Origin: Candidatus Latescibacterota bacterium
GTDB taxonomy: Bacteria; Latescibacterota; UBA2968; UBA8231
Direction: 5' to 3'
NCBI GenBank assembly: GCA_965203175.1
Contig: OZ241867.1
Location: 4,480,001 to 4,544,000, forward strand
Length of the DNA stretch: 64,000 nucleotides
The first letter of the stretch is position 1; the number at the start of each line of letters is the position of its first letter. The notes under the pieces are model-generated. The model did no database searches, was not told the origin of the DNA, and saw only the letters and a program-made list of their open reading frames with translations. Of this stretch, positions 1 through 64,000 are shown one piece after another. Position numbers and translations under genes: made by a program.

Positions 1-1
1 A

Positions 2-112
2 GCGACAGACTTGCCGACTTATATCGATAGCGAAGACCCGCTCTCGGCTGTAGTGCGAGGCAATGCCCGCATCCTTGAAGAGTTTGATCACTACCGCCAG
101 GTTCTGCTCTAG
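2..112 (+). CDS. mreB: rod shape-determining protein MreB, C-terminal fragment (runs off window)
   Basis: Frame reads ATDLPTYIDSEDPLSAVVRGNARILEEFDHYRQVLL*, matching the MreB C-terminal EDPLxxVxxG pattern; directly upstream of mreC. Confidence 0.85.
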   Translation, partial: ATDLPTYIDSEDPLSAVVRGNARILEEFDHYRQVLL

Positions 113-118
113 TCGACT

Positions 119-895
119 ATGACCAATACTCGGGAGCTCATCGTCATTGGACTAGCTGTTGTCTGCGCCCTGACTTTGATGAGCTTACCTCCGTCCTATA
201 AGACCTCTATCGCCGAGCGGTGCCAAGTCGGTTTATTGGTATCAGGTCAAGCCCTGTTTTCAGGAGTCACCCGCTATGCCCGCGACGAGGAAAAGAGCCG
301 TTTTCTCCTGACCCAGAACGCAGCCCTAGCTCTCGACAACATGCAAATGAAGGAAGCTGCATGGGAAAATGTGCGTTTGCGCAAGGCCCTGTCCTTTCGG
401 CCTATAGATGAAAACACGAGTGTTATTTCTGCCGAAGTAATCGGCCGAGACCCCGACCACATTTACGACACGATCATCATCAATGCCGGCCGCGAACACG
501 GCGTAGATAAGGATATGCCCGTGGTGACGCCCGAAGGACTCGTCGGGCACATTGCTCAAGTCGGAGGGGCCGATTCGGTCGTGCAGTTGTTGATGCGCAC
601 GAGGATTAGTGCTTTGATTCAAGCGACTCGCGCCCAAGGCATTGTCTCGTGGATCGATGGTCATCGGTTCCGGTTGCGATTCGTCGAAGCGAGCAACTTG
701 GTGCGGGAGGGGGATATAGTCGTGTCGTCGGGGTTAGGCGGGCGCTACCCCAAGGGCATACCGATTGGCACGGTGGTGGAGGTGGATCAGGAGAAACGGG
801 CTCCGGTTTTTCTGCGAGTCATCCTCAAGTCGATCGTGGATTTCTCTACACTCGAAGAGGTTTTCGTTCTCGGCAGAGACACTGGCCCAGGCTGA
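119..895 (+). CDS. mreC: rod shape-determining protein MreC
   Basis: N-terminal TM, coiled coil ENVRLRKAL, GLVG, SGLGGRYPKGIPIG, LEEVFV. Confidence 0.93.
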   Translation: MTNTRELIVIGLAVVCALTLMSLPPSYKTSIAERCQVGLLVSGQALFSGVTRYARDEEKSRFLLTQNAALALDNMQMKEAAWENVRLRKALSFRPIDENTSVISAEVIGRDPDHIYDTIIINAGREHGVDKDMPVVTPEGLVGHIAQVGGADSVVQLLMRTRISALIQATRAQGIVSWIDGHRFRLRFVEASNLVREGDIVVSSGLGGRYPKGIPIGTVVEVDQEKRAPVFLRVILKSIVDFSTLEEVFVLGRDTGPG

Positions 896-911
896 GAGGG
901 TACGGCTCATC

Positions 912-940
912 TTGACAGAGCATGAGCTGTGCCATATCCT
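912..940 (+). promoter_or_regulatory. sigma70-type promoter for hup-bS22-tRNA cluster
   Basis: TTGACA-17 nt-TATCCT. Confidence 0.65.
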
Positions 941-1001
941 TAACTATTTGTTGGCGTGATAATTAACGCGATTTCAACCCACCCGAATAGAGAGTACAGT
1001 C

Positions 1002-1343
1002 TTGACGAAAGCTGACATCGTGCGTCTAATCGCCGAGGGGACAGGGCTTACCAAGACGGATACTGCGGCTGTCGTTGATGGCTTTATCGAATCCGTAATT
1101 GAGGCTTTAGAACGAGAAGATCACATTGAGATTCGCGGTTTTGGCACCTTCAAAGTCGTCGAGCGGGCACCGCGTACGGGTCGCAATCCACGCACGGGTG
1201 CCGAAGTAAAAATCGCCGGTCGTAAGGCCCCGACATTTAAGCCTTCAAAGGAATTGCGGGCGCGTGTCAATGAGGAAAACGTAGAGGACAAAGGTCCAGG
1301 AGATAAGAAAGATGCCCTGTGGCAGGAAGAGAAAGCGGCATAA
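1002..1343 (+). CDS. hup: HU/IHF family DNA-binding protein (copy 1)
   Basis: MTKADIV, IRGFGTF, RTGRNPRTG, PTFKPSKEL; TTG start. Confidence 0.93.
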   Translation: MTKADIVRLIAEGTGLTKTDTAAVVDGFIESVIEALEREDHIEIRGFGTFKVVERAPRTGRNPRTGAEVKIAGRKAPTFKPSKELRARVNEENVEDKGPGDKKDALWQEEKAA

Positions 1344-1407
1344 GATCGCTACGCACAAGCGCAAGAAGAGACTGCGCAAGAATCGGCACAAGAAGAAGAA
1401 CATCTAG
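1312..1407 (+). CDS. 30S ribosomal protein bS22 (AURKAIP1/COX24-like), 31 aa; not in ORF track
   Basis: MPCGRKRKRHKIATHKRKKRLRKNRHKKKNI*, AGGAG at 1298-1302; overlaps last 32 nt of hup. Confidence 0.85.
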   Translation: MPCGRKRKRHKIATHKRKKRLRKNRHKKKNI

Positions 1408-1413
1408 GCTAAG

Positions 1414-1490
1414 GGGCTAATAGCTCAGCTGGATAGAGCGCCGGTCTCCGGAACCGGAGGTCCCAGGTTCGAATCCTGGTTAGCTCACCA
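1414..1490 (+). tRNA. tRNA-Arg(CCG)
   Basis: Acceptor GGGCTAA/TTAGCTC, anticodon arm CCGGT-CTCCGGA-ACCGG, GGTTCGAATCC, encoded CCA. Confidence 0.96.
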
Positions 1491-1523
1491 TTTTGTCGCC
1501 ACAGTATGGTCGGATAATTAAGT

Positions 1524-1601
1524 CGGGGTGTGGCGCAGCCCGGCTAGCGCGCTTCCTTGGGGTGGAAGAGGTCGCTGGTTCAAATCCAGTCACCCCGACC
1601 A
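1524..1601 (+). tRNA. tRNA-Pro(GGG)
   Basis: CGGGGTG/CACCCCG, anticodon arm CTTCC-TTGGGGT-GGAAG, GGTTCAAATCC, CCA. Confidence 0.96.
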
Positions 1602-1642
1602 TTTTTTAGTAGTGTAGAATCATTGCTTTTGCTCGTCCATGT

Positions 1643-1720
1643 CGGGGTGTAGCGCAGCCCGGCTAGCGCACCTGCTTCGGGAGCAGGGGGTCGCCGGTTC
1701 AAATCCGGCCACCCCGACCA
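1643..1720 (+). tRNA. tRNA-Pro(CGG)
   Basis: CGGGGTG/CACCCCG, anticodon arm CCTGC-TTCGGGA-GCAGG, GGTTCAAATCC, CCA. Confidence 0.96.
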
Positions 1721-1722
1721 CG

Positions 1723-1768
1723 AATTAAGTCCCTGTGAGATATTGACTTACAGGGACTTAATTTATTT
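1723..1768 (+). terminator. hairpin/intrinsic terminator after tRNA cluster
   Basis: AATTAAGTCCCTGTGAG / CTTACAGGGACTTAATT 17-bp stem (one G-U) followed by TATTT. Confidence 0.7.
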
Positions 1769-1780
1769 GCGATACGAGGT

Positions 1781-2872
1781 ATGGCTCTCTCTATCGGCAT
1801 AATCGGCTTGCCCAATGTTGGCAAATCAACCCTCTTTAACGCGCTAACGGGAGATGGGGTCGAGGTTTCTAATTACCCATTTTGCACCGTGGGTCCCAAT
1901 GTGGGTACAGTCGAGATCCCGGATCAGCGCTTGGAGCGTCTGAGCGAGGTCATTCAGCCGGAATCCACAACGCCTACAAGCGTTCACTTCGTCGATATTG
2001 CCGGTTTGGTGCGGGGTGCCAACCAAGGTGCTGGGTTGGGCAATCAGTTTCTCGCCCACATCAGAGATGTCGATGCCCTAGTCCACGTGGTGCGCTGCTT
2101 CGATGACGCGCAGATAAGCCATGTAGATGGGGAGATCGATCCCTTGCGCGATATCGAGACCATTGAAACGGAGTTGCTGCTGGCCGATTTGGCAGTGATG
2201 GAAAAGGCCGTGCCCCATCTAGACAAAGTGGTCCGCTCCGAGCCGCGCAGCACGCGAGCGCAAGAGTTGGTGGCCTGCACCAAGGTCTTAGAGGGATTGC
2301 AGCGCGGAACAGGTACAGCAGCGGTGGGGCTGACGATCGAAGAAAGGGATGCGCTCGCTCCGTATAGCTTGCTGACGGCAAGACCGGTGCTTTATGCGGC
2401 TAATATTGGGGAAATAGAAGCCGATGCGCCGGAACCATGGGTGGACCAGTTGGTCGAGTGCTATGGAGCGGATCGAGTGCTGGTCGTCTCGGCGCAGCTC
2501 GAGGCGGAAATGGCCGGTCTGAGCCAAGAGGAACGAGCGGAGTTCATCCGAGAATTAGGGCTGGAGCACGGGGGAATAGAGCGCTTAGTCCAAGCCGGAT
2601 ACAAGCTGTTGGATCTGATTACCTTCTATACGCTCGCCAACGGCAAGCTGCAGGCGTGGCAGTTGCCGCGCGGAGAAAAGGCACCGCGAGCGGCCGGGCG
2701 GATTCACACAGACATGGAAAAGGGATTTATCCGCGCTGAACTAGCCGCCTGCGATCAGCTAATCGCCATGGGTGGGTGGGCACCGTTGAAAGCGGCTGGG
2801 CAATTGCGGAGCGAAGGCCGGGATTACGTCGTCGCCGATGGGGACGTAATCACTTTCCTTTTTAAGGCTTGA
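1781..2872 (+). CDS. ychF: redox-regulated ATPase YchF
   Basis: [47 protein letters not shown] domain. Confidence 0.96.
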
Positions 2873-3049
2873 GGCTCAGAAGCAAGCGCGGACGCTAGGT
2901 TTAGCACAGTAGCAGCTTCCGCTTGTTTCAGGCTCAATAAACGCAATATCGCAATTTCTCTACAGCAGGTGAGAATCGCGGTTAAAAACGGCCAAATGCA
3001 AGGGGACATCAAGTACATAAAGCAGTATAAAAACAAGGAATAGAGTAGC

Positions 3050-3078
3050 TTGACGGAAGGTGTCAGGTCGCCTATCTT
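3050..3078 (+). promoter_or_regulatory. sigma70-type promoter upstream of BMC gene
   Basis: TTGACG-17 nt-TATCTT. Confidence 0.55.
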
Positions 3079-3108
3079 CTGCCGTCTAAAAAAAAGCGAA
3101 ACAGACCA

Positions 3109-3396
3109 ATGGGACGCGCCTTGGGCATGATTGAAACCCGTGGCTGGGTGGCTGTGGTCGAAGCGGCAGATGCGATGGTCAAAGCCGCTGAGGTCGAGGT
3201 GGCCGGCTGGCAGGAAGTAGGCGGCGGCTTGGTCTCGGTCATCGTCCGCGGAGACGTGGCCGCTGTGCGCGCCGCTACTGAGGCCGGCGTCGTGGCTGTG
3301 GTGGGTGAAGTAGTCGCGTTCAGCATCATTCCCCAGCCACATGAGAGCACGGAAGCTGTATTGACCCTAATCCACTCTCCGGCAACAGTATGGTAA
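3109..3396 (+). CDS. bacterial microcompartment hexameric shell protein (BMC-H, EutM/PduA-like)
   Basis: ALGMIETRG, EAADAMVKAA, GGGLVSVIVRGDVAAVRAA, IPQPH. Confidence 0.92.
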   Translation: MGRALGMIETRGWVAVVEAADAMVKAAEVEVAGWQEVGGGLVSVIVRGDVAAVRAATEAGVVAVVGEVVAFSIIPQPHESTEAVLTLIHSPATVW

Positions 3397-4220
3397 TCTG
3401 GGCAAAAATCATTTTGGCCATGGCCTTGCTCGGCTGTGCTGTATGGTATCTTGAACCGGCTGAGTTGCTTGTGGCCGCTGGGCAGGTTGGTAGGGACAAA
3501 GTGCTCATCTGCGGGGCGATTGCCCTAGTGGGCATCGGCGTGCAATGGATAAAATGGCAGCTATTATTGCGCAACCAAATTCCCGAGGTCAATGGGCGCG
3601 ATGCGCTCTATTCGCTGCTGGGTGGCGCAGCCCTCGGTTTGGTGACACCTAGCCGTCTAGGTGAACTAGGACGCGGTGTTTTCTTAGGGCGGAGTCGGGC
3701 CAAGGCCGCATTGCTGACGGCTGTGGATAAGTTGAGTTCGGCTGCGGTCACGTTGGGATTGGGGGCCGCAGCCGCATGGATTTTATGGCCCCATCTCAGG
3801 GGCTTTTTGCTGTTGCTAGTCTGCGTTCTCAGCGTGCTGTTGTATTGGGGCTGGTGCCGTCAGAAGGCGAGCGGGCCGGTTGCATGGGGGACCATTGTCG
3901 GGTTATCCGTCTTGTTCAACGTGGTATTCATGGCGCAATTTTTCTATTTGGTCTCCGCCAGTGTGCCTGCCGACTCAGCCGTCGTATTGGCGGTGCCGGT
4001 GGTATTTGCCCTGAAAACTCTGTTGCCCTTGGGATTTTTGGATCTAGGGGTCCGCGAGGCGGCCGCCATCTTGGTATTTAGCAGCCTCGGCCTAGAGCCG
4101 CAACCCGCTTTTGTGGCTAGTATCCTGATTTTTGTCTGCAATGTGTGCTTGCCGGCTGGCTTGGGCTGGCTGTGGATTGGTAGCCGCCGACTGCGGACGA
4201 TGGGGAAGGTCGCCTCATGA
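3390..4220 (+). CDS. lysylphosphatidylglycerol-synthase TM / flippase-like membrane protein
   Basis: Multiple TM helices, KWQLLL, TPSRLGELGR, LGVREAA. Confidence 0.8.
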   Translation: MVIWAKIILAMALLGCAVWYLEPAELLVAAGQVGRDKVLICGAIALVGIGVQWIKWQLLLRNQIPEVNGRDALYSLLGGAALGLVTPSRLGELGRGVFLGRSRAKAALLTAVDKLSSAAVTLGLGAAAAWILWPHLRGFLLLLVCVLSVLLYWGWCRQKASGPVAWGTIVGLSVLFNVVFMAQFFYLVSASVPADSAVVLAVPVVFALKTLLPLGFLDLGVREAAAILVFSSLGLEPQPAFVASILIFVCNVCLPAGLGWLWIGSRRLRTMGKVAS

Positions 4221-4939
4221 ATTCGGCGTATGCAATAAAAAAAGAAATATGTGAGGTAGGGCACAGGGTCTATCAGCGAGGGTACGTAGCGGCCAATGAC
4301 GGCAATATCAGCGTCCGCGTAGAAGACGACCTAGTGCTGTGTACGCCGACTGGAGTGAGCAAGGGTTTTCTGAGCGCAGACATGCTGGCCACCTGCGATA
4401 TGGAGGGCCAGCAAGTATCGGGGGCAATGAAAATATCGTCGGAAATCCGCATGCACCTCGAAATCTACAAGTTGCGGCCCGATGTCCGCGCAGTTGTCCA
4501 TGCACATCCTCCGACAGCGACCGGTTTTGCCGTCGCTGGCATTGAGCTGACTCAGTGCGTCTTGCCCGAGGTCATCGTCAGCCTTGGGGGTATTCCACTC
4601 GCGGATTACGGCACGCCTGGAGGCCCCGATATCGTCGAGCCGATGAAGCCGCTTTTGCGGCAATACGATGCCGTTTTGATGGCCAATCACGGAGTGGTAA
4701 CCGTGGGCCAGCACGTCATGGATGCCCATTTCAAGATGGAGACTGTCGAACACTTTGCCCAGATAGCCTTGGTCGCACATCAGCTCGGCGGGATACGCAC
4801 GCTTGGGGGCAAAGATGTGGAAGATCTCACGAACCTAAGAAAGCGCTTTGGAATTGGGGATCGACCGTCCTGTGAGATAGCTGGAGAAAGCGATCTAGTC
4901 GAGCGGATTACCAAGGAAGTTATGCGCCAACTGCGCTAG
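4217..4939 (+). CDS. class II aldolase/adducin family protein with C-terminal encapsulation-like peptide
   Basis: ANDGNISVR, TPTGVSKG, SSEIRMH, VHAHPP, MANHG; tail ESDLVERITKEVMRQLR. Confidence 0.9.
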   Translation: MNSAYAIKKEICEVGHRVYQRGYVAANDGNISVRVEDDLVLCTPTGVSKGFLSADMLATCDMEGQQVSGAMKISSEIRMHLEIYKLRPDVRAVVHAHPPTATGFAVAGIELTQCVLPEVIVSLGGIPLADYGTPGGPDIVEPMKPLLRQYDAVLMANHGVVTVGQHVMDAHFKMETVEHFAQIALVAHQLGGIRTLGGKDVEDLTNLRKRFGIGDRPSCEIAGESDLVERITKEVMRQLR

Positions 4940-4962
4940 CTTAGTTGGCGATATGAGGAAGT

Positions 4963-5961
4963 ATGAGGTTTATAGGACTGATCGTCGCTGCAATGGGGAT
5001 AGCAACTCCGGTGAGCAGCCAAGAGATCGTCGAGGCGGTCCAGCGCGGAGACTCCCTGCTGGCGCAGGGACAGCCTAAACAGGCGTTAGCTGAATACGAA
5101 AAGGCGCGCGAACTAGGTGCTGGCAGCGCGATGTTTCTCAATCGCTTGGCCAGCCTCTACATGCAGACCGGCGGCTATAGCCAGGCAGCCGAATCGCTAC
5201 AACAATCGCTCTCTGAAGACCCTAGGCAGCTTCCGGTATATTCGGCGTTGGGGGAGGCCTTTTTGGCCATGGGCCAGCTAGACTCGTCTATTTTTTACGT
5301 CGAACAAGCGAGTATTCTGGCTCCTTCCTCAACTAAAGTCCACAGTACCCTCGGTTATCTCTACATGCAGGACGGTCAGAGCGAGAGGGCGCGCGAGCGC
5401 CTCGACCGGGCCTTGTCACTGGACAAAAAAAACCTGGAAGCCTATCGCCTATATGGGTATTACTACGCACAACAGGACTCGGTAGATCGAGCCATTGAAT
5501 ACTATCAAAAGTTGGCGGAGTTATCGCCGGACAATGTCGAAGCCTACAACAATATCGCGTTCCTTCTCGCTGGGGCTGGGCGCTATACCGAAGCTCTTGA
5601 GTATTACAAGTTGGCTAAAGATCGGGCGCAGGATCCCTACCTAGCCCAAGCAATCACGGCCAAAATCGAAGAGGTCCAGGCGTTGCTGGCCGGTGAGATG
5701 CGGGCGCGCTACATATTGGTTGAAACGGAAGCGTCTGCGCTCGAAGTCCTCGAAAAAATAGCTCAAGGAGCCGATTTCTCCCAGCTTGCACAGCAGCATT
5801 CCATCGCTCCCAACGCCAGTCAAGGCGGGGATTTGGGTTTTTTTGGGCCGGGTGAACTCATGCCCGAAATCGAGGAGATCGTAGTGCAACTGAAGATTGG
5901 GGAACTGAGTCAGGTCGTGGAATTACCCATGGGCTATATCGTCGTGCAGAGATTAAACTAA
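4963..5961 (+). CDS. exported TPR-repeat protein with C-terminal parvulin (PpiC) PPIase domain
   Basis: Signal peptide, TPR repeats, FSQLAQQHS, GGDLGFF, ELSQVVELPMGY. Confidence 0.85.
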   Translation: MRFIGLIVAAMGIATPVSSQEIVEAVQRGDSLLAQGQPKQALAEYEKARELGAGSAMFLNRLASLYMQTGGYSQAAESLQQSLSEDPRQLPVYSALGEAFLAMGQLDSSIFYVEQASILAPSSTKVHSTLGYLYMQDGQSERARERLDRALSLDKKNLEAYRLYGYYYAQQDSVDRAIEYYQKLAELSPDNVEAYNNIAFLLAGAGRYTEALEYYKLAKDRAQDPYLAQAITAKIEEVQALLAGEMRARYILVETEASALEVLEKIAQGADFSQLAQQHSIAPNASQGGDLGFFGPGELMPEIEEIVVQLKIGELSQVVELPMGYIVVQRLN

Positions 5962-5965
5962 AAAT

Positions 5966-6071
5966 GAAAAAGGTAGCGGCCAAGACATCTTTCGATGCCT
6001 TGGCCGCCAGGGAGGGATACGAACCATGACCGGAATGGCTCGCATAGGTTAAACGCCCTGAAAAGAGAAAG
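5966..6071 (-). ncRNA. candidate small RNA with C/U-rich anti-SD motif and intrinsic terminator
   Basis: Minus-strand TTGAAC-18-TAACGT (6106-6077), TCCCTCCCT (6017-6009), GCGGCCAAG/CTTGGCCGC hairpin then TTTTT (5971-5967). Confidence 0.45.
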
Positions 6072-6126
6072 GTTCCACGTTAGCAATACTTTTTTCGAAT
6101 GTTCAATATCTCCAGAGGCAACAAGG

Positions 6127-6597
6127 ATGAACGCGGATGACCTGCGCGATGTAGCCGAGCGGCTCGAAGCCTTGGAGTCGCTGGCCAAGCTGTTCAGAAA
6201 TTCATGGCTCGAACACGCCAAGACCCAGATACAGGACGAGAAAATCAGAGCCTATCTGACGGTTTTTGACGACGCCTTTCCAGGGATGGATCACGTCGTC
6301 GAATTCGTGCGCCAAAATGCTCAAGCACTTGCTGCAGGCGAGGATGTCCAAGAAAATTTTGCTGGTTTGGCGCAGGCGCTTCTACAGCGGGAGAGCAAAG
6401 GCTCAGATTCTCTTTCAGTAGAGAACGACGTGGAAGTTATGGCAGAAACCCCTGCTCCCGAGGAACAGGACGACACCAGCGCCGCCGATGAGAACGTCGA
6501 GGACGTGGCCGATGCCGAGCAGGAGGACGAAACAAAACCGACGAGTGATGAAGAAGAGTCGAAAAACGAGGACCAAATAGATGCCCTTTTTGGCTGA
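6127..6597 (+). CDS. hypothetical helical protein with acidic linker and DQIDALFG tail
   Basis: ATG at 6127 preferred over 5995, which would run through the hairpin region; no family recognised. Confidence 0.7.
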   Translation: MNADDLRDVAERLEALESLAKLFRNSWLEHAKTQIQDEKIRAYLTVFDDAFPGMDHVVEFVRQNAQALAAGEDVQENFAGLAQALLQRESKGSDSLSVENDVEVMAETPAPEEQDDTSAADENVEDVADAEQEDETKPTSDEEESKNEDQIDALFG

Positions 6598-6632
6598 ACA
6601 AGCCCTGATTTATCCCAACAGAATGAGCTGGC

Positions 6633-7997
6633 ATGCCCTATTCCTATAATGCCTGGTTCCAGTGCATCAATTGCGACGACGAGCGCTATCCGCTAAACGA
6701 AATAGTCTACCACTGTCAAAAGTGTGAGGGGTTGCTCGAAGTTCGCCACGATATGAAACCCCTACAGCGGCGCTCGGGCGGCGAGTGGCGGACGCTCTTT
6801 GATCAGCGCTACATGAGTTCAGTGCATCCGTATGGGAGTTCGGTTTGGGGCAAGAAAGAGATGGTATGTCCCCTCGTCGAGGACGAAAACGTGGTCTCCA
6901 TGTACGAGGGGGGGAGCAATCTGCTCTGGGCCGAGCGCTTGGGAGCCGAACTGGGCATGGAGGATCTGTGGATAAAGCAGTGCGGCAATAGCCACACGGG
7001 TTCGTTTAAGGACCTAGGCATGACCGTGTTGGTTTCCATGGTCAAGCAGATGATTGCCGAGGGGCAGTCCATACCCGCGGTAGCTTGCGCTTCAACTGGG
7101 GACACCTCGGCGGCGTTGGCCGCGTATTGCGCGGCCGCCGGCATTCCGGCGATCGTCTTATTGCCCAAAGACATGATTTCTACTTCCCAGCTCATCCAGC
7201 CCATAGCCAATGGCGCCTTGACGCTGGCCTTGCGCACCGATTTCGACGGGTGCATGGCCTTGGTGCAGGAAATCTGCCGCCGCGACCAAATCTATCTGGC
7301 TAACTCAATGAATTCGCTCCGCATTGAGGGGCAGAAGACCATCGCGATTGAGCTGTTACAGCAATTTCACTGGGAGGTCCCCGACTGGGTCATTATCCCG
7401 GGCGGCAACCTAGGCAATGTTAGTGCCTTGGGGAAGGGGTTTATCGAAGGCAAGGAAATGGGGCTTATAGACAAGCTGCCGCGCATTGCCGTCGCCCAAG
7501 CAGCCCAGGCCAATCCGCTCTATCTCAGTTATTTAGACGGATTCCGCACCTTTGAGCCGCAAACGGCCCGCGATACCTTGGCCAGCGCCATTAAGATCGG
7601 CAACCCCGTAAGCAGGGAGCGGGCCATGCGCACCTTGCAGCGCTTCGACGGCATCGTCGAAGAGGCCACGGAAGACGAATTGGCCAACGCCTGTGCAAGG
7701 GCCGACCGCAATGGGCTGTTCACCTGTCCTCACACAGGCGTCGCCTTAGCAGCGCTAGAGAAAATGATTGCAGCCGGGCACGTCGAGCCACAGAATCGGG
7801 TGATCGTAATATCTACGGCACACGGGCTAAAGTTCCCAGATTTCAAAGTGAAGTACCACGAAGACCAATTGCGGGAGTTCCACGTCGAGCCACAGCATCG
7901 CAATATGCCCGTTGAGGTCGAAGCTGAATACGAAGCCGTGCATCGGGCTGTCCTCGAAGCTGTAGAGCAGCGGTCGCTGGCCACTGCCCGCCACTGA
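6633..7997 (+). CDS. thrC: threonine synthase (plant-like subfamily)
   Basis: [11 protein letters not shown] (PLP Lys), [38 protein letters not shown]. Confidence 0.95.
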
Positions 7998-8010
7998 AAG
8001 AGCCAATACA

Positions 8011-9198
8011 ATGAATCGCACTGACGATGGTTTTGCAGGAGAATCGACCCGCTCCGTTCACGGGGGAGTGGAACGAGATAAATTTGCCCAATCCCTCATC
8101 GACCCCATTGCCCAGACCGCCACTTATACTTTTGCCGATTTAGATGAATTTGTCGCCTTTAAGGCCGGCGAAAAATCACTCTACGAATACGGGCGCTATG
8201 GCAATCCAACCCAGCGGGCAGCCGAGTGCAGAATAGCCGCCTTGGAAAATGCCGAAGCCGCCTTGCTCTTTTCGTCGGGGATGAGCGCCGTTACCTCGGT
8301 GCTCTATGCGATGCTGCGCAGTGGGCAACACTTGGTGCTCATGGAAGATTGTTATCGCATGACGGCCAAATTCTGCGAGGTCTTGGCCAAATTCGGCATT
8401 GAATCCACCATAGTTAAGCCCGGCGATATGGATGCATTGGCGGCTGCGGTGCGACCGGAGACCCGTTTAATCTTTACCGAGTCCCCGACCAATCCCCATT
8501 TGCACGTCCTCGACTTGGAGCAGCTCGTCGTTTTTGCCAAACAGCGGCGTCTCAAGGTTATCATCGACAGCACCTTAGCCACGCCGGTCAATCAGCGGCC
8601 GCTCGATTTCGGGGTTGATCTGGTCATCCACAGTGCCACCAAATACCTCGGCGGACACAACGATTTGATGGCGGGTGCCGTCTGCGGCAAGGCTCCTTTA
8701 GTCGAGGCCATTGGCGAATACCAACGAATCACCGGTGGAATCGTTGACCCCAATACCTCGTATTTATTGATCCGAGGGTTGAAGACGCTCGCATTACGCG
8801 TTCTGCGGCAAAACGATACAGCCCTGACAGTAGCCCGGTTTCTAGAAGCTCATCCCAAGGTTCGCCAGGTCTTTTACCCGGGCCTCGAAAGCCACGTCGA
8901 TCACCGCGTCGCCAAAGAGCAAATGCGCGGTTTTGGCGGGTTGATCAGCTTTGAGATCGACGGCACCCCCGAGCAGACGCGGAATTTCGTCCATCGTCTA
9001 GCCGTGCCCTATATCGCACCGAGTTTGGGAGGGGTGGAGACGCTAGTCTCGCATCCGGCGACTGTTTCCTATTACGATTTGAGTGAGAAGGAGCGGCTGA
9101 CCATCGGCATCACCGACCAGTTGGTGCGCTATGCAGTGGGCATTGAGGACGCCGATGAGCTAATCGGCGATATAGAGAGGGCGCTTGAGGAGGTCTAA
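8011..9198 (+). CDS. metB: cystathionine gamma-synthase (plant-like, Cys/Met PLP family)
   Basis: EYGRYGNPT, SSGM, DCYR, TESPTNP, HSATKYLGGHND, PYIAPSLGG. Confidence 0.85.
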   Translation: MNRTDDGFAGESTRSVHGGVERDKFAQSLIDPIAQTATYTFADLDEFVAFKAGEKSLYEYGRYGNPTQRAAECRIAALENAEAALLFSSGMSAVTSVLYAMLRSGQHLVLMEDCYRMTAKFCEVLAKFGIESTIVKPGDMDALAAAVRPETRLIFTESPTNPHLHVLDLEQLVVFAKQRRLKVIIDSTLATPVNQRPLDFGVDLVIHSATKYLGGHNDLMAGAVCGKAPLVEAIGEYQRITGGIVDPNTSYLLIRGLKTLALRVLRQNDTALTVARFLEAHPKVRQVFYPGLESHVDHRVAKEQMRGFGGLISFEIDGTPEQTRNFVHRLAVPYIAPSLGGVETLVSHPATVSYYDLSEKERLTIGITDQLVRYAVGIEDADELIGDIERALEEV

Positions 9199-9202
9199 GG
9201 GG

Positions 9203-9631
9203 TCAGAAGTTCAAGTCGGCCAAGAGCACGGTCCAGGGCAGGGAGGCGACTTTGCGGTACAGGTCGCCGTCGCTGGTCACGGCTTGGCAGCGGAGATGGG
9301 CACCTAAGGCGATGAAGCCGGCGGCGTACATGCTGATGGAATGCTCAAAGGCGATTTGCGTTGCTCTGCGGATAATTTCGGCGTTGTAGGGCACAATATC
9401 CAAGTGCATGTACGCCAAGCTGGCCAAGGCGTCGTCGATATGCGTGCGATCGAATTGTTGACTTTCCTTGAGGACGTGGGCTAACTCGTATATTGATTGG
9501 TCGAGCACGGTTAGCTCGACCCGTTCCGCTAGCTGCTCCTGGCGAAGTTCAAGGGCCTTGTGGGCATCCACGTCGTGCGCTGGAGAAAACCACCGCAGCA
9601 TAACGGAGGTATCTAGCGCGTAGCGAATCAC
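9203..9631 (-). CDS. vapC: PIN-domain VapC-family toxin
   Basis: YALDTSV, YELAH, VTSD; GTG start overlaps antitoxin TGA (GTGA). Confidence 0.8.
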   Translation of the reverse strand: MIRYALDTSVMLRWFSPAHDVDAHKALELRQEQLAERVELTVLDQSIYELAHVLKESQQFDRTHIDDALASLAYMHLDIVPYNAEIIRRATQIAFEHSISMYAAGFIALGAHLRCQAVTSDGDLYRKVASLPWTVLLADLNF

Positions 9632-9885
9632 TGCTCTTGCCGTTCCGCGCGCAGAAGCTGGAGCGGATCCCAAGGCAGGGCCTTTTTGCGCAGGCTGTCT
9701 TGGAGCGTCATTCCGTGTTCAATAGCCGCCTGCTTCCGCTGGTACTCGTATGTTGCGTCCCTTTGTTGGCAGTACGCCATAAAGGCCAACCGCAGGAGTT
9801 TGCTGCGGCTTACGCCCTCTTGCTGCGCAACTTGATCAATGCGTTCGAGCAAATCGTCCGGCAACATGATATTTACGCGCGCCAT
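9628..9885 (-). CDS. ribbon-helix-helix (CopG) antitoxin
   Basis: MARVNIMLPDDLLERIDQVAQQEGVSRSKLLR; AAGGAG SD before ATG 9885; upstream of PIN gene. Confidence 0.82.
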   Translation of the reverse strand: MARVNIMLPDDLLERIDQVAQQEGVSRSKLLRLAFMAYCQQRDATYEYQRKQAAIEHGMTLQDSLRKKALPWDPLQLLRAERQEQ

Positions 9886-9926
9886 AAGCTCCTTTCTTTC
9901 GTCTGGCAAGTGGGTGTAAAACGGCC

Positions 9927-9955
9927 AAGTTAGTTTTGCACCAACAGACTGTCAA
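9927..9955 (-). promoter_or_regulatory. sigma70-type promoter of TA operon
   Basis: Minus strand TTGACA-17 nt-TAACTT. Confidence 0.55.
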
Positions 9956-10012
9956 GGAGGCCCACTTGCCTTAGTTTGGGTCGGTCTTTAATGTTACAAT
10001 CGGGATTAGAAC

Positions 10013-10963
10013 ATGAAAAATTACCTAAAAATATTGTCGGGTTCGAGCAATCCAGCACTGGCTCAGGAAATATGTGATTACTTGGCCATGGTGCCCGCTC
10101 GCCGTCAGATCATCCGCGAGCCCAACGACAATATAAAGGTTAAAATAGAGGAGAATGTGCGCGAAGACGACGTCTTTGTCATCCAGACGTCAGCCTCTCC
10201 GGTCAATCATCACTTTGTTGAGCTTTTGTTGCTGATTGACGCGCTCAAGTATGCTTCGGCGCGTCGGATTACGGCCGTATTGCCCTATTATCCTTATGTG
10301 CGCGCCGACAAAAAGGACGAACCCCGCATTTCTATTACCGCTCGTCTCGTTGCCGACCTGCTCCAAACAGCCGGGGCCGACCGAATCTTGACCATCACTT
10401 TGCACAGCCCGCAAATCGTGGCGTTCTCGCGCATTCCAGTTGACCAATTGTGGGCGACGAGCCTGCTGTGCAATTTTATGCGCATGAAAGACATCAGCAA
10501 CGCCGTGGTGGTGTCGCCCGATGTGGGGAGTGCCGATGAAGCCAGCGCATATGCGCATCGGCTCGGCTTGCCGCTGGCCATTATGGATAAACGCCGCTAC
10601 GCAGACGACGAAAAAGTCGAAATCAAAAATATGATCGGCGAGGTTGATGGCCGCGACGCCTTGCTCTTCGACGAGGAGGTGCTGACGGGAGGGTCCATGA
10701 TGGAGTCAATACGGGTCCTTAAAGAAAGAGGCGCACGTCGAATACTGGCCGGTTGCACGCATGGCGTTTTTTCCGGGCAAGCCCTAGAGAGGATTGAAGC
10801 CTCCTCAGTGGAAGTATTCGCCACCACGAATACCATCCCATTGCCCGAGGGCAAGCCGAGGAGCAAAATCGCCGTACTAAGCGTCGCTCGGTTGTTGGGG
10901 GATGCGATCAAAGCCATTCACCACGGCGAATCCGTGAGCCGCCTGATTGAGTGGGAGGGCTAG
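10013..10963 (+). CDS. prs: ribose-phosphate pyrophosphokinase (copy 1)
   Basis: ENVREDDVF, PYYPYVRADKK, LHSPQI, VSPDVG, DKRR, THGVFS. Confidence 0.92.
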   Translation: MKNYLKILSGSSNPALAQEICDYLAMVPARRQIIREPNDNIKVKIEENVREDDVFVIQTSASPVNHHFVELLLLIDALKYASARRITAVLPYYPYVRADKKDEPRISITARLVADLLQTAGADRILTITLHSPQIVAFSRIPVDQLWATSLLCNFMRMKDISNAVVVSPDVGSADEASAYAHRLGLPLAIMDKRRYADDEKVEIKNMIGEVDGRDALLFDEEVLTGGSMMESIRVLKERGARRILAGCTHGVFSGQALERIEASSVEVFATTNTIPLPEGKPRSKIAVLSVARLLGDAIKAIHHGESVSRLIEWEG

Positions 10964-10966
10964 GTA

Positions 10967-11128
10967 ATGCCAAGTAAACTGAGTATTTTCTTTGAGTTAT
11001 GGGATTTTATGAAGGTGCGCAAAAAGTGGTGGTTGGGGCCGATATTTGCCACTTTGATCCTGTTAGGGCTGTTAATTGTCACAACCCAAGGATCAGCAGT
11101 AGCCCCGTTTATTTACGCCCTGTTTTAA
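10967..11128 (+). CDS. DUF5989-family small membrane protein, 53 aa; not in ORF track
   Basis: MPSKLSIFFELWDFMKVRKKWWLGPIFATLILLGLLIVTTQGSAVAPFIYALF*. Confidence 0.85.
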   Translation: MPSKLSIFFELWDFMKVRKKWWLGPIFATLILLGLLIVTTQGSAVAPFIYALF

Positions 11129-11154
11129 GTCTTATAACATATAATATGTAAAAT
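11127..11154 (+). repeat. dif-like site A
   Basis: AAGTCTTATAA-CATATA-ATATGTAAAAT; left arm identical to sites B/C. Confidence 0.7.
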
Positions 11155-11665
11155 GAATATAAAAGAACTCATCCGCGAAGTCCCCAATTTCCCGCAAGAC
11201 GGCATTTTGTATAAAGACATCACGCCGCTGCTCAAGGACCCCGCTGGTTTATCCGCTGCGGTCCAAATTATGCTCAAACCCTTTGCGGACTCCGAAGTAG
11301 ACGTCGTCGTCGGCATAGAAGCCCGCGGCTTTGTCTTTGCGACACCCATGGCCCTCGAGTTAGGATGCGGTTTTGTGCCGGTGCGCAAACCGGGTAAGCT
11401 ACCGGCGGCCACGCTGCGCCGCGAATACGCACTCGAATACGGCGAGACCTCTCTGGAAATCCATACCGATGCCATCGCGCCGGGGCAGAAGGTCTTGGTC
11501 GTGGATGACGTTTTGGCCACCGGTGGAACCTTGGTGGCGACGTGTCAAACGCTTGAAGAGTTGGGAGCGGTTGTCGTGGGCATCAGCGTTTTGGCCGAGT
11601 TGAGCTTTTTGTCGGGCCGCCGCCTCTTGCACGGGTACAAATTGGCAAGTGCTATCGTCTATTAA
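11153..11665 (+). CDS. apt: adenine phosphoribosyltransferase
   Basis: GILYKDITPLL, GIEARGF, RKPGKLP, LEYG, VDDVLATGGT. Confidence 0.96.
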   Translation: MNIKELIREVPNFPQDGILYKDITPLLKDPAGLSAAVQIMLKPFADSEVDVVVGIEARGFVFATPMALELGCGFVPVRKPGKLPAATLRREYALEYGETSLEIHTDAIAPGQKVLVVDDVLATGGTLVATCQTLEELGAVVVGISVLAELSFLSGRRLLHGYKLASAIVY

Positions 11666-11702
11666 AACCTGAACCTAAAACCAGGGGGAAGCAATACCTT
11701 TC

Positions 11703-12371
11703 ATGTCGAGTGAACGCCGTAGACTGAGCAAGAGCGAACTCCGCGAAGATGAGTTCGTCGAATGGATCATGGAGGCAGTCGAGTACGTCAAAGAGCGCGC
11801 TCGCCTCTTTGGCGGTGGAGCCGTCGCTGTGATCGCGGTCATTATGGCCATCAATTATTTCATCGAGTCCAAAGAGGCCGATAGACTCAAAGCCGCCGCG
11901 CTACTCGGCGATGTGCTGATGGTCGAGCAGGGCGGCGAGCCAACCGAGGCGATCCGCTATGCCGAGGAACTGGTATCCTCTTATGCCGGGACCACAGCTG
12001 CAGCCCAAGGGATCGTACTTTTGGCTAATCTCCACTACTCACAGGGCCGCTATGGCGAGGCTCGAGGTTACTACCAGAGCTACTTGGACAACTATGAGCC
12101 TGTAGATGTGCTGGTCCACGCGGCCCAGAGCGGTCTCGGTGCCTGTCTCGAAGCTGAAGGGCAGCTCCTAGCCGCGGCCCAGCACTACGAAACCTATGCG
12201 GCCCAGCAGGCGGGGACCATCCGCGAGGCCATGGCGCGGATGGAAGCCGCCCGCATATATGGGTTGGCCGGCGAGAGCGACAAGCAACAGGCCCTACTCA
12301 AACAAGTCAGTCGCACATTCGCCCAGTACCCGATTGCCGCTCAAGCCCGCGCTGCACTAGCCATGTTCTAA
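11703..12371 (+). CDS. membrane-anchored TPR protein (YfgM-like)
   Basis: KSELREDEF, single TM, TPR-like helices. Confidence 0.75.
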   Translation: MSSERRRLSKSELREDEFVEWIMEAVEYVKERARLFGGGAVAVIAVIMAINYFIESKEADRLKAAALLGDVLMVEQGGEPTEAIRYAEELVSSYAGTTAAAQGIVLLANLHYSQGRYGEARGYYQSYLDNYEPVDVLVHAAQSGLGACLEAEGQLLAAAQHYETYAAQQAGTIREAMARMEAARIYGLAGESDKQQALLKQVSRTFAQYPIAAQARAALAMF

Positions 12372-12379
12372 GGGGGCTA

Positions 12380-13305
12380 TTGATGGGCAGTACAGATCTC
12401 AAAGTTTTCGCTGGGCGAAGCAACCCCGCACTGGCAGCAGGCATTTACCAGTCGCTGGCCATTGAGCCAGGACACATCGAATTTATCGACTTTAGCAACG
12501 AAAATATAAAGGTAAAGATCTGCGAAAATGTACGCGGCCACGATGTGTTCTTTATTCAAACCTCGTGTCCTCCCGTCAGCGACTACTTGATGGAGCTGCT
12601 CATAGCTCTCGACGCCCTAAAATACGCCTCGGCCGGCCGCATCACCGCCGTTCTGCCTTACTATCCGTATGCTCTGGCCGACAGCAAGGACGAACCAAGG
12701 ATTTCCGTGGCGGGTCGTCTGGTGGCGGATCTAATCGCTGAAGCGGGGGCGGACCGCATTCTCACCATGACCTTACATAGCCCTCAGACTATGGGCTTTA
12801 GCCGGATCCCAGTTGATCAACTCAGCGGCGTCCCGGCGATATGTGCTTATTACGCTGACCTCGACCGAGACAACTTAGTCGCTGCCGCTCCGGACATCAG
12901 TCGCGCCAAGGTCACCGAAACCTATGCCCAGCGGTTGGGGTTGCCCCTTGTAGTCGTTGATCAGGGTGCCGGGGAAAACAGGGTCATTGGCGACGTAGCC
13001 GGCCGAGATGTCGTATCTTCGACGACGCGATCATTACCGGCACTTCCATCCTCAGGGGGGCTGCTGCGGTTAAAGAGCGCGGAGGGCGCAAAATCTACGC
13101 TGGTTGCGTTCACGGCACCCTCACCAAGGAAACGCTAGCGAGGTTGGATCAGTCCAGCCTGCAGGCGCTCGCCATTACCGATACGATTCCCTTGCCAGCG
13201 GACGCTAGCACTCCCATGATGCAGGTGTGCTCCGTGGCCCCTCTCTTTGCCCGTGCTATCCGCGCTATCCACGAAGAAACGTCTATTAGTGCGCTATTCA
13301 ACTGA
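12380..13305 (+). pseudogene. prs: second prs paralogue with 1-nt frameshift at ~13014
   Basis: Prs homology to GRDVV, then continues in the -1 frame from 13015: IFDDAIITGTS...GCVHG...ITDTIP...AIRAIHEETSISALFN*. Confidence 0.85.
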
Positions 13306-13317
13306 GGCGAAGCCGTT

Positions 13318-14040
13318 TTGAAGATCGCAGTACTAGCCGATATCCACGCCAATCTCGAAGCACTAGAGGCCGTGTTGATCGCCGCGACTAACGCTGGTGC
13401 CGAGCGCATCCTCTGCCTAGGGGACATTGTGGGATACGGGCCCGATCCCTTGGGCTGTATCTATCGGCTCAAGGAGGTAGAAGCGCAGATCGTACTGGGC
13501 AATCACGACCAAGCCGTGCTGGAGCCGGCGCGCATCCAGTCTTTTAACCTGTTGGCCCGTCCCTCATTGTACCAAGCACACGAGTTACTGGGAGAGGAAG
13601 AACGGGACTTTCTACAGCAGGGGGTCTTGCGACGCGTGGAACGCGATGCGGCCCTGTCCCATGCCAATCCCCTCAAGCCCGAAGAGTGGGAACCCCTCCT
13701 CATGTACGATCGCGTCGCTTGGTGCATGAGCCATCTCAAGTGGCCATTGGCTTTTGTCGGCCACACACACGAATCGCGCATCTACTGCAAGATGCGCGAT
13801 AAGCCCGTGCCGCTGACTTCGGCTAGGGCCGCCATAGGAGAGCACCGGTATTTGGTTTCTGTCGGCAGTGTCGGCCAACCCCGCGACGGCGACTGGCGGT
13901 CGGCGTACACCCTGTGGGATACCGACGAACAATGGGTTGAACTCCAACGAGTCGAATACCCGTTTAAGCTGACCCAGCAAAAGATCGAAAACCTCGGCTA
14001 CCCCAACTATTTAGCTGAACGCCTCGCCAAAGGGGAGTAG
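13318..14040 (+). CDS. metallophosphoesterase family protein
   Basis: ADIHAN, LGDIVGYG, GNHD, GHTH, GSVGQPRD. Confidence 0.92.
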   Translation: MKIAVLADIHANLEALEAVLIAATNAGAERILCLGDIVGYGPDPLGCIYRLKEVEAQIVLGNHDQAVLEPARIQSFNLLARPSLYQAHELLGEEERDFLQQGVLRRVERDAALSHANPLKPEEWEPLLMYDRVAWCMSHLKWPLAFVGHTHESRIYCKMRDKPVPLTSARAAIGEHRYLVSVGSVGQPRDGDWRSAYTLWDTDEQWVELQRVEYPFKLTQQKIENLGYPNYLAERLAKGE

Positions 14041-14055
14041 GTAGGGCGGGCACTC

Positions 14056-14961
14056 ATGCAGGGCCGCATTATCAGAGTCTCTGGGCTACAGTGCCTCGTC
14101 GAGGTCGAGCAAAGCCACTGGAAATGCGAGATTCGGGGTCGTCTCAAGTCTGGGCGTCGCAAGACTAGTTCCCCGGTCGTTGCTGGCGATTGGGTCGATG
14201 TCGTACCTACGGCGGAACGGACTGGAGTCATCGAAACGGTACATCCCCGATCCTCTAAATTTTCGCGTGGGGCCAGTGGAGCACGTCCGTTTGAGCAAAT
14301 TCTCTTTGTCAATATGGAGCAATTGGTCGTCGTTGTGGCCGCTTGCCAACCCAAGCCCCGTCGCGGCTTTATTGACAGAACGATTGTCATGGCGATAAAG
14401 GGGAATCTCCAGCCGGTGGTATGTATCAACAAGGTCGATTTAGCCTCCGAAGAAGCCGTGGACTCCCTAACTGCCCCTTATGAGGCCCTCGGTTATCCAA
14501 TTTATCGCACCAGTGCCCTGCGAGGCGACGGCATGGGAATGTTCAAAGAAGCCCTGATCAATCGCAGCACGGCCGTGGTCGGCCAATCTGGGGTCGGCAA
14601 ATCGACCTTGCTCAACGGTATCGAACCAGGGTTGGGACTAAAGACAAAGGAAATAATGAAGCACCACGACCGGGGCCGGCACACGACCACGACCGTGCAT
14701 TTATTCAAGTTGCGAGAGGGCGGCTATGTGGTCGATACTCCAGGAGTTAAAAAACTCCGCTTATGGGGGGTAAAACCTGCTGAGCTAGCGACGTATTATC
14801 CCGAGCTAGAACCTTTGCGTGGCCAATGCCAATTCGGCGATTGCAGCCACTTGCACGAACCCGGCTGTGCGGTCCGCGCAGCCGTAGCGACCGGTCGCAT
14901 AGCGTCGGCGCGCTACGAAGGATATCGGCGTATTTTTGCGAGCTTGAGTGGGGATGAATGA
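14056..14961 (+). CDS. rsgA: ribosome small subunit-dependent GTPase A
   Basis: NKVD, GQSGVGKSTL, GRHTTT, DTPG, CQFGDCSHLHEPGC. Confidence 0.96.
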   Translation: MQGRIIRVSGLQCLVEVEQSHWKCEIRGRLKSGRRKTSSPVVAGDWVDVVPTAERTGVIETVHPRSSKFSRGASGARPFEQILFVNMEQLVVVVAACQPKPRRGFIDRTIVMAIKGNLQPVVCINKVDLASEEAVDSLTAPYEALGYPIYRTSALRGDGMGMFKEALINRSTAVVGQSGVGKSTLLNGIEPGLGLKTKEIMKHHDRGRHTTTTVHLFKLREGGYVVDTPGVKKLRLWGVKPAELATYYPELEPLRGQCQFGDCSHLHEPGCAVRAAVATGRIASARYEGYRRIFASLSGDE

Positions 14962-15895
14962 ACTGACTATTAAGGATCTGCTAGCTACCTACGGGCAGCA
15001 ACTACGGCTGAAGCTCATCGCCGGTTCCGAAGGGGTACAGCGGACCATCAACAACAGCGACATCCACCGTCCTGGCCTAGCCCTGACGGGCTTCGTCGAG
15101 CTGTTTACCTTGGATCAAGTACAGCTCTTGGGCAATACCGAAGCGGAGTATCTGCGCAGCTTACCCCCAGACCGACGGCGGCAGGCCCTCAAAATCATAT
15201 ACCAATTCGATATTCCATGCGTGGTCTTGACCGGTAGGGGACGGGTGTACTCTGAGTTGCGGGAGCTAGCCGATGAGTGCGCGGTCCCACTGCTGAAGTC
15301 TGGATTCAACACGGCCGAGTTTACCCATCTCATCCGCTTTTACCTCGACGAGGTGTTCTCGCCCCAAGTGTCCATGCATGGTACGTTGGTCGATGTCTCT
15401 GGAGTAGGGTTACTTTTTCGCGGCCGCAGTGGTATTGGCAAAAGCGAAGTCGCCTTGGATTTGGTCGAGCGCGGGCATCGGTTGGTGGCCGACGATGTGG
15501 TCATCATTAACCGCAAGCCCCAAGGCATTTTGGTGGGGTGTAGCTCGGAGATGCTCCAAGATCACATCGAAATTCGCGGCATCGGCATCCTAGACGTAAA
15601 AAAGATGTTTGGCGCGTGGAGGACTCGGCGGCAGAAGCGGGTGGAGGTATTGGTCAACCTCGTCGATTGGGACGAAAAATATGCCTACGAACGCCTTGGC
15701 CTCGAAGATAATAAAGTGGTAATCCTCGGTGTCGAGGTGCCCGAGGTCTTCATACCGCTATTTCCCGGTAAAAATATCACGGTACTCGCCGAGGCTATAG
15801 CGATAGATTATCTCTTGCGCTTGGACGGGGATTACGCGGCACGGACATTTAGCCAGCGGCTCCAGGAGCGAATTAAGATGGGCAAAAAACCATGA
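14954..15895 (+). CDS. hprK: HPr kinase/phosphorylase
   Basis: RPGLALTG, HGTLVDV, GRSGIGKSE, RGHRLVADD, EIRGIGI. Confidence 0.95.
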   Translation: MNELTIKDLLATYGQQLRLKLIAGSEGVQRTINNSDIHRPGLALTGFVELFTLDQVQLLGNTEAEYLRSLPPDRRRQALKIIYQFDIPCVVLTGRGRVYSELRELADECAVPLLKSGFNTAEFTHLIRFYLDEVFSPQVSMHGTLVDVSGVGLLFRGRSGIGKSEVALDLVERGHRLVADDVVIINRKPQGILVGCSSEMLQDHIEIRGIGILDVKKMFGAWRTRRQKRVEVLVNLVDWDEKYAYERLGLEDNKVVILGVEVPEVFIPLFPGKNITVLAEAIAIDYLLRLDGDYAARTFSQRLQERIKMGKKP

Positions 15896-16692
15896 TGACG
15901 CTTGGCGTAGCAGGCCATGCCCTCGAGGTAGCCGTGCATCAGGATGCTTTGCAAAGCTGCGGCGATATTCAGTTCGTGCACCAATCTGATTGCGCTGCGG
16001 TCTTGGAAGAAAAAATAGACGGCCTGGTGATATTGCACGTGGAAGACAAATCGCATTGGATAGGAGCGGCCGTGGCAGCCGGTCTTCACGTCATGGCCTC
16101 CCATCCCGTCCAGGAGCCGTTTGCAAACAGCCATCCCAATGTGTGCGTGCTTTCACTGGGGAGGCATACGCACTTTTGCACAGCTTTGACCGCTCAGCAA
16201 GGGGTAGCGCATTACTCTCTAGAGCTTTCTTTTGCTTCGGCTCTATTCGATCCCATCAACCGCGATATGATCTACAACCAGGCGGCCTTGGACATATGCG
16301 ACCTGTTGCTGAGCACTTGGGGACGGGTAGATATGCTGTACAGCAGGATGCGCAACTTTTTTCACCCTGGGCGCATGGAGGACGTGTCGATTGCGCTACT
16401 GAGGATGCGCAACGGAGTCGAAGGCTCGGTTTCATTCATGGACTTTCCGGCTGTGGCTCCGGCTTTGCGAGTCCGCTTGTATGCACAGGACGAAATGGTC
16501 GATACGTCTTGGCCTTGGGTGTGGGAAGCGGACGATCTGGCGGCGTATTATCGCAATTTTGTCGCCTGTATCCAAGGACGAGCCCAACCGCTGTTGGATT
16601 TGGCACAGGTCGCTGAAAGCTATCGTCTCTTGGAATGGATGCGCATGTCGGCGAGGCAAGATATGGTTTTAAATCGCAAGCAAGTAAAATAA
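15892..16692 (+). CDS. hypothetical protein, divergent Gfo/Idh/MocA-like
   Basis: AVAAGLHV, EDVSIALLRMRNGVEGSV, FVACIQG resemble the Gfo/Idh/MocA layout, but GxG and EKP motifs are absent. Confidence 0.55.
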   Translation: MMTLGVAGHALEVAVHQDALQSCGDIQFVHQSDCAAVLEEKIDGLVILHVEDKSHWIGAAVAAGLHVMASHPVQEPFANSHPNVCVLSLGRHTHFCTALTAQQGVAHYSLELSFASALFDPINRDMIYNQAALDICDLLLSTWGRVDMLYSRMRNFFHPGRMEDVSIALLRMRNGVEGSVSFMDFPAVAPALRVRLYAQDEMVDTSWPWVWEADDLAAYYRNFVACIQGRAQPLLDLAQVAESYRLLEWMRMSARQDMVLNRKQVK

Positions 16693-16693
16693 A

Positions 16694-16721
16694 AAGTCTT
16701 ATAAAATATTTTATGTAAACA
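16694..16721 (+). repeat. dif-like site B (left copy of 34-bp inverted repeat 16692-16725)
   Basis: AAGTCTTATAA-AATATT-TTATGTAAACA; right arm 10/11 to the B. subtilis dif arm TTATGTAAACT. Confidence 0.85.
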
Positions 16722-16732
16722 AAAAATCTATA

Positions 16733-17257
16733 ATGAATACACCATCCTCACCACCTACATACTTCGCTCTTGGGTTGGCAAGCTTCTTGTTAGCAATTGT
16801 GTTATTGTTCAACATGCTCAGTCCTATGGCTGTGCCAGTTACCAGAGAGCAGTTCGATCAGATAAAAGAGGCCGATCTCATCGAGTCTCTGATTGTGCAA
16901 CCCCGAGGATTTACTTGGCAACTCAAAAGGGCCGTGAGAGTCCAGGGGACCAACGGCGAGACACTAGCCAAGCGGGTCGCGCTAGTAGAGCCAGACCCAG
17001 CCGTAGGCGAAGATTGGCAACAAAAGGGAGGAGCGGTGCGCCACGAGCAAGATAACTCGTGGTGGGGTGGGGCAGTCTTCATCGCCTTGTTACTCGGCGT
17101 GGGGGGATGGCATATCTGGTCCCAAATACGGTTAGATCTCAAAGGGGGAGGGGGGCCGCGCCGCCGCTTGCGCGACCTGGAAACCGCGCTTAAACAAGGC
17201 AAAATTACCCAAGCCGAATTCCGGCAGCAGGCCGAGCGGCTCTGGGCCGAATTGTGA
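16733..17257 (+). CDS. two-TM membrane protein (FtsH-extracellular-like N-terminus, SHOCT-like C-terminus)
   Basis: Two hydrophobic helices; tail LRDLETALKQGKITQAEFRQQAERL. Confidence 0.65.
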   Translation: MNTPSSPPTYFALGLASFLLAIVLLFNMLSPMAVPVTREQFDQIKEADLIESLIVQPRGFTWQLKRAVRVQGTNGETLAKRVALVEPDPAVGEDWQQKGGAVRHEQDNSWWGGAVFIALLLGVGGWHIWSQIRLDLKGGGGPRRRLRDLETALKQGKITQAEFRQQAERLWAEL

Positions 17258-17263
17258 GGAGCT

Positions 17264-19054
17264 ATGGCGAGTACCATTCGCGTTCTCGACGAAAGTCTCA
17301 TTGGAAAAATCGCCGCCGGTGAGGTAGTGGAGCGACCAGCTTCGGTCGTGAAGGAATTGGTCGAAAACTCGATCGATTCGGGTGCCGCTAAAATCCGCGT
17401 GGAAATCAAGGCCGGTGGCAAGCAGTCAATTGTCGTGACCGACGATGGTTCGGGCATGAACAGAGAGGATATCGCTTTGTGCGTGCGCCGGCACGCCACG
17501 AGTAAGATGGCCTCGGTAGCCGATCTGTTCTGCATTCAGACGCTGGGGTTTCGCGGCGAAGCCCTAGCTAGCATTGGTGCGGTAGCCCACTTGGCGATAG
17601 AATCACGTGCGAGGGAAGACGAAGCCGGAACGCGCTTGGTCGTGGAAGGGGGAATAGAGCGGGAGATGCACAGCATTGGCCGAGCGCGCGGCACAGCCAT
17701 TGTAGTAAACAACCTGTTCTTTAATACGCCCGCGCGGCGCAAGTTTCTCCGGTCCGTCGATACGGAAGCTCGCCACGTGGCGCAGACCATAATTCATCTA
17801 GCCGCTGGCTACCCGGCCCTTGGCTTTGAACTAGAGCACCAAGATCGCCAAGTATTGAACTACGCCCCGGCGTCTCGTCGGGAGCGCGCGGCCGAGTTGC
17901 TGGGTGTTCCAGTCGCCAAACTGTTGGATCTCGCTCACGAGGAGGAGGGTCTCAAAATCGAAGGAGTCTTAGCCGGTCCCGAGCACTGCGGCCGGAGCAA
18001 GGGCAAGCAGTATCTCATCGTACAGGGGCGCCCCATCTCTTCGCGACTGATGGCCAGTGCTATACAGCGGTGTTTTGAGGGGCTGCTGCCCGAAGGGCGT
18101 CATCCAGTATTCATGCTCTGGATCGATATGGATCCTAAGAAAATCGACGTCAACGTCCATCCGACGAAGCGGGAGATTCGCTTGGCCAACGAAGGGCAGG
18201 TCATCGCGGCTATTGAGAACAGCGTCCGGCAGAGCTTGCGCCTGCCCGATGTACAATCCTTTGTCTATGCTGCGGCTCCAATGCTGCGGCCGGACAGCAC
18301 TCCTCGCTTCAGCGGGGACAGCAGTACTGCAGGTGGCGAGCCAATACCGGTGCGCGTGGGAGAACCAGCGTCACCGGTATTGCAAAGGATGCCTGCGTCC
18401 GGCGAGCCTGGGGTAGCGGCAACCCGTGATGCCGACGATCAGCTCGCCCTGACCTTCGTCGCTCCAGCCGTCAAACTCGCCGTCGCCGAAAACGCCGCGA
18501 TGTGGCAGGTCCACAACCAGTATATCCTCGTCGAAGTAGCCGATGGCCTACTCTTCGTCGACCAGCAAGCTGCACACGAACGCATCAACTACGATCGGGC
18601 CATGGAGCAAATAGACGGCGTAGCCGGAGAAAGCCAGCAGTTGCTCTTTCCCATACAGCTAGAAATGGGCGCGGCGGATTTCGAGACCCTCAACCAAGTG
18701 CGGGACGATATTGCCAAGCTGGGATTTGTCGTGCGAGATTTTGGCGCGCGGACGGTGTTGGTGGAAGCTGTGCCGGCCGAATTGGATCGCTTTGGCGATG
18801 GCGATGTTTTTTATCAGCTATTGAACGACGTGCGCGATGCCCAGAATTCGGGCCGACCTTGGCGCGAAGCGCTCGTCTTAGCTTACGCGCGCAAAGCTAG
18901 TATCAAGAAAGGCCAGAAACTGAACTCCGAGGAAATGATACACTTAATCAACGAATTGCTAAAGGCCGACTCGCCGCACATAAGCCCAACGGACAAGCCG
19001 ATTATGGCGAGGATGAAATTAAGCGATATGGAGCGTTTATTGCGGAGATTCTAG
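17264..19054 (+). CDS. mutL: DNA mismatch repair protein MutL
   Basis: IAAGEVVERP, KELVENSIDSG, GFRGEALASI, DVNVHPTK, QQLLFP. Confidence 0.97.
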   Translation: MASTIRVLDESLIGKIAAGEVVERPASVVKELVENSIDSGAAKIRVEIKAGGKQSIVVTDDGSGMNREDIALCVRRHATSKMASVADLFCIQTLGFRGEALASIGAVAHLAIESRAREDEAGTRLVVEGGIEREMHSIGRARGTAIVVNNLFFNTPARRKFLRSVDTEARHVAQTIIHLAAGYPALGFELEHQDRQVLNYAPASRRERAAELLGVPVAKLLDLAHEEEGLKIEGVLAGPEHCGRSKGKQYLIVQGRPISSRLMASAIQRCFEGLLPEGRHPVFMLWIDMDPKKIDVNVHPTKREIRLANEGQVIAAIENSVRQSLRLPDVQSFVYAAAPMLRPDSTPRFSGDSSTAGGEPIPVRVGEPASPVLQRMPASGEPGVAATRDADDQLALTFVAPAVKLAVAENAAMWQVHNQYILVEVADGLLFVDQQAAHERINYDRAMEQIDGVAGESQQLLFPIQLEMGAADFETLNQVRDDIAKLGFVVRDFGARTVLVEAVPAELDRFGDGDVFYQLLNDVRDAQNSGRPWREALVLAYARKASIKKGQKLNSEEMIHLINELLKADSPHISPTDKPIMARMKLSDMERLLRRF

Positions 19055-19076
19055 TTTTCTATTTAATCTGGCCATG

Positions 19077-19108
19077 ATACTAACGATAACAGGCATTATC
19101 AATAGTAT
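19077..19108. promoter_or_regulatory. near-palindromic 13-6-13 putative tyrosine recombinase site
   Basis: ATACTAACGATAA-CAGGCA-TTATCAATAGTAT, arms 11/13 inverted, 99 bp upstream of the recombinase. Confidence 0.65.
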
Positions 19109-19207
19109 AAAAACTAGGCGAATCCCTTGTGAAACGCGGCGGCAAAATTCCGCGATGTTCGCTATATTTGGGACATTAGACACCAATTAAGCCCCAGCGA
19201 GCATTTT

Positions 19208-20182
19208 ATGAGTCAGACACTCAATCCGGTCGTCCGCAGGCTAACGCCAACACCAGCGTTGGTAGCGGACGATCCTTTGGAACAATTTCTCAGTGGCCAA
19301 CTCAGCGAGCGCACTCGGCGCGCTTATTACGCCGACCTCCAGCATTTCTTTTTTTCTATCGGCATGGAACTAAATGAAGTATCGCTCACCGTCTTGCAGT
19401 CAATCACCTTTGAGCACGTGGTCGCCTTTAGAAATCAGCTCGCCAGCGAAGGTTATAAGCGCAGCAGCATCAACAGAAAATTGTCCAGCCTGAAGTCGTT
19501 GTTCAAGATGCTGGTCGCCTTAGGTCACATCGAGAAGAATCCCGCTGACTCTACGTTGGTGCGCGGTTATAAAGTGGACGAAACCCTAGCTGGCAAGGCG
19601 CTTTCCAATCAGGTGCTGAACAAGATCCAGCAAGCCATTGCCGAGGAAAAAGACGATTTGGTTCGCACGCGCGATGCAGCCATGTTTCATTTGCTTACAT
19701 TCGGCGGCCTGCGCCGCTCTGAAGTGGCTGGCATCGCTTGGGAGGATATATCCTTGGAGGGCGTCTTTTATATCCTGCATCTCCCCGAGACTAAATCGGG
19801 CGTGGCGCAGGATATAAAACTGCAAAACGTCGTCCTGCATCATCTCGAATTATACAAAGAACAATTACAGGCGGCGGGCTTGCCGACGACTGGCAAGGTC
19901 TTCATCAGCCTGTCGCGCAACCAATCTCGCGGTCAGCCGCTGACTGACCAATCGGTAAATCACGTCGTTAAGAAGTACGCTATGCGCGCTGGCCTCCCCC
20001 AGAACGTCACCGCGCATATGTTCCGCCACACGTGCTGTACTCTGGCGATTGAAGGCGGAGCTAAGCCCCAGCAAGTGCAAGCCCATTTGCGCCACAAGGA
20101 TCTAAAGACGACGATGCGTTACTACGAGAATCGCGAAAAGCTGCTCGATAATGCGTCTGATTACATTAATATTGGTAGTTGA
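19208..20182 (+). CDS. Xer-like tyrosine recombinase
   Basis: SAM-like N-domain (SERTRRAYYADL, SSINRKLSSLKSLF); catalytic R (GLRRSE), K (ETKSG), HMFRH, LRH, TMRYY. Confidence 0.93.
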   Translation: MSQTLNPVVRRLTPTPALVADDPLEQFLSGQLSERTRRAYYADLQHFFFSIGMELNEVSLTVLQSITFEHVVAFRNQLASEGYKRSSINRKLSSLKSLFKMLVALGHIEKNPADSTLVRGYKVDETLAGKALSNQVLNKIQQAIAEEKDDLVRTRDAAMFHLLTFGGLRRSEVAGIAWEDISLEGVFYILHLPETKSGVAQDIKLQNVVLHHLELYKEQLQAAGLPTTGKVFISLSRNQSRGQPLTDQSVNHVVKKYAMRAGLPQNVTAHMFRHTCCTLAIEGGAKPQQVQAHLRHKDLKTTMRYYENREKLLDNASDYINIGS

Positions 20183-20229
20183 TGTTTTTTGTTTTGTAGG
20201 CGGATTTTTTTCTTCGGCTTCTTTCTTTT

Positions 20230-20257
20230 TGTTTACATAAAATATTTTATAAGACTT
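20230..20257 (-). repeat. dif-like site C (right copy of 34-bp inverted repeat 20226-20259)
   Basis: Reverse complement AAGTCTTATAA-AATATT-TTATGTAAACA, identical to site B. Confidence 0.85.
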
Positions 20258-20276
20258 TTAAGGTTTGTATTGATTT

Positions 20277-23162
20277 CTATACCACAATATTGACAATTTT
20301 ATTCGGTACCCATATAAACCGCTTTATCGCCGCTTCATCGGCTACGTATTTCTGAATGCTCTCCATGTCGAGCACCAAGGACTTTATCTCTTCCTCTCCA
20401 GTGCGAACCGGTACTTCGACTTGTCCGCGCATTTTGCCGTTGACCTGAATAGGCACTACGATCATGTCCTCGGCGGCCTTGGCAGCATCCCAGTCAGGCC
20501 AGTTCTGACGACTGAGGTCTCCTCTCCCAAAGCCCGCCATTTCCCATAGCTCCTCGGCAATATGCGGAGCAAAGGGCGCGAGCAGGTTCAAGAAAGGCTT
20601 GGCAACAGCCTGCGGTACTTCGCCTAAGGACACCAACAGGTTATTTAACTCGATCAAGGCGGCAATAGCCGTATTAAACCGCAGCCCCTCTATATCCTCA
20701 GTTACCTTTTGAATGGTTTGGTGCAGCTTTCTTTCTAGCTCCGGTGCCAACGCAGCGCTCTCCCCTATTCTCACACGTCGATCTGAATCGACAAAGTTGC
20801 GCCACACGCGCTGTAAGAAGCGCTGCATCCCGCGAATGCCTTCCATGCTCCACGGCGCACTCGCTTCGAGCGGCCCCATGTACATTTCGTACAACCGCAA
20901 GGTATCCACGCCAAACTCCTCGCCGACTTCTTCGGGCGGTAGCCCGTTTTTGTAGCGTTTACCCATCTTGCCAGAAGAACGGTGCAGCGTCTTCCCTGTC
21001 TCCTTCTCAACAGGCTCCCCGTCGCGGAACTCAACCTCGCGGATGTCGATATACACGCCGCGGTCGTCCTGAAAGGCATCTGCGGTCATCATGCCTTGGT
21101 TAAACAGCTTCTTAAACGGCTCGGGGGTAGATACGTGGCCTAAGTCATAGAGGGCCTTGTGCCAAAACCGAGCGTAGAGCAAGTGCAACACAGCGTGTTC
21201 AGCGCCGCCGATGTAGAGATCGACGGGCATGAAGTAGCCCTCCTTAGCCAAGTCGCAGAAGGCTTCTTCGTTGTGCGGATCAATAAAACGGAGATAGTAC
21301 CAGCAAGAACCGGCCCATTGGGGCATGACGTTGAGTTCGCGCTGGCAGGCTATTCCGTCAATTTCCACCGTCGTCCACTCCGCTCCGGCCCGGTGCAGCG
21401 GCGGCGAAACGGGTTGAGTGGGATCGTCGGAGGTCTCCGGCCTAAAATCTTCTAGGTCCGGCAGCGCCACTGGAGGCCCAACCGCAACAGAATATCCATC
21501 AGGATGCGTAGCCAGTGGAAAGGGTTCGCCCCAATAGCGCTGTCGAGCAAAAGTCCAGTCGCGCAGTTTGTAGTTTACTGCAGCTTGGCCTCGCCCCTCG
21601 GCGACTAGTGCGGCGACGATCTGGGATTTGGCCACGGCCGTCGCCAATCCGTTAATGGCGTATGGATTATCGCCGCCCAGTACTGGAGGCGAGTTGATGG
21701 CGGTTCCCTCCCCGGTATACCACCCTTCGACCTTTCCTTCCCCTCCAGTAACTACCTTCACAATGTCCAAGTTATAGGCGGTGGCAAAGGCGAAATCGCG
21801 CTCGTCGTGAGCCGGCACCGCCATAATGGCCCCCGCGCCGTAATCCATGCTGACGTAGTCGGCGACGAAAATGGGGATTTTTTGTCCATTGACTGGATTG
21901 CGGGCGTAGATGCCGGAGAAAATGCCCGTTTTTTCTTTGGTCTCATCCGCAGTGGAGACAGCAACCTGCGCTATGTACTGGGCTATAGCTTCCCGGATGG
22001 ATCCCCCTCCTCCCTTCCACTGATCCGGCGTCCCGTCGGGCCAAGCACTGGGAACCAAATAGGCTTCCTCGGCCGGGTCCACCAGCGGATGCTGAGGGGC
22101 AAGGGCCATAAAGGTCGCTCCAAAGAGCGTATCGGGGCGGGTTGTGAACACGAGCAACTGCCCGGCGACCGCGTCGCTTTGCGGGTCGAGGACATCAAAG
22201 CACACTTCAGCTCCTTCGCTGCGACCAATCCAGTTGCGCTGCATCCGTTTGATCGGTTCTGGCCAATCGAGCCGGAAGGACGCGCCGTTGCGGTCCTCCA
22301 GTTCAAAGTCCAAGTCCTCTAAGAGCCGCTCGGCGTAGGCTGTTATACGCATCGTCCATTGTCGCAACGGTTTGCGGTATACGGGAAAATCTCCCCGCTC
22401 GCTGCGGCCTTCGTTGGTTACCTCCTCGTTGGCCAACACAGTGCCCAAGCCGGGACACCAGTTGACGACGGCCTCTTGCTGGTACGCCAGCCGGTAGTTG
22501 TTCAGCACGGTTTGACGCTCGGCCGCAGTTAGTGCGGACCAGGCTTTATCAGTGCCAAGAACTTGACGGCCTGCTGCCGACAAAGCCCTGCCCGCCGCAA
22601 ATTGGGCCTCTAAGTCGGCGATGGGCTTAGCCCGTCCCTTTATTTGGCGTCCATTGCCGTCTTCCCAGATCTCGTCTTCGTCGAAATAACTATCGAATAG
22701 CTGGGTGAAAATCCACTGAGTCCAGCGGTAGTACGACGCCCGCGACGTGACCACTTCGCGGGCCCAATCAAACGAGAGTCCAAGAAACTGCAATTGGCTG
22801 CGCATCGCATCGATATTCTGCTCTGTTACAGCCGCTGGATGGATGTTGTGTTCGATCGCGTATTGCTCGGCCGGCAAGCCAAAACTGTCGAACCCCATCG
22901 GATGCAGGACGTTAAATCCCTGCATCCTTTTGTAGCGACTGTAGATGTCGCTGGCGATATACCCCTTGGGATGGCCGATGTGCAGCCCTGCTCCGCTTGG
23001 ATAGGGAAACATATCAAGGATGTAGCACTTTGGTTTGTTGTGGTCGAAACCGCGGTCTCCCGGCCCCAGTGTTTGATAGGTCTTTTCTTGCTCCCAATGG
23101 GACCGCCATTTGGTTTCGATGGCTTGAAAATTGTATTGGCCTTTTTTTGTTTTGATTGACAT
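20277..23162 (-). CDS. leuS: leucine--tRNA ligase
   Basis: DMFPYPSGAGLHIGH, FTTRPDT, GGAEHAVLHLLY, KMGKR, QVNGK. Confidence 0.97.
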   Translation of the reverse strand: MSIKTKKGQYNFQAIETKWRSHWEQEKTYQTLGPGDRGFDHNKPKCYILDMFPYPSGAGLHIGHPKGYIASDIYSRYKRMQGFNVLHPMGFDSFGLPAEQYAIEHNIHPAAVTEQNIDAMRSQLQFLGLSFDWAREVVTSRASYYRWTQWIFTQLFDSYFDEDEIWEDGNGRQIKGRAKPIADLEAQFAAGRALSAAGRQVLGTDKAWSALTAAERQTVLNNYRLAYQQEAVVNWCPGLGTVLANEEVTNEGRSERGDFPVYRKPLRQWTMRITAYAERLLEDLDFELEDRNGASFRLDWPEPIKRMQRNWIGRSEGAEVCFDVLDPQSDAVAGQLLVFTTRPDTLFGATFMALAPQHPLVDPAEEAYLVPSAWPDGTPDQWKGGGGSIREAIAQYIAQVAVSTADETKEKTGIFSGIYARNPVNGQKIPIFVADYVSMDYGAGAIMAVPAHDERDFAFATAYNLDIVKVVTGGEGKVEGWYTGEGTAINSPPVLGGDNPYAINGLATAVAKSQIVAALVAEGRGQAAVNYKLRDWTFARQRYWGEPFPLATHPDGYSVAVGPPVALPDLEDFRPETSDDPTQPVSPPLHRAGAEWTTVEIDGIACQRELNVMPQWAGSCWYYLRFIDPHNEEAFCDLAKEGYFMPVDLYIGGAEHAVLHLLYARFWHKALYDLGHVSTPEPFKKLFNQGMMTADAFQDDRGVYIDIREVEFRDGEPVEKETGKTLHRSSGKMGKRYKNGLPPEEVGEEFGVDTLRLYEMYMGPLEASAPWSMEGIRGMQRFLQRVWRNFVDSDRRVRIGESAALAPELERKLHQTIQKVTEDIEGLRFNTAIAALIELNNLLVSLGEVPQAVAKPFLNLLAPFAPHIAEELWEMAGFGRGDLSRQNWPDWDAAKAAEDMIVVPIQVNGKMRGQVEVPVRTGEEEIKSLVLDMESIQKYVADEAAIKRFIWVPNKIVNIVV

Positions 23163-23181
23163 AATTATCCTTATAAGACAT
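23154..23181 (-). repeat. dif-like site D
   Basis: Reverse complement ATGTCTTATAA-GGATAA-TTATGTCAATC; fills the asnS-leuS gap and overlaps the leuS ATG. Confidence 0.75.
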
Positions 23182-24486
23182 TTATGGATAGAGGCGTTGC
23201 ATCATGCGCGGAAATGGAATGCTCTCGCGCACGTGCTTGACGCCACACAACCAAGCGACCACCCGCTCGATTCCCATGCCAAAGCCAGCGTGTTCAACCG
23301 AGCCGTAGCGCCGCAAGTCGAGATACCAGCTAAAGGCTTCCTCGGGCAACTGGTGCGTGGCAATTTTGTGCTGCAAGACGACAAGATCGTCTTCGCGTTG
23401 CCCGCCCCCAATGATTTCCCCATACCCTTCGGGTGCCAACAGGTCCATACACAGGGCCAAGCGGCGATCTTGGGCATCTTCCTTCATGTAGAATGCTTTG
23501 ACTGCACTGGGATAGCGATGGACAAAAACCGGCACCTCGAACTCAGAGGCAAGGAGGGTTTCGTCGTCCCCACCCAGATCACTCCCCCATTTGATGTCGC
23601 TACCGAGGGCTGTCAAGCGCTCGACGGCTTCATCATAGGTCAGGCGCGGAAAGGGCCGGCTGACCTGTTCCAGCTTGGTAGTATCTCGTTCGAGCAGCTT
23701 TAGCTCTTCGCGGCGGCGGGCGAGCACGCGGTCAAGCACGTACAAGACCATGTCCTCGGCCAAAGCCATGGCACCCTCCAAATCGCAATACGCCATCTCC
23801 GGCTCGATCATCCAGAACTCGGTCAAGTGCCGGCGGGTTTTGGACTTTTCAGCACGGAACGTCGGGCCAAAACAATAGACCTTGCCTAAGGCCATGGCGG
23901 CCGCTTCCATATAGAGCTGACCGCTCTGAGTCAAATAAGCCGTGTCGTCGAAATACGCGGTCTCAAATAGGGTCGAGGTCCCCTCACAGGCTGCGGGCGT
24001 AAAAATCGGTGCATCCACGAGGACAAAGTCGCGCTCTTCCATGAAGTCGCGGCAGGCCTTGCCGATTTCGCTGCGGATCTTGAGAATGGCCCCAGGCCGC
24101 ATGGAACGCAGCCATAAATGGCGGTGGTCGAGGAGAAAGGACACCCCGTGTTCCTTAGGTGTGATGGGATATGGTTCGGCCTCCTGCACGACTTCGAGAT
24201 CGCTGACCCCCACCTCATAGCCAATAGGTGCGCGCTCTTCCCGCCGTACTTGGCCGTGGACTACGAGCGAAGATTCTTGCGGCAAGTGATCGCACCGCTC
24301 GAATAGCTCTGACTCGACATCCCCTTTAAAAACAACGCATTGTACCACGCCGCTACCATCGCGCAGTTGCATAAAATGCAGCTTGCCGCTCGAGCGCTTG
24401 TTGTACAACCAACCGCGCAGCACCACTTCTCGGCCTTCATAGCGGCCGATATCAGCCACCTGAATCGACTCCATTTCCTTATCCAT
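23182..24486 (-). CDS. asnS: asparagine--tRNA ligase
   Basis: [51 protein letters not shown]. Confidence 0.95.
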
Positions 24487-24503
24487 ACACCATTATATAA
24501 TAA

Positions 24504-24538
24504 GAAAAGACTATCGAGATAGACTCGATAGCCTTCTC
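24504..24538 (-). terminator. hairpin terminator after pnp
   Basis: Minus strand GAGAAGGCTATCGAG / CTCGATAGTCTTTTC stem. Confidence 0.6.
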
Positions 24539-24561
24539 ATCCTGTGGCTCAAGACCGGCAC

Positions 24562-26631
24562 CTACTTCTTTAGCAGGGCCTTGTGGCTGAGCCGCATCTT
24601 GCCGCCGGTGTCGATTTCAAGGACTTTGACGGCGATCGTGTCCCCTTGACCAACGACGTCTTCGACCTTGTCCACACGCCGATGTGCCAGCTCGGAGATG
24701 TGCAACAAGCCCTCTTTCCCAGGCAGAATCTCGACGAAGGCCCCAAAGGGCATGACCCGCTTGACCACCCCGTCATATTCCTTGCCCACCTCGGCGTCAG
24801 CGGTAATTCCCTTGATCATGCGCCGAGCTTCTTCGGCTGGGCCAGCTTCAACCGAAGCAATGGTAATCGTGCCGTCTTCGTCGACATTGACCGTGGCACC
24901 GGTCTTTTCGATCTCGCGGATGGTCTTGCCGCCTGGGCCGATGACCGCGCCGATTTTGCCCTGATCAATCTTGACAAACTCAATGCGCGGTGCCCAGCGC
25001 GAAAGCTCGGGCCGCGCCTCGTTCAGGCATTCATCCATAATGGCCAAGACTTTGTCGCGCCCCTCCTTGGCGCGGTCTAGGGCTTCCTTGAAAATGTCTA
25101 GCTGCAAGCCCTGGATTTTTATATCCATCTGGATCGCGGTAATCCCGTCCTTGGTGCCAGCGACCTTGAGATCCATGTCGCCGAGAAAATCTTCGGCGTC
25201 GCGGATGTCGGTCAGCAGCTCGTACTCATCCCCTTCCTTGACTAAGCCTACGCCCGTGCCGCACACCGCGGTTTTAACGGGAATTCCGGCGTCCATCAAG
25301 GCGAGGGAGCAGCCACACACCGTGGCCATGGAGCTAGAGCTACTCGACTCGGTAATATCGGATACCAACCGAATTGTGTAGGGAAAGGATTCGACCGATG
25401 GAATGACCGGCTCTAAGGCGCGCTCGGCCAGATGGCCATGGCCGATGTCCCGCCGTCCCGGACCGCGCTCAAAGCGCACTTCGCCGACCGAATAGGGGGG
25501 GAAGTTGTAATCCAAGTAATAGGACTTAAACCGCTTGCCCTGTAGGTCGTCGGCCATTCGCTCGTCGAGCTTGGTGCCCAGCGTCGCCACGCAGAGCGCT
25601 TGCGTCTGCCCGCGGGTAAACAGCGCCGAGCCGTGCGTCCGCGGCAGTACGGTGCTCTCGCAGGTGACGTCGCGCACCGCGTCGAGCGCGCGGCCGTCAA
25701 TGCGCCGCTTCTCCTTGAGGATCAGGGTGCGCATGTCGGCCTTGAGCAGCGCCTCCAGCTCGTCCTTGATCAGCTTTTCAGACTCTGGAAAGCGTTCGGC
25801 TAGGCTCTCCAAGACATCGGCATTAATCGCGTCGATGCGCTCTTGCCGCTCTTCTTTGAGCGGGCTTCTATTGGCCTCGGCGATCCGCTCTTGCGCCAAC
25901 TCGGCAACGGCATGGACCAGTGCAGGATCGACTTGCTCGACCTCGATGGCAATCTTCTCCTTGCCGACTTCGGAGACGAGTTGCTCCTGTAGCTGGACCA
26001 ACTCGGCGATGCACTCGTGGCCAAAGGCCAATGCATCCACCAGATCTTGCTCGGCAATCTCGTGGGCACCCCCTTCGACGCTGACGATGGAATCGGCCGT
26101 GCCGCAGACTATGATTTCGAGATCGGAATCATCTAGCTCGGCAAGGGTCGGATTGGCGACGAACTCGCCGTTGATGCGCCCGACCCGCACGGCTCCCATA
26201 GGGCCAGCAAAGGGAATGTCGGATATACTCAGGGCCGCCGAGGCCCCAATTAAACCCAAGACCTCGGCGTCGTTTTCTCCGTCGTACGAAAGCACCGAAA
26301 CATAGACTTGGATCTCATAAGGGAACTTCTTGGGAAACATCGGCCGAATGGGGTGATCTATTAACCGAGCACTCAGGGTCTCCTTCTCGGAGGGACGCCC
26401 TTCGCGCTTGAAGATGTTGCCTGGTATCTTGCCACCAGCGTAGGCCTTTTCCCGGTAATCTACGATCAAGGGCAAAAAACCTCGGTCCTCCGGGGTGTTG
26501 GTTCGGCAGGCCGTGACCAGCACTACGGTCTCTCCGTATTGCATCCACACGGCCCCATTGGCTTGCTTGGCGATTCTGCCTGTTTCAATCGACAGATTCC
26601 GCCCGCCTATTTCGCGTTCGAGTTTAGTCAT
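24562..26631 (-). CDS. pnp: polyribonucleotide nucleotidyltransferase
   Basis: AGGKIPG, RIDGR, FTRGQTQ, GDMDLKVAGT, KH (IGPGGK) and S1 domains. Confidence 0.97.
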   Translation of the reverse strand: MTKLEREIGGRNLSIETGRIAKQANGAVWMQYGETVVLVTACRTNTPEDRGFLPLIVDYREKAYAGGKIPGNIFKREGRPSEKETLSARLIDHPIRPMFPKKFPYEIQVYVSVLSYDGENDAEVLGLIGASAALSISDIPFAGPMGAVRVGRINGEFVANPTLAELDDSDLEIIVCGTADSIVSVEGGAHEIAEQDLVDALAFGHECIAELVQLQEQLVSEVGKEKIAIEVEQVDPALVHAVAELAQERIAEANRSPLKEERQERIDAINADVLESLAERFPESEKLIKDELEALLKADMRTLILKEKRRIDGRALDAVRDVTCESTVLPRTHGSALFTRGQTQALCVATLGTKLDERMADDLQGKRFKSYYLDYNFPPYSVGEVRFERGPGRRDIGHGHLAERALEPVIPSVESFPYTIRLVSDITESSSSSSMATVCGCSLALMDAGIPVKTAVCGTGVGLVKEGDEYELLTDIRDAEDFLGDMDLKVAGTKDGITAIQMDIKIQGLQLDIFKEALDRAKEGRDKVLAIMDECLNEARPELSRWAPRIEFVKIDQGKIGAVIGPGGKTIREIEKTGATVNVDEDGTITIASVEAGPAEEARRMIKGITADAEVGKEYDGVVKRVMPFGAFVEILPGKEGLLHISELAHRRVDKVEDVVGQGDTIAVKVLEIDTGGKMRLSHKALLKK

Positions 26632-26684
26632 TAGATATATCTTTCGCTCTTTCCTTTGAGGTTTTGAAATTCGCTCAGTACGAG

Positions 26685-26951
26685 CTAACGGCGCAACCCA
26701 AGCTCGCGGATCAACGCCGCATACGCCTGCGGGTTTTTCTTTAGGTAGTAGCTTTGTAATCGCCTCCTTTTGCCTATGAGTACGAGTAATCCCCGCCGCG
26801 TGGCAAAGTCCTTTTCCTGGTCTTTGAGATGTTCGGTCAGGTTCTCGATGCGCTCGGTGAGAATGGCAATCTGTACCGGGGTGGCCCCAGGGCCGCCTTC
26901 TTGGCCAAATTTCTCGATCAGTTCTTTCTTGCGCTCAGTTGTTATTGACAC
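26685..26951 (-). CDS. rpsO: 30S ribosomal protein S15
   Basis: VQIAILTERI, LTEHLK, RRGLL, LGLRR; GTG 26951 downstream of GGAGG. Confidence 0.93.
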   Translation of the reverse strand: MSITTERKKELIEKFGQEGGPGATPVQIAILTERIENLTEHLKDQEKDFATRRGLLVLIGKRRRLQSYYLKKNPQAYAALIRELGLRR

Positions 26952-26953
26952 CT

Positions 26954-27373
26954 TCAACCTCCGTATTTCGCGCCACGCTTTCCGCCTTCAGCACTGGAGA
27001 CGAACAGGGCACGTGCTTGGTGAATGTCTCTGCGGATCTGCCCTACCAGCTCATCTGGACAGGCAAATGCGCGTTGTTTTCGCAACTTCTTTATAAGGGC
27101 GACCTGGAGCGTTTGTCCGTAGAGATCGCCAGCAAAATCGAGTATGTGCAACTCGATGACTAGGGCTGCTTCGGCGAATGTGGGCCGAGGGCCGATGTTG
27201 GCCACAGCCTGCAAAACCCCACTTCCGGGGTATTGCACCTCGGCGGCAAAGACTCCCTGAGGCAAAGACTGATCGCCGTGGGGCAGCAAATTCGCCGTGG
27301 GAAACCCCAAAGTTCTTCCGCGTCCTTGTCCTCTCGTGACGCGACCAGAAAAATGAACGCTAGCCCATTCCAT
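26954..27373 (-). CDS. riboflavin kinase (kinase domain only of RibF)
   Basis: GRGRTLGFPTAN, NIGPRPT, ELHILDF, LYG; no FMN adenylyltransferase domain. Confidence 0.88.
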   Translation of the reverse strand: MEWASVHFSGRVTRGQGRGRTLGFPTANLLPHGDQSLPQGVFAAEVQYPGSGVLQAVANIGPRPTFAEAALVIELHILDFAGDLYGQTLQVALIKKLRKQRAFACPDELVGQIRRDIHQARALFVSSAEGGKRGAKYGG

Positions 27374-28270
27374 CTAGGGTTGGCGCAAAACGCACAGGGG
27401 CCGCAGCGCCCCCTGCTCCCACCGCGCGAGGCCAAACAAGGTTTCTGCGTCGTCAAAAACCGCGCAGACCTCGCGCGGCCCTGCACCAGCCGGATGCTCG
27501 ATCGCTTTTCCATGGGCGAAATCGACCAGCTTGCCCTCGTTCAGCTCGACGGTGGTTAGCTCACTCAGCGCTAGCCGCGGATGGACGAGGGCTTTTTCAA
27601 TTTGTCCCACTCTACTGAGGCTTGCTACTTGCTCCAACGTCAGAGCTTTGTCCAGCCCAAGACCACCGGCGCGCAGCCGGCGCAACTCAGCCAAATAGGC
27701 ACCGCACCCCAGGGTACGCCCCAAATCAGCGGCTAATGAACGAATGTACGTTCCCGCAGAGCAATGGATTCTCACACCTAGTCTGGGAAAATCGTAGCTG
27801 AACATCTCCATTGCGTGGATGTGAACTCGGCGGGATTTGAGGACGACCTCATCCCCGCGACGCGCCCGCTTGTACGAGCGCACCCCAGCTACCTTTACCG
27901 CTGAATGCGCCGGCGGCACTTGGTCTATGACACCCGTAAAATCGCGCAGGGCTTGGACCACGCTGAGCTTATCGGGAGACTCGCAGTCCGCTTGGTGCCG
28001 AATCGGGCCTTCAGCATCGCCCGTAGCACTTACAGCTCCCAGATAAATCTCGGCCTCGTATTCCTTATCCGCACCGCTGAGCCACCGGTTGAGACGGGTA
28101 TAGCGTCCCAAGCAAACGACCAAGACGCCGCTGGCCAAAGGGTCAAGCGTACCGCAGTGACCAATGCGCTGCAACTGCAATAGGCGCCGGAGAGAGACGA
28201 TTACGTCGTGGGAAGTGGGGCCTTTGGCTTTGTCGATGACCAAAACCCCGCTCAAGGACGGATCAGCCAT
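27374..28270 (-). CDS. truB: tRNA pseudouridine(55) synthase TruB
   Basis: DKAKGPTSHDV, GHCGTLDPLASG, CSAGTYIRSL; start 28270 or 28282. Confidence 0.95.
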   Translation of the reverse strand: MADPSLSGVLVIDKAKGPTSHDVIVSLRRLLQLQRIGHCGTLDPLASGVLVVCLGRYTRLNRWLSGADKEYEAEIYLGAVSATGDAEGPIRHQADCESPDKLSVVQALRDFTGVIDQVPPAHSAVKVAGVRSYKRARRGDEVVLKSRRVHIHAMEMFSYDFPRLGVRIHCSAGTYIRSLAADLGRTLGCGAYLAELRRLRAGGLGLDKALTLEQVASLSRVGQIEKALVHPRLALSELTTVELNEGKLVDFAHGKAIEHPAGAGPREVCAVFDDAETLFGLARWEQGALRPLCVLRQP

Positions 28271-28616
28271 GCTGCGCTCCACCGAGACTATCGATCAGGG
28301 CTGTGACGCGCGCGGCGCGCTCGGTGGTATCGTCGTATGCAACCCGCAACTGAGGTGCGTAACGCAAGCGCATGCGCCGGGCGATTTCTCGACGTATAAA
28401 ACCCAAGCCCCGGTGCATTCCTTGGAGTACCTGCTCTTTGTCGTCTGCGTTACCGAGCGTGCTGACAAAGATCGTGGCATAGCTCATGTCGGCGGAGAGT
28501 TCCACATCCACTACTTGGACTAGTTGCAGCCTCGGATCCTTCATCCGCCCTAGGATGTCGGTCAACTCGCGCAGCAACTGTCCGCGCACTCGGCTAATTC
28601 GTTGTGGGGAGGCCAC
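28263..28616 (-). CDS. rbfA: ribosome-binding factor A
   Basis: KDPRL, LSADMSYA, MRLRYAPQL; synteny with infB/truB. Confidence 0.93.
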   Translation of the reverse strand: MASPQRISRVRGQLLRELTDILGRMKDPRLQLVQVVDVELSADMSYATIFVSTLGNADDKEQVLQGMHRGLGFIRREIARRMRLRYAPQLRVAYDDTTERAARVTALIDSLGGAQHG

Positions 28617-28622
28617 CTGCGT

Positions 28623-28904
28623 TTAGTGTACTTCCATTTGATAGTCGAGAATATGCACCCGGGGATCGCCTTCGACGAAGTTGACGATTTTAGTCAGCAT
28701 CTCGTCGCAGTGTTCAACGGCCGAACTCACCACGGCAACCCCCAGCACCGCCCGCTGCCAAAGCGCATGGTCATCTACTTCGGCCACAGCCGCGTTAAAG
28801 CGGTTGCGGATGCGCCCCTTAAGGCTATTGAGGACTTGCCGCTTGTCTTTGAGCGAATGGCTATCACCGATATAGATTTGCACCGCACAGCTCATAACGA
28901 TCAA
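28623..28904 (-). CDS. DUF503 (YlxP-like) protein
   Basis: HSLKDKR, FNAAVAEV, LWQRAVLG; between infB and rbfA. Confidence 0.88.
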   Translation of the reverse strand: MIVMSCAVQIYIGDSHSLKDKRQVLNSLKGRIRNRFNAAVAEVDDHALWQRAVLGVAVVSSAVEHCDEMLTKIVNFVEGDPRVHILDYQMEVH

Positions 28905-28920
28905 AACAAATCAACCGCCT

Positions 28921-31278
28921 CTATAGCGTCCGCTCAGTCTCCACCACGACTAGGGACTCGACGATGTCGCCTGCTGCGATGTCGTCGAACCCTGCAAATC
29001 CCATGCCGCACTCAAAGCCCTCAGAGACCTCTCGCACATCGTCCTTGAACCGCCGCAACGAAGTAAGCTCCCCGGTAAAGACGACTTGGCCATCGCGCAA
29101 AATCCGCACCTGATTGCTGCGCGCAATGGTGCCGTCTTGCACCAAACAACCGCCGATCGTCCCCATGCGGGACGAAGTAAAGATTTGGCGGATTTCGGCC
29201 CGGCCAACCACCTGTTCTTCGGTCGTTGGGGCCAAAAGACCAGCCAAGGCAGCCCGCACGTCCTCGATGACTTCGTAGATGATCCGGTAATTGCGAATTT
29301 CTACGCCCTCCTGTGCGGCGAGATCGCGGGCAGAGGGTTGAGTATTTACATGGAAACCAAGCAGAATGGCACTAGAGGCCGCCGCCAGCAGTACGTCCGA
29401 TTCCGAGATGGCCCCTACCGCGCTGTGAATGACGTTAACCCGCACTTCTTCGTGGGTTATGCGACCCAGCTCTTCGGCTATGGCCTCGACCGATCCATCA
29501 ACATCGCCTTTGACCACCACCCGCAGTTCTTGGATGTGGCCCTGCTGGATCTGATCGTGCAGATCGCTGAGCGTGACCGTACGCAGCTTGCGGTGATCCT
29601 GCTCGCGCTTGATCAGCTGCCGCCGCTGGCTCAGATCCTTGGCCTCGCGCTCAGAATTGGCAACAGCAAAGAAGTCTCCAGCCTGCGGGACTCCGGGCAA
29701 TCCGAGCACTTGGACAGGTACAGAGGGCTTTGCTTCTTGGGCGCGTTGACCATGCTCGTCGAGAAGGGCGCGAACCCTGCCACTATGTACTCCGGTAATA
29801 AAAGGCTCTCCGACGCGCAGCGTTCCCTCTTGCACCAAAACCGTAGCTACGGGGCCCCGCCCCTTATCGAGGTGAGCTTCGACGATCGTTCCACGGGCTT
29901 TCTTGTGGGGATTGGCCTGCAGTTCAAGCAATTCGGCCACGATGAGGAGAACTTCCAGTAAGTGGTCTATGCCCTGTCCGGTCTTAGCGGAGATTTCGGC
30001 ACAGGGGATCTGTCCTCCCCACTCTTCAACTAAGACCCCTCTTTCGGCCAGCTCCCGCTTGATCTTGTCCGGGTCGGCCGTAGGCAAGTCTATTTTGTTA
30101 ATCGCGACGACTAAGGGGACCTGCGCGGCCCTAGCGTGGTCAATCGCTTCAATGGTTTGCGGCATGACGCTATCGTCGGCCGCGACAACTAGGATCACGA
30201 TGTCAGTTACTCTCGAACCGCGAGCGCGCATCGCCGTAAAAGCCGCATGCCCTGGGGTGTCGAGGAATGTTACACCGCGACCGTCGTCCATTTTGATTAC
30301 GTACGCCCCGATGTGCTGGGTAATGCCTCCAGACTCGCCTTCGGCCACCTTGCTTTCGCGCAAGTAGTCGAGCAACGAGGTTTTGCCGTGATCGACGTGG
30401 CCCATGACCGTAATGACCGGCGGACGTGGCTCGGGATCACCGATTTCTTCCTCCTCGACGATCTCATCCAACTCGACTTCTTCGGCCTCTAGCGGGACCA
30501 CCTCGAAGCCCAACTCGTCAGCTAGTGTCTGCATAGTGTCCATATCGAGGCGTTGATTGATAGTTGCCATGGTACCCAACTGCAAACACAGGGCGATCAC
30601 TTCACTACCCTTGACACCGAGTTGTTCGGCAAATTCGCCGAGCGTGATAAATTCGCTGACCTTGATCTGGCGGATCTGACCGTCTTCTCCGTCTCCATCT
30701 TCGCGCGGACCCCGCTCGTAGCGGCGGCGTACCCGGCCTTCATTGAGTTGACTCAAGGTCCGCCGCACGCTTTCTTGGACCTCCTTGGCGTCAGGCACCC
30801 CTTTGCGCCGCTTCCCCCGCCGGCGCTTTGTAGGCGCTCCAGACAAATTAGCCTGAGCGGTTACTTCCCGCTTTTCTCCCAATTCCTCGCGGATACTTTC
30901 CAAGCCTTCTTGGCTCTTGCCTCGGCGGCGGCCGCGACGACGACCTCCTTCAGCCTTGTCGGGCAGTGGCGCAGTACGCTCCTCGGCTAGCTGCTCAACA
31001 CTCTGTTTGCGAGTCTCCGGCCCCTTTTCGCGACGGCGCTGGGGCCGGGAGCCATCGGCCTGTTTGCGACTATCCTCTTTGGCTTTCTGCCGCTTTACCT
31101 CTTCTATCGAACTCTTCTTCTCTTCAGCCAGCTTGCGGTTGATGGCCTCCAGCATCTCGGGTGTAACTACGCTCATGTGGCTTTTTACTTCCATATCCAT
31201 TCCTTTGAGCATGGATATGAGCGCATCGCTGGACAGCTTCTGTTCTTTAGCTACTTGATAAACTCGGCGCTTTTCCAA
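28921..31278 (-). CDS. infB: translation initiation factor IF-2
   Basis: MGHVDHGKT, GGITQHIG, DTPGH, NKID, ECG. Confidence 0.97.
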   Translation of the reverse strand: MEKRRVYQVAKEQKLSSDALISMLKGMDMEVKSHMSVVTPEMLEAINRKLAEEKKSSIEEVKRQKAKEDSRKQADGSRPQRRREKGPETRKQSVEQLAEERTAPLPDKAEGGRRRGRRRGKSQEGLESIREELGEKREVTAQANLSGAPTKRRRGKRRKGVPDAKEVQESVRRTLSQLNEGRVRRRYERGPREDGDGEDGQIRQIKVSEFITLGEFAEQLGVKGSEVIALCLQLGTMATINQRLDMDTMQTLADELGFEVVPLEAEEVELDEIVEEEEIGDPEPRPPVITVMGHVDHGKTSLLDYLRESKVAEGESGGITQHIGAYVIKMDDGRGVTFLDTPGHAAFTAMRARGSRVTDIVILVVAADDSVMPQTIEAIDHARAAQVPLVVAINKIDLPTADPDKIKRELAERGVLVEEWGGQIPCAEISAKTGQGIDHLLEVLLIVAELLELQANPHKKARGTIVEAHLDKGRGPVATVLVQEGTLRVGEPFITGVHSGRVRALLDEHGQRAQEAKPSVPVQVLGLPGVPQAGDFFAVANSEREAKDLSQRRQLIKREQDHRKLRTVTLSDLHDQIQQGHIQELRVVVKGDVDGSVEAIAEELGRITHEEVRVNVIHSAVGAISESDVLLAAASSAILLGFHVNTQPSARDLAAQEGVEIRNYRIIYEVIEDVRAALAGLLAPTTEEQVVGRAEIRQIFTSSRMGTIGGCLVQDGTIARSNQVRILRDGQVVFTGELTSLRRFKDDVREVSEGFECGMGFAGFDDIAAGDIVESLVVVETERTL

Positions 31279-31292
31279 AACTATTCCCTCAG

Positions 31293-32675
31293 CTACTTGG
31301 CCCTCTGGTCTGCCTCATCTTCTCCATCCGTGCCCGCAACAGGCAGGGCAAACACCTCTTTCCCTTCTTGCTCAGCCACCTCTTCCCTTTCGGCAGCGAC
31401 CAAAGCCTCGATATCCACCTCGCCGTGTTCGGCAAGATACGCTGCCGCTGCTGCCTTTACTGCGTGGGCAGTTTCGGCCATTTCTAGGCCCGGTACGGTC
31501 TGTAATAGCTCCGGGTCGGCTTCGGCGACCGAGGCAATGGAGTCGAAACCGGACGTAGTCAAGCTCAGGGCAATCAGCTCGCTAATGCCATCTATCTGGC
31601 GGAATACTTGCTGGTACTTCTCCTGCTTGGCCCGGCGCTCTTGGTATTGTTCATCAGTGATGATATCGAGCCCCCAACCCGTGAGTTGACTGGCTAGTTT
31701 TGTATTTTGACCGCCTTTGCCAATGGCCAGCGATAGCTGTTCCTCTTCGACAATCACGATGGCGTGCCGGCGGCGCGAATCCGTGATGCAGCGCACCACA
31801 GTAGCCGGACTTAGTGCCCGGCTTATGAATATATCCGGCTCGTCGATCCAAGGAACGATATCTATGCGCTCACCGCTCAATTCCCTAACGATGGCTTGGA
31901 CCCGCGATCCCTTCACCCCCACACAGGCCCCCACCGGATCGACTCGTTCATCGCTGCTGCTAACCGCGATCTTTGCTCGCTCGCCTGGCTCGCGGGCCAC
32001 GCCGTGAATCTCGACGATGCCCTCGGCTATCTCCGGTACTTCTGTGGCAAAGAGCTTCCTGAGAAATTCGGGCCGCGTGCGGGAGAGCAAGACCTGAGGC
32101 CCCCGGCTCGACTTAAGCACTTCATATATATAGCCTCGCACGGCATCACCTTGGCGATAGCGTTCGCGGCGGATTTGCTCTTTGTATGGAACGGCCGCCT
32201 CGGCCCGGCCGAGATTGAGGACGATGTCTCCGTGGCTAATCTGCTGTACGGTACCGGATTCGACGAGGCCGACCCGGCCGATAAATTCGTCGTATATTCG
32301 CTCTCGCTCGGCTTCGCGGACCCGCTGAATGAGAATTTGCTTTGCAGTCTGTATGGCGTTGCGGCCAAAGTCGGCGAAATTGAGTTGCTGCACTAGCACA
32401 GAGCCTAGTTGGACATGGGGGTCGATGTCGCGGGCGTCGGCGAGGAGAATCTCCATGGACGGCTCAACCACTTCTTCGACGACAGTCTTGCGGGCATACA
32501 CGGCCATCTTGCCTTGAGCCGCATCGATGTCAACTTCGTAATTTTCGGTATTGCCGTAGTGCCTTTTGGCGGCTGAAATGAGGGCGTCGGCGAGGGTCTG
32601 CACCACTAATTCCCGGTCGACGTTTTTTTCGCGGGCAATCTGCCCCAAGGCTTCGACAATATTCGCGTTGTTCAT
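31293..32675 (-). CDS. nusA: transcription factor NusA
   Basis: FGRNAIQTAKQ, S1 and KH domains, DPVGACVG, LSLAIGKGGQN. Confidence 0.97.
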   Translation of the reverse strand: MNNANIVEALGQIAREKNVDRELVVQTLADALISAAKRHYGNTENYEVDIDAAQGKMAVYARKTVVEEVVEPSMEILLADARDIDPHVQLGSVLVQQLNFADFGRNAIQTAKQILIQRVREAERERIYDEFIGRVGLVESGTVQQISHGDIVLNLGRAEAAVPYKEQIRRERYRQGDAVRGYIYEVLKSSRGPQVLLSRTRPEFLRKLFATEVPEIAEGIVEIHGVAREPGERAKIAVSSSDERVDPVGACVGVKGSRVQAIVRELSGERIDIVPWIDEPDIFISRALSPATVVRCITDSRRRHAIVIVEEEQLSLAIGKGGQNTKLASQLTGWGLDIITDEQYQERRAKQEKYQQVFRQIDGISELIALSLTTSGFDSIASVAEADPELLQTVPGLEMAETAHAVKAAAAAYLAEHGEVDIEALVAAEREEVAEQEGKEVFALPVAGTDGEDEADQRAK

Positions 32676-32699
32676 ATTTTTACTCGACCTTCACTCAAG

Positions 32700-33152
32700 T
32701 TACAATTCTGGTTCGATGTTGGCTTTAGCAATATCAGTCCGCGCTACGGAGTCGGCTGGGCTGTCGAGCTGGATTTGATCGTCTTCCCAAGAGACTAGTC
32801 GGCCTTTGACAACCCGACCGGAGGTGAGCACGACTTTCAGCAAACGACCACAGGCACGAGTGAAATCCCCATCGGTCTCTAGGGGCCGGTCTAATCCCGG
32901 CGAGGTAACTTCAAGCCGATACCGTCCAGCAATGGGATCTTCTATGTCGAAAAGATCGGCCACTTCGCGACTGATTGCCTCGCAGGTGGCCAGCGTTATG
33001 CCGCAATTTTTGTGAACCAATAACCTGACTAGCTGATTTCCTCGGACGCCGCTGAGTTCGATATCGACGAGTTCGGCCTCGTGCTCGTAGACAATGGGTT
33101 TGACAAGAGCTACTAGATCGGCTTTTAATGCAAATTTATCTACGGCGGAAAT
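32700..33152 (-). CDS. rimP: ribosome maturation factor RimP (probable ATT start)
   Basis: YRLEVTSPGLDRPL; homology extends 44 codons upstream of 33020 (VKPIV...ELVDIE...VRLLV); ATT at 33152 after AAGGGGG; in-frame TAG at 33185-33183. Confidence 0.88.
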   Translation of the reverse strand: MSAVDKFALKADLVALVKPIVYEHEAELVDIELSGVRGNQLVRLLVHKNCGITLATCEAISREVADLFDIEDPIAGRYRLEVTSPGLDRPLETDGDFTRACGRLLKVVLTSGRVVKGRLVSWEDDQIQLDSPADSVARTDIAKANIEPEL

Positions 33153-33171
33153 ACGCGCTTTCCCCCTTAAT

Positions 33172-33197
33172 AAAAAAGCGGGCTATGACGCCCGCCC
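33172..33197 (-). terminator. rimP leader attenuator-like hairpin
   Basis: Minus strand GGCGGGC-GTCATA-GCCCGCT followed by TTTTT, just before the rimP SD. Confidence 0.7.
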
Positions 33198-33270
33198 AAC
33201 TTGGGTTATAAAATATAGGATTATATTGATTTAGGCAAGACGACTTAACAGCCTTGGCCAAATGCCAACG

Positions 33271-33693
33271 TTAGAGGAGGCGCAAAATCTCGCGCAGTTC
33301 CTTTTTGGTCTCTTCGATCATTCTAAGTGCGGCCTCCCGGTCCTGTGCGGATTCGGGATCAGTGCGCTCCTCTGTTGAGTCAGGACTGCGCTGTTGTTCA
33401 GCTAGCAAAGCAGGTATTTGCTCTCCGACTTGGCGCAAGAGCTCGGGTTCATCTTTGAGCTTCTTCTTTACGCCCTGCGTCGTGTAGCGTTCCTCGTAGA
33501 GGAGGCTTTTGAGCAATAAGATGATCCCTATATCGCGCTCCCTATAGGCCCTGTTTTTACCACCGCGCGCACGGCGCGGCCGCAAACAGGAGAACTCCTT
33601 CTCCCATGCCCTGAGCGTATAGGGTTGTAGCTGTGTGAGTTCTGCGACTTCGCTGATGCTGTAATACAGCTTGTTTTGCAATGGATTCTTCAC
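33271..33693 (-). CDS. MerR-family HTH regulator
   Basis: KLYYSISEVA, TLRAWEKEF, NRAYRERDI, LLYEERYT. Confidence 0.88.
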   Translation of the reverse strand: MKNPLQNKLYYSISEVAELTQLQPYTLRAWEKEFSCLRPRRARGGKNRAYRERDIGIILLLKSLLYEERYTTQGVKKKLKDEPELLRQVGEQIPALLAEQQRSPDSTEERTDPESAQDREAALRMIEETKKELREILRLL

Positions 33694-35045
33694 GATCGCA
33701 CTTCCCTGTATCCTTTGCGCCGACGCCAGACGATGCGCAAGGGCGTCCCTTCGAAATCAAATTCCGACCTCAGGCGATTTTCGATGTGGCGTCGATAATT
33801 CCCCGGCACGGAGCGGGGCAGATTCGTAAAGATTGTAAACGCTGGCGGGTTAACCGCGTGTTGGGTGGCGTAGAGCAGGCGAATGTCGCGGCCCTCTTGA
33901 GTCGCCAGATACTCGCCAGATAGCTGTTGAATGATCTTGTTCAAGCGCGCGGTGGGAATCCGCGTCCGGCGCTTATTGCCCACTGCGGCCACCACTTCGA
34001 GACATTTGTGAAGCCGCCGACCGGTCAAGCCCGATATGCACAGCACCGGATAGTCGCGCAAAAAGGGATAGCGGTCGCGCAACTCGCGGCAGTACTCATC
34101 CGCAGTGCCCTCGGTGACTAAATCCCATTTATTGATCGCCACTACCAAGCCGCATCCAGACTTTATCACTTGCTCCATGATGCGAGCGTCCTGCATGACC
34201 CACCCCTCGGTACCGTCTAGAAGCACGACCGCCACATCGGCTCGGTCAATGCTGTTAGCCGCTCGGCGCGTACTGTAGAATTCCACTGGATCATCGACCT
34301 TAGATCGCCTCCGCAAACCGGCAGTATCCACGAACAACAGATGGCTATCCTGCCAAATCAAGCGCAGTTGCGTTGGATCCCGGGTCGTACCAGGCCGATC
34401 GTGGACAATGGAAACCTGATGGCCTGCGAGGCGGTTGATCAGCGTGGATTTGCCCACGTTGGGCCGCCCGACCAAAGCGACCCGAATCGCTTCTTCATCC
34501 CATTCCGACCCATAAGCTTCAGCCTCGTCGAAGAGCGCAATGAGTGCGTCGAGCAAGGCACCGGAACGCCGCCCGGTAACGGCAGAAACCGGCAGGGGAT
34601 CCCCCAAGCCGAGTCGGTAGAATTCGTCGAGCGGCGCAGCCGGCCCCACCCCATCAACCTTGTTGACGGCCAGCAAGCACTTCCCGCCCCCGCGGCGCAG
34701 CATAGCCCCCATCTCTTGGTCCAGATCGGTCAAACCCGTGGTCCCATCGCAAAGTAAAATAGCTATGTCCGCTTCTGCCAATGCATTTGCCGCTTGGGAG
34801 CGCACAGCCGAGGATAGCGCGTCTTTGGCATTGGGCATGTAGCCTCCCGTATCGACCAAAGTAAAGGAGCGACCTCCCCACTCAGCCGCGGCGAATATCT
34901 GATCGCGAGTGACCCCGGGCTGGCCATCGGTTATGGCCCACCGAGTCCCCAAGATGCGGTTGAACAGGGTCGATTTGCCCACGTTGGGCCGCCCGACAAT
35001 CGCCACGATGGGACGGCGATGATTCTCGACGGTTTGGGTGCTCAT
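33690..35045 (-). CDS. der: ribosome biogenesis GTPase Der
   Basis: Two GRPNVGKST domains, GVTRD/GTTRD, FEGTP; ATGA overlap with upstream gene. Confidence 0.96.
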   Translation of the reverse strand: MSTQTVENHRRPIVAIVGRPNVGKSTLFNRILGTRWAITDGQPGVTRDQIFAAAEWGGRSFTLVDTGGYMPNAKDALSSAVRSQAANALAEADIAILLCDGTTGLTDLDQEMGAMLRRGGGKCLLAVNKVDGVGPAAPLDEFYRLGLGDPLPVSAVTGRRSGALLDALIALFDEAEAYGSEWDEEAIRVALVGRPNVGKSTLINRLAGHQVSIVHDRPGTTRDPTQLRLIWQDSHLLFVDTAGLRRRSKVDDPVEFYSTRRAANSIDRADVAVVLLDGTEGWVMQDARIMEQVIKSGCGLVVAINKWDLVTEGTADEYCRELRDRYPFLRDYPVLCISGLTGRRLHKCLEVVAAVGNKRRTRIPTARLNKIIQQLSGEYLATQEGRDIRLLYATQHAVNPPAFTIFTNLPRSVPGNYRRHIENRLRSEFDFEGTPLRIVWRRRKGYREVRS

Positions 35046-36400
35046 TTTTCGCGCCCTATGTAGTAACCCAATTCGGTTAGCTGCCGCCCTTCTCCCAGCA
35101 CTTTTAGGCTCCGATCGACCCAAAAGTGCTCAAGTGATTCAACCAAGTCGTATCCTCCTACTGCAAGGGGGATGCCTACCTCTGCCGCAAGTTGGGGCAC
35201 GGTCATGTCGTCCAACGTCAAGCCCTCGCCATTGATGCAATTGGGCGGCAGCAAGACCAAATCTCGCTCGATTCCATCGCGCGCACGCGCCGCCATATCG
35301 CGGCCGGTCAGCAGTCCCGACACGGTGATACCATGACCGAAAAAGTCATTATCGACCGGTAGGAGATCAATTTGGACGTTCTCGATGGCATTCAGCCTAG
35401 TCACTAAGGGCGCGAGGATTCGCTCGGCCAAGCGCCCGGTCAGCAGGCCGATCCGCACGGCCTTGTCAGTGCGCGCCGGCAGCCTCTTGCTCGCTTCGTC
35501 CCAAATGTCGAGGAAGGAGCGCACCATGCCGATGCCGTTTTCTAGTTGGGGAAACGCATCGTAATACGACGCTACTGGCAGGGGCCGGCCCGTCAGCAGA
35601 AAGATCTCATCCGCCGCATAGACGAATCGTTCGCCAAAGCGCGCTTTGAATTGCAAGCCCCACGCTTCGGCTGCATCTGCGTACTCCGTGGCCTTGGCTG
35701 GGGTCACAGGGTCGAGCTGGACGAGCTTATCCCGATGATCGGTCAGCCCCACCGGCACGAGCGCCACCGAGCGCACCGCGGGATAGTACTCAGACAGATC
35801 GGCCACTGTGCGTTCCAGATGCGGCCCATCGTTCCAGCCCGGGCAGACTACGACTTGGGTGTGCATTTCAATGCCGTTGTCCGCTAGTTTGCGCAAGCGC
35901 TCGTTGATATCAACAGTCGCTTTGGTGCGCCCGAGCATGATTTGTCTCAGGTCGGGGTCGGTAGCGTGGACGGAGATGTATTGCGGCGTTAGCCCTTGTT
36001 CAATGATGCGGTCGATATCGCTTTCGCGAACATTGGTCAGAGTCACATACGAGCCGTGGAGAAAGGAGAGGCGAAAATCGTCGTCCTCAAAATACAGGCT
36101 GCGCCGCATGCCCTTGGGCATTTGGTGGATAAAGCAGAAGACGCATTTGTTGTTGCAGCTGCGCAAACGCATGTCTTCGAAGACCAGCCCTAAGGACTCG
36201 CCGCTTCGGCGCTCGATCTCGGCTTCGTACAGGTCTTCGCCGCGTTCGATTTCTACGCAGATTACTTCCTCGGCACTGTTGACCTGAACGTCGATCAAAT
36301 CGCGCACTTCTTCGCCATTGATGCGCAAAATGCGATCGCCAATGAGAAAACCCGCACGCGCGCCGAGACTATCGGGCTCAATTTGTTTTACAACGACCAT
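35042..36400 (-). CDS. PDZ + radical SAM DUF512 protein
   Basis: CNNKCVFC, DDDFRLSF, ISVHAT, QLENGIG. Confidence 0.9.
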   Translation of the reverse strand: MVVVKQIEPDSLGARAGFLIGDRILRINGEEVRDLIDVQVNSAEEVICVEIERGEDLYEAEIERRSGESLGLVFEDMRLRSCNNKCVFCFIHQMPKGMRRSLYFEDDDFRLSFLHGSYVTLTNVRESDIDRIIEQGLTPQYISVHATDPDLRQIMLGRTKATVDINERLRKLADNGIEMHTQVVVCPGWNDGPHLERTVADLSEYYPAVRSVALVPVGLTDHRDKLVQLDPVTPAKATEYADAAEAWGLQFKARFGERFVYAADEIFLLTGRPLPVASYYDAFPQLENGIGMVRSFLDIWDEASKRLPARTDKAVRIGLLTGRLAERILAPLVTRLNAIENVQIDLLPVDNDFFGHGITVSGLLTGRDMAARARDGIERDLVLLPPNCINGEGLTLDDMTVPQLAAEVGIPLAVGGYDLVESLEHFWVDRSLKVLGEGRQLTELGYYIGREK

Positions 36401-36502
36401 AGTGAATTAAGCAATTAATCTACGTATCATAGTGTGGGGCAAGATGTTCTATCGATAAAGGTATATGGATATTACGCCGACGGCAATACCTTAGAAAGAA
36501 AT

Positions 36503-36536
36503 AAAAAATCCGCCCGACCCAGTTGGCCAGGCGGAT
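36503..36536 (-). terminator. intrinsic terminator after tRNA-Gly
   Basis: Minus strand ATCCGCC...GGCGGAT then TTTTT. Confidence 0.7.
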
Positions 36537-36538
36537 AG

Positions 36539-36613
36539 TGGAGCGGGAGACGGGAATCGAACCCGCGACATCAAGCTTGGGAAGCTTGCGTTCTACCCCT
36601 GAACTACTCCCGC
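36539..36613 (-). tRNA. tRNA-Gly(CCC)
   Basis: GCGGGAG...CAAGC-TTCCCAA-GCTTG...GGTTCGATTCC...CTCCCGCTCCA. Confidence 0.96.
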
Positions 36614-36653
36614 TAATTTTGCGGTCCTAAGGTAGGAGAGGCCCCAATCGCTG

Positions 36654-46575: not shown

Positions 46576-47123
46576 TCTGAGGGGACGAACTCGGGCTTTA
46601 GGGCCTGATAATCCTCCCCCAAAAGGGCAAAGATATCGGCCCACCGGCGCGGGTAGGATGGATGACTGTTATTGGGCGCGAAGCCCAGCTTGAGATAGCA
46701 GCGCAGAGCCGGAATGCGGAAGTCGTCGGTCAGCAGGTATATGGGCCGAGGGCCTAGCGCCTTGGCTTGGGCCACGGCTGCACTTACGATGAACTTGCCT
46801 AGGTCGCGCCCCTGAAAGTCTGGGTGGACCGCAACCCAACCCATTTCCCAGCACGGCCGTAGTTCGCGGGTGCGGTCGTTGCAACCCGTACAGGCGACGA
46901 TCTGCCCCTCGTACTCGATAAAAAGCTGGACCCGGGTTTTTTCTAGCACGCCCTCTAGTCGCCGCCGGTCCCAACGGCCCAATTCGCCATTGGCCTGCAA
47001 TAGAGACAACCAACCCTCCTCGTCACCCGGCTGGTACGTCCGCAACCGATAGCCAGCTATTTCCGGCAAGGCCGGGGCGGCCTCGCGCCCATACCAGAGG
47101 ATAAGCTGAGGCAGGGGACTCAA
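46572..47123 (-). CDS. GNAT acetyltransferase
   Basis: VAVHPDFQGRDLG, YLKLGF. Confidence 0.85.
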   Translation of the reverse strand: MSPLPQLILWYGREAAPALPEIAGYRLRTYQPGDEEGWLSLLQANGELGRWDRRRLEGVLEKTRVQLFIEYEGQIVACTGCNDRTRELRPCWEMGWVAVHPDFQGRDLGKFIVSAAVAQAKALGPRPIYLLTDDFRIPALRCYLKLGFAPNNSHPSYPRRWADIFALLGEDYQALKPEFVPSD

Positions 47124-47536
47124 GTCCGGCCTTCCTGACGCCGGAAGATGGACGACTTAAACTGCTCGGGGCAATGGGGTTGGAGCACGACTATTTCGCA
47201 GTGGGGGAAGGCCTCGGCCAAGCCCGCTGGCCTCCGTTGGTCATAGCCGAGGGCAATAATGTTAGGTGAGACCTCGCCGACGATGCGCAAAAAGTTACAG
47301 CCCTCGTGGCCGAGGCGGACCTCGATGACCTCGGGCAGTTCCTCCAGCGCAGCTTTGCGTTCCTCTTGGGATTGGTCGGGATAGTGTCCCTTGATGCGCC
47401 GGACGTTCTCGTCGCGGGCGACTACGACGAACAGTTCATCGCCCAGCGCAGCCGCCTGCGCGATAAAGGAGCGGTGACCTGGGTGCAGATAATCAAAAGT
47501 GCCGCAGCACAATACGCGAGTTTTATTCATTGGCAC
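47120..47536 (-). CDS. cytidylyltransferase-fold protein, RibL-like FAD synthase candidate
   Basis: GTFDYLHPGH, VVVARD, IALGYDQ. Confidence 0.75.
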   Translation of the reverse strand: MPMNKTRVLCCGTFDYLHPGHRSFIAQAAALGDELFVVVARDENVRRIKGHYPDQSQEERKAALEELPEVIEVRLGHEGCNFLRIVGEVSPNIIALGYDQRRPAGLAEAFPHCEIVVLQPHCPEQFKSSIFRRQEGRT

Positions 47537-48035
47537 GCCGGTCTATCCAATACTCGACACCGCGGTCCTTGGCAAAAATGCGGCCAAAGCGGTTAGCGTC
47601 GGCGCGGTCGGCGAAATAGCCGATCCGCACCCGCACGCCGGCACCGCTCTGTACGCTATAAGCCGGATAGCCTTCGCTCTTCAATTCAAGCACCTTCTGA
47701 TCGGCGCGTTTCGCGTCCCGAAAGACGCCGACTTGAATGGTAAATTCGCCGTCGGGATCAAAAAATACGGGGCTAGCGTCGCCGGGATCGCCAGTATCGT
47801 CTGCATCGCTAGCATTACTGGCATCCCCGGCGTCGCTAGCGTCACTGGCATCGCTGCTGGCACCAGCTGGTACGGACACAGAGTCGGTCGGCGTTAAAAT
47901 GACTATTTCGCTACGGCCAGCGGGTTCGGATTCGGGGGCCTGTTCGTCTTTGCGGACATCGCTGTCGGCGCAGCCCCCGATCCAGAGGACTGTCCAAGCG
48001 AGCATCCATAGCCTATTGAGGTTCGCCGTACTCAA
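47523..48035 (-). CDS. SPOR-domain lipoprotein
   Basis: Lipobox IGGC, ASD-repeat linker, FTIQVGVF...RVRIGYF. Confidence 0.8.
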   Translation of the reverse strand: MSTANLNRLWMLAWTVLWIGGCADSDVRKDEQAPESEPAGRSEIVILTPTDSVSVPAGASSDASDASDAGDASNASDADDTGDPGDASPVFFDPDGEFTIQVGVFRDAKRADQKVLELKSEGYPAYSVQSGAGVRVRIGYFADRADANRFGRIFAKDRGVEYWIDRRANE

Positions 48036-49324
48036 TGCACAGCCTTAAGTGCGTCAAAGTGAATGCGGAGGGTTTCTTCTATATCTCCTTCCCCATGAGC
48101 GAGCGAGGGAAACATACATTCGTATTGGGAAGGTGCCAGATAGAGGCCCCGTTCTAGGCAAGCCCAGAAATAGCGCTTAAAGCGCTCTAAATCGACCGTT
48201 CCGACGCTGGCAAAATCCACCACCGGGTGCGAAGTAAAAAACATGCAGAGCATGGCGCCGACTCGGTTCAGTGCGTAGTTCAAGCCCAGTTTTTGCAGGT
48301 TGTTGGCCATGCCAGCCGCCAAGTCGGCGCAGCGACTCTCCAGCGTTTCGTAGATCTCGGGTTCGGATAGCATGTTCAATTGCTCCAAGCCCGCGGCCAT
48401 GGCGAGGGGATTGCCCGATAAGGTGCCAGCCTGTGAGACCTTTATGCCCAATGGCGACACGTTTTCCATGATCTCTCGTTTGCCGCCGTACGCGGCAGCT
48501 GGCAAGCCTCCTCCGACGATCTTGCCCAAACACGTCAGGTCGGGCATCACGCCATAGCGCTCTTGCGCCCCACCCGGACCGACGCGGAACCCCGTAATGA
48601 CCTCGTCGAAAATGAGGACGATCTCCTCTTCGTCTGCTATCTGGCGCAGTGCGGGGAGAAACCCTTCGCGCGGAGGCACGGTACCCATATTACCAGCCAC
48701 CGGCTCGACGATAATGGCGGCGATCTGGCCGCTGTTTCCCCGCGCGGCCGCGCGCACCGCATCCGCGTCGTTGTACGGCAGCGTCAAGGTTGAATCAACT
48801 ACGCTTTGCGGCACGCCCGGGCTCGTGGGAACCCCCAAGGTCAGGGCCGAAGACCCGGCCTCGCTCAAGAAGCCGTCCCCATGCCCGTGCCAGCAGCCTT
48901 CGAATTTGGCGATTTTGTCCCTGCCGGTATGGCCGCGAGCCAAGCGCACCGCCGCCATCGTGGCCTCGGTCCCCGAACTCACCATCCGCACCATCTCGAT
49001 AGAGGGCACCATCTCCACAATGCGCTCGGCCAGCGCGATTTCCAACTCGGTAGGGGCACCGAAACTGGTTCCCTTCGCACTGACTTCCTGCACGGCCTGT
49101 ACGACGCGGGGATGGGCATGGCCGAAAATGAGCGGCCCCCAAGAGCACACGTAGTCGATGTATTCGCGGCCATCGACATCAAAAATACGCGAACCAGCCC
49201 CCCGCTCGATAAAGAGAGGACCACCGCCCACTGCGCCAAAAGCCCGGGCTGGGCTATTCACGCCTCCGGGAATGACTTGCTGCGCTTGGGCGAAAGCCCT
49301 AGCCGAATTCGTTTCCATATGCAT
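48032..49324 (-). CDS. hemL: glutamate-1-semialdehyde 2,1-aminomutase
   Basis: PGGVNSP, SWGP, SGTEATM, FDEVITGFR, LGKIVGGG, AGTLSGNP. Confidence 0.96.
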   Translation of the reverse strand: MHMETNSARAFAQAQQVIPGGVNSPARAFGAVGGGPLFIERGAGSRIFDVDGREYIDYVCSWGPLIFGHAHPRVVQAVQEVSAKGTSFGAPTELEIALAERIVEMVPSIEMVRMVSSGTEATMAAVRLARGHTGRDKIAKFEGCWHGHGDGFLSEAGSSALTLGVPTSPGVPQSVVDSTLTLPYNDADAVRAAARGNSGQIAAIIVEPVAGNMGTVPPREGFLPALRQIADEEEIVLIFDEVITGFRVGPGGAQERYGVMPDLTCLGKIVGGGLPAAAYGGKREIMENVSPLGIKVSQAGTLSGNPLAMAAGLEQLNMLSEPEIYETLESRCADLAAGMANNLQKLGLNYALNRVGAMLCMFFTSHPVVDFASVGTVDLERFKRYFWACLERGLYLAPSQYECMFPSLAHGEGDIEETLRIHFDALKAVH

Positions 49325-49355
49325 CTTTCTAAATAACGCCTAGATTTTCGCTATA

Positions 49356-50324
49356 TCAAGGGTCGAGCAGCCTCTCGAGAACGACCAGCCGATAGGCTCG
49401 CCCGCGCTCGGGCAAGCTCAAGTCGGCCAAGACGGCCAGTGGATACACTCCAATCTCCAGATAGCCGAGGAGAAGCTCCAAATCCGCCACTTGGATAGCG
49501 GCCACCCCACCTGAGCGCAAGACGCGCGCTAGCTCAGCTAGCAGCGCGGCGCAATCGCCCGCAGCAAAGCCAAACGCATAGTCGATGCAGTCCTCTACCA
49601 AGGGCAGACGATCCAGATCTGCGATTACGCCAACCGGCCCATGCCCGCTCCCTGAGGACCGAATTCCAACTAGGACGCTCGGCTGGAAGAGCTCCTGCAA
49701 GGCGACTAGCTCGCTTGAGTCTCGGCGCGCCCACAGGACGCATGCCCCCGACTGCATGGCCACCAAGCGGGCCAAGCAATACGCCACAGCCGCATTAGGT
49801 GCAGTGCCCACCCCTAGCCGCAACCCCAACAGGGCGCGCCGCCTAGTCAGTTGCAAGTGTAGTCGCAGCAGATGCGGCCCTTTGCCTAGACGCAATCCGT
49901 GCTGATCGCGCAAAACCGCTGCCACGGCTGCGGTTAGCTCGGCTGAACTGAACCGATACCGGCCCTGCAGCGTCGCGCTCAGAGCAAAAGCATCGGTGTC
50001 TATCTCAGTGGATTGGGCCTGCGCGAGGCTTTTGACTGGCGTCAGATCGCAACGAGCGATGCGCTTGCAGATGTATTCAAGACCCGGTCGGCCCACTGTA
50101 ACGCCGTGCATCTGGCTGATTAGACCGGAACAGTGCATGGCCGAGCACAATTGTAGCAGCCGTCCCGGGCTGCGCTTGTACGTGAAGAAAATCTGGCCTA
50201 CGCGCCCACCCGGTTCGACTTCGACCTGCTGTACCTCGGGCGCATACTCGCGCAACTCGTCGAGTGCCACCGCCTCCAACCCGCTCGGCACCGCGATCCA
50301 ATAGCGATAGATCTTGTCGGCCAT
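49356..50324 (-). CDS. hypothetical protein, THUMP/methyltransferase-like (degenerate)
   Basis: GLEAVALDEL N-terminus; ADLDRLPL...ELARVLRSGG SAM-MTase-like tail. Confidence 0.5.
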   Translation of the reverse strand: MADKIYRYWIAVPSGLEAVALDELREYAPEVQQVEVEPGGRVGQIFFTYKRSPGRLLQLCSAMHCSGLISQMHGVTVGRPGLEYICKRIARCDLTPVKSLAQAQSTEIDTDAFALSATLQGRYRFSSAELTAAVAAVLRDQHGLRLGKGPHLLRLHLQLTRRRALLGLRLGVGTAPNAAVAYCLARLVAMQSGACVLWARRDSSELVALQELFQPSVLVGIRSSGSGHGPVGVIADLDRLPLVEDCIDYAFGFAAGDCAALLAELARVLRSGGVAAIQVADLELLLGYLEIGVYPLAVLADLSLPERGRAYRLVVLERLLDP

Positions 50325-51637
50325 TACTCAGCGCGTCCAGTGGGCACAAGCGGCCCCAATACTGAGGCTGGACTGCACTGCATCGCGCTCAGGTGCGCTG
50401 GCGACAAGCAGCTATCCAGTACCTCAATGATATCGCCGACCGCGACCTGCTCGTGTACGTCAAAATAGACGCTGGGGAGAGCCCCGCTGGCTGCGGCCGA
50501 GCAGAGCATATCGGCCACGTCCTCAGTTTGCTCCCACGCGCGCAGCAGCAGGCCGTAAGCTTTGCGCTTGGCGCGGCCCAAATCCGCGGAGACAATGCAC
50601 TCATCAAGGCTGGCCAAGGCGGTGCTTATTTCCTCGCGCAACCGCTCGCTCTGTTGGGTATATCCGCCCACTGTGCAAAAGCAGAACGTCGGCTCGGCAT
50701 AAACCTCGGCTCCAAAGGCATCGCCATCTATCAGACCATCTTCGTAGTGCGCGGCAAAAAAATTGCTCGCCGGCCCCAAGGCGATGTCTAAGGCCAATTC
50801 TAAGGCCAACTCCCGCAAGAGCAAATCGCGGCCCGATTGGCCCGCCTTATCGTCGCCGAAAAACAGCAAGGTATAGGGTCGGCTGACCGGGAGTGCCAAG
50901 TCCCCAAGGGGCTGCGGAGCTGGCAAAACCACCGGTCGCTCCACGCGGTTCCATGCGGAGCGCGGTCGGCTGTGCTTTAGCAAGTTGGACTCGACTGCCG
51001 CGCAAGTATCCTCTACGTCGAAATCTCCGCACAGATACAGCCCCATGTATTCGGGCTGGTAAAAGACTTCGTGACAGCGAGTTAGCGCAGCCACATCGAT
51101 CTGCCCGATGCTCTCCCTCGTGCCGGCCATGTCCCACGCCAAGGGGACATCCCTGTACAGTGCCTTGAGGCCGTGTAAAAATCCGATCCACTCCGGGTCG
51201 TCGCAGCTTATCTGTAACTCGTGGTCGATGATTTCGCGCTCTTGAGCGACACCGTCTGGCAGGACGTGCAGGTCCAACGCGAGTTCAAAGAGCAACGCTA
51301 AATGGTCGGCAAAATGCTCAATGCACGTCAGAGAAAAAACGGTTGAAGTAAAACTGGTGCTGGCGTTTACGTCGCCGCCGAGGCGGTTGATTTGCTCAGT
51401 GATGTCGCCGTAGGGTTTGGCAAAAAGGCGGTGTTCGAGAAAGTGCGCCGTACCAGCAGGCGTCGTCTGCACCTTTCCAGAGTCACGGGCACGCAGATGC
51501 AGATCAACCGAGCCGTAGTCTATGTACAGCACGGCCGCTTTTTGCCGACTACCTAGCCGCGGTACTGCCCATACATCGAGGCCACATCCTAAGCGGTTGT
51601 GGTGTACAACTTCCCCCAATAGCGCATCCGCGATCAC
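50324..51637 (-). CDS. M16 family peptidase, catalytic subunit (YmfH-like)
   Basis: GTAHFLEHRLF (HxxEH), NASTS, IIDHE, FYQP; GTG start. Confidence 0.88.
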   Translation of the reverse strand: MIADALLGEVVHHNRLGCGLDVWAVPRLGSRQKAAVLYIDYGSVDLHLRARDSGKVQTTPAGTAHFLEHRLFAKPYGDITEQINRLGGDVNASTSFTSTVFSLTCIEHFADHLALLFELALDLHVLPDGVAQEREIIDHELQISCDDPEWIGFLHGLKALYRDVPLAWDMAGTRESIGQIDVAALTRCHEVFYQPEYMGLYLCGDFDVEDTCAAVESNLLKHSRPRSAWNRVERPVVLPAPQPLGDLALPVSRPYTLLFFGDDKAGQSGRDLLLRELALELALDIALGPASNFFAAHYEDGLIDGDAFGAEVYAEPTFCFCTVGGYTQQSERLREEISTALASLDECIVSADLGRAKRKAYGLLLRAWEQTEDVADMLCSAAASGALPSVYFDVHEQVAVGDIIEVLDSCLSPAHLSAMQCSPASVLGPLVPTGRAE

Positions 51638-51641
51638 GTTC

Positions 51642-52913
51642 TTACGTCCCGTGCAATAGAAAAGCCGTGTCCGCTGCGATGCCATCGGCCACGTGGGCTA
51701 GCTCTTCGACGCCGACTTGCTCAATGAGCTGCCACAGCGCTTGTGGGGACTGGCTACCCCCTGTCAGACCTTCCCGCAATTGATAGCGAAAAAAGCCCTC
51801 ACGGTCTTCGGCTAGCCCCAACAGCCGCGCTTTGAGCAGGTGCCGAGCCACTTCAATCTCCTGGGGATCAACAACCCCAGAGCGCAGCGCTTGGAGCTCT
51901 TGTTCCACCTTATCCCGAACCTCGGAGTACGCAGCGGCTTCAATGCCCGCGGCCACAAAGAGTAGCCCGCTCAATGCCTCGATATGCGATGCAATGTAGT
52001 AGCACAAACCCTCTTCTTCGCGGAGGTGTTTGAACAGCCGCGATGGACCGTCGCCGCCGAGCATCAGGTTCAGGAGAACCAAAGCCGGATAGTCGTCGGT
52101 GCCGTCCGTACCATAAGCAACTTGGGTGCGATAGCCCAACACCATTTTTGCCTCTCGCACCTCTTGACATTCAAAAATCTCACGCTGCGAACCAGCAATG
52201 CTCAGGCGTGGCGGCTGGCGCTGGGGTTGGCTCGACGCACGCTCCCAAGTAAAAAGAGACTCCATCAAGGGCTGAATCTGCTCCAAGCGCAGATCGCCGC
52301 TTACGAAAAGATCTAGGCGATCAACAGCCGTCCGCTCGCGGTGGAAAGCCCACAACTCGGCGGCTTGCACGGCGGCAAAGTCTGCGGGGTTGCCCAGCGG
52401 CGACAGGCCCATGGGTTCGCCCCGGCACATCTCTTCGCTGCACCGCCTTTGTGCGTAGCCTAGTTTGTCGTTGAAGCCATCGGTGATTTGCCGCGCGAGG
52501 CGGTGTTTTTCTCGCTCTAGATAATCGGGCTGGAACCCGCTGCCATCGCGGAGGACATCGCGCAGAAAAGTCAACCCTCGCGCCAGTATACCCTTCTCCC
52601 CAAGGAAGTTATCATCTATAACCTCCAGACATAAATGAACAAACTGATACTCTCCTAAGCGATCGACTTGCACCGAGTAATGCGCTCCGTAGAGATCGTC
52701 GATGAAGCGGTTGAGGCCCTGGATATTGGGCAGCTTGTGCGTACCCCGTGCCAACAGTTGGCCGCTCAGAGCCACGAGCGAATGTCTCGGCGCACACAGC
52801 GGCGTGCTCAGACACACATCCACCCGGATCGTCTTGTATAGCCCAATGCTATGCAGATGTAAATAGACGCCGTCCGCAAGTTGGACGAGGGTGAGTTCGC
52901 CTGCGGTGTGCAT
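51642..52913 (-). CDS. M16 family peptidase, non-catalytic subunit (YmfF-like)
   Basis: YKT, DDLYGA, LGGDGPSRLFKHLREEEGLCYY; no HxxEH; paired with YmfH-like gene. Confidence 0.85.
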   Translation of the reverse strand: MHTAGELTLVQLADGVYLHLHSIGLYKTIRVDVCLSTPLCAPRHSLVALSGQLLARGTHKLPNIQGLNRFIDDLYGAHYSVQVDRLGEYQFVHLCLEVIDDNFLGEKGILARGLTFLRDVLRDGSGFQPDYLEREKHRLARQITDGFNDKLGYAQRRCSEEMCRGEPMGLSPLGNPADFAAVQAAELWAFHRERTAVDRLDLFVSGDLRLEQIQPLMESLFTWERASSQPQRQPPRLSIAGSQREIFECQEVREAKMVLGYRTQVAYGTDGTDDYPALVLLNLMLGGDGPSRLFKHLREEEGLCYYIASHIEALSGLLFVAAGIEAAAYSEVRDKVEQELQALRSGVVDPQEIEVARHLLKARLLGLAEDREGFFRYQLREGLTGGSQSPQALWQLIEQVGVEELAHVADGIAADTAFLLHGT

Positions 52914-52953
52914 TGGCGCGTAGTATCCTTCTTGGTTTAGTTTGGCAAGCCGC

Positions 52954-53706
52954 ATGAATCCTCTCGACAACATCCGCGTCGTGCTCGTCGAGCCGGCGAC
53001 GCCCGGCAATATCGGCGCTACGGCTCGCGTGCTCAAAACCACGGGTATAAGCCAGTTGGCCTTGGTCAATCCCGGAGCATGGGACACGCCGGAAGCGCGT
53101 GCCTTTGCCCACGGCGCGGGCGATATTCTCGATGGCAGCCAGGTTTTTCCCAGCCTAGCCGCGGCCGTAGCCGATTGCCACATCGTCGTCGGCACGACCC
53201 ATCGACAGGGCCGCTTCCGCGCGGTTACTTCCGCGCCACAATCCCTGATTGCCCAACTAGCCTCCCAAATACATCACCGCCGAATCGCCCTTGTATTCGG
53301 ACGCGAAAGGGACGGCTTGTGGCATGAGGAACTCGCGCTCTGTCATCAGGTGCTGAGGTTCCCTACAGCCGTGGCTTATCCTTCCCTCAACCTCTCTCAC
53401 GCCGTGCTCCTGTTCACTTATGGCCTGTATGCGGCCGCGAGCGAAAAACCACCGGATCCGCCCGTGCAACTGGCTACGGCTGGCGAACGCGAGCGAATGT
53501 TCGCTCAGATCCTGCAAGCCCTTGCCGAGATAGAGTTTACCCCGTACAACAACAAGCCGGAGCACTTCGGTCGAGTGCTGCGCCGCTTCTTCAACAAGGT
53601 CGATTTGGAAGTTCGCGATGTGCGGGCGATTCAGACGATATGCGGCCAGATCCGCAAGTTCAGCCACCGCTATCGCCGCAGTGCCGGGCGCACTGGGGCC
53701 GACTGA
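52954..53706 (+). CDS. trmJ: TrmJ/LasT family SPOUT RNA methyltransferase
   Basis: [27 protein letters not shown]. Confidence 0.88.
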
Positions 53707-54668
53707 TGGGCCACCTGTTCCAAGTCCCAGTCAACCATCTGCTGGACCATTTCCTCAAAGCCGACCTCGGGCTCCCAACCGAGTTTTTCCCGCGCCTTAG
53801 TCGCATCGCCCAACAGGGTATACACCTCTGCGGGGCGCAAAAAACGCTCATCCAGGACCACGTATTGCCGCCAGTCCAAGCCGGCGTGGGCAAAGGCAAC
53901 CTCGCAGAATTCGCCAATGGTGCGGGAGGAACCCGTGGCGATGACGTAATCGTCGGGTTCGTCCTGCTGGAGCATCATCCACATTGCGCGGACAAAGTCG
54001 CCCGCATAGCCCCAATCGCGGCGAGGAGCTAGGTCGCCAAGACGCAGCTCTTGGTCCAGCCCGCATTTGATGCGGGCTACGCCATGCGTGATTTTGCGGG
54101 TGACGAATTCGCGCCCACGGCGCGGCGACTCGTGATTGAAGAGAATGCCCGTGCAGGCGAACAGACCGTAGCTTTCGCGATAGTTGATGGTGATCCAATG
54201 TGCGTAGAGCTTGGACACCCCGTAGGGCGAACGCGGATAGAAAGCCGTTTGCTCGTTCTGCGGCGATTCCTGTGCGTTGCCGAATAGCTCGCTGGTGCTG
54301 GCTTGGTAAAAGCGGATGTTCTCGTCGCAGGCGCGGATGGCTTCAAGCAGCCGCGTCACGCCCAAGCCGGTGATCTCGCCGGTCAACATGGGCTGTTCCC
54401 AAGAGACCGGTATAAAGGACTGGGCACCTAGATTGTACACCTCCTGCGGCCGTGCGGTTTGCAGCGCCGAAATCAATGACTTCTGGTCTAACAGATCGCC
54501 GGAGATCAACTCGATTTTGTCCTGCAAGTGGCCGATCCGCTCGAAATTGACCGTGCTACTACGGCGCACCAGCCCGAAGACCTCATAGCCCTTTTCCAGC
54601 AGCAATTCGGCTAAGTACGAACCGTCTTGGCCGGTAATTCCAGTGATTAGGGCGCGCTTTGGGCTCAT
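53670..54668 (-). CDS. gmd: GDP-mannose 4,6-dehydratase
   Basis: [40 protein letters not shown]. Confidence 0.96.
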
Positions 54669-54669
54669 T

Positions 54670-57522
54670 TCATTCCTCTTGTGAATACGTTTCTATAGGC
54701 GGACAGGAACAGATCAAGTTGCGATCGCCCTGCGCGTCGTTCAGTCGCCCTACGGCCGGCCAAAATTTGCGCTCCAATAGCCAAGGAGCCGGCAGGGCGG
54801 CGACAGTTCTAGAATAGGGCCGATCCCACTCGTCGGCCAGCACGACATCCACAGGGTGCGGCGCGTGGACGAGCGGGTTGTTGGTGGGGTCCATCTCTCC
54901 GACAGCTACTTGTCGGATTTCTTCGCCAATGGCGATCATGGCCTCGCAAAACCGGTCCAACTCGGCCTTGGATTCGCTCTCAGTAGGTTCGACCATCAGG
55001 GTTCCGACGACCGGGAAGGATACCGTAGGTGCGTGGAACCCATAGTCCATCAATCGCTTGGCTACGTCTTCTACGCCAATGCCGTGCTCCCGCGCCCAGC
55101 GCAAGTCGAGGATACACTCGTGGGCCACGCGCTCATTGTGCCCTTTGTATAGCACGGGAAAGGAATCGGCGAGGCGAGTGCTCAGATAATTGGCATTGAG
55201 AATCGCCACCTTCGTCGCCTCGGTGAGGCCCGCACCGCCCATCAGCCGCAAGTACGCCCAAGATATGAGCAGAATCGAGGCACTGCCCCACGGAGCGGCC
55301 GCAATGGGGCCGATCGACTCAGCCCCGCCAGTATAGATGAGGGGGTGCGAGGGCAAGAACTCCACTAAGTGCTCGGCCACGGCAATGGGCCCCATCCCCG
55401 GGCCGCCCCCGCCGTGGGGAATGCAGAAGGTCTTGTGCAAATTCAAATGACACACGTCAATGCCGATTTCCCCGGGCCGGCACAATCCCACCAAGGCATT
55501 CATATTGGCACCGTCCATATAGACCTGGCCGCCTGCTTGGTGGACAACCGCGCAGATTTCGCCAATGGCCTCTTCAAACACCCCGTGGGTCGAGGGGTAC
55601 GTCACCATTAAGGCCGCCAGCCGCTCGCGATGTGCGTCGGCTTTCGCCCGCAGGTCCGCCAAGTCGATATTGCCCTCGGCGTCACAGGCGACGACGACCA
55701 CGTCCAAGCCGGCCATAGCCGCGCTAGCTGGATTTGTTCCATGAGCCGAGGCCGGAATGAGGCAGACGTTCCGCTGGACCTCCCCGCACATCCGGTGGTA
55801 TTTGCGCACGATGAGTAGGCCAGCGTACTCGCCCTGCGAACCCGCGTTGGGTTGCAGCGAAATGCCCTTGAGGCCGGTGATTTCGCGCAGCATGTTCTCC
55901 ATTTCGGCAAAAACTGCCGCGTACCCTTGGGCTTGCTCTACGGGTGCAAATGGATGCAGCCCAGCGAACTCGGGCCAAGTAATCGCCATCATTTCTGCAG
56001 TCGCATTAAGCTTCATAGTACACGAGCCGAGGGGAATCATCGCGTGGACCAAGGACAGGTCCTTGGCTTCGAGCCGGCGCATGTAGCGCATCATTTCGGT
56101 CTCGGAGTGATGCGTAGCAAAGACGGGATGCTCCATGAAGCGCGAATGGCGGACGTGATCAGGCCTCCAAGCAGGCCCTTCACCGACTTCGGTGGGCAAC
56201 TTGCCACCCAGCAAGGTGAGGATGGCTTGCAAATCTTCCTTGTGGGTTGTTTCGTCGAGGGCAATGCCCCAATGCCCGTCCCCCAGATCGCGGAAGTTCA
56301 TCCCCTCGGCCCGCGCCTGCACCAACAACTCGTCTCCCCGCGCTCCCACTTCAACGCGTAGCACGTCGAAATACTGGTCGTGGACGACTCGGTAACCAGC
56401 TTCCTCCAACCCTCGGGCGAGCACCTGTGCCTGGAGGTGTATGCGGTGAGCCATGCGCTGCAAGCCGTCCGGCCCGTGATAGACCGCGTACATGCTCGCC
56501 ACCACGGCTGGCAAAACCTCGGCCGTGCAGATGTTACTCGTAGCCCGTTCTCGTTTGATGTGCTGTTCGCGGGTTTGCAAGGCCATGCGCAGGGCAGGCT
56601 GGCCGCGGACATCCTCAGAGACGCCAATGATACGCCCAGGCACCTGCCGCTGGAACTCGGGCCGCGTCGCCAAAAAGGCTGCGTGCGGACCGCCGTATCC
56701 CATCGGCATGCCAAAGCGCTGCGCGCTCCCAATGGCCGCATCGGCTCCAAACTCCCCAGGAGGTCGCAGCAAACACAGAGCGAGCAAATCAACCGCCACA
56801 CACACCAGAGTCTGATGGGCGTGAGCTTGAGCACAGAACTCAGCGTAGTCGTGTAGAGCGCCGTCTGAGGCTGGGTACTGGAGCAGAGCGGCGAAGGCCC
56901 CGGACGCAAAATCCCATTTTCGATGATCGCCCACTACGACCTCCCACCCACGAGATTCGGCCCGGACCTTGACCACCTCTATGGTTTGCGGGTGGCAAGC
57001 CGACGAGACAAAGACGCGCTGGCTCGCGTTTTTCTTTTGCACCGCCCGTAGCATCGCGATGGCTTCAGCTGCGGCCGTGGCTTCGTCCAACAGGGAGGCA
57101 TTGGCCAGGGCAAAACCAGTCAAGTCGCCGACCATAGTTTGGAAGTTGAGCAGGGCCTCTAGCCGCCCTTGGGCGATTTCTGACTGGTAGGGCGTGTACT
57201 GGGTGTACCAGCCTGGATTCTCCAAGATGTTGCGCTGGATCACTGGAGGGATTATGCAATCCGAGTAGCCCATGCCGATAAAACTGCGGTGTATGCGATT
57301 CTGGCCGGCTAATTCGCGCAACCTACTCATCAGCTCGTACTCACTGATGCCTTTTCCTAGCGCTAAGGGATCTTGCATCCGAATCGCTGCCGGCAGGGAC
57401 TCGGCCATGAGATCGTCCAAGCTGTCAGCTCCCACAGCCGCGAGCATGGCGGCTACATCTGCCGCCGCAGGGCCGATATGCCGGCGGACAAAAGCATCGC
57501 TAGGTCCAAATTCGTCGCCCAT
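54670..57522 (-). CDS. gcvP: glycine dehydrogenase (decarboxylating) P protein
   Basis: [37 protein letters not shown]. Confidence 0.97.
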
Positions 57523-57545
57523 GCGACCTCCGTTGCATAAGACTT

Positions 57546-58655
57546 TCAGTCCTTTTTAGGGGCCGAAGGTACAAAGGGCAGCTTGACCACCACGGCGGGT
57601 TGCCGCTTGCCCTTCATGTCAATGTACACATGAGTGCCTATTTTTTGCGCGCCGCGCTGTAAATAGGCCAGCCCGATTCCCTCGCCGAGCACCGGCGAGT
57701 GCGTCCCACTGGTCACGGTACCCACCTGCTCCTCGCGCAGGTCTAAAACCGGATAATCCGACCGGGGAATGCCCCTTTCCAGCATGCGGAATCCGCGCAA
57801 ACGGCGATAGCCTCCAACCGCTCGCTGTGCCCGCAGCGCCTCGGCCCCAACAAAATTCGCTTCTTTTTCCAAGTCCAGGGTCCAAGACAAACCCGCTTCT
57901 AGAGGAGTCGTCTGCTCGTTCAATTCGCTTCCATAGAGGCAAAAACCCATTTCGAGGCGCAAGGTGTCGCGCGCGCCTAGTCCACAAGGCTGGGCACCGG
58001 CTGCGCGGAGTTTCGCCCACAGCGCGGCGACTTGGTCGGCCGAGCACATGATCTCAAATCCATCTTCTCCAGTGTAGCCATTGCGGCTGAGTAACGCTCG
58101 TATCCCGGCGATCCCCATCACTGCGCAGCGATAGTACCCTAGCGCCACGCCAGCCGGTCCAGCGAGTGCTTCAATCAGGGCGGCAGCCCGTGGTCCCTGC
58201 ACCGCCACCATGCCCTGTTCATCGCTCAAATCCTCGATTTCCACATCCGACCACCCGGCTGCGCGCGAGGTAATCCACTGCCAGTCAGTAGCCTTACGGC
58301 TCGCATTGACCACCAAGAGGTACTCCTGCTGTGCGAGTCGGTACACTACCAGATCGTCCACGCATCCACCCTGTTCATTGCACAGCGGTGCGTAGAGCAT
58401 CTGGCCGATGGTCAATTCGCGCACCCGCGCCGGCAAGAGGCTGTCGAGAAAAGCCAACCCGAGCCCCCCGGAAACGGCGATCCGGCCCATGTGCGAGATG
58501 TCGAACAGTCCGGCCTCTCGGCGCACCGCCCAGTGTTCGCTGCGGATACCCTCGAACTGGACCGGCATTTCCCACCCCCCAAAAGGTGCCATGCGCCCGC
58601 CTTCGGCCACAGCGACTTCATAGAGAGGTGTCCGCTGCAAACGCTCATTTGTCAT
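57546..58655 (-). CDS. gcvT: glycine cleavage aminomethyltransferase T
   Basis: [34 protein letters not shown]. Confidence 0.96.
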
Positions 58656-59271
58656 GACTGTCTCTTTCCTGTGCGACGCCGACGAGCTCGGCCCACAGTG
58701 CTTCCGCCTGCGCGGCGAGCGCGTCTAAGCCCTTGTTGTTGTCGATGACAAAGTCGGCGCGGGCCTTTTTTTTTCCCGGGTCCATCTGGCGGGCCATCCG
58801 TTGCCTAATCTCGCACACCGGCAAGCCGCTGCGCTCCTGCACTCGCGACACACACCGTTCCTCTTCAGCATCGACCACCACGACCCGGTCGAAGTTCCCC
58901 TCGTTTCCCCACTCGTATATCAGGGGCGCGTCAAATACCACTACTCCACCGGCGGCCTCTTCTACAGCCTGCGCCAGTCGGCGCTCTATGGCCGCTGATA
59001 GTGGCGGTCGCATAATTGTCTCTAGCTGCTGGCTCCCCTCGTCCGACCGCAGAGCGCGACGCCCCAACTCCTGGCGGTTCAAGCACCCGTCTAGACCGAG
59101 CAAATCGCGGCCGAATGCCGCTTGTAAATTCTCGACCACCGCTGGGATTATCGCCACTTCGCGGGCCACTTCGTCGGCATCAACTCGCAGTGCACCAAAT
59201 TCGACGAGTATCTGCGCCAGTGCGGACTTGCCCGCCCCCATACCGCCGGTAATGCCTACGAGCACGCGCAC
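58645..59271 (-). CDS. coaE: dephospho-CoA kinase
   Basis: GITGGMGAGKS, DAD, DAPLIYE, ADFVIDN. Confidence 0.93.
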   Translation of the reverse strand: MRVLVGITGGMGAGKSALAQILVEFGALRVDADEVAREVAIIPAVVENLQAAFGRDLLGLDGCLNRQELGRRALRSDEGSQQLETIMRPPLSAAIERRLAQAVEEAAGGVVVFDAPLIYEWGNEGNFDRVVVVDAEEERCVSRVQERSGLPVCEIRQRMARQMDPGKKKARADFVIDNNKGLDALAAQAEALWAELVGVAQERDSHDK

Positions 59272-59431
59272 CTGTGGTCAGCTAGGGCCAAATAACAGAA
59301 CTCAAAGAATTGTATCACTATACCTTGCAGTGAGTTAAGGGACTGATCTTCGGTGGGCAACGACGTGCTGCGAACGGAATAAAATGTACCGCGCTACCCC
59401 AGCGCGGTCAACCGATCTATAACGGTGCCCA

Positions 59432-59460
59432 TTGACACTGTATTGGACATCGTCTATAGT
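59432..59460 (+). promoter_or_regulatory. sigma70-type promoter of clpP
   Basis: TTGACA-17 nt-TATAGT. Confidence 0.7.
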
Positions 59461-59505
59461 CCATAAATTAGCGAATAGGCTCTCTTCTCACGAACAGAAT
59501 AGCAC

Positions 59506-60111
59506 ATGGCCATCGTACCCGTAGTAATCGAACAGACCGGCCGCGGCGAGCGCGCCTACGACATTTTCTCTCGCCTTCTCAAGGAGCGGATCATCTTCAT
59601 CAGCACTCCGATCGACGACCACGAAGCCAACCTCGTCATCGCCCAGCTGCTCTTTCTGACCTCAGAAGACCCGAAGAAAGACATCTCGCTCTACATCAAC
59701 AGCCCCGGCGGTAGCCTCACCGCCGGCTTGGCCATCTACGACACCATGAAGTACGTCCCCTGCGACGTAGCAACGCTGTGCATCGGCCAAGCGTACAGCA
59801 TGAGCGCGATTCTCCTCGCCGGCGGTACCAAGGGCAAGCGCCACGCCCTTGCTCATTCTCGGCTCATGCTGCACCAGCCCTGGGGAGGCGTTCGCGGCCA
59901 AGCAGCCGATATCGAAATCCACGCCCGCGAAATCGTCGAGTGGCGCGACCGGCTCAACCAGATCTTAGTCCAAGATACCGGTCAGCCGCTCGAGCGCATC
60001 GAGCTAGTCACCGAACGCGATTACTTTCTGTCGCCCGAAGAGGCGATCGACTTCGGACTAATCGATGGTCTGCTGGCGTCCGAAAAAGAGCTAGCAGCTC
60101 TCGTCGACTAA
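59506..60111 (+). CDS. clpP: ATP-dependent Clp protease proteolytic subunit
   Basis: [17 protein letters not shown], triad S (AYSM), H (LHQP), D (ERD). Confidence 0.96.
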
Positions 60112-61391
60112 TGTTCCAGCGGGAAGGCGACCACCTCACCTAAGCAAGACGCGCCGGCAACGATCATAACCAGCCGATCCAATCCCAAGGCCACGCCACC
60201 AGCCGGTGGAATGCCTCGTTCCATAGCCGTGAGAAACGCCTCGTCGGCCGGTGCGCGCCCCGGTCGCGCGCCCCGTGCAAAGCGCTCGCGCTGTTGGGCT
60301 GGGTCATTTAACTCCGTATAGCCATTTGATAGCTCCACTCCCCCCAAGTACGCCTCCGTCCTCTCAGCTATAGCTGGATTGCCTTCTTTTAATTTGGCCA
60401 ATGCGGCCAATTGCCGGGGATAATCGAAAAGATGGACGGCTCCTAGTTTGGCTAGTTCTGGCTCGACTCTCTCCAGCAGAATTTTGTGGTATAAGTCTTC
60501 CCAACTATCCCCCCGTCTAGCGCTGTCGTAGCCTAGGACACGTGCACGGCGAAAAAGCGACCCCGTGTCTGCACAGGCATTCAAATCGACGGCGGCCCAG
60601 CGCGCAAAGGCATCGCGGACGCTAAGCCGCTTCCACGGCGGCTGTAAATCGACCTCGCGTCCTTCTCGGACTACGCTCGACCGCCCCAAGACGCTTCCCA
60701 CCACATGGATCACCAAATTTTCGACATCGGCCATGATTTCTTCGTAACTGGCGTACGCCCGATACCATTCGATTAGGGCAAACTCGGGATTGTGTTGCGG
60801 CCCCATCTCCCCATTGCGGTACGAGCGGCTGATCTGGTAAATCCGCTCAAAGCCCACCCCTAGCAACCGCTTCATATACAGCTCGGGCGAGGGGGCCAGG
60901 TAAAGCTGTTCCTGCGCCTTATCCCCTTGGTATTCTGTGGCAAATAGCTGTATGTGCTCTTCTTGTGCCGAGGCGCGGGCCAACGTGGGCGTCTCCACAG
61001 CGAGAAAGCCCGCATCCTTGAAAAAACTGCGCACGGCATCTAACACTGCGGCCCGTACCCGCATATTCGCCCACAGCCCGTTGGAGTGAAACCGCGTCCA
61101 ATCCCCCTGGCTCCAATCCGCTCGGCTAGAGGCTAACAAGCGAATTTGAGTGACGTCTATAACCCCTTCTGCAGCAATTCCATATAACTCGACTATATCC
61201 CCGGTTTTTATCCCTTCTACCCGCGTCTCTACAACGAAATCAACCCCTCCGCTCTCGTCTGCGATTCTCCCCCTCCCTTTGGCTAGGTGGAGAAGCCGCC
61301 CCCGCACAGCCACTTCTCCGACCAAGATTGCCGCAGCGGCCACAGGCTGGTGTCGCCACAGCATCCGCGATGGGTAATACCTAGATTGCAT
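60108..61391 (-). CDS. epmA: EF-P lysine aminoacylase EpmA/GenX with N-terminal OB-fold-like extension
   Basis: [37 protein letters not shown]. Confidence 0.88.
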
Positions 61392-61405
61392 TGCGCGTTT
61401 CCCAC

Positions 61406-61449
61406 AAAAAAAACCCCTCTCCGCCAGCGAACGCACTAGTAGAGAAGGG
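61406..61449 (-). terminator. intrinsic terminator after clpX
   Basis: Minus strand CCCTTCTCTACTAG...CTGGCGGAGAGGGG then T8. Confidence 0.55.
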
Positions 61450-61481
61450 ACACAGCTAAAGCCCAAAGCCCGGTTTGGGAA

Positions 61482-62708
61482 TCAGGCCCTCTTCTTGTTA
61501 TACACAAAAGTCGGCGGTGCTTTGTTTTCGATGAACTCCTTGGTAATGACGCATTCGGCGATGTCGTTTCGGGCTGGGAGATCGAACATGATTTCAAACA
61601 TGACGGTCTCTAAGACTGCCCGCAGACCGCGCGCTCCCATTTCTTTTTCTTGGGTCGATTCGACGACCTTCTGCAGAGCTTCTTCTTCAAATCGCAGGGA
61701 AATGCCGTCCATCTCAAACAGTTTTTGGTACTGTTTGACGAGTGCGTTCCTCGGTTTAAGCAGGATGTCCATCAATGCCTGATCGCTGAGGGGGTGCAAA
61801 ATACCCACCACCGGCAAGCGGCCAATCAATTCGGGAATTAGACCGTACTGGATCAATTCTTCGGGTTCGACTCGCGCCAGCAGATTAACCCCGTCCATTT
61901 CCTCGCCGTCGTCAAGGCGGCCACCAAAGCCCATGGACTTGGTTCCGATGCGCTGGCTAATAATTTTGTCTAGTCCATCGAAAGCCCCTCCACAGATAAA
62001 GAGAATGTTTTTGGTGTTTATTTGCACCAAGGGCTGTTCGGGATGCTTGCGTCCTCCCTTAGGAGGCACCCCTGACACCGTCCCCTCTAAGATCTTGAGG
62101 AGCTCCTGTTGGACGCCTTCACCTGAAACGTCGCGAGTTATGGAGGGATTGCCGGATTTGCGGGCGACTTTGTCCAGTTCGTCGATGAACAAGATTCCGC
62201 GCTCGGCTTGTTTGACATCGTAATCTGCGGCTTGGAGGAGCCGCACTAGGATATTCTCTACGTCCTCGCCCACGTATCCGGCCTCGGTAAGGACGGTGGC
62301 ATCGACGATGGCAAAGGGCACTTGTAATACGCGCGCCAACGTCTCCGCCAAAAGCGTCTTGCCCACTCCGGTGGGGCCGATGAGCAGAATATTGCTCTTA
62401 CTGAGCTGGACATCCGCAGCACCGGAATGTACCCGCTTGTAGTGATTGTATACGGCAACCGAGAGCGCTTTTTTAGCGCGTTCTTGGCCAATGATATGCG
62501 CGTCGAGGTGGGCCTTAATTTCAGCTGGCTTGGGCAGCGGACGACCATTGAGACTGGGCTCGTGCTTATCGTCCTCTTCCAGCATCTCGTTGCACAAGCC
62601 GATGCACTCACTGCATATATACACCGAAGGTCCCTGAATGACCTTCTCGACTTGCTCGCCCCCCTTGCCGCAGAACGAACAGGCTATATCGGGCGCTTTT
62701 TTACTCAT
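61482..62708 (-). CDS. clpX: ATP-dependent Clp protease ATP-binding subunit
   Basis: CSFCG zinc domain, [22 protein letters not shown] loop, GARGLR. Confidence 0.97.
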
Positions 62709-62714
62709 CTTCCC

Positions 62715-63362
62715 CTACGGCCTGCCCTCATCGTCATCTTGGGAATCCGGGGTACTATCCTGACTCTCAGAGGGATCGCTGGAGACTTCGACATTCTCGG
62801 CCTCCTCGGTTTCGTCGTGGAGCTCGGTCGTGGTCGGAATGTCCGAGGTCTCCGAGGTCGTCTCCTCTTCGGCCTTATCTTGGCCGGCCTTCATCACATT
62901 GATGGCTTGGAATCCCTTAGCGGTGCGGGTTACCATGAACTCAACTTCGTCATCTTGGGTCAAACTCCGGTCCCAAGAGGAAATATCGCGCCAGTGGACG
63001 AAGACATCGACATGGCTATCTGTAGAAATAAAACCATATCCCTTATCGTTGTTAAACCACTTGACTACGCCTCGAGTCCAAGTGTTTTCCGCCAAGGCAC
63101 GGCGATCATGCGTCGGGGGGGTGCTTTCTGCACTGCCGGGGAGTGAACGAGGCGGCTGCTTCTTTCCCTCACTCTCCAGAACGCGGGCGAGTAGGTCTTG
63201 CTTGAGGCTTTGGCCGCCCTCGGTACCTTGGGCGATCCACTCGATAGCCGCCATCATACCTATGACGTAAGGGCTATCATTGCCGTAGAGCCTGCGGGCG
63301 TCCCCAATGCGTTGAGCCAATTCACTCACCGCTGTGCTTTCTAAGTGTATTGAACTACCCAA
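62715..63362 (-). CDS. cold-shock domain protein with N-terminal helical domain and acidic tail
   Basis: GVVKWFNNDKGYGFI, DVFVHW; TTG start after AGGAG. Confidence 0.85.
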   Translation of the reverse strand: MGSSIHLESTAVSELAQRIGDARRLYGNDSPYVIGMMAAIEWIAQGTEGGQSLKQDLLARVLESEGKKQPPRSLPGSAESTPPTHDRRALAENTWTRGVVKWFNNDKGYGFISTDSHVDVFVHWRDISSWDRSLTQDDEVEFMVTRTAKGFQAINVMKAGQDKAEEETTSETSDIPTTTELHDETEEAENVEVSSDPSESQDSTPDSQDDDEGRP

Positions 63363-63464
63363 TCTACTCCTCCTACCCCCTAAAGGGCCTTAAATGCCGC
63401 TTAGCAAAATTTGGGATGGGATGCGAGACGATGTAGTTAAGCACATACATATAGGTTTGTCAAC

Positions 63465-64000
63465 CTATCTCAATCGGTATTGCCTGACCCCTTCGTAGAT
63501 GGTTTGGCTGCTTACTTTCGCGATGCCCGTGAGCGGTACGGCGATCAGCATCCCAACGATGCCCATCAACTGGCTTCCCACCATGACGACAAAGAGGACG
63601 ACCAAAGGGTGCAGCTCGACGCTTTTGGCCACCACTGTGGGTTGAATGAGTACGTTGTCGATCAGTTGAACGATCAAGAACATAATGATCACTTTGGCCA
63701 CCATCGCCAAGCCACCGCCGGTAGCCAAGGCCACAATCGAAGAACAAACGATCCCGATCAATGGCCCGAGATACGGGATTACGTTGGCCAATCCGGCGAG
63801 CAAACCCAGAGGCAAGGCATAATAGACGCCGATAATGGACAAGCCGCTAATCGAGAGCACAGATACGACGAGGACGGCCAAAAGCTGACCGCGGATATAA
63901 TTCCCGATCTGTTTATTGGCTTGATACATCAAGTTTAAGCACAACTCAAAATAGGCGTTGGGAACGAGTGCAATCAGGCACCGCGTCAAGCGCCGCCCCT
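63465..64000 (-). CDS. AI-2E family transporter (5' end outside window)
   Basis: YIRGQ, IPYLGP, LHPLVV, GIVGMLIAVP. Confidence 0.9.
   Translation of the reverse strand, partial: GRRLTRCLIALVPNAYFELCLNLMYQANKQIGNYIRGQLLAVLVVSVLSISGLSIIGVYYALPLGLLAGLANVIPYLGPLIGIVCSSIVALATGGGLAMVAKVIIMFLIVQLIDNVLIQPTVVAKSVELHPLVVLFVVMVGSQLMGIVGMLIAVPLTGIAKVSSQTIYEGVRQYRLR

Follow-up and report, generated by a model that had tools for sequence, protein, structure and literature searches.

The window analysed here, a 64,000-nt stretch of the chromosome of a sponge-associated Candidatus Latescibacterota bacterium, spans the point at which the cumulative GC skew of the whole genome (6,579,469 bp) reaches its single global maximum (4,499,000, i.e. 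window position 19,000) and at which gene direction switches. Two co-directional runs of genes, apt ... rsgA-hprK-unk266 on the left and pnp-asnS-leuS on the right, face each other across this point, and between them lies a cassette of three genes, tm174, mutL and rec, bounded by two mirror-image sites that we term B and C (Table 1).

Table 1. Sites and genes at the replication terminus (window positions)
Feature	Position	Strand	Description
Site A	about 11127-11154	+	third copy of both arms (17/17 arm positions) with another centre; oriented as site B
unk266	15892..16692	+	left flank; 266 aa, no family; last gene of the co-directional run apt ... rsgA-hprK-unk266
Site B (upstream, 'U' site)	16692..16725	+	dif-type; XerC-type outer arm, AT-only centre, XerD-type inner arm towards the cassette
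tm174	16733..17257	+	first cassette gene; 174-aa small membrane protein with two hydrophobic stretches (by eye)
mutL	17264..19054	+	mismatch-repair endonuclease MutL; TIGR00585 (480 bits), MutL_C, DNA_mis_repair, HATPase_c_3
rec	19208..20182	+	third, divergent Xer-family tyrosine recombinase; Phage_integrase and SAM-like N-terminal domain
Site C (downstream, 'D-type' site)	20226..20259	-	exact mirror-image copy of site B; lies where rec and leuS converge stop to stop, the only such gap
leuS	20277..23162	-	right flank; last gene of the co-directional run pnp-asnS-leuS
Site D	about 23154-23181	-	fourth arm copy (16/17) with another centre; between asnS stop and leuS start; oriented as site C
Weaker dif-like site	37598..37621	-	membership uncertain; 15/17 arm positions; miaA start codon inside the inner arm

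An earlier note on this DNA had described inverted sites enclosing a membrane protein gene, mutL and a catalytically complete recombinase, a description borne out by domain matches and invariant residues. The tm174 product, which yields neither a Pfam match above the cut-off nor an NCBIfam match, accompanies the cassette in all close relatives, and mutL has no second copy in the genome (G000 gives a single PF01119 match). The rec product scores 131 bits against the XerC model (cut-off 335), and its best solved relative is E. coli XerD (1a0p). Its catalytic residues R169, K204, H270, R273, H296 and Y305 are invariant in alignment A1, and the catalytic block is nearly identical among orthologues of 60-67% identity. 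Elsewhere the genome encodes XerD (344 bits, cut-off 329.6) and an XerC-like protein (318 bits, just under the cut-off of 335), both conserved in relatives, together with an FtsK that carries the gamma domain (FtsK_gamma, 99 bits). As in invertible elements, inverted repeats here bound a segment with a tyrosine recombinase gene inside it.

The arms of this pair (I1), 34 nt each with 3500 nt between them, form a 100% complementary inverted repeat, and the sequence first reported for them is confirmed letter for letter. Each parses as a dif site, AAGTCTTATAA / AATATT / TTATGTAAACA, with a centre that reads the same on both strands. The window contains two copies of the 25-nt core, where 100 dinucleotide shuffles predict 0.00, and the 19-nt core, with up to two mismatches allowed, occurs in the whole genome only at B and C. 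Like chromosomal dif, both lie at the skew maximum in non-coding, low-G+C DNA, being intergenic and having a G+C content of 14% against 59% for the genome. Their two 11-nt arms with partial dyad symmetry around a 6-8-nt centre (about 28 nt in total), the conserved inner ..ATAA / TTATG.. and the better-conserved XerD-side arm correspond to the dif criteria given in PMC2731167, and the arm pattern agrees with the XerC-site/spacer/XerD-site table of pdif sites in PMC13141974 (its Table 1). The stop codon of unk266 abuts site B, and the rec stop lies 44 nt from site C. The distance of 11 nt previously given from site B to the first cassette gene is correct when counted from the 28-nt dif core and shrinks to 7 nt when counted from the 34-bp arm (ATG at 16733); the 19 nt given between the leuS stop codon (20277-20279) and site C has to be corrected to 17 nt from the arm.

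The claim that only B and C share a centre also holds, the same arms being found with other centres at sites A and D. Site A lies between the stop of a small ORF and the apt start codon (11153), and a match to it was found beyond rsgA in 8 of 24 close-relative loci, all eight in the inverted state and with a locus window reaching that far; four of these matches have the centre seen in our window. Site D, the inner arm of which contains the leuS ATG, was found by strict pattern in 20 of the 20 genus relatives examined, and since it points the same way as site C, the two form direct repeats on either side of leuS. The usual view of XerCD-type dif is of one site per chromosome that serves solely to resolve dimers; here, two identical and two further strong copies lie within 12 kb. 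Throughout the genome these four are the only sites with at least 16 of 17 arm positions, all of them no more than 12 kb from the skew maximum, which they flank with two (+) sites on the left and two (-) sites on the right. Sites A, B and D and the weaker one at 37598 each overlap or directly precede a start codon and point in the direction of the gene concerned (apt, tm174, leuS and miaA, respectively), an arrangement that would suit a mainly cis-regulatory role at gene starts, as operators or roadblocks for an Xer-like DNA-binding protein, with inversion as a rare by-product. We regard such a role as very unlikely: site C follows a stop codon in the convergent gap, the restriction of the strong sites in 6.58 Mb to just four at the skew maximum points to a function at the terminus, and flips are frequent.

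The flips became apparent from a comparison of 26 close relatives including the window, which are Candidatus Latescibacterota MAGs with many complete chromosomes among them. In all 26 the cassette is chromosomal and occupies the same locus. Both sites are retained in 24 of the 25 assessable close-relative genomes; in 24 of 25, too, site B stands directly upstream of the tm174 start. Sites homologous to C follow the rec stop in the close relatives; among the more distant genomes, a strict pattern scan detects them in some. The cassette is oriented as in the window in 15 genomes and inverted in 11, with both orientations present among complete long-read chromosomes. In the inverted genomes leuS is directly upstream of tm174, and unk266 becomes the neighbour of the rec end. 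We mapped the orientation on a tree of flanking housekeeping proteins and obtained 7 changes with 30 rows (at least 6 of them forced; shuffled mean 9.1, with 51-53 of 500 shuffles as low) and 6 changes with 28 rows (at least 5 forced). The sister pairs L069/L070 and L063/L064, each with 100% SH-aLRT support, differ in orientation, and over the tree as a whole the distribution of orientations is close to random and almost unlinked to phylogeny. As to the cargo, the outgroups G015 and G017 share the gene order and have no upstream site, and in L109 and L122 the second site is upstream of unk266; judging from the shared order, the cargo and its arrangement are ancestral.

All of these genomes are MAGs, and the word-based contigs of two sequencing runs, X1 and X17, break at the repeat, ending 30 nt into each arm and being compatible with either orientation; both facts would be in keeping with a mis-assembly across the inverted repeat as the source of the two orientations. 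Such an artefact is scarcely credible, however, given that chromosomes assembled as single contigs of 4-7 Mb include both orientations, that the repeat is imperfect and at most 30 nt long in most genomes, far under the read or word lengths that would confuse an assembler, and that independent collections agree on the orientation of the same records. Same-species contigs of a further run, X18 (99-100% identical to the window, 0-5 differences per 318-1117 nt), which presumably were built with a word length of 31 letters, include two with 'opposite strands' joints, 16691->20259 (depth 51.5) and 16721->20232 (depth 53.8), each at a depth equal to that of the neighbouring sequence. These suggest the two junctions of the inverted state, a reading that presupposes an imperfect repeat in that strain, the sole hint of which is a 1-nt offset at one joint. 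The earlier note had inferred that the segment could flip, had predicted that the mutL unit would come to lie directly behind leuS, and had proposed to look for inverted junctions in sequence data and to compare the orientation among related genomes. The at least 6 independent changes on the tree, with breakpoints inside the sites, uphold the inference; the predicted product is the arrangement of the 11 inverted genomes, the comparison among relatives returns both states, and the junctions would be those of the X18 contigs, as opposed to raw reads. The locus is thus a real, recurrently flipping chromosomal dif module, in the sense of flips between related genomes, and site-specific inversion at sites B and C is in our judgement very probable.

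The junctions narrow down the reaction further. All breakpoints lie inside the sites, each of 30 nt or less, as expected where both orientations of an element inverted by a tyrosine recombinase exist: the 28 nt outside each site go with the neighbouring gene, and the centre, the inner arm and the inner flank go with the cassette end. When the two sites of a genome are compared in register, the longest identical stretch measures 8-20 nt in 20 of 23 genomes, too little to favour recombination by RecA; the two centres differ in 17 of the 23. The arms are nearly invariant while the centres and flanks drift, and therefore bear the signature of protein-binding sites. Homologous recombination by RecA between short inverted repeats, with no site-specific enzyme and an incidental likeness to dif, might be envisaged for the window, where the repeat is perfect over 34 bp, and for L063/L064, where an outer-arm variant moves with the cassette, which a crossover at any point of the repeat would permit; yet the brevity of the identical runs, the ending of all of the at least 6 independent flips in the sites and the contrast between conserved arms and drifting surroundings render it highly improbable. 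The sites moreover show concerted evolution: 6 of 23 genomes have two identical centres where 1.9 would be expected (P=0.005), and the window, L057, L067 and L121 each have the same outer-arm variant at both of their sites, as L075 does in part, its upstream site having a further change next to the variant. In L063/L064 the outer-arm variant (TCC) remains with the cassette; hence a crossover in the outermost 4-5 nt, or gene conversion, would be needed, and this pattern does not fit a clean cut at the boundary of arm and centre.

Considering the evidence as a whole, we find it likely that mirror-image dif-type sites flip the tm174-mutL-rec cassette as a nearly neutral double-dif module. B and C are copies of a dif-type site in which an AT-only centre of 6-7 nt separates an outer arm of XerC type from an inner arm of XerD type, each arm being 11 nt long. 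The two sites stand at the junction of the two replication arms with their XerD-type arms pointing inward, and in the mechanism that we propose, site-specific recombination between them inverts the 3.5-kb tm174-mutL-rec segment. Comparison of the junctions suggests that strands are exchanged within the outer arm or at its edge, with the centre and inner arm remaining part of the cassette even where the two centres differ at several positions. A full two-step reaction, which needs identical spacers, does not seem to fit this junction pattern. Instead, the enzyme at the outer arm would swap a single pair of strands, and replication or resolution of the Holliday junction would then complete the event, a course known from FtsK-independent Xer reactions. 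As for the catalyst, linkage gives about an even chance that it is the third Xer paralogue of the cassette, possibly with XerD on the inner arm.

This linkage extends well beyond the close relatives. In Latescibacterota the rec orthologues (58-97% identity) adjoin a dif-like site; the strict pattern scan finds such an association at about a dozen more distant loci and detects no site at many others. An inverted pair surrounds rec alone in L080, L105, L125 and L128, mutL-rec in L088 and unk266-tm174-mutL-rec in L122, and in L081 and L151 it is only rec that is flipped with respect to mutL. Of the genes between or next to these sites, rec appears to be the only invariable one throughout the phylum, and because the inverted pair encloses rec alone in other genera, mutL looks like cargo and not like the constant of the system. 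Since XerC, XerD and FtsK-gamma are present and the inner arm is of the canonical XerD type, XerCD alone could nevertheless suffice, in which case the sites would be ordinary dimer-resolution sites of XerC, XerD and FtsK, the inversion an occasional neutral side reaction and rec either redundant or devoted to another task. This is possible, if on balance unlikely. The position, composition and arm pattern of the sites are those of dif, XerD, an XerC-like protein and FtsK-gamma are all encoded, Acinetobacter plasmids are known to undergo inversion between XerC/D sites of opposite orientation (PMC5790767, PMC13141974), and the two centres of the window are identical, as in the inversions reported there. 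The experimental pdif inversions described in PMC13141974, however, took place only between identical or nearly identical spacers, so that with unlike centres in 17 of 23 genomes the usual action of XerCD would be blocked; flips appear to have occurred even where the centres differ at 4 of 6 positions (L069/L070), beyond the reported tolerance. XerCD alone would also leave unexplained why rec is always beside or between the sites across this divergence (58-97%) and why rec-only pairs exist in several genera. Nor was a rec orthologue found in 16 genomes of the other families of the class, each with at least two XerC/XerD-like matches, the dif sites there lying outside the comparison.

What the flip does to the genes is best seen from the flanks. 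In both states the cassette forms the last part of a co-directional housekeeping operon, with just the site between. The flip transfers it from behind rsgA-hprK-unk266 to behind pnp-asnS-leuS, in each case at the 3' end of the run, and relocates the single head-on gap, beside the rec stop, to the other side of the cassette. A scan for sigma-70-like promoters and for terminator-like signals yielded no excess of either (5 vs 3.9 expected and 7 vs 5.5 expected, respectively). Judged by gene spacing, the cassette is probably transcribed by read-through in both states; a flip would then at most alter the level of mutL and rec without turning them off, and because the cassette is co-directional with a housekeeping operon in both orientations, ON/OFF switching is unlikely. 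Promoter invertons, as in the fim-type switch, are short promoter-bearing segments flipped between inverted repeats by tyrosine recombinases and turn expression ON or OFF; unlike these, the Latescibacterota segment measures 3.5 kb, shows no excess of sigma-70-like promoters and looks expressed in both states.

These observations bear on the suggestion, made in the earlier note, of a mismatch-repair expression switch, under which the flip would be selected for changing the expression of the sole mutL by an operon swap, giving reversible states of high and low mutation or recombination. The presence of the single-copy mutL inside the cassette, the unlike upstream operons (rsgA-hprK vs pnp-asnS-leuS), the frequency of flips relative to speciation and the keeping of both sites under selection in 24 of 25 genomes would all be in line with such phase variation. 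But there is no OFF state, mutL following a co-directional housekeeping operon either way, mutL is outside the inverted pair in other genera (L080, L105, L125, L128), and the sigma-70-like scan found no promoter on either side; the suggestion is accordingly not supported, and we think the switch doubtful. Equally doubtful is a more far-reaching version, in which the third Xer paralogue and the mirror-image dif pair would make up a self-flipping terminus module that captured the sole mutL in a sponge-associated genus. Its flips would re-wire mutL between differently regulated operons and shift the replichore junction, giving heritable and reversible variation in the level of mismatch repair (a built-in bet-hedging switch for mutation and recombination), in a terminus built of core-gene dif modules, A-B, B-C and, around leuS, C-D. 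Most likely, the flip-flop is a fast, tolerated and nearly neutral property of a 'double-dif' terminus module.

Several known systems offer parallels. The comparison with the Acinetobacter dif modules drawn in the earlier note proves apt, the oppositely oriented XerC/D sites with internal XerD-type arms having the geometry of the 'D module' as presented in PMC13141974. The D modules described for Acinetobacter Rep_3 plasmids are likewise blocks of a few kb between oppositely oriented XerC/XerD-type sites with the XerD-type arms internal, occur in either orientation in related replicons and have their crossovers inside the sites (PMC13141974, PMC5790767), and the pdif arm pattern listed in Table 1 of PMC13141974 (..TATAA / 6 nt / TTATGT.AA..) resembles the arms of B and C. 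Those modules are plasmid-borne, mobile between replicons and without a recombinase of their own; by contrast, the Latescibacterota cassette is chromosomal and fixed at the terminus, holds core genes and its own recombinase gene, and was not seen to move between replicons, its locus being the same in the 26 relatives. Further, unlike the pdif events reported in PMC13141974, with their identical or nearly identical spacers, its flips seem to have occurred between centres that differ at several positions. Single-recombinase Xer modules, such as XerS/difSL of streptococci and lactococci and XerH/difH of Helicobacter and Campylobacter, resemble the present one in that the recombinase gene immediately adjoins a dif-type site at the terminus, as rec does here. 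According to the accounts in PMC5357621 and PMC2731167, their hosts have that enzyme instead of XerCD and one atypical site, whereas here rec is not the only Xer system of the chromosome: XerD, the XerC-like protein and FtsK-gamma are present as well, and there are two mirror-image sites with canonical arms.

The Xer-family invertases of Mollicutes, exemplified by Ureaplasma parvum XerC at the mba locus, are Xer-like tyrosine recombinases that invert chromosomal DNA between short inverted repeats (PMC3599477), as rec may do here. As set out in that account, they switch surface-antigen genes away from dif, with a different paralogue binding dif; in Latescibacterota it is dif-type sites at the terminus that serve as the inverted repeats, and they enclose a repair gene and the recombinase as cargo. 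In terms of strand exchange, the junctions resemble the outcome of the FtsK-independent Xer reactions of CTX-phi and VGJ-phi, in which the exchange occurs at the XerC-side edge only and, in VGJ-phi as described in PMC5357621, unlike centres are tolerated towards the XerD side. To the extent that the pathway can be read from comparative junctions, the cassette centres similarly would stay with the XerD-type arm. Those phage reactions are, however, integrations and excisions between directly repeated sites, whereas the Latescibacterota sites are inverted and nothing is integrated. A foreign integrative element that exploits Xer and is flanked by directly repeated dif sites was considered separately and ruled out by the inverted sites and by the ancestral cargo and gene order.

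In biological terms, Latescibacterota keep two, and locally four, dif-type sites at the terminus, with an extra Xer paralogue between them, and the cassette is the chromosomal equivalent, with core genes as its content, of the dif modules by which Acinetobacter plasmids reshuffle resistance genes. Its flips suggest tolerance of exchange between sites whose centres do not match. The cassette offers a system for asking what role a third Xer plays, how inverted dif sites are tolerated where FtsK acts, and whether the re-wiring of the sole mutL alters the mutation rate in uncultured sponge symbionts. Even if the flip is merely neutral, it would still be a clear sign in nature that Xer-type inversion is active, and a warning to anyone assembling the terminus at strain level.

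The two sites that bound the mutL cassette, B and C, were recovered in a search of the window sequence as a perfect 34-bp inverted repeat with 3500 nt separating its arms. The 25-nt core of this repeat occurs in 2 copies in the window, as opposed to 0.00 expected from 100 shuffles, and its 19-nt core, with up to 2 mismatches allowed, retrieves only these two sites from the whole 6,579,469-bp single-contig genome. Both parse as dif-type sites of the form AAGTCTTATAA / AATATT / TTATGTAAACA, with a centre that is its own reverse complement and a G+C content of 14% versus 59% for the genome. Between window positions 10000 and 25000 no RNA family was detected at gathering score. The left neighbour of the cassette, unk266, belongs to no Pfam or NCBIfam family and lies beside hprK across the close clade (75-94% identity). 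Certain relatives carry additional ORFs in the cassette, which are listed with the features of the window.

Features of the cassette locus and of the dif-like sites around the terminus (window positions unless a locus or genome is named)
Feature	Position	Strand	Description
weaker dif-like site	genome 4473598	+	arm score; 6.4 kb left of the window
site A	~11127-11154	+	arm score; immediately 5' of the apt start
unk266	15892-16692	+	266-aa protein; ends at site B
site B	16692-16725	+	left boundary of the cassette
tm174	16733-17257	+	cassette gene 1; 174-aa protein, two hydrophobic stretches (judged by eye)
mutL	17264-19054	+	inside the cassette; sole mutL of the genome
rec	19208-20182	+	inside the cassette; 324-aa tyrosine recombinase, all six catalytic positions conserved
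site C	20226-20259	-	right boundary of the cassette
leuS	20277-23162	-	right neighbour
site D	~23154-23181	-	arm score; leuS start codon within the inner arm
weaker dif-like site	37598-37621	-	arm score; spans the miaA start
additional ORF	L074: 6316-6696	+	ankyrin repeats; gained inside the cassette, between mutL and rec
additional ORFs	L104: 3547-4329, 6652-7374, 7381-7686	+	in the cassette; without a Pfam family

The cassette-encoded recombinase, Rec, scores just 131 bits against the XerC model of NCBIfam (cut-off 335) and we accordingly regard it as a divergent third Xer paralogue. Its closest relative with a solved structure is the E. coli XerD. Elsewhere, the genome codes for a XerD that passes the NCBIfam cut-off, a XerC-like protein that falls slightly short of it and an FtsK carrying a gamma domain. 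Of the 24 other genomes in the genus, 22 have Rec orthologues at 77-97% identity; for 16 genomes that belong to the class but to different families, the best matches show 27-30% identity and are XerC/D-like paralogues.

To compare the arrangement of the locus across relatives we used 17 kb around rec in 20 genomes, 53 species-representative loci, which overlap with the first set, and 32 metagenome loci. The source organism is uncultured, and going by record titles and run labels the relatives are MAGs, many of them of sponge metagenome origin. Several loci (L059, L077, L080, L082, L084, L100 and others) are titled Gemmatimonadetes/Gemmatimonadota, Gemmatimonas or Magnetovibrio despite a Latescibacterota gene order and tree position, which probably reflects labelling or binning errors. 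In the close clade, defined by Rec proteins at least 89% identical (26 genomes with the window counted; L077 was left out as its locus is too short to score), the flanks are constant; 15 genomes have the cassette in the window orientation and 11 have it inverted, with both orientations found among complete chromosomes. The earlier note had proposed that a flip would place the mutL unit directly behind leuS, and this is the arrangement of all 11 inverted genomes, where tm174 follows leuS and rec faces unk266; the comparison of orientation that it had called for thus reveals a cassette that is not fixed. Both sites are kept in 24 of the 25 assessable close relatives, and the contig of L076 begins within mutL. 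In the complete genome L072 (also G009 and L048) the site after rec has been lost, leaving 25 nt between the stops of rec and leuS, and its cassette would be expected to stay locked in the window orientation.

On a maximum likelihood tree of the flanking proteins only (RsgA, HprK, LeuS, AsnS and Pnp), 28 rows require 6 changes of orientation, at least 5 of which are forced by well-supported branches; a 30-row tree, from a quick search with SH-aLRT support only, requires 7, at least 6 of them forced. Shuffled labels give a mean of 9.1 changes, with 51-53 of 500 shuffles as low as the observed number, and as the observed changes come near these numbers, orientation is barely tied to phylogeny. 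Two sister pairs at 100% SH-aLRT, L069/L070 and L063/L064, are of opposite orientation.

The aligned junctions delimit where the exchange takes place. The 28 nt outside each site go with the neighbouring gene, unk266 or leuS, and the centre, inner arm and inner flank go with the cassette end, tm174 or rec, which places the exchange inside the sites, each of at most 30 nt. Across the clade the arms are near-invariant and the centres drift along with the surrounding intergenic letters, a pattern that would be expected of protein-binding half-sites. Aligned in register, the two sites of a genome have a longest identical run of 8-20 nt in 20 of the 23 genomes compared, which is short for RecA-dependent recombination; the window alone among the 23 has all 30 of 30 site positions identical. 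The centres are identical in 6 of the 23 genomes versus 1.9 expected (permutation, P=0.005, uncorrected for kinship). Further, an outer-arm variant is common to both sites in the window, L057, L067 and L121, and is partly shared in L075, where the upstream site has another change adjoining it. This excess of identical centres, together with the shared outer-arm variants, indicates that the two sites exchange information.

Within the sister pairs the centre and the inner arm travel together, even in L069/L070, where 4 of 6 positions differ between the centres, and by parsimony the flips would have taken place between unlike centres. Plasmid pdif inversions are reported for spacers that are identical or one letter apart (PMC13141974), and in that respect the flips proposed here would fall outside the pdif spacer rule. 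They could have proceeded by strand exchange through the outer-arm enzyme only, with the junction then resolved otherwise. A review describes for VGJ-phi a reaction with strand exchange on one side and another resolution (PMC5357621), and flips between unlike centres would fit the same scheme, with exchange at the outer arm only. However, in L063/L064 an outer-arm variant moves with the cassette, which argues against a clean cut between arm and centre. Since the arms are too conserved, the mapping of the crossover is coarse and places it no finer than from the outer arm to the edge of arm and centre.

Same-species evidence was sought in assembled contigs, the form of all 23 public runs found; four of these, X1, X2, X17 and X18, were compared with the window. 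Rare variants are invisible in contigs. The pieces from X1 and X17 break off in each arm after 30 nt (16721/16696 and 20255/20230) and their orientation is therefore unreadable; one piece from X2, a relative, covers 16335-17143, the window-type junction at site B. The pieces of X18 match the window at 99-100% identity (0-5 differences per 318-1117 nt) and include two opposite-strand contig joints, from 16691 to 20259 (depth 51.5) and from 16721 to 20232 (depth 53.8), with depths equal to those of their neighbourhood. These are both junctions of the inverted state. Contigs made from 31-letter words, as we take those of X18 to be, could span the repeat only where the strain carries an imperfect version of it, as the 1-nt offset at the second joint suggests. 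We regard this as good, though not conclusive, evidence for differences in orientation between populations of a single species.

As to the consequences of a flip, in both orientations a co-directional gene ends a few tens of nt ahead of the tm174 start, and nothing but the site lies in between, an arrangement under which the cassette would be expressed by read-through either way. In 15800-20600, consensus patterns for sigma-70-like promoters (5 matches versus 3.9 expected) and for terminators (7 versus 5.5) were not enriched, which speaks neither for nor against an internal promoter. A flip would at most alter the level of mutL and rec and move the convergent junction, and we consider it quite unlikely that it acts as a reversible switch re-wiring mutL.

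Cumulative GC skew, computed over the whole genome, reaches a single global maximum at 4,499,000 (window 19,000), within the cassette; its origin-like minimum lies at ~2.0 Mb in a 200-kb profile with the circle unwrapped. The skew shows a plateau at 1.2-2.0 Mb, and with the terminus at 4.50 Mb the replication arms would be unequal (~2.5 versus ~4.1 Mb). Skew within the cassette was rejected as a flip clock, as transcription- and replication-linked skew are inseparable over 3.5 kb. Gene direction switches at the cassette, with apt ... rsgA-hprK-unk266-tm174-mutL-rec running rightwards versus pnp-asnS-leuS leftwards, and site C occupies the sole convergent gap. Scoring of the arms only across the genome returned four sites, A-D, with at least 16 of 17 positions, all less than 12 kb from the skew maximum. 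Among these and the weaker sites, a common centre is found in B and C only. All the dif-like sites left of the terminus are on the plus strand and all those to its right on the minus strand, so that the XerD-type arm faces the terminus on either side.

The further dif-like sites lie just 5' of, or across, the start codons of co-oriented genes (apt, leuS and miaA), and in sites A and B a TAA stands directly after the ATG of the arm. Sites C and D (20226-23181) place leuS between direct repeats with unlike centres. The distant genome G041 (L081) has no leuS at the locus and codes for a different one (45% identity, 844-aa frame) ~670 kb away on the same contig; we dropped relocation of leuS by C/D excision as an explanation, this case being a replacement in which movement of a module is not demonstrated.

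The cassette works like the 'D module' of Acinetobacter and the Xer-type invertible loci of Mollicutes. It differs from pdif modules in being chromosomal and carrying core genes, and from the Mollicutes loci in that its sites are themselves dif-type and lie at the terminus. With the XerS and XerH modules it has in common the linkage of a xer gene to an adjacent dif site, but Rec is not the sole Xer system of its genome; unlike in Xer-integrating elements, its sites are inverted rather than direct. It thus lacks defining features of each system compared. The literature covered, supplements aside, describes neither an inverted-dif-bounded cassette at the terminus nor this recombinase, and the supplementary dif tables of PMC2731167 could list multi-dif genomes.

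Beyond the genus, Rec orthologues at 58-79% identity retain the mutL-rec order adjoining a convergent leuS, and a strict pattern scan found a dif-like site 3' of the rec stop in part of these loci. The second, inverted site lies before rec alone in L080, L105, L125 and L128, before mutL in L088, where the pair encloses mutL-rec, and before unk266 in L122, where it encloses unk266-tm174-mutL-rec. In L126 the scan picked up a site 5' of rec but not 3' of it, and in both L081 and L151 the rec gene by itself is reversed with respect to mutL. This variable placement of the second site points to rec as the constant bracketed content, with mutL as its cargo in the source genus.
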